Below, in pieces: positions 1 through 64,000 of a stretch of DNA of 64,000 bases. The stretch lies in NCBI GenBank assembly GCA_030141605.1, contig JAQGDQ010000028.1:434001-498000 (forward strand). The letters are read 5' to 3'. Both the position numbers and the translations under genes were made by a program. The notes under the pieces were generated by a model. The model did no database searches. It was not told the origin of the DNA and saw nothing but the letters and a program-made list of their open reading frames with translations. This stretch comes from Tubiluchus corallicola. Its lineage: Eukaryota > Animalia > Priapulida. The first letter of the stretch is position 1. Each line of letters starts with the position of its first letter.

Positions 1-135
1 CTTTATTGATTAGTCCGACACAGTTTGATTCTCTAATGTCAAACAAAGAAAATAATATCCCATTATCGTATGGGGCTAGCAGGGCGATCGTTATCAGATC
101 CGAACCACAACAATTATGGATGTTGATCAACGTGA

Positions 136-1680
136 GGGAGATTGTTCAGGTTCCAGGGAAAGTACATGTCACAACCCAAAATGTACCAATCAACCAGAAT
201 GTGGGAAGGAACAAATGCTGCTCACCAATCGAGTGCAGAAATACTTGGGAGTATCATGACATCAGGTCAGGTGGTATCGGAAAAATCCGGTCACCCCCTT
301 GTTGGCTACATTCTCAGCCTGGTGGATTCTTGGTTATTTCTGTTATCAGAGTGGCCAAAGTGGAAGAGAATAGATAATGTTGACCTACTAGCTCTAGCAA
401 TCACACCCAGTGATTTCTCCTTCGTTCCATTCCTACCACCTACGTTTTTCTGTTACCATGGCCAACAAGATCGACTGACCCATGGATTAAGCTTCATGTT
501 CTATGTTCTTAAAAACTGTGTTGATGAAACCAATCCTATCCACAAAATTGTGGCACGGCTCCTTTCGGTGAAAACTGTTGCTCCTGAGACTCTACAACTA
601 CTAACCTTAATAAAAGATCCCTGTGCTCTCAATTTTGAGCAACCAATGGCTTTGTCTACTCTATTAAGACAGACAGTACAACAAAAAGTTATTCCCATGG
701 TCAAAAACGACAGAATTAAGATGTATTTAGATATCCTGGAAGAAGATGCTTTTCCAGGAGTGGTTAAGTATTACACTTCTATCGTTCCCTACCCAGCTAG
801 AATTATAAACGCAATTTTTACTTGTACTGTGATGGGTACTGCCATCAACTTCCTTGATTTTTTTGCCCAACAATCAACTTTACTGAATATGCTACAAAAA
901 GAAGACAAACTCAGACTAGAGACTCGGATCAACAAGGTTGAGAGGAATCTGATCAGCAGTGTCCTTAATCGACTCAAGACTCCTCAAAGTAAAAGCTGGG
1001 AAGAATTATTAATAGAATTAAGTGGGAGCTCATCGCTTTGTTCTTATCTGATGGCAGAAGGGTTAAGAGACTCTACATGGGGCTTTAAAATAGTAGATGT
1101 GACTGCCCCTTGTCCCTGGGGTCAACTCTCCCCAATATCAGTCGAGCTAGCTCAAATTAGAAAAGATGTTATTAGTTTAAGATACTCTGATTATCCAGAC
1201 AAAACTGCAGTGGGGCCTTATAGAATGGTCGTAGGAAGTAGGACGAAAGAACGGATCAAGCCTTTAGTAATAGCTCCCAATATCCCAAAGGGGCTGACAA
1301 GAAGGCAATCTGTTGCCATTTTAATAAAACTCCTTTGTTGGATGGCTGACAAGCCTTTAATCGTCAAGCTCATTCAAGATGCACTTTTTGAATTGGGGGC
1401 AACCAATTATGAGGCACTAATTCCTAAGGGTTACACACTATCTCTAGGGTCAACCGCTCATCGACTAGAAGCTGCAGATAGGAAGTCATCGGTCTACTTT
1501 AACCTCAGAGACACAGTTGCCAGCCATATAGTAATTAATACAGATAGAGCGACTCTTTATAGGGGAGAAGGGGCAGACTACACTTTATGTTTCCAAGAGG
1601 TCTTCTGTGCTTTAATGACAATGAATGCTGTATCTAAATATCACCTAGTATCTAACCCTCACCAAGCACTACCAAACTGA
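136..1680 (+). CDS. Endogenous viral element: fragment of a negative-strand RNA virus L protein (Mononegavirales/Jingchuvirales-like), distal RdRp plus PRNTase mRNA-capping domain
   Basis: ORF 142-1680 (512 aa) is colinear with rhabdovirus-type L as I recall it. GRLFRFQG...STRMWEGTN resembles GKIPIFRG...WSRVTCVTN; LIKDPCALN resembles LVEDPTSLN; SIVPYPARII resembles SINPLFPRFL. PRNTase motifs: A LRDSTWG..VDVTAPCP, B GPYRMVVGSRTKE (GxxT), C W in LLCWM, D GSTAHRL (catalytic HR), E DYTLCFQ. Truncated at both ends: no GDN motif C and no methyltransferase domain. Confidence 0.9.
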   Translation, partial: GRLFRFQGKYMSQPKMYQSTRMWEGTNAAHQSSAEILGSIMTSGQVVSEKSGHPLVGYILSLVDSWLFLLSEWPKWKRIDNVDLLALAITPSDFSFVPFLPPTFFCYHGQQDRLTHGLSFMFYVLKNCVDETNPIHKIVARLLSVKTVAPETLQLLTLIKDPCALNFEQPMALSTLLRQTVQQKVIPMVKNDRIKMYLDILEEDAFPGVVKYYTSIVPYPARIINAIFTCTVMGTAINFLDFFAQQSTLLNMLQKEDKLRLETRINKVERNLISSVLNRLKTPQSKSWEELLIELSGSSSLCSYLMAEGLRDSTWGFKIVDVTAPCPWGQLSPISVELAQIRKDVISLRYSDYPDKTAVGPYRMVVGSRTKERIKPLVIAPNIPKGLTRRQSVAILIKLLCWMADKPLIVKLIQDALFELGATNYEALIPKGYTLSLGSTAHRLEAADRKSSVYFNLRDTVASHIVINTDRATLYRGEGADYTLCFQEVFCALMTMNAVSKYHLVSNPHQALPN

Positions 1681-1855
1681 CCAGGTCAGTTACTCTTGTC
1701 CAGCTCCAAGTGATTTACATGCGGTCAACACAAAAAGAGAAGCACTGAAAAATGTATCAGCCGTTTTTGAACCTCTTGGATGGATTAGTCCTTTATTAGT
1801 CGAAGCAAAGAGATTCATAGCAACATTATGGAAAGAACATGTCGATTGGGACACT

Positions 1856-4240
1856 GTGTTCACCCAAGAGCAGCAAGTTCAATGGGAAAATGTTGCAAAC
1901 ACCTTATCATCAATTTACAGTCTGAGGATTCCCAGATACACTGAAACAGGTGATTTTAGCAAAGTAGATATTGTGTCATTCAGTGACAGCTCTTCATGGT
2001 GTTATGGTGCAGTATCTTACTTGAGATTTGTTCAGCCTGATGGATCAGGCATGGTAAAGCTGATTTATGCGAAGACTAGGCTTGCACCCCCACGCCAAAT
2101 TTCAGTTCCGAGACTGGAGTTACTTGGAATACTACTAGCAGTTCGATGCACCAAGTTTTTGTTGACACATCTTCAATTGAATATCAACGAAGTACACATC
2201 TTTAGTGATAGTAAATGTGCATTATTTTGGGTGCTAAATGGATGCTCCTTGAAAACGTTTGTGAGGAACAGAGTGGAAGAGATCAGGTCTCTTCAGAACG
2301 CTACATTTCACTTTGTGTCAACAGAAGAAAACCCAGCAGACTTGGCTTCTCGTGGTGTAAAGGACTCCGAGACCTTAATGAATAGCATATGGTTCAACCC
2401 TCCAGCATGGTTGAAAGAACCCAAAGAATACTGGCCACAATCAGATATACCAGTTACTTCTGCCGAGGATCAGCAACAGATAGATTCTGAAATGGGAGAA
2501 TGCGAAGTACCAGTTGTCTTGACAATTAGTGAGCAACCCAATGAGTCACTAGTTGATTTAACGAGGTACTCGAGTTTTGAGAAGGCAGTACGAGTAACGG
2601 CCTATGTTATGAGAGCTTTAGGTAGATGGAAACACACTGAGAATGATGTGCAAACAGGCCTTATGGCATCTGAGCTAGTAAAAGCAGAAATAATTCTAAT
2701 TAAGCAAGTCCAACGTCAACACTTCAGCAAAGAGATCAGAGACTTACAGTCTAATAAAAACAACTGCTTAGTACAGCAACTAGGTCTGTATTTGGATTCT
2801 GAAAACCTGTTGAGATGTAATGGCAGGATTCAACATTCGGATTTTACATATGCTAGCACAAATCCAGCTCTCGTGCCACGAAAAGATCATGCCACTCGAC
2901 TAATTATTCAGAGAGTACATGAGCAACAGCTCCATAGTGGAGTATCACAGACATTAGCACAGCTGAGATGTACATACTGGGTACTCAAAGGTCGTGCGGC
3001 AGTACAAGAAGTAATTCAAGGATGTTTAATCTGTAGACGTGCAAGTGGTCCACCATACAAAGCACCACCCATGCCGGGACTACCACCAGCAAGAGTTAAC
3101 AGAAACTTGGTATTTAGTCAAATTGGATTAGATATGCTAGGTCCATTTTGGATTAAAAACTTCACTTCATTGTCAGAAAAACATGAAGTCAAAAAGGTTT
3201 GGGCTTGCGTGTTTACGTGTATGTGCACCAGAGCCGTGCACATAGAGCTTACAGAAGACCTTAGTACCGAGGAGTTTTTGTCGTGTTTCCGCAGATTTGC
3301 AGCAAGAAGATGTTATCCTTCGAAGGTCTTGAGTGACAATGCAGCACAGTTCAAACTAACAAAAACTGTCCTGGATAGAGCGTGGTCTCAAACTCTCCAA
3401 AGCCCTGATGTTTTAGATTATGCAGCTCAGCATCGTATCAGTTGGGAGAACATTGTAGAGCTAGCTCCCTGGTTTGGAGGTTTCTATGAAAGGATGGTTG
3501 CTATGATAAAGTCAGCTCTTAAAAAATCAACAGGCCGACGTCTTCTGACTCGAACTCAATTGGTAACGCTGCTGTGTGAAATCGAAGGCGTGATCAATTC
3601 TCGACCTCTCTGTTACGTAGATCAGGATATCAATTCAATACGCGTCATAACCCCAGCTGATTTCATATCATTGAAAGGTGACCTTGGCACTTTATATTTA
3701 AAAGATGATGACGAGTACAAGCCGAATCAGCCAGACTCTGCGGACAAGGTTTTGCAATGCTGGAAAAGAGGACAGATCATCTTGAATAAGTTTTGGGACA
3801 TCTGGAGGAAGGAGTATGTATTGTCACTGAGGGAGCGCTATAACAAACCAATCAAGCAATCAAGGTCAGCTCTAAATTCAATGCCTAAAATAGGTGACGT
3901 AGTTCTGGTTCAGGATGATCTTCCAAGGAGTCAATGGAGAGTTGGGAGGATACTTTCTCTAAAGCATAGCCATGATGAGATGTGCAGATCAGTTTCTGTG
4001 AGGCTACCTTCAGGCAATATCATCAATCGTTCTATTACCCAGCTTTACCCCCTTGAACTGCCAGCAACACAGACCAGTATTACAGATGCCAAGCAGTACA
4101 AAACAGATAACACTACACGGCACAAACAAATTAACACACCACAAATAGTTATAGAGCCCACTAATAAGCGATCAAAAAGAAAGGCAGCTGCGAAAGCTGG
4201 TGACAAAATTCGAGGGTGGGTCGAGGACCTAAATTTGTAG
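1856..4240 (+). CDS. Bel/Pao pol polyprotein fragment (RNase H + integrase), no internal stops
   Basis: 794-aa ORF in the track. The same frame extends upstream to 1649 without a start codon, so this is a 5'-truncated pol. Confidence 0.9.
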   Translation: MFTQEQQVQWENVANTLSSIYSLRIPRYTETGDFSKVDIVSFSDSSSWCYGAVSYLRFVQPDGSGMVKLIYAKTRLAPPRQISVPRLELLGILLAVRCTKFLLTHLQLNINEVHIFSDSKCALFWVLNGCSLKTFVRNRVEEIRSLQNATFHFVSTEENPADLASRGVKDSETLMNSIWFNPPAWLKEPKEYWPQSDIPVTSAEDQQQIDSEMGECEVPVVLTISEQPNESLVDLTRYSSFEKAVRVTAYVMRALGRWKHTENDVQTGLMASELVKAEIILIKQVQRQHFSKEIRDLQSNKNNCLVQQLGLYLDSENLLRCNGRIQHSDFTYASTNPALVPRKDHATRLIIQRVHEQQLHSGVSQTLAQLRCTYWVLKGRAAVQEVIQGCLICRRASGPPYKAPPMPGLPPARVNRNLVFSQIGLDMLGPFWIKNFTSLSEKHEVKKVWACVFTCMCTRAVHIELTEDLSTEEFLSCFRRFAARRCYPSKVLSDNAAQFKLTKTVLDRAWSQTLQSPDVLDYAAQHRISWENIVELAPWFGGFYERMVAMIKSALKKSTGRRLLTRTQLVTLLCEIEGVINSRPLCYVDQDINSIRVITPADFISLKGDLGTLYLKDDDEYKPNQPDSADKVLQCWKRGQIILNKFWDIWRKEYVLSLRERYNKPIKQSRSALNSMPKIGDVVLVQDDLPRSQWRVGRILSLKHSHDEMCRSVSVRLPSGNIINRSITQLYPLELPATQTSITDAKQYKTDNTTRHKQINTPQIVIEPTNKRSKRKAAAKAGDKIRGWVEDLNL

Positions 4241-4273
4241 GTAGGCTGTTCATGGCATCTTCCCTCGGGGGAG

Positions 4274-4558
4274 TGTGCTGACGCAATCAGAATGATCACG
4301 TGACCAGTGATTGTTCGGCGCGCACGAGTCTGCAGAAGACGAGTGGTACAAGAGCGGACATGTTGTTTAGATTACTAGTGTCGTTAGCGTCTTTAGAAAT
4401 TGTAAAAAGTTTCGTTAGCGTCTTTGTTTGTGTAATACAGAAGATATCAATATACAAATTTTTGTGACAAGTATTTACTGTTTTACGATTCTCGATTATA
4501 CAAGTAAATTATAGATAATTAGACTGAAACTTGGGCGAAGTGACAGGGCATCGCCACA
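4274..4558 (+). repeat. Putative 3' LTR of the Bel/Pao element (~285 bp)
   Basis: Follows polypurine tract GGGGGAG (4267-4273). Begins TGTGCTGACGC and ends GCATCGCCACA (TG...CA with an imperfect terminal inverted repeat). Internal direct repeat TCGTTAGCGTCTTT at 4381 and 4412. No partner 5' LTR in the window, so the right boundary is inferred. Confidence 0.7.
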
Positions 4559-5611
4559 ACTGCACCTAGAAAAAGCAAACTAGATTTGCCACTGTGATTC
4601 AGGCAAAATAAGAAATTTCTATTGCATTTTGCTCAGTTGTTTATGTGTTGCTTTAAAGACGAATATTCAAAGAGTATATCGCAGAATATGCAAGTTAAAG
4701 CAAAGTATGGCTAACATAATGACAGCCCAGAGAATTTTACTTGTGAAAACTTGACTAGTTAAATCTGAAATTACTTGCTGAGAATATGGAATTATTGTAA
4801 CTGTTCACCCAAATTTGACTTTATATGTAACTGACACAAAAGAAGAAACATAAATACCAGTGAAACTGATTCGCAAAGCTACTTTTCTCGTACTTTTCAC
4901 TGGAGATGGCAAACCATGAACTAGCCAAGTTCGTCACACCTCATGAGCACTCTAAATACAATGAATAAACAACGTTTGAATTAAATGAAAAGTCAGGCAT
5001 TTAGCTCATAATTGAAAGTTCTGTGACTAAAATTTTGGTTCTCGCAGATTTCTATTGTTTTAGATGCTTGCACCACTTTATACCACACTACTCTCAGTCT
5101 TTTCTATCATTAATAAATTATCAGTGCTGAAACTGTAAAATTTGGCAAGGGTATACAAATGGGAGATAATATTGCAGGCGAGTATGAATCAGGGAATAGT
5201 AACATAATGGAAATTTTATATAGATTGTTCCAAGGACAGTGGAAAGAAACTATAACACTATGAACAATTTGAAACTTGGCTGATTTTCTTAAAATAAACA
5301 TTCTACTAATTATGTATAATGTATTTACACATTTTGTCAACTAAATAGATGACACTGTTGTGCAATAATGCCAGATTACACTATTCTTTCATTAAATGAA
5401 ACCAATATTCAATTACATTTAGCAATTCACTGATACTTAAATTTGTGTGAAAATAATGAAAATGAAAATGTGGTTATGGTCATGAGTCACATAAAAATGT
5501 AAATGGATGTTCACTGCGTACTATTCCAATCACTTTATCAGCAAATGTGATTGTCTATAACGTTTTAATTTGTCTAACGTTAACTGATCAATGCCTTCGC
5601 AACAGCAAGTA

Positions 5612-5779
5612 CAGTCAAGTTTATACCGTCTACTTTGGACTGCAGAAAAGTTGGCGTTAGAGTGAGTTGGCATTATAACTAGGCGCATTAATACATACAT
5701 ATCTATGCAAATGTAGACATTTGTTTTGCCGGAAATTTGGGCGTTAAACAAGTTGGCATTATAAATGGAGGTTTGACTG
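5612..5779. mobile_element. Tc1/mariner-pogo type MITE
   Basis: Termini TA|CAGTCAA...TTGACTG. A related copy lies in reverse orientation at ~59125-59331. Confidence 0.6.
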
Positions 5780-5821
5780 TGTTCTAATACTGTGCACAGG
5801 CATTCACATAACCAATCTATA

Positions 5822-7094
5822 CAGTATGATCCACTTACAACGAGCCTGTTATAACGAGCTCTGGTTATTAAGAGTAAATTCTAAAGTCCCATGAAATCTT
5901 AGAATAATATATGAAATATTTAATATATTTAAACCTTGCTTACAACGAGTTCCGATATTATAGATTTTTCTTATTATGAGGGAATTTTACCACCTCCTGA
6001 TTGTACTTCACCTAAATATAACTTTCTAAGACAATAGGCAAATGAGTACCATTCATCACAACCAAAAAAGATCACCAGGCCCTGGGAAGATTAGTTTGTC
6101 GCATAAAATGATGTGTATCAAGTACAGCCCATATGAAGACGTACTGGTGGGCCTGCAGCTACTTGCGCTGTTGTAATTGTAACTCAAAGTCAGAATGAAG
6201 TGAGAACGATGATTCATACAACAGTAGAAGAACCAGTTTGTCAATACGTTAGTGTGAATGATGCAGTTGAAGCCATTGCTAACATCAACAATTTTTTGTC
6301 TTCACCAGCAACTGACAATGAGGAGTTCTCATGCCTTTCAAAAACCTGACAGCTCCTTGAATGAAGCTCTTTAATGTGCAATTTAATGAGAAGCAGGCAA
6401 AAATAACCGAACTTTTCAAAAAATAAACTTGCAAAATAAATGATTCATCGACTTTTCAAAGTTTAGTTTTTAATAAAAACACTGTTTTAAAAAATGCAAT
6501 AATTTTACATTTCCTAACACTTGGCTAGCCAGATTGTACACTTAGTTATTAGCTGACGTAAGCTCATGTTGAAATGTTCATTAGGCCCTAAGTATTAGCT
6601 CACCGCTGTTTAAATAAAACCAGAGATTTTTGCATCAGCGCTGCATACACTTAAAGTGATAGCCCTGTTTTTCACCCATGAAAGCGTCTTGCACAGATGT
6701 CAAAAAACTATACTGCAACACCCACGTAAAACACACTCAGCTATAGGCAAATATCACAATGAATCACAGCAGTGGCAACTAAGAAAAGAACTTATGTGGC
6801 TGCTTTATGCAGGAATTTATTGCGTAAAATACTGGCTTAATCCTAGAAATAGCAGAGTTTGAATACTATAAGTTTACTTTTTTGTTATAAAATAGTTGCT
6901 GAACAGTGGAACTCACTACAAAACTTCTGCCACTCCCAAAAAGAAGCGTTCTTTTTATTGCTTCATCATCTGCCTCATGGGCTTCGCTTCCATCTTGTAC
7001 TCACTCAGACAGTTGACATCAGCTATAACGAGTCCCAGTTATAGACAGCAAATTTTTGCAGTTCCTTGCAACTCATTATAAGTGAAGTATACTG
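5822..7094 (+). mobile_element. Non-autonomous pogo/Tigger-like DNA transposon
   Basis: TA on both flanks. Imperfect TIRs CAGTATGATCCACTTACAACGAG / CTCATTATAAGTGAAGTATACTG. Internal remnant EKQAKITELFKK* (~6388-6426) resembles the KQxxITDFF C-terminus of pogo-family transposases. Confidence 0.7.
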
Positions 7095-7281
7095 TACTGA
7101 GGTGCTGTATTCCAGATGCCAAATGAGTTACATGACACGCCAATACTTAAAATCCATCAACAGATTTGTTGAGGTTGCAGTTGAGGGGGCATATTGCAAA
7201 AGACTGCCAATTTCTAAGTGGTTTAAAAAACACCAAACTTTACTCGACTATCAGTAACATGTCACTGATAATAATGAGGCT

Positions 7282-22116
<14,835 letters not shown>

Positions 22117-22584
22117 CCTACCAGACAAACTGGTGTTTAACTTGTTGTCTTTGCTGCCTTATGAATGTGAGAACAGTCAGCACACTGCTGTGAATGCAAG
22201 CAATGGCCACATTGCGCCACGGAGTTTTGCACATACCGTGAGCACTATAGCCATCTAGCGGCCATGAAATATTGTGATGTTAAGGCTTATTAATGATCTA
22301 CAGGTGGCAGCACCATAATAAGAAATTTTTGTAGGGCGCAGAGTACGCCACCAGCCGAATTAGGACACTTCCACTACAGCGCATGTGCTAAATTTGCGGA
22401 AAAGCAGTGTAAGTACATGGGCAAGCTCAAGTAGGGCACTCGCGATTTCTGTCGAGAATCGAGAACCATGACATAGTAAAACATAAACTAAATCTGTTTT
22501 AGAAAAAAGTAACTTTATAATAATGACGGATAGTCCTTGACAATTTGCAAATGTATTTTTTACAATAATATCATCATTATTATT

Positions 22585-23121
22585 GTTGGCATCCTTCTGT
22601 CTCGGAAGACAATGGAGTGTGCGCTAAGAGAGTCAGTTATTGATCACATTGATGGAGCTGCAGCGTCGACTGTGGCTGAGCAGTGCGATCCTTGAACGTC
22701 TCCAGGGCGCACCCCTGGGCAAGGTGTAGTCCAACTGTTGAGTTGCCCAGACAACAGGAACCCCCTATCTTTCTACCCTGGTGTAGTCCAAAGGAAAGCG
22801 GAGCGATACGTTTGGCACCAGGTTGGCTGCAGGCGCTGCCGGAGTCAGTGAGCTGCATTGGTCCGCCTTCGGGGCTCCACTCCTGATTTGGAAGGGTTAC
22901 TCCTCTACACATGGCCGTTGGGTCACCTCCTCCGCCCTCTAGCCGTTGGCTGCTTGTGCAGCTCCTCCGCCTAGTGTCGAGATACAGTGTGGGCATCTCG
23001 CAAGCCTACAGCACCTGGTATTCCTAGGCGGTCACCCATCCAAGTACTAACCAGGCTCTACGTTGCTTAACTTCGGTGATCAGACGAGAACCGGTGTTTT
23101 CAACGTGATTTGGCTGTAGTC
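22585..23121 (-). mobile_element. 5S rRNA-derived SINE (SINE3-type) with a GC-rich body and an (AAT/GAT)n tail
   Basis: The 5S head (23002-23121) runs directly into ~415 bp of GC-rich body with no oligo-T terminator and ends ...GAAGGATGCCAACAATAATAATGATGAT. Candidate TSD CATTATTATT at 22575-22584 and 23125-23134. Confidence 0.75.
23002..23121 (-). rRNA. Full-length 5S rRNA-like sequence (probably the SINE head rather than a ribosomal 5S gene)
   Basis: Reverse complement reads GACTACAGCCAAATCACGTTGAAAACACCGGTTCTCGTCTGATCACCGAAGTTAAGCAACGTAGAGCCTGGTTAGTACTTGGATGGGTGACCGCCTAGGAATACCAGGTGCTGTAGGCTT (120 nt), with box A and box C recognisable. Confidence 0.85.
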
Positions 23122-23462
23122 TACCATTATTATTAGCTCCATTAATATCACCATAGCATTAAACTAAATATCTAATGCTCTAAAGAAAGAAACTATGTAG
23201 GGCACACAGATCGCTAGCACGTTTACTTAGTAGAAAACAATTATTTGTCCAAGAGGTAGTGAAACTCAGCGAGACAAAATAAAAAATGATGTTGGAATCG
23301 TTTAAAAAGCGGGCTTATTTCACTTCAAAAAGATTTATGTCGAAGCCAAATTTAATATTGGCTGTTCTACTAACTCAGGATAAGATTCTTTATTTTATCA
23401 GATGTATAATAAATTATTCAACGTGTATTGACGTTTTCAATTATTAATATTAAGCAAAGAAA

Positions 23463-23553
23463 GACGCGTCCTACTTCGGCTAGCCTATGTTCGACGCATC
23501 CTGCTTGGGCTAGCCCATGTACGCCAATTGTCCTACTTCGGCTAACGTCGTAC
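23463..23553. repeat. Three imperfect ~30-bp tandem repeats (core TCCTACTTCGGCTA)
   Basis: Copies start at 23463, 23493 and 23523. Confidence 0.7.
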
Positions 23554-23876
23554 CCTGCTCCCAACAATTTGGAAAGTTAAGTTAGCAAATTCAGCAAAGA
23601 AGAACTCGTGTTAAAGGTTTTCTACATTTTTAATTTTTCAGTTTTCCAGTATGTAAGAATGATTTCGTATGTTGCGATTTTCTGACCGACTGTAGTAGTT
23701 TCGTGGATTGCTTCTTGAACGGTAGGTTTGCTAAGTATTTTTCTTTACAGCTTCGGTAAATTTTACAATAATTATTATTATTAATATTAAGTAAGTTAGT
23801 TGACTTAGTTACTCATGCATAAGTACTGCTGTTCTATTGCAACTTGCCAACTTATTACTATCAGTCGTATTACTAG

Positions 23877-24360
23877 GTGGTAAACAAAGCCAATGAAATT
23901 CTTGGAGCCATCAAACATACATTTACACACATAAACAGTGAAATGTTTGTTCAGATAATCAGAAGTTTCATTAGACCACACCTAGAATATGCTAATGTTG
24001 TTTGGGGACCAAGGTTTATAGGAGATGCTCAACTCACAGAAAATGTGCAGCGAAGAGCTACCAAGCTGGTGCCACTATTCAGTGACTTGGATTACACCGA
24101 AAGAGTAAGAAAATTAACCGTTCCATCTTTCCAATATAGATGCCAACGAAGTGACATGATTCAGGTTTTTAGAATTATCAATAAAATCCACGTTTTGGAC
24201 GAGTCGTCCTGCTTTCTACAAACCCAGTGCCAGACTGGATGTATAGAAGTACACCTGCAACAACCAAGTAGTCAACAGCTGGAATGGTCTAAGCAGCAAA
24301 ACTATACTCTATAGCATCTAAGTCAATAAATGAATTCAAGAGAAATTTAGAACATGAATG
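23877..24360 (+). mobile_element. CR1-type LINE fragment (C-terminal end of ORF2), degenerate
   Basis: KANEILGAIKHTF...IRPHLEYANVVWGP...ENVQRRATKLVP...DYTERVRKL...RSDMIQVFRII is the typical CR1-clade post-RT sequence. Confidence 0.88.
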
Positions 24361-27300
24361 GAATTGGAAAAAATTCCTTGTACCATACACGCACTAGTGT
24401 CAGTATATATATATATATATATAATAATCTTTAATAGCACGTATTATAGTAGAGAGCACACATTACAGGTAATCCATGGATCTATCTCTAACCTTAACAT
24501 TGGATATGGATATGAATTAGTTGGATACAAAAAAAACTTGCTAGACCATTACTTGTTTTAGCATCCGCGGTTAATTAAGAGCTCGTCCAAATGAGCATCT
24601 GGGTCAAGAATGGAAAAATGATAAGCTCCAGTGTGTAGGTAACCGCCCGGGCAGCCGCAGATCTGAGCATTGCGAAATACTTGAATTTCAGCTCGCATAC
24701 GAAACTTTACTGTAAAACTTATTCATTTTGCATTCATATTAACATGTAAGCACACATATTTATTGACTGTCATAATATGTCTACCTGTCTGCTACATTAG
24801 GGATGTTAATGATGGTTAAAGATATATGTCGATAATTATTGTGTCAATAATTGTCGATTGCGTATCGATATGCAAGATTTGTTTTTATCGTTATCTTATC
24901 GATATTATTCTAGGAATATCGTCGTCGTACCGAATTCAGTGTGTATCGCTGCTTATCGCCCACCTTTACAAATTTTTTTCACTTTGCAAAAAATTAAAAA
25001 AAAAGAGTTATTTATAATCTTGTTCGAATAATTTTCTTGTACTTTCTTCCTGCAATAGCGGCTGTCTTCAGTCGGTTTAGTGATATGCAAATGCCAAGTG
25101 CGGTATTTTTAGAAGCATTTCCTAGTTATATGCGTGCAGTGCAACTCACGCAAATAAATATGTTGTGTAGTAATAGATCCATATGTAATATATTTAGCTG
25201 TTGCATATTAATTATTGCAACTCACTTAATATTATTTTATAACTAAATAAAGAAGAGAACGTTTACATAGACTACATGTATCTATATGTTAATTGTGAAA
25301 CAACCTGCTAAAATACTGTATTGCAGTATACTGAGACACCTTGCACAATAACTAGCCACATGTTCAATATCGTTTCTGTCATTCAAAATAAGTTATTGTA
25401 TCTCATGTTGCCATGTTGTCTGTAAACCAGATTTTCAATATTGTAATTGTATTTGGAAAAGGTAATATGTCATTACCGTATTAAAAATTAGGCAAAGGTT
25501 AAAAAAATTAAGGGCGGTTTTTGGGCTTTACTGAGCTTTCTTATACTGTTATTGCACTTAGCTATCGCTTTGTAATCATATTTAAAATGTTCCTTTGTAC
25601 CCATGAAAAAAGCTCAGTAGCACCCAGAAATGATTAATTTTCATTGTAGTACAATGTACATCATCAGACTCTTGAATGCTATCATATTATCGAGAGTAGT
25701 ACTACTAATTTAGTAATTTTGTCACGTTATGTGCTGATGGCAGAGGAAGCCAGGTGATTTTGCAAACTTGTATGTGAAGTTATGTAATTAAATGTGTAAT
25801 TAACTGAAATTTGATGCATGTGTGCACGTGAAAGACTTAAAATGTGTGAGAGTTGGCAGACCTGTCTGATTCATGTTCCCAGTATTTTTATAAGTAGTTA
25901 AGTAAAGGATGAGAGTGAAAATTCAAGGAAAAAATTCTACTTGCTGCCAATTTCTTTTTCGTCTATCACATCTTTGAGTCGAATTAAGTCAACAGTTCTC
26001 TTATAATTTTGTCCTTTGGAAAGCGTAAAAGTGCTCAATTTTTTGAGTGGAACAAATCAGCTCTGGCAGTGAGACATTTAAGAAGGAGGAATGATCAGAA
26101 AACTGAAAATTTAACAACACTACAATAATAAAGCAGCGCAGTGCAAGATACCAGTGACGTCACTGTAAAAGTTTTGCACCCTGTACCTCTTTACTAATTT
26201 TTTTTTTCATTTTTCGCATAGTGAATTAAAGTAGTTGAGAAAAAACTGTGACTTGAGCTTAACATTAAAAAATCCCTTCAGCGTTACTTTAAATACACTT
26301 AGTAAACTTACAATTTTTATACTCCATCCGGCTTTGAAGTTTATTTTAAAGTAAAAAAAGGAAAAAAACAGATGCTTTTATCAGGCCTTTGTGGCCCACT
26401 GATTTCAGCCTTGGATGAGTCACCAACAGGTGAAACGCACAAGCTGCTGCAGCATTGACGTCAAGCATGTTGGTATATTGCTCCTCCTCCATTGTGACAT
26501 AAGCACCCTCACAGTAAATCGAGATGTCAGAGTGCATTGAACAACTCTCTTTAGTAAACAACATGACAATTAATGTCTAATCAGCAGATGAACTGGGTAT
26601 GCTTTTTATACACAAAAATTCGCTGAGCAGCAGTTGTTTTTTATGAAATTAAAAGGTCAAATAGCCAAAAAGATGGCTTCAGAATTTAATACGCCATGTA
26701 AGTGTGTGACATATTTTTGATTATTCCATATTGTAGATGATCTTTATATCGTCTCTCTGGCATCTTTTAACCATGATTATAACCAGAAATAGCATAAAAA
26801 TTAACTATTTCAGGATACTAGTATTACACTGATATATAATATAAATTTTGACCAATGAATTAAGAAGACACTGTGGAGATCTTATTGTGATTTATAAAAC
26901 GTTGACTCGGGAAGAAAGCAGTTTACTTAAAAATTTCTGTAATTTAATTGTTGATTTAAAACTACATGACTAGTAAAAAGTTTTTAAAGAGTGGTCATGT
27001 CTCGACATTCGTAAATATTGATTTACTGCGATAGTAGTGAACGAATGAAGTAACTGCCTGCCAAGGTGCCTGCTGCACCAACACTAATAGAGTTTAAATC
27101 TTTAATTGGCAATGTAACACCATAACACGCCCGGCGATACACAGCTGTAGCTCATGTCCCGAAAAAATAGTAATGCGTAGTTTCTGGAGGTGTGTGATAA
27201 ATTACACACACTGATTGTGCAGTCAGGAGTGCTTGAGTGAGCATGATTGGCATCGTGCTTGATGATCATTATGTCTCTCGCTTCAGCTTTGCGTGAGAGT

Positions 27301-28166
27301 GAATGGGAATTCGCTCCCAAAAAAACCACTGTGGGTGGGAATATGCTCTGTTGTACTGCTATAGATATATCCAGTGTTACATAAGGAATAAAGAGGTTAA
27401 ACAGTAATAAGCACCTGTTTGAATGAGGACTTGGTGATTATCCTGTTTGAAAAAATTGGTGCCTGGCTCTAGGGCCGGACTATGGCCTTTTGGGGCCCTA
27501 TAATATCATAACCACTCTAACTCTAAAGTACATGTACTGTGGTGCTACATAGTGCTATTAATACACACAGTATGCCCTCAAAAGCAAACTGAGTTTGAAA
27601 GGTAAATTACCTTTGTTCGTGCAGCTACTATAGAAAATCAGTACGTTTAGGTCTGTTTTTTATTGGTCAGCTTAAAATGACCGACTTTCATTGGTGATGA
27701 TGAAATAACTTAAAAAAGTCGTTGAAGCCTTATCTGATTACTAAATATTACTAATTTGACATTGATGTAAACTGTAGCCAGAACTGTAGATGCAAATTGT
27801 ATAGATACCAATTATTTATATGCATGTATGTATATGTGTGTGTGTGTGTGTGCGTGCGTGCGTGCATATATGTATTATAAAGTACAGTAGTACCTCTGTT
27901 TTCGACAATAATTCGTTCCTAAAAAGTATTTGAAAACCGATTTGTACAAGTACGGAGACGTTGACAACGGAGGTATGACTGTAATTGGCAAATCTTGTTT
28001 CAGAAACTGCTAAACTGGGAAGAAATGTTGTTTTTTTTGCAAACTTGGTGACATTGATCATTGCCATAATAGTATATGAATGCATTTATCTAATGTGTGA
28101 TAGCTCAACTAACTAAATACGGAGTGCCACAATGAGCTCTTTTTTACTCGTAGGAGGAGCAAAGAT

Positions 28167-29546
28167 ATGGAAGAGAACAGCAATCGGAAAAGTGTGTGTG
28201 TTCTGGTGCTTGGTGACCTGGGACATAGCCCACGCATGCAGTACCATGCCACAAGTCTTACAAGTGAAGGCTTTGATGTAGATTTCATAGCATACGGTGG
28301 ATCGAGGCCGCACAAGAACATCTTGGAGAATAGACACATTAGGGTGCATTTAATGCCAGACTTACCAAACTTCAGTAACTGGATGCCTAGGTTGTTAAGC
28401 TATGTCGCAAAAACTGTCTGGCAAAGTTTTATCCTTTTCTTCTTTCTTTTGTTATTGAAACGGCCCTCACATATCCTAGTGCAAAATCCACCCGCCATTC
28501 CGAGTCTTGCGGTGGCTTGGATTGTCTCATTGGTAAAGTGGTGCCACCTGGTTATTGACTGGCATAATTATGGCTATACAATTCTTTCCATGACACTCAG
28601 TGATACGCATCCTCTGGTTCTGTTTTCACACTGGTACGAAGGCTTATTTGGGCGTATGGCTTCCGCAAATCTGTGTGTTAGCCGAGCTATGCAAAGTGAC
28701 CTGTATCAACGATGGAATGTCAACGCCACTGTAGTGTATGATCGACCTGCAGAAATATTTCAGACGATAACCACAGAAGAAAAACACATTTTGTTTAAGC
28801 GTCTCAGTAACGAATATCCTGTATTCTCAGATACCAAAAACTTAGAAGATATAGAACAGCCTGGTACCACTCTGGAAGAAAAGGATCAAAATGATGGAAT
28901 GGCAAATTATAAGAAAGAAGATGTTACGGTGTTTACAAAAAAGGTTCCAATGGGTGAAATAGAAATGAGGGAAGGAAGACCAGCTTTGCTTGTCAGTAGC
29001 ACCAGCTGGACAGAAGATGAAGATTTCTCTTTGTTGCTTATGGCACTGGAACTTTATGACAAACAAGCTGACACAAGAGATAATAACCTACCTGAGATTG
29101 TCTGTGTTATAACAGGTAAGGGTCCTCTCAAAAGCTATTACACTGATTTGATCAGGAACAAGTCTTTCAGTCACATCCAGTTTTGCCTGCCGTGGTTGAC
29201 GGCCGAGGATTACCCAAAGGTCCTTGCTGCTGCCGACCTAGGTGTCTGCTTACATACATCTTCTAGTGGTCTAGACCTTCCAATGAAAGTGGTGGACATG
29301 TTTGGTTGTGGCTTGCCAGTGTGTGCTGTTAATTTTAATTGCGTGCAAGAATTAGTGATTAACGGACAGAATGGTCTGGTCTTTGAAACTGATGAAGACC
29401 TGGCAAAACACTTGCAGAACCTTTTTGCAAACTTCTCTTCACAACCGAGTCAGTGTCTGCAGTTGTTCAGAGACAATTTACAGGTGTATCAATGTCTTCG
29501 ATGGCATGCTGCTTGGAAAACATCTGTTCTTCCTATTTTTCAATAA
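28167..29546 (+). CDS. ALG1: Chitobiosyldiphosphodolichol beta-1,4-mannosyltransferase, single coding exon, 459 aa
   Basis: Motifs VLVLGDLGHSPRMQYHA, LVQNPPAIP, IDWHNYGY, VSSTSWTEDEDFS, ITGKGP, DLGVCLHTSSSGLDLPMKVVDMFGCGLPVCA. Splice-acceptor-like TTTTTTACTCGTAG ends at 28153. AATAAA at 29849-29854. Confidence 0.97.
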   Translation: MEENSNRKSVCVLVLGDLGHSPRMQYHATSLTSEGFDVDFIAYGGSRPHKNILENRHIRVHLMPDLPNFSNWMPRLLSYVAKTVWQSFILFFFLLLLKRPSHILVQNPPAIPSLAVAWIVSLVKWCHLVIDWHNYGYTILSMTLSDTHPLVLFSHWYEGLFGRMASANLCVSRAMQSDLYQRWNVNATVVYDRPAEIFQTITTEEKHILFKRLSNEYPVFSDTKNLEDIEQPGTTLEEKDQNDGMANYKKEDVTVFTKKVPMGEIEMREGRPALLVSSTSWTEDEDFSLLLMALELYDKQADTRDNNLPEIVCVITGKGPLKSYYTDLIRNKSFSHIQFCLPWLTAEDYPKVLAAADLGVCLHTSSSGLDLPMKVVDMFGCGLPVCAVNFNCVQELVINGQNGLVFETDEDLAKHLQNLFANFSSQPSQCLQLFRDNLQVYQCLRWHAAWKTSVLPIFQ

Positions 29547-32111
29547 TTCAAAGGGCTTAAAGTGCTTTTACTAAGCCGTTCTTCTCAACACTTAACTTTT
29601 GACTGGGGTCTAAGTTTTTTTGACAGCCAGTAGAGGTAGATTAGATGAGCTTTTTGTAAACTATAGGCATTTTCTGTTGGTGGATGCCAAATACCATTTA
29701 CAAGTGCTTTATTGTAGAGCTATAAATTGTAATTTATAATTTGTCTCAAATACTCAGTGTTTTGTGTTAGATCTATTAAATGTGCACATAAAGTTTCAAA
29801 GCATGTGAGTTTTTTTAATTTTTGTCAGAGGTGCTGAACTGTTGGTTAAATAAAAAGTTATTGGTGAATTTGTCAGCCTTTGTTAATTTTTGTGACAACT
29901 TTTGCAGATGAGTTTTTGTTGCTGTTGCACCTAAAGGCTTTAACTTGTTACCTGTATGGTGCCTTGATAGTAGATCATATTCTCAGACTTTTATTAGGCA
30001 ATTGAGTATTATTAATTTAGTGTTTACAGTTAATCTGTACTTGTTTGATCTCTAAGTGATTACTTGTTGGTGAATCAAAGTCTGCTAAAACGTATTTCGA
30101 TTACATGCTATCCGTAAGCAAAACTTTTGCAAGAATCGTACTGTACTAGTGACACTGTCAGAGCAAAACAGTATCTGGATGCACAGTAAAAAAGTTATAT
30201 TCATTTTTTATAAGTTATTTTCGTAGATTTTTAATGTGTAATTTTTGTAACGTAATTTTTTTTACATGGCCAGTGGGCAATGTATCATCATATTAATGTA
30301 TTATTTATTTCCCTTGTCAATGCGCTGTAAAACAGCCAACGCAGATTTTAGCATAGTTAACTCGATTTGAATTCAATTTATCATGGTTACGGTCCTTTGT
30401 AAAAAAAAACTTTAATGGGCTTAAAGTCGTTTTCAACATTTTTGGGGGTTTCCCAGTAAAGTTGTCATAATTTTTGAACAACTAAGGTCACTTTTGAGCA
30501 AGTCTTATATAACTCAGCTCTCTTCACTAGGAGCTGTTATATTAATGAAGAGTTTATTACTTTATATCAAAGTAATTGCAGTCAACCCCACAGAGTAGTT
30601 GTGCAAGTGTAGCAAGTTGCTTACCTGTGAGAGATATGATAGATAAGCAGGCTAATGTGGGGACTCCTGGTCATAAAAGTAGCCATGGGCACCAAAAAAT
30701 GGTCATAATGGTCACTTGAATTAACAGATTTATTTTCCTGACTAAAAGATTACCCCTTCATGTCTCAAATTATTTGAGTTCAGCATGAAAAATAAGAGTG
30801 TAATATTTTTGTTCCTCGGTCGTTTTTTGGCAATATGTCAGTATTCCAAAACTCAAACCTAATCCTCCAAGATAAAACACTGAATTGGTAGAAGAGTGTT
30901 AGCCATTTTCGGTGGTGTATCTCTGTCCTCTTCAATATAATAAGTAGTCGAAAGCTTACTGCAGATAGACCAAATTGCTCAAAGCCTGTTTTTCTGGCTG
31001 TCACCCATTCACTTATTACTCAGGCCCAGGGTAACTTAACTGTACAGCTAATCAGAGTGACATTCAGCAATATCTCCCCCATGGAGGAAACCAAAATAGA
31101 TTAGCCTTTCGTTTTACTTAATCCTTTGTTAAATATTACTTCAATAATAAGTGCACTTCAAATGCAAACTTGGTATTATTGTTCATTTAATAAAAAATTG
31201 CTGACTCTTTCATGCACAATTTGATTTCCACGAGTGTGGTAACGGTGGTGTTCAACAATGCTGTAAATAAAAAACAATATTTGCATAAAATTTGCCCTTT
31301 GCCCTGAACGACTTATTGATTGCTAGGAATCTAGCGCTCCAGTTTCAGTTTCATTTCTTGATAATCAGATGACCCGGTCTCACATGATGCGCGTGGTGCA
31401 ATAATGTGCAATACCCACAGTTTCAGTGTGGGTCCCAGACGATCGTATTCTGCAGTTTGTGATATGCACACGTACATGGCGAATAACTTTGATAACGACT
31501 TTAGTGAGGAAATAAGTTTCGTTGATAGTGAGGAGGAGCCAGGTACCTTTGATAGTGAACAGGTGAGAGGCTCGCAGAATTTCTGATTTTTACAAGCGAT
31601 AATTAAAAGCTCAGAGCCCCCCTTTGTCTATTTTAATACAATCAATTTTTCGTGTTGAACTTTAGAGTTGTGTTTTGTGCGCAGAGCCTGCGATTTTTAT
31701 GCCTTTAACTGTTCAAAAACCAGTGTGTGCTCCAAGGTGTTCTCGAGACTTTTCAAGAGTAGGGCCGGATAATGACTTTTTTGGATCCATTAGATTAATG
31801 AAATTATGGGACCCCTCAGACGGCGTCCCCTCTACTCGCCGACATCTGTGTTGAAAATTTTTTACTCGAGTTATTTTTAGGGACATTTACATAGCTTGAA
31901 GTAAACTTATTGCAAATTCTTTAAATATAATACAATGGCTATATCTTGTTCGTCAAAATTACCACTATTTTACTATTTATTGCAAACCAAATTAGCACAT
32001 GTTTCAACACAACTAACAGTAGTGAAAAAAAGCAGATTCAATGATTCAAAACATGCAATGGTTTGGGACATCAGGAAAATGACCAATAAATCAGGAAATC
32101 CAGATGATCCA

Positions 32112-32268
32112 GTCGGATTATCCTATAGGCTAGTATAGGCTGCAGCCTAGACCCTTTGAAGCTTGGATGGCTCTCTAGTTTTGATAACATTAGACAAAAA
32201 AACAGAGGGCCATCCAAGCTTCAAAGGGTCTAGGCTGCAGCCTATACTAGCCTATAGGATAATCCGAC
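32112..32268. repeat. Perfect 60-bp inverted repeat with a 37-nt spacer (fold-back/MITE-like)
   Basis: 32112-32171 is the exact reverse complement of 32209-32268. Confidence 0.95.
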
Positions 32269-32651
32269 CCTGTTCAAGGGTCTGCCATTACAGGAATTTA
32301 ATGTTTTTGCAGTTTGACAAAAAGATACTTCACTTATTTATTTGAGTTATTCACGTAAAATAAAAAATAAAGTACATAATATAAACGGCTTCGACAGGTC
32401 TTGTTTTTATTTGTGCATTGCAGCAAATTATTAATACATGTGCTGGCACCCTAACTTCTAGGATTTTCGTCTTTCATTTGTATCTGGATTTCTTCATTTA
32501 TTGGTCATTGCATGTTTTGAATCCTTGAATTTAAATGACATGGACCTACTGTGCTTGATTATCGCCGCTCCTTCCTCGTTTTTCATTGCAGTTTGAAAAG
32601 TAAACATGATTTGTGTGATTTTTCTGTTCGTACTTCGTATTTGTCGAGGAC

Positions 32652-32725
32652 TTAACCGTTTGCCTTTGTACAACCGCTCAGCCTTTGAGGCGAAAAAATT
32701 ATTGTGCACGTAGCCAAAGGGTTAA
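32652..32725. mobile_element. Tiny piggyBac-like MITE remnant
   Basis: TTAACCGTTTGCCT...AGCCAAAGGGTTAA: TTAA flanks and 14-bp inverted ends with 2 mismatches. Confidence 0.45.
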
Positions 32726-34575
32726 AAATTCGGCAGTTACATTTCCTGCACAGTGGGGGTGAGTTATTTTATAAACTTGTTTAGTAAAATCGATATCGTA
32801 ATACAGACCAGACGTCATATGCGCGATTTTTCGCTATCGTAATTACTTAAAGTGGTTTCACCACACTTTATTATAGAAACGCTTCGATTTTAGGGTTATG
32901 TTTATTTTTAATACTAGCGTGTTTTTATTCAACTGTGCAGACTATTTTCTAAGCTATACATCTCTACCTAACGTTTTGTGCGTATCATGACAGTACCCGT
33001 CCCGTGTTTTTGCCTGTCTACGTAACAAAGCTGTCTGGATTTTCCGAATTTTCCCGTCGGTTGTACATGTGGAATCGTTTTCTCCGCGGACGAAACATTC
33101 GCTTATCGTCTGGCTGTCTGGGAATTGCCTGTTCGCAAGATTCCTGGGTTCATATTATGACTGCCACTGTGCTGTATTGGTGTAATAATGCTGGGTCTAG
33201 ATTTTATCTCGCAAGTGTGGAAGCTCTATGGAGCGTGTATCTTCATTTCTGCACTTTTATCTTTTTTGAGCTTGAAATACCAAGAATACGATAATTTAAA
33301 TGATTATGACAGTTAAGCTCCAGCCGATAGAACGTTTCTTTGCAGTGTTGGCTGTTTAAATGTACTGTTGTGGTTATCCCCGTGCAGTGAGATGCTCTCC
33401 TATCGCAAAACAAAGGTTCGTCGTTTTATATATGGCATAGCTGCTGAGCTTATGACATTGAGGTGACTTGCAGTACCTCGTCAATAATTAGTGTTCATTT
33501 TAGGTGTTTTTGACACAAATACGGTGTACATTGAATATGTTGTAAATATCGCTCAACAATTTGCAATTCTTGATGAAAATTTAATTTTCGGGGTTATGAT
33601 ACTTTGGGTTGACCTCATTACTATGTGAGCCATTCACATTTGTCGAACTTGTAATTACGAATAATGAGCAAATCATAATTTTCACCCAGCACTTACAAAT
33701 AATGTAATTTAACATGTTACAGTAAACTTACTCTTTTACAGCATTTGTGGTAAATGTAATACACGTCACTAATTAGTTGTATGTATTTGATTTGATTCAA
33801 AAAATTGTTTGAAAACTTCACTCTTGAATTTATTTTGAAAGTTGAGCATGTATAAATATAATATTATGATGTATGTTCACATTCATAGTACATGACAGTC
33901 TGGCACATAGTGTACTTCTATATATGTATAAATTTGTGATGTTCAAAATAGCAATCTCATATTCGATCTCATTCACATCATTTTGCTAAGCTAACCCTAC
34001 TAATTCTTATCTCTTGCGCTCTCCACTATTATTTTTACCTTCTCTTTTTGTATCTTAACAGCCGCACCATTATAATCACACAAGTAAAGCTTCTGAATAT
34101 AATGCAAGCAACAATTTATGTGTGTATCGTGTCATGTCCACTTTATTAAAATATTAATGTAAAATATAATCCTACCATGTCTTGTCATATTGTGTTGTGT
34201 TGTATGGTATTGTTATTTGGTGATGTTGTAATAAAATAAATAAATAAAATAAAATTTATGTTGTAGTCTTTCTTTAAGCATTACATTTGTCTTCTGTTTG
34301 TGATTCACGTTTAAGAAATTTATTTAGAAATCATATAGTTTCTATTAGAGCTCCTTGGTGTATGTTTTTGAGACAAAAGGAATTGTTAGATGGATCTGGT
34401 ATGTTTCCACTCCAAAGCTGAGCAATGCTGACCCTCATCAGCAAATAGATAGGTGGCAGTTGGGTCAGTAAATTACTTGGCATTGGTTCAACGTGTCTTT
34501 AACTGTTTGGTAATTGTTTGAATAGCTGTAGATGTTTAGAATATAACCAATTTAATATGGTTAATTTATTTGCAG

Positions 34576-34898
34576 ATGTATCCTGGTCATGTCACCATCT
34601 ATCAGCACATCTTCACACCCAGACAGTACCAGGTATGGCTATTATTACTAATTCAAGTACCAGCATTAACATAGTGTTCTATTTTTCTGTGCTGTGAATT
34701 GTATATTTCTGTAATTGTGGTTATTTATGAATAGCTCTTGTCTTTTTGTGCTTTGTTTTGTTATTAAATTGCCCTTTTGATGAATTTTGTGCATTGCAAC
34801 GTCTTTCGTACGTCTGTACTGTTCAAGTACAACTTGTCTAGTAATTATTTTTCTAGAAATCGGTAAAATATTTTGTAGTTAGCAATTTGGCTAATTGT

Positions 34899-34968
<70 letters not shown>

Positions 34969-37900
34969 ACATCGGCATTAAATTATTTGTATCGCTACAA
35001 CCAGCTAACTTTTTTGAGCCCAAAAAATAGTCATAGTCAGGCAAATCTGTCAATTTAAGAAAACATGGTAAAATGTTTTGTGCAATGTTTTGCTAGGTGG
35101 AGCTGCTTGACAAAGCCAAGGAGAATAACATCATTGTTTGCCTGGAAACAGGAACAGGAAAGACCTTCATCTCTGTAATGCTAATCAAGGAGCTGTCGAA
35201 TGATCTGCAGCAGCCGTATGAAAATGGTGGAAAAAGGACCTTTTTCCTGGTGCCTACAGGTAAGAATAATCTCAATGTCTACTCCAGCATTACAAGCTGG
35301 AGTCACCAGTAACTATAATTGTAACCTCACAGTACTTTGTATCATTTTACATTTTTTGCAGTATGTGTGCTGATTAAATTTTGATTTGTACAACATTATA
35401 TGATTATGTGATTTAGACAAGCCTGAATAGGACAGTCTAAATTCGTAAATAAATTTATTTAGAGAAGATTGCCTGCTGTATTAATATATTGAGGTAACTG
35501 ATTTACGCAATTAAGTCTAGTGCTGATAGAATCACCGTGACCATATTCAATGTAGTCTAGTAGTTACGCCCAATATGGAGTCAAACCTGGATTTAAGGTG
35601 TTGATTTCTGTGGTCAATGTGGGTAACAGTCTGCACCTTTTCCTATTGGTCAAGTAATTGTAATAATATCCTAAGTAGAGATGACAATGCAAGAAAATAC
35701 TAACTTACTATTTTTAGTGCCTCTAGTACGTCAACAAGCTAGTCAAATTAAACTGCACACGGGCTTGAAAGTGGGCGACTTCGTCGGTGAAATGGGCGTC
35801 GACTTTTGGGAAGGCGAAACTTGGAAAAAACAGTTTATCAAATATCAAGTATGGATTGATGGCATTTGTCTTATTTTTTTGTTTTATAATTTTAATGAAC
35901 AAAAGAAACATGTTACGTGACATGCAATCTTTCACCTGCTCAGAAGTTTTTTTTATAGTCTGGCAGGACAAGACAGCACTTTATGACAGGGTCTACTTAA
36001 TGTAGACTGGAGCAGGACTGGAACCCATCTCATTATCAAAGGTAATCCTGAGACATTGAGCTGACAAAGGTGTTTCAGCCATGTTCGGTTACGTGTACAC
36101 TGTATACCCTCCTGGAGGGTATCTAGTGAAACTGGCCAACAATTCACATAATGATGGTGACTTGTACCCCTTTTGTTGACTATATGAGAAATTCCTGTAG
36201 CATAAATGAAAAGTTGGTTGGCAATTGTACTACCTTCAAAATTACTGCCACATTATAATATGTGTTACTGCATACTTCGATTGTAGGTATTGGTGATGAC
36301 GCCTCAGATTTTTCTGGATATTCTCAATCATGGCTTCTTTAAACTTTCAAAAGCCAATCTGCTCATTTTTGACGAATGCCATCATTGCAACAAGCGCCAT
36401 CCATACAAGGAAATCATGCGAAACTTTGACTCAGTGGATGAAGCTATGAGACCTCGAATTTTGGGCCTAACAGCATCTGTGATAAGTGGGAAATGCAATT
36501 ATGAAAAGGTATTATGGAGAATCTTATATTTGAGACATTGTAGTTTTGCTGCATTTTTTAAAGTGATGCTAACAAATACACATCAACAACATATACCAGG
36601 TCATCCTATACCATTGGCTTTACCAATATTACATCCAATGCCATCTTAACCTACTTATGCCTTTACTTGGTGCACGATGACAAGCAAAGACACATCATCA
36701 GCGTATATCAAATCATTCAGTATGACTTAACTAATGTTATATCCAACATCATATTAAAGGGGAATGGAAACATTTTAGAAAGTACCGTTTAAATTTATGT
36801 TCTTACAGTGAAAGTGAAAAAAAGCAACACATGATTTTTCATTAATTTTAAAACTTCATTAAGTTGTAAGCAGTGACTGACCTTCCAAAGTTTTCCCTGT
36901 GAAATGAACTGCGTTTCACCATCTAGATTTTAAAACAATGCCACAAATCGTGGCTTCATTAGTGTGAGTTGCCAGGAATTTGGCATAAAACATGGATTTG
37001 CTTAGCAAAGTTAATGTGTGTTATCAGCAAGGAAAATTCTGCCTTTATACCTGTGCAGTACAGTTGCAGGACAGTGGTTAATCTTACCTGTCGAGTAGGA
37101 CATTGACACTGCTATACCTCGACATTGTTGTTCAAATTGGTAGCATGCATCACTACAACGGGACCTAACCAAGAAAAAATTCTGTAATATGGAATGATAT
37201 CTCATTTTTTGCAAAATTTAACACGTTTGAACAAATTATTTATGACTACTGTAATTTAATATTTTTTAACAAATATGCAGGCATTAATACTACATAGCAT
37301 ATAATGCTATGGCCACTTCTCATAATTATATTTTGAAGCCATAAATCAACCGAGTTACTCGAATTAAATTTTAGTGTAGGCCTACATTGTAAGCAGCAGC
37401 CTAGTAACATCATCATTAATGATTTAAGTAATGTGGCTGCATAGCGGGTATATGTTGTTTATAAAAATCTATGAATTCTCAGACGTCTTAATTGTCTTGG
37501 TCTTACGGTGGGGTAGTCAAAGATTGGGGAATGTACTGAAGCATTGATCATTTAGACACAAATTTTGCATCGCAAAAAACTCCTCGTAGAGACTTTTCAA
37601 TTCTTCCAAGGAATGCGAGACTAACCTCCCTTTCTCCCAATTCCGAAATATTTACCTAGAACAGGGAACTGGGAATCGTCCGTAGAAAACGGGTATGCGA
37701 TTGCTCTTGGCTGCCATATTAATACTTGCACTACAGAATAAGGACTTAGCATTTTGTGAAACACACAAAGCTTTTAGCAATTGAAGCCACTAAAGTTGGG
37801 AATTTTCAGTTTCAACCAGTTTGAGATTCAAGAAAGTTAATTCACGATATGGCTAACCCTTGATAAATGACGTTGAGTTTAAATAAAATTATACAGCAGT

Positions 37901-40900
37901 TAAACTTTAAAGCTATTATGTACAATATTTTGACTCAAATGTTTAAAACAATATTTCTTCTCCCACAACTTTTTGCACACTAGAAAAAAATACGAGAAAG
38001 GCTTTCCTAAGCATCTAATAATGTTGGGAGCCCAGGAGAACTCTTTTAAAGAGTAAAAGTGCTGTATGAAAGGCAATTCTGCTGTCAGATTTGGTGTTAA
38101 CATAGGCACTTAATAATGGTGGAATGTGAAAAAATCATCCAAGGTCGGGGCTCCAGGTCCTCCTGAGAGAGTCTAGAGCAATCCCTCGATCAGACCTTAA
38201 GCTAAGATGACCCTATTTTGGACATCTTCAGGTTGGAATGTTTGCATATAGACTCTTCCTACAGAAAATGAGATAATTATATAGCAGCTCCATCTAAATT
38301 GCTCCGTTTCAACTAAATTAAAAATAGTAGATAAAGGTTCAATATAAAACCAAAAAAATAATTAAGAGAAATATTTAATATAGTACATTTGTAAATACAT
38401 TGGCCGCTGTTTATTTTGTAATTAAGTACAAAATAGAGAAAAACTTAATTAAGTGGAAACACCTCTATAGTACGTCTGTAAACATACTAGCCTATATACT
38501 ATTTTGGTTTTTATAAGGCAGCTCTAAGCTCGCAGCCAGTGTCTAACTCTGGTGATGTCATGCCAACTGAAAACCAAGATGATGCTTTTGCAGCAAAAAT
38601 TAACAAGTTTAACTGGCCCTCCTGGTTAAAACAAAACTAATGGAGGTAAAACAAAGCTTTAAATCAGTAACAGTTAAACAGTTTTAAACTGTCCTGCTTT
38701 ACAATTAATTTAAACCTTAGATTTTCTTTTAAAGTAATCATGTCTGCTACACAATGTACAATGACAGGCAAATACTCACCATCATATCATTCGGCATGAT
38801 TTGACCGACATGGCATCCAACACCAAAATGAAGCTGGTGATGCCTGGTACATGGTGTACCAAGACAGATAAACTCGTATCATCAGCATATATCATACCAT
38901 TCAGTATGGCTTCAGCAATATTACCTCCAACACCATATTAAACTAATATTACTTACACTATGTTATTAAATGTGCAAAGACAAGCAAAGTAAATGTTGCT
39001 GATTTACGTTTGAAAAACATCATTTCTTTTTTTAGGTTAATTCGCGAATTCGAGACTTGGAAGTCAATTTAATGTGCAAAGCAGAGACAACCAGTGATCT
39101 AGTAGATATAAGCCGGTATGGCGCTCGTCCAAAGGAATTTCTTTACATCTATGAGTTAGATAACTCGCCATATGAAGAGGTATTTAGCTTACCTAACAAT
39201 GGATTAACATGTACTTAGTGCTTGGCTTGCATGATTTGTTTAGTAGTAAAATGATAAAGAATAATTTTTTGGATTGCTGATATAGTAACTAATAAAATTG
39301 AAAATTCAAGCAATTTTTACTTTTAGTTCAAAAGACATTATTTATAACCATTTAAACACCAACAGTGCAAGGCACTGTAAAACTGCGAACACTTTAACTT
39401 TTTAAACTGCTGTACTGCTAACACAATAAAATTAGAGTATTGGAATTTTAGGATTATATTAATGTTTTATAACATTTGGCTGTAAATGTGCTTGCACATA
39501 TTTCTAAGCTCATAGATAGTTGGTTTTGTTTTTTAAAGATTTAATTTTCTTTATTTGTTCAGCAACTGTCTCATAAAGTCTCATAATTTTTTTTTGAATA
39601 ATCTGTGTTTTCTGTATTGAATTTGACTTCTTATGCTTATCGGCAGATTTTATTGTACTTGGAAAAGAACATAAGATTTCTGGAGGAAGCAAAATGCACA
39701 CTAAAAAAGCCATACGAGGAGAATGACGTAATCGATGATCTAATCATTCCGAAAACTGTGCTAACGGAAACCAAATATATTTTGATCAACATGGGACCAT
39801 GGTGTGCTTGTGAAGTGGCTCGGTGGTTTATGCGAGATTTAGACAAGATATTTAAACGATTTGCATTTGTAGAAATTAACAAACTATTCATGCAGTTCTC
39901 ACAAACTGTCCTGCGGGTTGTCTATAAAATGTGCCATGACAATTTCGACATGGATTGTGAGAATCTGCTATCTCTGACGACGCCAAAAGTGAAGCGCTTG
40001 GTGGAACTAATTCGTGACTTTCGTCCTCCCAATGAGCCGTCACGGGAAGAGCCTCTCCGACCATTGAAAAATGATGATGCTGAGTCAATTTGCGGAATTA
40101 TTTTTGTGGAGCGACGTTCAGTTGCAAAAACATTGAATAACTTTTTCTGTGAATTGGCCAGACGCTCTGAATCTCTGAACTATCTAAGGTGTGAATTCGT
40201 TGTCGGTCACGGTACGCATGCACAAAGTAATGAGTCTGTGATGAAGTTTAAGCAGCAAGAAAGTGTCCTGAAACGGTTTAGAAATCGCGAGACAAACCTT
40301 CTGATTGCTACCAGTGTGGTAGAAGAGGGCATAGATGTTCCACAGTGCAATATGGTGGCAAGGTTTGATTTGCCAACTAACTATCGCTCGTATATACAAT
40401 CTAGAGGACGCGCACGCAAAGCCGGTGCAAGTTACCTGATGATAGTTTCACAATGGGACAAGGACAGATTTCAAGCAGATCTCACAAATTATCACAAAAC
40501 TGAAGAGGTACAGTTGTTTATGGAGTTATTTTACAGAAGATTTGTTTACTGTTGATTTAGGTACAGTAAGTCCATCTTAACGACTTTCTGTTTAGTGAGG
40601 TACGTTTCATTTTAATGAAAATTTTTTACTTTGCTCAAAGCCAAATTTTATTTTATCTACAAGTTTTTAGCTAATTTGATGCATTAAAACAGTACATATT
40701 GTGTAATTCTATCCTAAAACGCACTAGTAACGTAAACAGTACAATTATCCTATGTATGTTTTTGCTTCCCAACTGACTACTAAATGCTAGCTGTTTGTAT
40801 TAAGTCAGACCTGGGAACAAACTTTATGGGAGAAATTTTGCCTGCAACCTGTGGCTGTAGCTACCAGGCAGTCTAGATAAGATTCCCCCAAGGTCGCCCC

Positions 40901-43900
40901 AGTGCTATGACATGACTTAAAGTTAACAAAAGAGAAACTGCTAGCTAGGTATTGGCAAGTAAGATTATTTAGGTGTTTCAAACAAGCAGAAAGAAATTAA
41001 TCGGTAGAAATGTGAATAAATCTCATAAAACGTTTGATTTATATGATTTAAGCAGCAATGACATGTGCCTCCGGCATGTTTCTCAATTCTTTTACATTAC
41101 TTTCTATGGAAGTCTTGGCTTCGTTTAACGACGTTTCACTTAACATTACGTTTTACTGGAATGCATTAGCATCGTTAAGAGAGGACTTTCTGTACTTTTT
41201 GGGAAAGATTTTCACATTACACAAATCACCTGATTGAAGGTCAGGTATTGTAGCTGGCAATGTGGCTGATATATAAAATATCGGTAGCAGTCGTAACATT
41301 GTTTGTATATCTGTTTGTTGCTGACCATCATTGTCATTTTTATATAGCTAGTTGTTGGTTTTCAGCATTATTCAATTAGCAATTTACAAATCAATAATTA
41401 CTGCCTGATTATAATTAGAATTTCAAAATATTCATTACTAATGAGTTACACAATCAGTTTATGTGACAATGACTCTGTTTAGGTTTTACTAAGTCGATGT
41501 CTTCAGCGAGATATGCCACAAGAAGAGGAGATGGAAGCGGCTTGGCTTGATGAAATTTTGCCACCCTATATGCCAGTGAAGGGTGAAGGAAATCCAAGAG
41601 TTACGATGAGTTCCGCCATTTCTTTAGTTAACAGGCAAGTCGGGTAACTGCTTGTGCGTTTAGTTTATACAGGGCAGCTAGGCTGCATGGTAATTAGTCT
41701 GTCAACTTGATGACAATGGTTGATGGGTTGTGATAGCAAACTGGGTAGGTGTCGTTATTGAATAGGCTTAGTTATTAAAAAGTCTCGACCTGGTTAGTGA
41801 ATAGACGGGTATCTACTGTAGAAAGTACTTTTGGGAGATTCGTTTGCTGCACTGCATCTGGTTATGCAAAATGTCGTTGCTAAATGTCATTACTGTTTGA
41901 AATGTTTCACTTTTTCATCACCTTATTTCACACTCTTTCTAGCTTTATAAAAATTATACATTGCTGTTGCCCTAAGAAAGTGGCAATTTTTTTAGTTTGC
42001 AAATTTTCACACTCAGGTACTGCGCTCGACTGCCTAGTGATGCATTTACACATTTAACACCATGTTGGAAGATGTATGAAATACCATGTATGGAAGATCC
42101 AGAAAAAGCTCGCTACAAGTGTGACCTAATGTTGCCGATTAATTCACCAGTCAAGCAAGTCATTGAGGTAAAACTCTTTTTTTAGTGTTGGTTAAGAATC
42201 ATATTTTGTGGTTATAACTGAACTTTTTTCAGGATTTATATGAAGTTTAAAATTAGGATGTTAGGGTTCATCACATAGTACACTGCAATTATTATAATGC
42301 TAGGTTTCATGAATTTTGTGAGAAATTTTATGCGATTGTGTCCAACAAACATGACTAGGTCCAAAACAATATCTAATTAATATTAACAGACTTCTCTCTC
42401 CTTAATATACTTTCACACTGGTTGGCTACCTATAAGTGAAGTTGTCTACGACCAAAACAGTATGGAATAATCTGGCTGATTAACTGATGGCTGGTTGGCT
42501 GGCTGACTGACTGACTGATTGACTTACTAACTTACTAAGTGAGCTGACTAAGTAACTGGCTAACAGTCAGACTGACTGACTGGCTGGCAGGCTGGCTTCC
42601 TGGCTGCTGACCGAGCGACCGACCAACTAATTAAGTAATTGACTGACCAACCAACAGTAGCACATTGATGTGCTGAGCAAAATGTTTATTTTCTTAACAG
42701 GGTAAAGAAATGCCTAGAAAACGGTATGCTAAAATGGCAGTAGCATTGCGTACCTGTGAGATACTGCATAAGGAGGGTGAACTTGATCACCATCTCCTTC
42801 CAGTTGGAAAAGAGGCGATGAAGTGGGAGCAAGAGGAGGAGATGTACGAAGAAGTGCCAGAAGGGATGCCTCGCGCAGGGACGACAAAACGACGTCAGTA
42901 TTATTATAAAGAGGTAAGATAAGAAGCTGACATACTGACAGAGCAGCATCTTATACAATGATCCATCGGATTTTCGGTAGTAAAGCAACAGTCATAAGCA
43001 GTACATAAATGCATATGGGCCGTGAGTTTATTTTTATGCAACGGAAATTATCTACTTTAAAAGAAAATTTAAATGAAAAGACCGTTAGCTTTGGTTGTTT
43101 TATGAGAGAATTTATAGATGGAAAATAATTTACCATTTTCAAGTTTGTTTTCATTAATTTAGTTACCTTCTTATCTAGCCTCTATACCGATTATCACAGC
43201 CGTACCATTTAAAACTCAACCTACATTTAAGCAAGATTTCCCTAGCTATTTTGGTCTTGCTTTTAAAAATGTAGTTTTTAGTTTTAAGTGTCATGAATCT
43301 GACAAACTAACAATCAGTTTAGATGTCTTACAAAAAGATAACTACATAATCAAATACATGAAATTAATTTGTCTCTAAAGCTATTTCGTCCTCGTTTTCC
43401 TTGAACTTTATTTTCTCTAATAAGATTGGCTATTTCAGGTGGCGGATTCACTAAAGGACTGTTATCCACAGGTGGACTCTCCTGGTTTTCTTTACGTCAT
43501 TAGAATGAAACTTTCTCAGCCGATATCTGCAGAGCAGAATGTACGTCGCAGAGAAGTTTATCATCCAGAAGCCAGTACGCGATGCTTCGGAATTCTCGCT
43601 CGCAACAAACTGCCACAGGTTTGAATCTGCTTACAAAAATAACATATATATTTATAATTTTGTAGTAACCATTGATAACTATTGAATTACAACTTGCACA
43701 AGCATGCCGTTCACTATATGCATTAAGTACCACATCGAAATTAAGATGAATATTAGAACTATGTTTATATGATTTTAGGTACCTGTTGTGCTTATAAGTA
43801 AGGAGGGCTATTAATTTTCTTTCACTTGATTAATTTAGCTTGCAGGTGTAAATCATGGTGGGCAATGCACGTCATAATAAAACGAAATTGTCTGCATAAC

Positions 43901-46900
43901 TGTTAAAATTTAGCGACTAACTTTGGTATGATGTAAAATACAGCTTTCATGCAAGATTCATACCTTTCACCATACCCACATTACTGTCTCCACATGTGCT
44001 AGAGTGAATACTGATTAAGCTTCTTGATGAATGTAGGGTGTAAAATTATAGAGGCGCATACTTTTATGAAATGGTTACTCAGGTAACTCGTCTTTGCAGC
44101 TTCCAGAGTTTCCGGTGTATACACGGTCGGGAGAAGTTACCATTTCTGTAAACTTGTTGAATGGTTTACTGGTGCACTCGGCTGACGCCTTGAAGAAGTT
44201 GGAGCTCTTTCATGCTTTCACATTTAGCTCCGTGTTACGGTTGGACAAACCACCGATGTCGTTTGATGCTGGCCACACATGCGAGCACATTGCTAGCTAC
44301 TTCATTGTACCTCTTAACACTGGTAGGTGCTGCTTGTTTAACTATGATCAACTCAAAGGCTTATATAAACCCAACAGACATAGAAGTCTTTTAATGCATT
44401 GTTATGATTATGCAAATAATTCATAGTTATTAAACAACATTATTAAACAAAAGAGACTTATAAATTAAATAAATTGTCTTTTTCTGCAGAATTTTGAACG
44501 ATGGAAACACGTTCACAATAAGTTTATAATGAAATGAATTTTCGTAATGAGAATGGGACTTTATGTTGTAAAAGCTTATATTATAGTGAGGGTTTAGTTT
44601 GACCTTAATTACTTTCTGGCTTTCAAGTAACTTTTAGAGATTAACAAATCTGTTTACAGCATGGGTTACCTTCATCCTGATACTTTTGCAGTTACAGTAA
44701 ATGACCAAATTTTGGTGAAACTAATTTGTTTTTTTCTTCATGCATTTGTGTCTCATTCTGCAGTTTTAATTTTGGTCAAATTATAGCTGCCACAAGAAGC
44801 AATGCAACAAATTGGTTAAATGTGAACAATTCCCATTTACATCATTTGCAACTTTAAGAGCCAAATTTTTGAAAAGTTCCTCTAATTTTCATATACACAT
44901 ACTACTACTGCACTATAGTTATAAATGAAAGTTTTAATTACAAGATTAAACTAAGCGTTAAACAGTTTGAGTCAGTAAATTTGACAATCCTTTAATTTAA
45001 CTTTATTTAAAGTTCCTTTACAATAAATGGGGAGTAATTTCATTTTTACATTTCATTTGTTTGCTGTGATGATAAAGCAAGTTTTAATGGAGCTAAATTC
45101 AAATTGTTGTTCATTTTTTTGTTTGTAACCGGTTCTAGATCTTTGAGTTTTCAATAAAGATTTTAAATGGCAACTATTGAGTGATAGTTATGTGATGATG
45201 TGACTGCGAAAGTTACACAAGGTTTTACTGTAGCGTTATTTTTATGAAAATTTATTGATAACAGTCATATCCCTTTAGACCACCGATACCTAACATTTAC
45301 TTGTTTATAAGCTATTGTACATGATAGCCATAGTACAAATTACGGTATTTTTGCTTATGTGTTTTTATGCATACAGTTAGGCACACTGCAAACCAGTGTG
45401 CAGCATTCACTGGCTGGATTACATTGATGGCTGTGGCAAGACCAACACATAACTCATTATTAAAAATTGTTTTCTGACAAGAGGTGCTGAGCAGTTATGG
45501 AATTCTTAATTAGGTGTTAGCTTAGCGATTGGTCAGTCATTTACTTGTGAACATTTAACATCTAACAAAGCAGTTAAATAATTAAGTAATTTATATTGTA
45601 TTTAGAAGTAGCAAACAGATATTGTTTAGGTAACGATTTGAAGTGGTAAATGTTACGTTGGCATTTTATACTGAGGGGTAATGAGTTCCACAGGTTAGGT
45701 CCACTACCACTAATGAAATGTTTTGCAGTATTGGTTCTACACTAACAGACTTGGTAGTCATTATATCTAGTATTAAGTGGTTTGACATTCTTAATTACAG
45801 GACTTTTGAAGAATGTAGGGAATAGTGCAGTTAAATTTTAACAATTCACCAACACCAAGTATTGTTTCACTTTTCTTAGTTTCTGGGTTTATAGGTTTAC
45901 TATATTTACCATATTTACTCTGTACGTTTGTACTTTCAATAAGAAAAGTTATTGATTAAACTTTTGTTAACTTGTCACTTGTATTTAGCTTTTTAAATAT
46001 CTTTCTTTTGAGATGTGTTATTAGTTATTATTGTTTCATTTCATGTTTCACTTTGATAAACTGGTGTTCTTGATTTAAAATACCCAGGCCTTAACCTACA
46101 TAACAAATTATTTAAATCTTATCTTGGATTTAGTATCATTCGCACGATCTTCCGAACACCTGGTGTCAATAACTGTCTTTTTTGTAAAATAGGTGCAAAT
46201 GGATTGTACGAGATAGACTGGCCATTTGTGGACATCATTAATGAGTACAGCGGATGCCAAGTTGACAAGTCTACAGCTTGTAATGTCGAGTTTAAATTTA
46301 TGGCAGAGAGGTACGAAAATGCAGTTGTGTCGCCTTCGTATCGCAATCTTGATCAGCCACAGTATTTCTATGTCGCAGAAATAAAACATGACATGAATCC
46401 GATGAGCCAATTCCCTTCAGAAAATTTTTCCACATTTGCTGAGTATTTTCAAAAGAAGTACGAGATCGAAATCACGAACACGAAGCAGCCCCTGCTAGAC
46501 GTTGACCACACATCGGCCAGATTGAATCTGCTGACCCCAAGGTATGACTTCTGTTTATTTATGGTTTGTACCTGTGAAACGTGAAATCACAGGTGTAGCT
46601 AATGAGGGAACAAGAAGAGCAACCGCTCCCTCTAGCACACTTTTCAAATTTGGCGCCTTTTCAACAATTTTTTAGTTCACTTGTATGGTTGCTGAATGAT
46701 CCTTTAGTCGGCTCAAACAGGTCCTATCTTTGTTCTACAATGGGCGAGGATAGATTCCTCCTTTGAAAGATTTAGCCACTGAGGTGAATTCCAATAAAGC
46801 TACAGATTATTTTGCTAAAATGAAGCTTAGCCAAAAGTGAATGTTGTAGTTTCTTCATGATACAGTTTTCACAATGCTTTAGTTTGTTTTCATTTTACAT

Positions 46901-49900
46901 TTAAAATTAAGTTAATTAAGTAACACACATGTTTTTGTTATGTTTTGAGATTTATGAACTTAATGTAAAACTTCTTGTTTTGTTTTAATTTTAAATAACA
47001 AAAATAACATTTATGTACTTCCTTTAAAACTGTATCTTCCTCATGATTTGAACACAAAATTAAAATGCATAATCAATGTATGTATGTGCCTTTTCTTAAT
47101 TTCTTGCTCCCCCTAACTTTAGAACATGGCTGCGCCACTGTGTGAAATGATTGGGTAGCTAACCATGAGTCCCAAATATGATGAAAAATTCTTCACTGCA
47201 AATTTGTTTACTATAGATGTAATTATTTGTCAAAAAACACTGGTCATGATGCTGAAAGGCACTTTTCCTAAGTCCAAGACAGGTTTATGAAATTGATAAA
47301 ATGATCGAAATTTATAAAAAGGCATGCTGCTTGTATTTAACTTTATAAAATGTTTAGGATTACGTAGATTTTCAATTTTGCCTTTATTTTCTTTGCTCAG
47401 TGATGGCTATTAGTGAGTCGTTGAAACATTGCTTTTTTATAGTAAAATGACTTTGTATAATTCATCTATATAAATAATTTCTTCACTTTATTATGACACG
47501 ATCTGCCATTTTGTATTTTCTGGCAGGTATTTAAATAGAAAAGGTATGACCTTACCTGCGGGAGAGAGCAAAAAAACTGCCAAAGACGACTTACACAAAA
47601 AGCAACTGTTAGTGCCAGAACTCTGCGATGTTCATCCGTTTCCCGCTCCGTTGTGGAGGAAGGCCGTTTGCCTTCCATGCATACTGTACCGGATGAATTG
47701 CCTCCTTCTGGCCGAGTTCCTGCGGGTGAAGGTGGCCCAGGAAGCCAATATTGGACTTGTGAATTTGCCATATGGGTTCCGTTACTCTAAGTTGGATTTT
47801 GGTTGGCAGACGACAGAGTCGAAAGAAGAGCTTTCATCGTTGGAGGAGGAAGAAACTGTGGAAGAGGATGATGTGCAATGCGGGGAGGAGTCAAATCTCG
47901 TAACAGAGGTATTCTTCAAGCATGTTGTTTTTTTTATAGCCATTGGTTCTTAAACTTTGCACTGACCATATACTGGAATGTATTTAACCCGAGCAATGGT
48001 TTTTAAATTATTAGACAGGTGACTTTATTTTCCAGCAATCTTTTTGTTTGCCGCAGCACATTTTGGTTGCAAGTACGAACATCACTTGACAACCAAATCA
48101 CATTGCATTATCATCAATTGCTCAACTGTGGAATTTGTAATTTGTAATTTTGAAATTTATTGTCCACTTCAGCATTACATTATCGCATTGTAACTATATA
48201 TTAAATCAATTGCATGTTTTACATTTCAATTCAATGTAATCATAATAGTTATAAAAGAACTATATTAATATAGTTACTAACTACATAATAATTTATCAAC
48301 AGGAAAAATATGCTGCATGGTGGTCAGGAAGCAAAGCTTGTAAGACCACCATGAAAAGTGGAGAAAAAAATACTTAACAAGAGAAAAAAATAAGAGAACA
48401 GAGAATAGTTAAGATAAAATAATAGACAAAAATAGAGAAAAAGAGAAGAGAAATTAAATAGAAAGTAGTTCAAAGGAAGCTTGTTATGAATAGAGATGCA
48501 AAGTGGTAGCACGATCTACATAAGCTATACTGCATAAACCACACTGGCACTCTGGATGTTTTTTATCTGTATTAGTTCACAAGTTGTACAATAAAGTTGA
48601 AATGCCTTTAAAGAATTCTATAAAGCTAGGATGAACAATTGACTTCTTAGACAGATGTAGAAACTTTTCTTTCCTTTTTCCACTGTGTTGGACCTCCCTA
48701 AAGAAGCTGTTTGATAAGTGTCAATCTAACATTTGTCTGAATCATATGTTTTTTTTTCCTAATCTGTCACTGAGTCAAGGTTCTAGTTAAGGTTCAAGCC
48801 CAATGATATCACGAATTAATCTAAGTAAATTATTTAAAGTACATCACTTGTCATAATTACATTTACGTTTACCTGTAAGGAAATACTCTTGTGCGGTTAA
48901 ACAAATCTGAAATATTTTCATTTTTTTAGGACCTCTGCAATGATCTTGAGGAAAATGACGATTTCATGCAAGATTACATTTTACAAGATGTGATGAGAAA
49001 CACAGCTAGAATTCAGAAATTAACAAAAGCTCAACTAGAAGCCATATTAGAGGTAGATCTAATGTATAAAGATCAAGAAAAAAATGGCCCTGAAAATACG
49101 GACTTGTTTGAAACTGACTCAACTGCTGATGATACATTAGATGTCTGTGATGATTTTGTTCTTTCTCAGCCTGTTGCAGTAAAAGAGGTGCTCACCGAAG
49201 ATGTTTCCAAGGGCCCCGGATTCGGAGAAGCTCTTCTAGCCAAACCAGCAGAACTAAAAGATGAAGAGATACCCGCACTGCGAGTATTTGATGCTAAGTT
49301 TGACCTTGAAACCCTCCCAGGTCCCAGCCCATGTATGATCTTGCAAGCTTTAACAATGAGCAATGCCAATGATGGTATAAACCTGGAACGTTTGGAAATG
49401 ATTGGTGATTCATTTTTGAAGCAAGCCATCACCGTCTACCTGTATAGTAACTATTCTTCTGTTAACGAGGGAAAGCTTTCGTACGCTCGTAGCAAACAGG
49501 TGAGTAATTTGAATTTGTACCGGCTGGGCAAGAAGAAAAATCTTGGAAACATCATAGTTGCCACAAAATTCGAGCCCACTGATAACTGGCTTCCGCCCGG
49601 ATTTATTATTCCGGACATCGATCACATTAAAGCGGAACCTAGCAATTCATATGAGATTCAGTGGCAGAATCAACAGGAAGAGCTGAAAGGGAAGACAAAA
49701 GCAGAGAAGCACATTCCTGTTCAGGAAGACGACTGCAAGGGCAAAGAAGATGGGGACAAAAATAATGAAGACAGGACAAATGAAGAGGTACGTGTCCTTT
49801 TCTTCTTGGTGGAAATTAAGCACCAACAGTCTAAAAAATTTTTAGCATGAACAAACGAGAATAATTTGGTAGTGGGGAATAGCCGAATTGCTACAGTGTA

Positions 49901-52900
49901 TGCTTAGAAATCGAAAATAAGGAATGTCGTGGTTGGTCTATGAATGGGTGGGTGACTGTTGGATTTAATTCTGATTCTGGCTGAACCTCTGCTGGTGCGG
50001 TGTCTCGTCTTGACTGTTAGCCCTTGATAATGAGCTAGATTCTGGTCCTGCCACAAACATTCTGAGGTGCCATTGCATAAAAGAGTAAAGAGTGGGATAG
50101 CTGTTTTAAGAACTATCATATGATTGAGCAATATAATTTTTTTAATTTCTTTGTAATGAGAATTGTTTGTTTAGCAACTCGGAGAAAGCATTTTAGCTCA
50201 GTTTGTTTCTGTCATTAGATTCAGGTCCCCACATCTTAAGTACAGTACTTTGTTTGCCTGTCTGTTAGTCATATTGCATTGCTTTAAAGGATGTTTTGTG
50301 CATTTATCTGACTTCTAATTTTGTTCAAGATGTGCAATGAAAAAGTCAAGAAGTACGATCCGGCCGAGGAACCATTCATTCCCTACAACCTGCAGACTCA
50401 GCACAGCATTCCAGACAAAAGCATTGCCGACTGCGTGGAAGCTTTAATTGGCTGCTATCTCATCGAGTGTGGACCTAGAGCTGCTCTTCTGTTTATGTCT
50501 TGGCTCGGCTTAAAGGTATCATTTGCGACATCTTTCACTGAACTGAAAAAATGGAGATGCTCCACTTTCCTTCTAATGCTGCAACATGTTCTAAGGTTCT
50601 AAGTGCTGAGTTTAAGAAATACTTGACATATTTTTGTTGACGTAAATGAAGTAGGTGTAAACAGGGAAAGAAGGTTTAAGCAAGTCTTGTGAGTTGGGCA
50701 CTTCTGCTGTCCAGTATAATACATTTTACAGTCATTATTTTTTACTGATACAGAGTTTAGGAACTATTACTTATAAAATAACAAAGTAGCTTTTTGTTTG
50801 TCTACATTAAGTGTACTGTATGTTTAAAAATAGAAAATAATTTTTGGTGCCATTAAATCCTTCTATTATTTTTTTGCATACACAATGAGCTCTTTTTTCC
50901 TATTTTGTTCGCAACAAGATTTTTAACTTTACACTACTTGTAACACGATGCTTTTAGCTGAACCCTGTGAGCACTCATGGATTTTTTTCAAGTGCAGAAA
51001 TGGTAGTATCTGTGCATTGTGTGTTAACTAAATTAATAACTGCTATTAAAACTTAGGCTAGTAGACCTAATTGAGTAAAAAAATAGTAAAGTGACTACAT
51101 GCTAGAAATCGCTTTTGTTTTTTACTGATTAAGCAGTTTAAAAAAAAATCGATAAAGATGTAACCTTGTCTTAGGTATCCACAAGGCAGCACAGTTATGT
51201 ACACTTTCCCTTCAAATTTGGTGCACAGTTTTTCCATAACAGTGGGATTTTAATTGGCATACAATAAATGAGGGTTCACATAGTATCTGAATATGTTTGT
51301 ATTATAATTATAGTAATAATTAAATGTTAATAGTATATACTTACCTTTTTACACAAATACATGTAAGACAACGTATTGCAATTCTACTATCAGTTATTGA
51401 CTTATAAATTTCAATACATCTGGCCAGGTGTTGCCACAAGAAGACAGTGAATCGTCTGGCATGGTTAAGTATGGAGAGGTAAAACGGCCACCTTCTCCTC
51501 TCATTGATCATCCCCATGCAGTGGAGCAGCTACATCATCACATACAAGGATTCGAGTCTTTTGAAGCCATGATCGGTTATGAATTTAAAGACAAGTAAGT
51601 GTAATTACATTACAGAACATAAGATACATAGTGCCACCCATCCACTTGCAAGTTAAGAACATATTATAGTTGCATATAATAACTCCAGTCTTTGCTGCTG
51701 TCTAATAGTTTTGCTACCAGTCCTATGTGGTTAAATAATTTAAGTAATATGTTCCACTTATGTAAATGCTAACTTACTATTGTAATCTTTAAAATAAGTC
51801 TTAACAATTTACTTGCGTGAATTTTAGTCAATACTTGCAATTTGTATTATGTGTTTCCCTAGAGCTTACTTGCTACAAGCTTTCACTCATGCCTCGTACA
51901 GCTACAATCGTGTGACCGATTGCTATCAGCGACTTGAATTTCTTGGTGACGCCATCTTGGATTACCTGATTACTAGACACTTGTACGAAGATCACCGGCA
52001 ACATTCACCTGGAGCTCTTACCGATTTGAGGTCCGCACTGGTTAACAATGCCATCTTTGCAGGTTGGATGCATTTTTAGTAGTAATATATTTATTTGGAA
52101 ATACAGTTATACAATGGAAGCAATGAAAAAAAATTACAATTAATATCGATGATTGATGGCAAGAACCAAAAGTAAAAACTGTTAGGTGCTTGCACCACTG
52201 TTAGCGCATCCAAGTAATTGAAAAAAAGAGAACAATAAATGAAGGTTTTAGACAGTTTAAAAGGAAAAGGCTGTGCAAAACAAGGTTAGAAGTGGCAGAT
52301 AAAAGAATGTTCAAAAGGATAAGAAGAGTGACTTGTGGAAATACAGCTCTGTGAGATCAGAAAATGCTCTAGGTTCTACTCAAAACAAGGTTATGAGTGG
52401 TGTGTCACAAAGGAACAAATAGGTGATTAAAAGAGACTAATTTACATTAGTAATTATGTAAACAATTTCTTAAGCTGCTAAACTTAGTTTTCTTTTTCTA
52501 GATTACAAGTATATTTGCTAACACAAATCCATCTATACAAAAATGATGTTTACAGGCTTTGATGCTGAAGACTCGTTTAACAAAGATTTAAATGTTAGGC
52601 AGCCATAGTGGTAAGCAAGTTCACTTAGAATGCTGCATCGTAAAATGTTTACTTTACAAACAAGGCTTTGAAGACCAATTTTAAAAATTTAGTTCACACT
52701 TTTTCTGGTTACTTGCTACTGGCTACTTGCATTTAGCACATGCCTGGACTTGAAATGCATCCGCTTCAGCTGCTTGAATCTTTTTGCAGGTACTTCCCTG
52801 ATATGGATATGGCAAACAGATATTTGACAATTTAAAGCGGTGCTATTATACTGGCACTTTAAATTGAGGGATAATGAGTTCCACAGTTTAGGTTCGCCAT

Positions 52901-55900
52901 CGCTAATGAAATGTTTGGCAATATTGGTTCCACGGTAGCTGAGTTGCTAATCATTATAACGAGTATTGTGTGCTTTGAGATTCTTAATTACAGGATTCTT
53001 GAAGTACGTAGGAAATAAATCCTTATTGTTAGTTTTGTAAACAAATGATTCTTTAAGAGTTTTATAGCTATTTTATTTAAGCATTTCTGTTTCTAATGCA
53101 ACTAATCTTTGTCATACTTATTAACAGAGAGTGAACTCAAAATATTTTTATGTTTGATTAATTGTGCCTGGTGCAAGTCTTTGTGCCTTTGTGACACATC
53201 AAGTTAACTAACCACAAATTGTTACACTGTTGAGGGCAATTAGCAAAAGTGAATATTGTTCGTTGTTTTTTCACTGCACACTGAAAATTGTCACAAAAGT
53301 GTTTGTTAATTTTGAATTATTAAATTTAGTCATTTTATAATTTATGAAATTTATGAGTAATTATTCAAGTATCTTCACTGCAGTCTAATCTCGGTAATGC
53401 TTGTAATCAACAAATTTTACAATATTTTGTGTGAAAGAAACTATATGGTTAAGCGATTGCTTTTCTACCGCTATGGCTGCCTAACATTTAAATCTTTGTT
53501 AAACGAGTCTTCAGCATCAAAGCCTGTAAACATCATTTTTGTATAGATGGATTTGTGTTAGCAAATATACTTGTAATCTAGAAAAAGAAAACTAAGTTTA
53601 TCAGCTTAAGAAATTGTTTTATGTCTTCAAGTATAACTATATATGAAGTTTAACGTACAGTCGCTAAATATGTTGTGCCATAAATCATTGTACAGTTATG
53701 TAACAGATTGTAAGATGTAATTTTATTATTGCAAATTGTTTTACAGCTTTAGCCGTCAAGTTTGGATATAACATCTACTTTAAACACATTGCTCCAGGAC
53801 TCTTCACTGTAATAGAAAAGTATGTCAAAGTTCAGAACGAAAAAGAAAAACTAGGAAGAGACGTAAGTGAAACCTTACTTGGGAACTTTGCAGTAACCAC
53901 TTTTGCTTGCACTGTGTTTAAATTTGAATAAGTTTGCATGTAGTAGAAAAAAGGTCATGGCTAAGCTTTTAAGAAGCTTAACAACGTTAATGGCAGTTTT
54001 TACAGTTTTTCAATGTTAGCCATGACCAGTTGTTTGATATCTTTTATGAAAAGACTAGTTTGCATAAATGTAGCAGTTGCTTTCTTTAATTTTTATAAAA
54101 AGGTGCTAAATGCTTATACTGTAAACCGTAAAATTGATATGTGTGGGAAATGTTGTGAGGAAGGTCTTGCGCAATAATTCCTTTCGTATAAATTACTCTG
54201 TTGATTAAGTCGCTTACTGGTTCCTTGCAGGCGTCTGGTTCGTCTGGTGGTATTCAGTTTGTAAGACTATAGTTAGTTATGCTACTATTTACTAATTGAA
54301 CAAAGTCAATAATTGTAGATGCAAACATTGGAAACAAATTGTCATCATTATGTCTCAACATATTGCGGTTTTGATCCATGCTATCAGTTTTTTTTACATT
54401 TGCACATTATTGCTCTGTTGTATTCAGTTGCGATTAAACAAAGCAAGTTCACTTAGAATGCTGCATCGTAAAACGTTTACTTTACAAACAAGGCTTTGAA
54501 GACCAATTTTAAAAATTTAGTTCACACTTTTTCTGGTTACTTGCTACTGGCTACTTGCATTTAGCAAATGCCTGGACTTGAAATGCATCCGCTTCAGCTG
54601 CTTGAATCTTTTTGCAGGTACTTCCCTGACCATGTGAGGTTTTCTTAAAAGTGCTAGCTGTACATTACTTTTACATTAGCTAATGGCTAGGTGGCACCAC
54701 CTAATATTCGTTTCTCTAGCATTTCCTCCAAATTTTTAAAATAAGTTCTTTAAATTATGTGCAGGTAGTCATCACTGGGGCTGAATTAGATCTGGAAGAA
54801 GGAGAAGAGGTGGAAACACCAAAAGCTTTGGGAGATGTGTTTGAATCGGTTGCTGGTGCCATTTATTTGGATAGTGGCATGTCGTTGAGTACTGTGTGGC
54901 GCGTGTACTACAAAATGATGCGACCAGAGATAGGTAGGTCTGCAGCTATTTTAGTTAGTAATCATTTTTTCTTTCTTTTTGGTATTGTGATGTAATATTT
55001 ATCATCTTTACTGGTTTTTAGCTTAGCACAGCAAATTGTTGTCTTTGGTTGGGTGGCCGAGTTGTTTAGATTTCAGATTGCAACCACACAGTCTTGAGTT
55101 CAATAATAGCAGCTGCCAACGCCTGGGCATATACCCTACTTGCTATTCCTTGTTTATGTGTTGCGTCCTTACCTCTATTGTTATAAGAGCAAGTCACTAA
55201 ACAACCATTAGTGCTGATGTTGTCTGTTAAACGAGCGACGGTAAATAAATCTTGTTTCGTCTTTTTTTGAATTTGTGACTCAACGCATTCCAAACAATTG
55301 TCTAAATTAATGTTTTATATGGATTCTCTGTACCAACTTCTTATGACTTTGTTTCATAATGTCTGCTATCAAATGTTTACTATCTTTTATGTTCAATACA
55401 ATATGAATGGTAATTACTGAAACTTTTGCAAAAATTTGCTTCAAACAAACAAATTGCATTTTCCATATTTTTGACATACTGACATTGTTTTGTGTACTTT
55501 TTAGATCATTTTACTGCTAACGTACCAAAGTCTCCTATTCGAGAACTCTTAGAGATGGAGCCGGAAAATACAACATTTGAGTAAGTATTCTTGTTTACAG
55601 TGTAATAATCATTTACCCAATTATGTTAGTAACTAATTTACCCAATTTTGTCAGTAACAACCCATAGGTTATTACTGACAAATTGCACAAGGCTCAGGTT
55701 GTTACAGTATGACAAACAACCTTGAATGTTATCAATCTAACTATTCCATCGTTTTTGTAGCTTTATAGCCTTGAAACAAACAAATGCATGTGGAATGTTT
55801 CATTTTCAGCTGCGTACTCTGTATGGAAGAACTTTAGAGAATGTGTGCAAATAACACAAGAAAGTTAATGTAAATTAACGTTTTTTTAATTTAAAATGCC

Positions 55901-56431
55901 CTACAGAAGTACTGTTTGTGATACTTTTGAAAATCAATTGAAATGATTAGTGATGAGGGTAGGTTGAAATCAACAAAATTCTAGTTGTTGTAATTAATGT
56001 TACTGTAAAAATTTTTAATCATTGCATATCAAGATGACACAACAAGGTCTATGTGAAATAGCAAGTTACATATCATGCTTGGGTATTAACCTGCTAATTG
56101 CTTAAGCAAACAGAATAAGAGTATGTCTGTTAATGTATTCTGCACATTTTGTCAGTGAAACAGTTTTGGACTTTTGTCTTTTTTAATTTGTAATTTGTTC
56201 ACCATTTTTAAGATATTGACATCAAATAATATTTTTATTTTTAGAAAACCAGTGAGAAGCAATGGGAAAGTTCGAGTACAGGTTGAGATATTCAATAAGG
56301 GCAAGTATTTCGGTGTCGGTCGCAACTCTCGGATAGCAAAATGTACAGCTGCTAAACGAGCGCTGGTGGCTTTGAAGGAGCAGCAACGAAAACAGCAAGT
56401 GAAAGAGCAGGAGGCAGCATTAGGAATGTAA
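34576..56431 (+). CDS. DICER1: Endoribonuclease Dicer (Dicer-1-like); 21 coding exons, ~1728 aa
   Basis: Exons with consistent phases: 34576-34632, 35097-35259, 35718-35848, 36287-36508, 39036-39179, 39647-40507, 41483-41634, 42017-42167, 42701-42913, 43439-43618, 44100-44322, 46193-46541, 47527-47908, 48930-49787, 50330-50515, 51428-51594, 51863-52062, 53747-53862, 54765-54933, 55505-55580, 56245-56431. Helicase (ETGTGKT, DECH, TAS, QSRGRAR), DUF283 ([10 protein letters not shown]), platform/PAZ ([24 protein letters not shown]), RNase IIIa ([25 protein letters not shown]), RNase IIIb ([21 protein letters not shown]), C-terminal dsRBD. Confidence 0.96.
34902..34968. repeat. (TTTC)n microsatellite
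   Basis: Directly visible in the first coding intron of Dicer. Confidence 0.95.
36670..36757 (-). mobile_element. LINE reverse-transcriptase remnant (YADD); a related copy lies at ~38860-38942
   Basis: Minus strand reads [14 protein letters not shown] here and [14 protein letters not shown] at ~38865-38910. The two segments align with each other. Confidence 0.6.
40564..41192. mobile_element. Tigger/pogo-like MITE
   Basis: TA flanks. TIRs CAGTAAGTCCATCTTAACGA / TCGTTAAGAGAGGACTTTCTG. Confidence 0.7.
42471..42655. repeat. Degenerate (CTGA/CTGG)n tetranucleotide repeat
   Basis: Directly visible. Confidence 0.85.
45611..45824 (-). mobile_element. L2/CR1-group LINE 3'-end fragment; second copy at ~52812-53017
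   Basis: Minus strand reads [26 protein letters not shown] (the GPxLWNSLP motif of L2/CR1 ORF2 ends). The two copies align. Confidence 0.65.
46588..47140. mobile_element. hAT-type MITE, copy 2
   Basis: Right end GGCTGCGCCACTG. 8-bp flanks CGTGAAAT/TGTGAAAT (TSD). Homologous to 13235-13664. Confidence 0.72.
52460..53619. repeat. 154-bp near-perfect inverted repeat pair within a Dicer intron
   Basis: 52460-52613 is the reverse complement of 53466-53619; I counted 2 mismatches. Confidence 0.95.
52613..54629 (+). repeat. 189-bp near-perfect direct repeat pair flanking Dicer exon 53747-53862
   Basis: 52613-52801 matches 54441-54629; I counted 2 mismatches. Confidence 0.95.
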
Positions 56432-59400
56432 TTGAAGAGTATACGCTTAAGTCCAAACTCTGAGGAAATGGAAAATACCCCCGAATAACCTCTACAGCTA
56501 TATCAAAGCTGACTCAAGTTCGTACACCAAATCTTATTTGCACAACAAGTTGCTTGTTTCCTAAATGTATGGGTAGAAGAAATAGTGATTGTCCGAGACA
56601 TGAACCCTCCATCAAGTACAAGTGATGAACCGTCGATGTACCTTTGTTCAGTATTTTTCTGCTTTTGAATTGATTAAAATGGTTTTGTGCTAAAACATCT
56701 GCATTACTGCTCAATTTTAGAAATGCTATTGTTGGATCTTCTGCTTGCTATGTCTTTCATGTGTGCTTGACCTATACAAGCTAATTTGCTATTTGATGAT
56801 TGCCAAATATCACTGCCATTGACAAATCAAACGACTGGACTTATTTTAGTGCTTGCTTGCATTTGCTGTTGACGTGATGGTCATGTAAAAATCTCTTTTT
56901 TAGGTGTCATTTGCATTAGTAAATGTGATACATGCATCCAAACTGCTGCACTGTTTCACTAATGGAGTGTCTTGTTTCCATTTGGCTGTTGTAACAATCT
57001 GTACCGGGAGCTTGTATCTAACAGAACTGCTCCATTTTTAATTTTTACCAGTAAATGCACAGGATTTTGTTTGGCCAAATCATATGTGCTCCAAATCACA
57101 GTGCTGTGTTATCACCATTTTACTATTTGAGTGTAAGTACAAAGTTTATGTGCACTGCCACTTTCCAGTCATTGCATTTCTGCAGGTGGATATGTGTATT
57201 TTCAACACTTGCATTTAATAATCTTGAAATATTATCTCTTCTGTAATCTGTAGGCTATTTTATCTGATTCCACATTATTTTATTGGATGTTTTCCTTGCT
57301 TTTGCTAAACAGTGATAATAAACAACGCTATACCTCATTGCTACATCTTGTGATACGTCCTTTGCAAGGCTTATGACAATTTAGCAAAGTTTGCAGCTTT
57401 TTACTGATGGAAATGCTGCAAATTTTATTTAATGTGTAACTAGTGCTGTTACTTTGATAATATTATCTATGTTGCACTCTAATTAATATTGTCTGTGTTG
57501 TTTGTTGATTATAGTGTAGAATGCTTGGCGCTTTTTAGGCTTCATAGTGCAACATGATATAACACTATGTGCTCCATCTCTTCACAGTTTGGGGTTTTAT
57601 AATGGTTGGAGCTCTTACGTTGTTTTAAGGAATTATTTGCGTAACCTTTCATCTAGCAGTGTTTGTCCCTTTTGTGTTTTATGTAGCTACATATGTACAT
57701 CTTGTATTGAACAGCTTAAAAGAAGGCTGTGGTACCTACCAGAGTTACTGAATCAGGTGCGATATGTGTACAAAGTTCTGCGTGGCAACATAAACACCGC
57801 TATTCACTAAAGAAAAGTTTCCATTAATGTTCTTTGCACTTGTAGAACAATCTTAAACTTCATCAACCTTTCGTGATCATTAACTGATGCACCTTGTTTG
57901 TTGTTTTTATTTTATATGATGCAAAATGTTAACTGCAAAGCAGCTGTTTGGGGTTGTCGTTTGCTGTATTTTTTTGTGAATATATAATTTTTTTGTTATG
58001 CTTGCTGGTTGAGCATGACTTTTCTATAGTGCAACATCTACTGTGAATACAAGCACCTAGTGATTATTTACAAATTGTTCTAGTATTTAGTCATATTTTG
58101 CAGAAATGCTAACATTTCATCCAGTGTCTTAACCAGATTCAAATGCATATAATATATAAGAGATAAATGTCTTGGATACATCCAAAAGTATTTTTCTTGT
58201 CATAGACTTATCCATTTCCTGTCCAGACCCAGCATTGCTAACTTTGGCATTAAGCACACATTGTTTCACTCAATCATTTATTTCACTCCACCCATAAGTT
58301 AGTTAAATTTATTTCACATAGTAATTGTTGTCATAACTAATACGAGTGTAACGGCGGTCTGGTGGTGTATTGAAAGAAACCTACCTCCGCCAGCTGTTAC
58401 ATAAGCAGTGTCATAGTTAAATTAGACACTATGACCAGCGTCATAATTAAGTTAACCTATGATCAAATACTGTAATGCAGTATCTGATCGTAGGTGTTGT
58501 GAAGAATTGACATTCAAGTGTTTTCTTGTAAATTTATTCGTATTGATTTCTCAAAAAATTAATTTTTTGATGTGCTAATTTGATTTTTAACAGAAAGTTG
58601 TGAAAAATTGATGTTTGCTAAATTTATTCTTTGCGTCATTTTTAGAAAATGCTAGTTTGTGTGATGTACGTGTATGTAAAACGATTTATTCTTGGCATCA
58701 ATTTATTAGTAAATAATTACTCATAACCTGTGAATATGACGTTACACTGTAGCTGTGAGTGTTGCAGTGTTCCTGCGATAGGTGAAAAGATCTTGTAAAC
58801 CAAATCGTGGTCAGTGCCACATTTATAGATTTATTCCTCAGCACCTTTGCCTAACAGAGTTCAAAGACTTGCTAACATAATGCGCACAATCATTACAAAT
58901 GTTTAATAATACTTGTTTGCATAAATTGCATTTCTGAAATGCCACACCATTTTAATTACGTGAGAATAGCTAGTTTCTTCTAGTAACTAGTGTAATAAGC
59001 GTGTTTTAAATTTATTGTATTTAATTAAAAATTTTTGCTTTATGATTTCCTAGTTTGCTGTTCATAATTTGTTGTATGCAGCATTGTTATGGTTAGGGAT
59101 TCATTGCTTTGTTTAGTAATGTACCATCAAATCTTGTTATAACGCCTCCCCCACCCCTCTTATAATGGCAACCTCACTTAACGCCCAAATTTTTAGCAAA
59201 ACAAAATATCTATATTTGCATCGACGTATGTACAATTGTACATGTATTAATGTGCCTCGTTATATAGCCAAACTTGCTATAACGCAAACTTTTTGCAGTC
59301 CCAAAGTAGGCGGCATAAATTAGTTTGACTGAGTAGTATTTGTACTGATGGAAGAACTGCTAACAAAAGTTCTTCAGAAATTTTTGACAAATTTTTAATT

Positions 59401-61430
59401 TGAACTCTTGTCTACCTCACACTTTTTACACGTTATTGCATATTCACATGTATGTTGCCCAACAATGCTTATGCCAAAATACTATTCGAAATACGTGCAT
59501 ATGCCAACAAGTAGTTTTTATTGATGCGAGTTGGGCTAAATGACAAAAGTTAGGAATATGTTAATTCCTTTAGAGAATTAAGACATCAGATAAAAGTAGC
59601 TGGTCATTTAACTTCACATTCATTTTCTATAGTAATTTTTTGCAGTTAGCTACTTTTAAAATCTCACCATGGTGTCCACCTCACTTACTTAACATTTAAC
59701 AGAAACCGGTGAACAAATATGTAGAATGAAGGCTTTATTATCCTGCTCATTTTCTTGACATCTGCTGCAATTCTTACTGAAATAGTTTGTTTCCTCATCA
59801 CATTTATGTATTAATGTAAATTATTTTGTTTTTTATCGTATTTGCATTTGAATAATTTGCTGTGTATAGTTTGTGTGCGCGGGCTTTCATAGATTGCTAT
59901 GTAGAAATACGTTGCTTGCTATTGTTGAATAAAACTGTATTATTTCCATGAAACTTGAATGAGAAGTTGTTGTTTCTCAGCGATTATTTATTCAGTTGTA
60001 TAGCGTACATTTAGGAAAACAGACGTGAAAAGGCTTTGCTGATTTCTGACAGTATGACTTGCATTTTGACTGTTCTTTGCTCTAACTTCTAGGCACAAAA
60101 ACCACCAAAGTTCTGATTATCTAAGTTTGTAAAATAAAATACAAAATATGGGAAATAAGGGAAATGAAACAATATAATAATTTCATTATATTTACTATCA
60201 ACAAAGTATTTACAATGTCTTAAATAAATAATAACGATTATTAACATAATTTATTTAATAATTAATATGCAAATTTCTCTGTTAGCTAAAACAGAAAACA
60301 CAGCGTACTAGTGTCTAATGAACTGAGCCAACACACAAGGTAAATATTAGTCAATTTATGAGTCATTCACTTACATATTGAATTACTGTAATTCTCATTC
60401 TGCACTGATAGGTAAAACGATCTGAATCAATTAACATTATACACCGTAGTATCATCAAAACTGTGGTTAAAAGAAAAATTTCACAATGCTATAGGTATGA
60501 TGACTAGCATTAAATAACACAATTAGTAAAATATAAAAAAAGGGCATACAATAGCTTTGAAACTGTAAGTTAGCGACACAACTGACATTTTACAGCAGTA
60601 TAACGCGTAAGTCAATTGTCAATGACAAATTTGCAATGCTATCACAAAATAAATCTAAGATACAGTGCCACAAATGCTGTTTATTTGTGTGCACGGTGTT
60701 TCTTTAATTTTGGTACTAGAACTGCCATTTTACAACCTAAAATTGTCAATTAGTAGCCCCATGACCTCTGACTTTAGTTGATTTGCTACGTCACGTTTAA
60801 CACAAGAAACCCATTAAAATTCAAACAGTCTACAACTCTCACCATACCAAGTAAATGCAAGTAAATAAGAAGATGTAATAAGTGATGAGAAAGTTAACGA
60901 TTGAAAAAGAGAACACTTTTTAATAACCAGAAATCAAAAACATGAAGTTGCAACTAGCGAGCAAATAATGACAAATTTTAACAAAGGTCATTTTGCAGCA
61001 TAAATACACAGGCAATAAAATGCCTTCATCAGAATCAGAAATTTTGTATTATAAACACTGCAAGAGTGTAATTCACTGTCAAGGTCGAGAAATTGCATCC
61101 AACAATAAGTGTGAAGCAAGTGTCCCTAATATACAGTAGGTCAGTGACCATAAAAAAAACAAAATTTCTGAGTCTGAATATTATGCACCAATTGAATACA
61201 AAATTAAATATCTAAAAGTTTAAAATTTATAAAACTATTGTGCATTCTTAACATGTATGAAAGATCACAGTATGTACTAGACTATTACAGTTATCAAAAT
61301 AATTATTGTTAACATCAAAAAACTAGAAGACGTACATGTATCGAGTTTGTGCTCAGTCCTGCATTTTACACAACTCTGGGAAACAAATCTCAATTAAAAT
61401 AATTTCAAAATGGCTTGTTTATGCCAATTT

Positions 61431-64000
61431 TCAGCTAGTTTTGGGAGCACTGATGGGTGACTTTTTACTGTCCATGGACGCAGCCACCGATGTTTGGACT
61501 AGTGACTGCAGAAGCTGAGAATTCGCTAGTGACACGGGAACAGGTATAGTGATGTAATGCTGTGGTTGTTGCTGTTGTTGTTGCTGCTGAGATTCGTATC
61601 CTAAAATTATACAGCACTTTTTAATTAAAAGAAAGCCATCCAATATGCAAGGAAGTAAATGAGAATGAAATAGCCAAACAAAAACTTACGGTTCCCAACT
61701 CGATAATGCAAAATTCAAAAAATGTTACAGATAGAGCATAAAAATAGCTTCATTTTGTATCTGAAATACAGTTTACTCTTGAACTAGCAGGGAATCTAGT
61801 AACATCACAATGTTCATCAACACTTGTCCCTCACCACATTAATTTCCATTTCTAGAATTAGTTATCATTTTCACATTCAAGAGCTTTACTGAATGGTTCC
61901 CAATGTACTACAAGTCGGTTAAAACACTTGCAAGCAGTGAAGTGTTCTGAATTTTTCGTTCACTTTTCAACACAAAATAGGTCAGAAATGGCCAAAAAGC
62001 ATTCTGCTTTACACATCACAAAATTATGGCATAGCTAAACAAGGAACTAGGGAAATTGTGCACACGATTTACAGTTTTATTGTTATTTTCTACTCAAAAG
62101 TGAAAATCCAAAGAGAAAAAAGAAAATGTAAAAATGTTCGGCAAATACCAACCTTCATCTTGGTGTTGTAACGACAGCCCAGGTTGTTGCAGGTTGAAAA
62201 TAACCCCTTCTGGAAGACTTGTCGATGGCGCTGCATACATTACACCTTGAGCGGTTTGATACATGACAGCGGGCGGTAGAGATGTTACTCTCTGAGCACC
62301 CGAGCTGGGTACCAGTAAATTACCTATAAACATGATGTTACAAATTGGGTACATCAAGCAGAATTTTCTACACACAGCAGTACTAGCTTGACAGTTGAAT
62401 GGTGATTCTACGATTTCTATCTGAATTACAAACATACTATGTTGCACAATGATAACAAACTCATAGTTTCTTACCTCTTTCAATTATTTTAAATGCTACA
62501 ATACACAAATGTCTATTACAGAATAGTACGGTCCAGTTATAGTAGGTTTCGGATATAAGTCTATTTTTGCAGTCCAACAATAGACTGCTATAATGATGGC
62601 GTGTCCCTAGACCGGGACCCCAAGTCAGAGGATGACACACTACACAATACAAACAGCAGTCAGTGTAAGTTGCTATGAGAGTTCCGAATGTTGTTATTCA
62701 TTCACATTCCTGTATATTGTTTACTATGATATAGATATATTTATGTTTTATTCATTGCGTCTTGTGTGATTTTATTAGCTGTTCTGTTTAATAAGATGCA
62801 CGTATCACCCAATGCCACATGCGACATATATGTATTACCCGCTTATTGCAAACAACAATTATTACAAAATACCTTTCCCCACTGACTCAATTATAAAAAG
62901 AGTTTAATGTACTGTACATCTATTAAACTGAATGTATACTAACCGCCAAGTAAAGGCAAAGCTGCGAGAGCTTGTTGCTGTTGCTGTTGTTGTTGCTGCT
63001 GAGTTTTCTCTAAGGTACTAGAGTTATTGCTGCTAACGTTTTGTGCCAACGTCGTTGAAGCTACAAAAAAAACAGACATAAGTTATCTTAACTGTGAAAC
63101 AACTGTTCTAAGCTGTATGCAACCGAATTATTCATCACAAAAAACTTCATTAATCTTTTATTCAACGATGCTGGAAATTGGAAAGCAATAATAATAATAA
63201 TAATCATAACAATAATAATCATTTTGTTTAGGGCAGTCTAGGGATAACACATTTAAGTATCTCAATACTTATTTCCAAGGTGGTCCCGACTATTATTACC
63301 AGCCTGTGGTACCATTTTTTAAGTCTTTGGTATGACTCGGTTGGGAGTTCGACGCATAACCTCCTGGGTGGGAGGTGAGCATGCTACCACTGAGCTACTG
63401 CACCCGGTCAAAGTACTGCAAAACAGCTCGCAAGGTCAAACTTAGAACAAATTTGCCAAAGTTAGACACCAATATTGCACAATAAATATGAATATTTGTA
63501 AAATCGAGCAATTTGTGAAGGTTAGACTCTGGCCACAAGGCTGACTTTAATAATTTCAACATTGTGACTAAAGTTGCAAATACCTGGGATCTATTAATAA
63601 AAGAAAGTTTACCTGTGTACACTAACAAGCTTTCTCCTAAAGTACAAAGCAGTTCACTTCCCTTAACTTTGTTTACAAACACCTAGCTATACATTTACTG
63701 TATCTCTTTATTTTCTACAGGTCTATTAATTCAACACCTGGAGTTATTAAATCAATGAGTTTCCTTAAAGCATAATGACACAAGTTTAAAGATACTAATA
63801 ATTTCATGATAACAGAACATGCTGACATCATGCTGTTGTTGAGAAAACCAGGTTATTATACAATGTTTAATCATGCTAAGTCTATTGCTGTAATGACACT
63901 TACTTGTAAGGTTCAGGGCTTGACTAGTCTGAGACAATTTCATTAACGGTGGTGGATTAGACGTGTTCTGATGAGCATCGCTTGTGGACGGTGGTGTAGG
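61431..64000 (-). CDS. 3' exons of a Q/S/T-rich protein, probably the C-terminal region of serum response factor (5' part outside window)
   Basis: GT-AG exons in consistent phase: 63904->64000, 62944-63060, 62153-62323, 61431-61600 (stop). VMYQTAQGVMYAAPSTSLPEG resembles the vertebrate SRF C-terminal MMYPSPHAVMYAPTSGLGDG as I recall it. The MADS box is not in the window, so identity is tentative while the exon structure is firmer. Confidence 0.6.
63305..63405 (-). mobile_element. tRNA-derived SINE 5' fragment
   Basis: Minus strand has an A-box-like GTAGCTCAGTGGTAG, a degenerate B box (GCGTCGAACTCC), then GTCATACCAAAGACTTAAAAAATGGTACC. No proper tRNA cloverleaf. Confidence 0.55.

Follow-up and report, generated by a model that had tools for sequence, protein, structure and literature searches.

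RNA-virus entry into animal germ lines has mostly been inferred from the proximity of viral sequence to LTR elements. In LCMV-IAP hybrids, viral pieces are reportedly joined to retrotransposon sequence in transient somatic molecules. Infected insect cells make comparable chimeric cDNA and circles; in the Drosophila cells described, discontinuous viral pieces are linked to LTR retrotransposon coding sequence, and the molecules are transient and somatic, some of them carrying the virus in reverse orientation (PMC5857290). Aedes EVEs lie by Gypsy/Pao LTR elements, where negative-strand fragments are reported to be co-oriented with Pao (10.1101/127498) and duplicated or rearranged copies to be common (PMC7448346); 46% and 71% of Aedes elements are given as having a twin matching by at least 98% (PMC6580184). 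Anakin is a Pao-family element that recombined with a negative-strand virus gene, a chuvirus glycoprotein, and is described as keeping all its domains and spreading by retrotransposition (PMC7642597). Non-retroviral paleoviral loci can also form tandem arrays, as in STORM, the totivirus-like array of Scheffersomyces, in which RNA-virus sequence was tandemly duplicated after integration and is presented as four old, diverged, expressed coding genes (PMC13756089).

The window, the whole 64,000-nucleotide stretch of the Tubiluchus corallicola assembly analysed here, carries a hybrid locus that resembles each of these in part. Like the Aedes cases it has a negative-strand virus fragment on the same strand as a Pao-type element, but it differs from them, as they are reported, in a break within pol that is placed to the exact base while the parent family is present in the same genome, in a near-identical 2.2-kb unit, in a virus at best 25% identical to the relatives compared, and in a host that does not group with the insects, ticks or molluscs sampled so far. 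In contrast to the Drosophila-cell molecules, it is amplified and sits next to host flank in an assembled chromosome. Unlike in Anakin, the viral piece is a polymerase and not an envelope gene, and it replaces the 5' half of the element, including the RT. The locus is not a complete mobile element of the Anakin type: no RT occurs in the window, and the multiplied unit stops at 1584 and excludes pol. The probable array here is young, near-identical, truncated and mosaic and abuts a retrotransposon break, whereas STORM consists of intact diverged paralogs; the copies in the present locus collapse to one contig in run X3, their unit length of 2,204 bp is not a multiple of three, and L is truncated. 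What is new here is a viral contig depth about 12-16 times that of the unique flank, together with a self-closing contig. The features are listed in Table 1.

Table 1. Features of the hybrid locus, in window coordinates.
Position	Strand	Feature	Basis
1..135		Segment within the repeat unit, not colinear L	Contigs, profile tests
136..1584	+	Mononegavirales L fragment: C-terminal part of RdRp and most of the capping/PRNTase domain	Pfam, relatives
1585..1665	+	Final 81 bp of the L sequence, beyond the repeat unit; connects the probable last unit with Bel/Pao	L profile
1665..1666	+	Virus / Bel/Pao breakpoint, in the Trp codon of the RT-end motif	Sibling Bel/Pao contigs
1666..4240	+	Bel/Pao pol 3' half: RT connection, RNase H, HHCC, integrase core, DUF5641; open to the stop codon	ORF, Pfam
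4262..4273	+	Polypurine-tract-like end immediately 5' of the LTR; role inferred from position	Sequence
4274..4558	+	3' LTR, TG...CA	Terminal inverted match
4559..5616		Unique host flank, single-locus depth reference	Contig depth

The viral frame is free of stops at 136-1680 on the + strand (514 aa). It matches PF00946 (E 1.5e-10, profile positions 798-1063 of 1068) and then PF14318 (E 1.1e-13, positions 1-207 of 241), both over the curated cut-offs and in the order expected of L, which bears out the first-pass annotation's assignment of this part to the RdRp and capping domains of a Mononegavirales L gene. Its end at about 1665 also held; homology begins at 136. All 10 significant or near-significant matches in a PDB search were L proteins. 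GxxT, HR and FQ motifs were located in the frame. The catalytic GDN is absent from the piece, and in 35 of 35 aligned relatives it lies upstream of the point where homology to the window starts. Relatives number 232 at E<=0.001 and none at <=1e-30, the top one being a berhavirus (25% identity); word-based protein searches and scans of viral and metagenome contigs with the viral frame returned no relative. In a quick tree of 31 rows, 2 of them probably mis-cut, the window L has the longest branch (2.19), is sister to a hexartovirus clade (SH-aLRT 96) and falls outside the nyamivirus-like group. Judged by its sequence, the virus is a deep-branching negative-strand virus. A single-sequence AlphaFold model (pLDDT 32.6) was left out of the evidence.

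The pol frame is open at 1649-4240 (863 aa), on the same strand as the viral frame. Its 4 Pfam matches include PF05380, PF17921 and PF18701 and no RT family. PF05380, an HHCC integrase and DUF5641 follow the RT-RH-IN order of Bel/Pao, with the RT-end motif found in sibling contigs only; the catalytic motifs were located in this half. A PDB search with pol gave no match. The polypurine tract and a TG...CA LTR are present, the latter as the 3' copy only, with terminal bases complementary at 7 of 10 positions. RNase H, integrase, polypurine tract and 3' LTR are thus retained as had been claimed, and the viral piece does occupy the place of the RT. No second LTR copy was found within the window; a 5' LTR, gag, PBS and 5' target-site duplication would fall upstream of it, and ACTGC, the first bases of the flank, is a candidate target-site duplication. 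Contigs of the unique flank start at 4530 and 4533, fitting a repeat end near 4559-4562; they reach 29 and 26 letters into the LTR, below the 31-letter rule, and were not counted as bridging. Across 858 codons this half of pol has no stop, and it resembles the sibling copies at about 99%; the Bel/Pao element is judged to be young. Window and contigs differ at no fewer than 20 of 2,575 pol places (at least 20, counted in 40 of the 334 table rows). Of these 20 differences 9 are synonymous (neutral 26%, p 0.07), so that part of them may reflect lineage divergence and not age.

The junction was placed by related Bel/Pao copies, as had been proposed. In 3 of 3 runs the match to sibling contigs begins exactly at 1666, which fixes the breakpoint there and not at about 1670 as first estimated. 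In the siblings, RT-end motif sequence precedes this position, so an RT-bearing parent family is present in the same genome. In the assembly the junction is direct and inside pol, without LTR end, spacer or poly(A); ordinary integration would leave an LTR end, and none is found at the break. The viral stop codon lies 12 nt inside Bel/Pao sequence, as had been noticed. The clean junction at the RT end agrees with the direct fusion first described, but the two frames differ, so no fusion protein would be made. The bases left of the break show no homology to the sibling elements. The join at 1665/1666 is known from the assembly alone: no contig covers 1585-1665, and in the bin 1601-1664 depth falls to 0 in each of the 3 runs, which speaks neither for nor against the join. 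The bridge would be about 141 letters at single-locus depth between deep repeats, and Logan contigs are simplified by a SPAdes-like rule that can drop such bridges; the contig records used were filtered as well. L homology carries on through the 81 bases that precede the break, which are therefore not an invention of the assembler; they fit the L profile at colinear columns (1 of 200 shuffles fits equally well), and pairwise L homology extends to aa 495-510 of the viral frame.

Depth and structure were read from Logan contigs of DNA runs X1, X2 and X3. X1 and X2 are one sample, which may be the assembly's own, and X3 comes from a second study and may be the same animal; the viral locus was found in the DNA contigs of both studies, which may thus not represent two animals, and no RNA run was among its listed carriers. 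Positions 1-1584 belong to a multi-copy unit of 2,204 bp in which 1584 rejoins the unit start through 620 further letters. X3 record 17 (2,234 letters) runs through 551-1584, 620 other letters and 1-580, with an end overlap of 30 letters; such an overlap is described as marking a circular Logan contig (PMC12424806). The exit at 1584 is also present in X1 and X2, as a loose end. Relative to the flank, viral contig depth, which is not the same as copy number, is 15 (12.6-19) in X1, 16 (13.6-18) in X2 and 12 (9.5-15) in X3. The flank itself is one contig per run at a depth of 9.8 (X1), 203 (X2) and 7.4-11.4 (X3), with 0 differences. In X2, pol contigs have a depth of about 555-1,250, versus 2,750-3,155 for viral contigs. 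Between the window copy and the deep viral contigs 2 of 1,584 places differ, and an 8-nt repeat flanks the unit joint on both sides (chance about 0.004, post hoc). The unit likely forms a head-to-tail tandem array of roughly a dozen near-identical copies, ending with the one in the window; being near-identical, the copies point to an array that is recent or homogenised. The closed contig is compatible with an array or a circle, and adjacency of array and locus is not read from it. In run X5, a thin data set from a different sample that bears the same species name, 1-2106 is uncovered, and so is flank at 4681-5382; this carries no weight as absence. The unit start shares a 7-nt match with sibling Bel/Pao sequence across the break, which was weighed as a 5' entry point. 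It is probably chance, because 53 letters were predicted and the contigs end 49 and 80 letters beyond 1584.

Segment 1-135 shares contigs and depth with the L part, and 135/136 is unbroken in 3 of 3 runs. None of its six frames matched a profile built from the L motifs expected upstream, with at least 106 of 200 shuffles scoring equally per frame; on the profile tests, the idea that 3-134 is L in another frame, with a frameshift near 135, was rejected. It does not match the full-length L profile either, a profile that is weak on 46-residue pieces (controls 2.8-22 bits), and a distant viral origin may still apply. Rfam gave no match in positions 1-5000. Together with the 620 letters outside the window, the segment makes up a non-L part of about 755 bp, and since it is not colinear L, the 2,204-bp unit is a mosaic.

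With a probability of about 0.5, we favour a reading in which the RT of a young Bel/Pao element switched onto plus-sense viral RNA and so joined the L piece, at 1665/1666, to the 3' half of that element, with expansion of the 2,204-bp array afterwards. For the junction by itself, template switching is the best reading, and a likely one. Minus-strand synthesis would have run from the LTR end through integrase and RNase H, left the element's RNA where the RT ends and continued on viral RNA; a further jump would have produced the 135/136 junction, and the hybrid DNA would have integrated in the germ line, where one duplication and then unequal exchange would have expanded the unit in place. Alternatively, virus and Bel/Pao element may have entered the chromosome independently of each other, after which a deletion or repair event removed the 5' half of the element and the 3' part of the virus and joined what was left, with the array arising as described. 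We consider this doubtful, yet a serious contender: the bases left of the break lack homology, the 5' side lies beyond the window, EVE clusters are reported to be often rearranged or duplicated beside Gypsy and Pao elements (PMC7448346), and in ticks the enriched EVE neighbours are given as non-LTR elements (PMC6580184). Both parts are, however, on the same strand, which a deletion would give with 50% chance, the open and sibling-like pol half allows little time for another event, and the mosaic viral part suits RT jumping. An assembly chimera of two repeats is quite unlikely; both sides are multi-copy and their join has the assembly as its sole source, but the break lies 81 bases past the repeat unit, in continuing L homology, and the sides share no overlap on which an assembler could merge them.

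Other readings concern the amplification. The deep unit could stem from circles outside the chromosome, either viral cDNA circles or eccDNA, or from an array elsewhere, with the window holding a single related copy. The closed X3 contig shows no entry or exit branch, the window copy is 2 places off the deep contigs, and infected insects are reported to contain circular viral DNA (PMC5857290). Yet the depth ratio is similar and the letters identical in two studies, and the visible 1,584 bp hold no replication function. Tandem duplications form next to their source, moreover, and edge copies of arrays commonly differ; we regard circles or an array elsewhere as unlikely. The first-pass annotation had suggested a non-autonomous virus-bearing Bel/Pao element mobilised in trans. 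The 3' LTR and polypurine tract are indeed intact, RT-bearing siblings are present, and Pao elements with a chuvirus glycoprotein offer a precedent (PMC7642597). Against this, the deep viral contigs return at 1584 and do not enter pol, and pol contigs have less depth than the viral contigs. With a 25-35 kb array, such an element would also far exceed the usual packaging size, and we give this suggestion hardly any credence. More speculatively, reverse transcription might even have yielded the array directly, by a rolling-circle mode on a circular or defective viral RNA.

Under the favoured template-switch origin, the locus would be unable to make a working polymerase or to transpose alone. Its function, if any, would likely be that of a dosage-amplified template for antiviral small RNAs. 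A young high-copy viral polymerase array with an amplified relative makes dosage selection of EVEs as small-RNA templates testable in a non-model invertebrate; a neutral array would be an unusually clear case of known processes. More speculatively, and in our view rather improbably, the animal would repeatedly capture pieces of one negative-strand virus lineage through Bel/Pao RT and amplify them as young tandem arrays whose copy number varies individually, a tunable, satellite-like antiviral memory outside insects. Besides its host flank, the window also holds host genes; for ALG1 the best named match is from Priapulus at 56%, and a quick tree built from 38 of 120 hits gave it no resolved place. 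Two representatives of a mononegavirus lineage not described before are documented: a second L fragment, diverged from the first, is also multi-copy by contig depth, and its depth relative to the first varies between samples (0.29-0.36 versus 0.82).

The virus-retrotransposon feature at the left end of the window is real and is more complex than first read. The first-pass annotation had described an RNA-virus polymerase fragment running directly into Bel/Pao pol, with stop-free frames for both on one strand and with the PPT and 3' LTR kept while the reverse transcriptase (RT) was missing; this layout was recovered (see the table). The viral frame matches the last quarter of the Mononegavirales RdRp profile (PF00946, E 1.5e-10) and the mRNA-capping domain (PF14318, E 1.1e-13), which bears out its assignment to the polymerase gene, L. 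For the pol frame, Pfam gives PF05380, PF17921 and PF18701, the set expected of Bel/Pao, and no RT family is among its four matches. Outside these parts the window consists of animal host DNA, including an ALG1-like glycosyltransferase gene and a Dicer gene.

Features of the viral insert and its host surroundings
Feature	Coordinates	Strand	Remark
Viral ORF	136-1680	+	stop-free frame
Bel/Pao pol ORF	1649-4240	+	stop-free frame
3' LTR, TG...CA	4274-4558	+	PPT-like tract directly before
ALG1-like glycosyltransferase	28113-29546		single-exon-looking
Dicer	about 39600-49850		multi-exon (helicase, PAZ, RNase III)

The break between virus and retroelement lies at 1665/1666. In all three sequencing runs whose assembled contigs were compared with the window (X1, X2 and X3), contigs of RT-bearing siblings from the same Bel/Pao family match only from 1666, with different letters before it; left of the break, no homology was found between the window and the sibling contigs. 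By hand translation, the sibling letters before 1666 read K-V-L-G-x-x-W, which we take to be the motif closing the Bel/Pao RT, indicating that the parent family is present with its RT. The annotated viral end at about 1665 thus holds, while the Bel/Pao start moves from about 1670 to 1666. The direct fusion stands as a junction known from the assembly (the comparison was made on contigs, not raw reads); it fails as a fusion protein, since one frame is shifted against the other. An imperfect 18-bp tandem pair (78%) at 1630-1665 ends exactly at the break, either by chance or as a mark of slippage. At 4428-4436, deep sibling LTR contigs in X2 and X3 carry about 31 additional letters, so the family has LTR subtypes.

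The stretch was found in four runs from two studies; X1 and X2 represent one sample, maybe the assembly's own. Depth of the viral contigs against the unique host flank (4559-5616) is 124-150 vs 7.9-9.8 in X1 (ratio about 15), 2,750-3,155 vs 172-203 in X2 (about 16) and, for one contig, 108.6 vs 7.4-11.4 in X3 (about 12), these being ratios of contig depth rather than copy number. A single X3 contig of 2,234 letters runs through 551-1584, 620 other letters and then 1-580, joining 1584 back to 1; its ends overlap by 30 letters, the mark of a circular contig according to the description of Logan (PMC12424806). The exit at 1584 also appears in X1 and X2, as loose ends. The repeat unit is 2,204 bp long, with about 755 bp of non-L sequence and 1,449 bp of L, and its joint is flanked by an 8-nt repeat (chance about 0.004, picked post hoc), in keeping with a misaligned jump. 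Between the window copy and the deep viral contigs, 2 of 1,584 positions differ, whereas pol differs from its siblings at 20 or more of 2,575 (a count from 40 of 334 rows, with 9 synonymous and 11 nonsynonymous). Judged from these differences, the array seems to have been amplified or homogenised after the element had diverged from its siblings.

A search with the viral frame (HMMER) returned 232 relatives at E <=0.001, none of them at 1e-30, with a best identity of 25%. Those named among the 30 looked up were berha-, nyami-, tapwo-, orino-, hexarto-, lispi-, xinmo- and bornaviruses, and in a quick tree the fragment occupies the longest branch, beside a hexartovirus clade. Homology to L starts at base 136 and ends at 1620-1665. 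The conserved stretch that follows the catalytic GDN motif (35/35 relatives) is unmatched by bases 1-135 in any of the six frames, so a further junction lies near 135/136 and the visible viral part is without the catalytic motif. For bases 1-135, part of the repeat unit, no homology was detected. Contigs are continuous over 135/136 in all three runs, suggesting that the rest of the genome contains no near-identical source for these bases; they may be another piece of the virus. Frame 3 is open over bases 3 to 377, and CpG observed/expected is 1.2 in 1-135 vs 0.35 in the L part (a small sample).

We give a probability of roughly one half to a single chain of events. A Bel/Pao RT would have abandoned its own RNA where the RT region ends and continued on viral plus-sense RNA, jumping at least once more; the hybrid would have integrated. 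An internal 2,204-bp segment would then have undergone duplication and expansion at the same site, giving an array that takes in neither the last 81 viral bases nor the retroelement half. What is established is the identity of the two parts, the break and the repeat unit; the switch, the expansion in place and any small-RNA role are putative. The main rival, separate insertion of virus and Bel/Pao followed by a deletion that joined the remnants, is unlikely, though it is the one to be taken most seriously. The 2,204-bp units could instead be circles or a remote array, as the contig graph is identical for a circle and a head-to-tail array. We prefer the array because the two studies share the same letters and similar depth ratios and because tandem duplications arise beside their source; circles or a remote array are improbable. 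It is still more doubtful that the 1665/1666 join is an assembly chimera: at colinear columns of the L profile, 1585-1665 reaches a score equalled by 1 of 200 shuffles, and is thus real viral sequence rather than the assembler's overlap. Mobilisation in trans of a virus-bearing Bel/Pao element seems very improbable indeed.

Published studies describe EVEs co-oriented with Pao elements, with a proposed template-switch origin (10.1101/127498), virus-retrotransposon chimeric circles containing discontinuous viral pieces (PMC5857290), rearranged or duplicated EVE clusters (PMC7448346, PMC6580184), a chuvirus glycoprotein captured by Pao (PMC7642597) and tandem paleoviral arrays (PMC13756089), so each ingredient is already known. 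Among open-access titles and abstract openings, we found no description of a multi-kilobase mononegavirus L array that is young and near-identical and stops at a mapped break in Bel/Pao pol.

Another contig matches 329-363 and is L-like on both sides beyond, in all three runs. The 30 letters before that match share 20/30 bases with the window but the residues of 8/9 codons (hand count); on this comparison, the second element is from a separate virus belonging to the same lineage. Its X3 contig is 2,049 letters long and has depth 88.8. Compared with the first element, its depth comes, as a rough figure, to no more than 0.29-0.36 in one of the samples and 0.82 in the second. This second element is diverged and multi-copy; its differences are mostly synonymous, and its depth seems to vary between samples.

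The ALG1-like gene and Dicer lie 24-45 kb away from the viral insert, and the nearness of Dicer is probably a coincidence. The host is an invertebrate-like animal. The best named match of the ALG1-like protein reaches 56%, the host lineage has no close named protein relative, and a quick tree does not nest it within the sampled insect, tick, mollusc, echinoderm or vertebrate groups. Just past the unique flank, a cluster of very high-copy short repeats occupies 5617-7000 (depth about 11,400 in X2 over 5617-5850), and a long CT/CTCA microsatellite at about 8500-8900 gives rise to spurious low-complexity frames.
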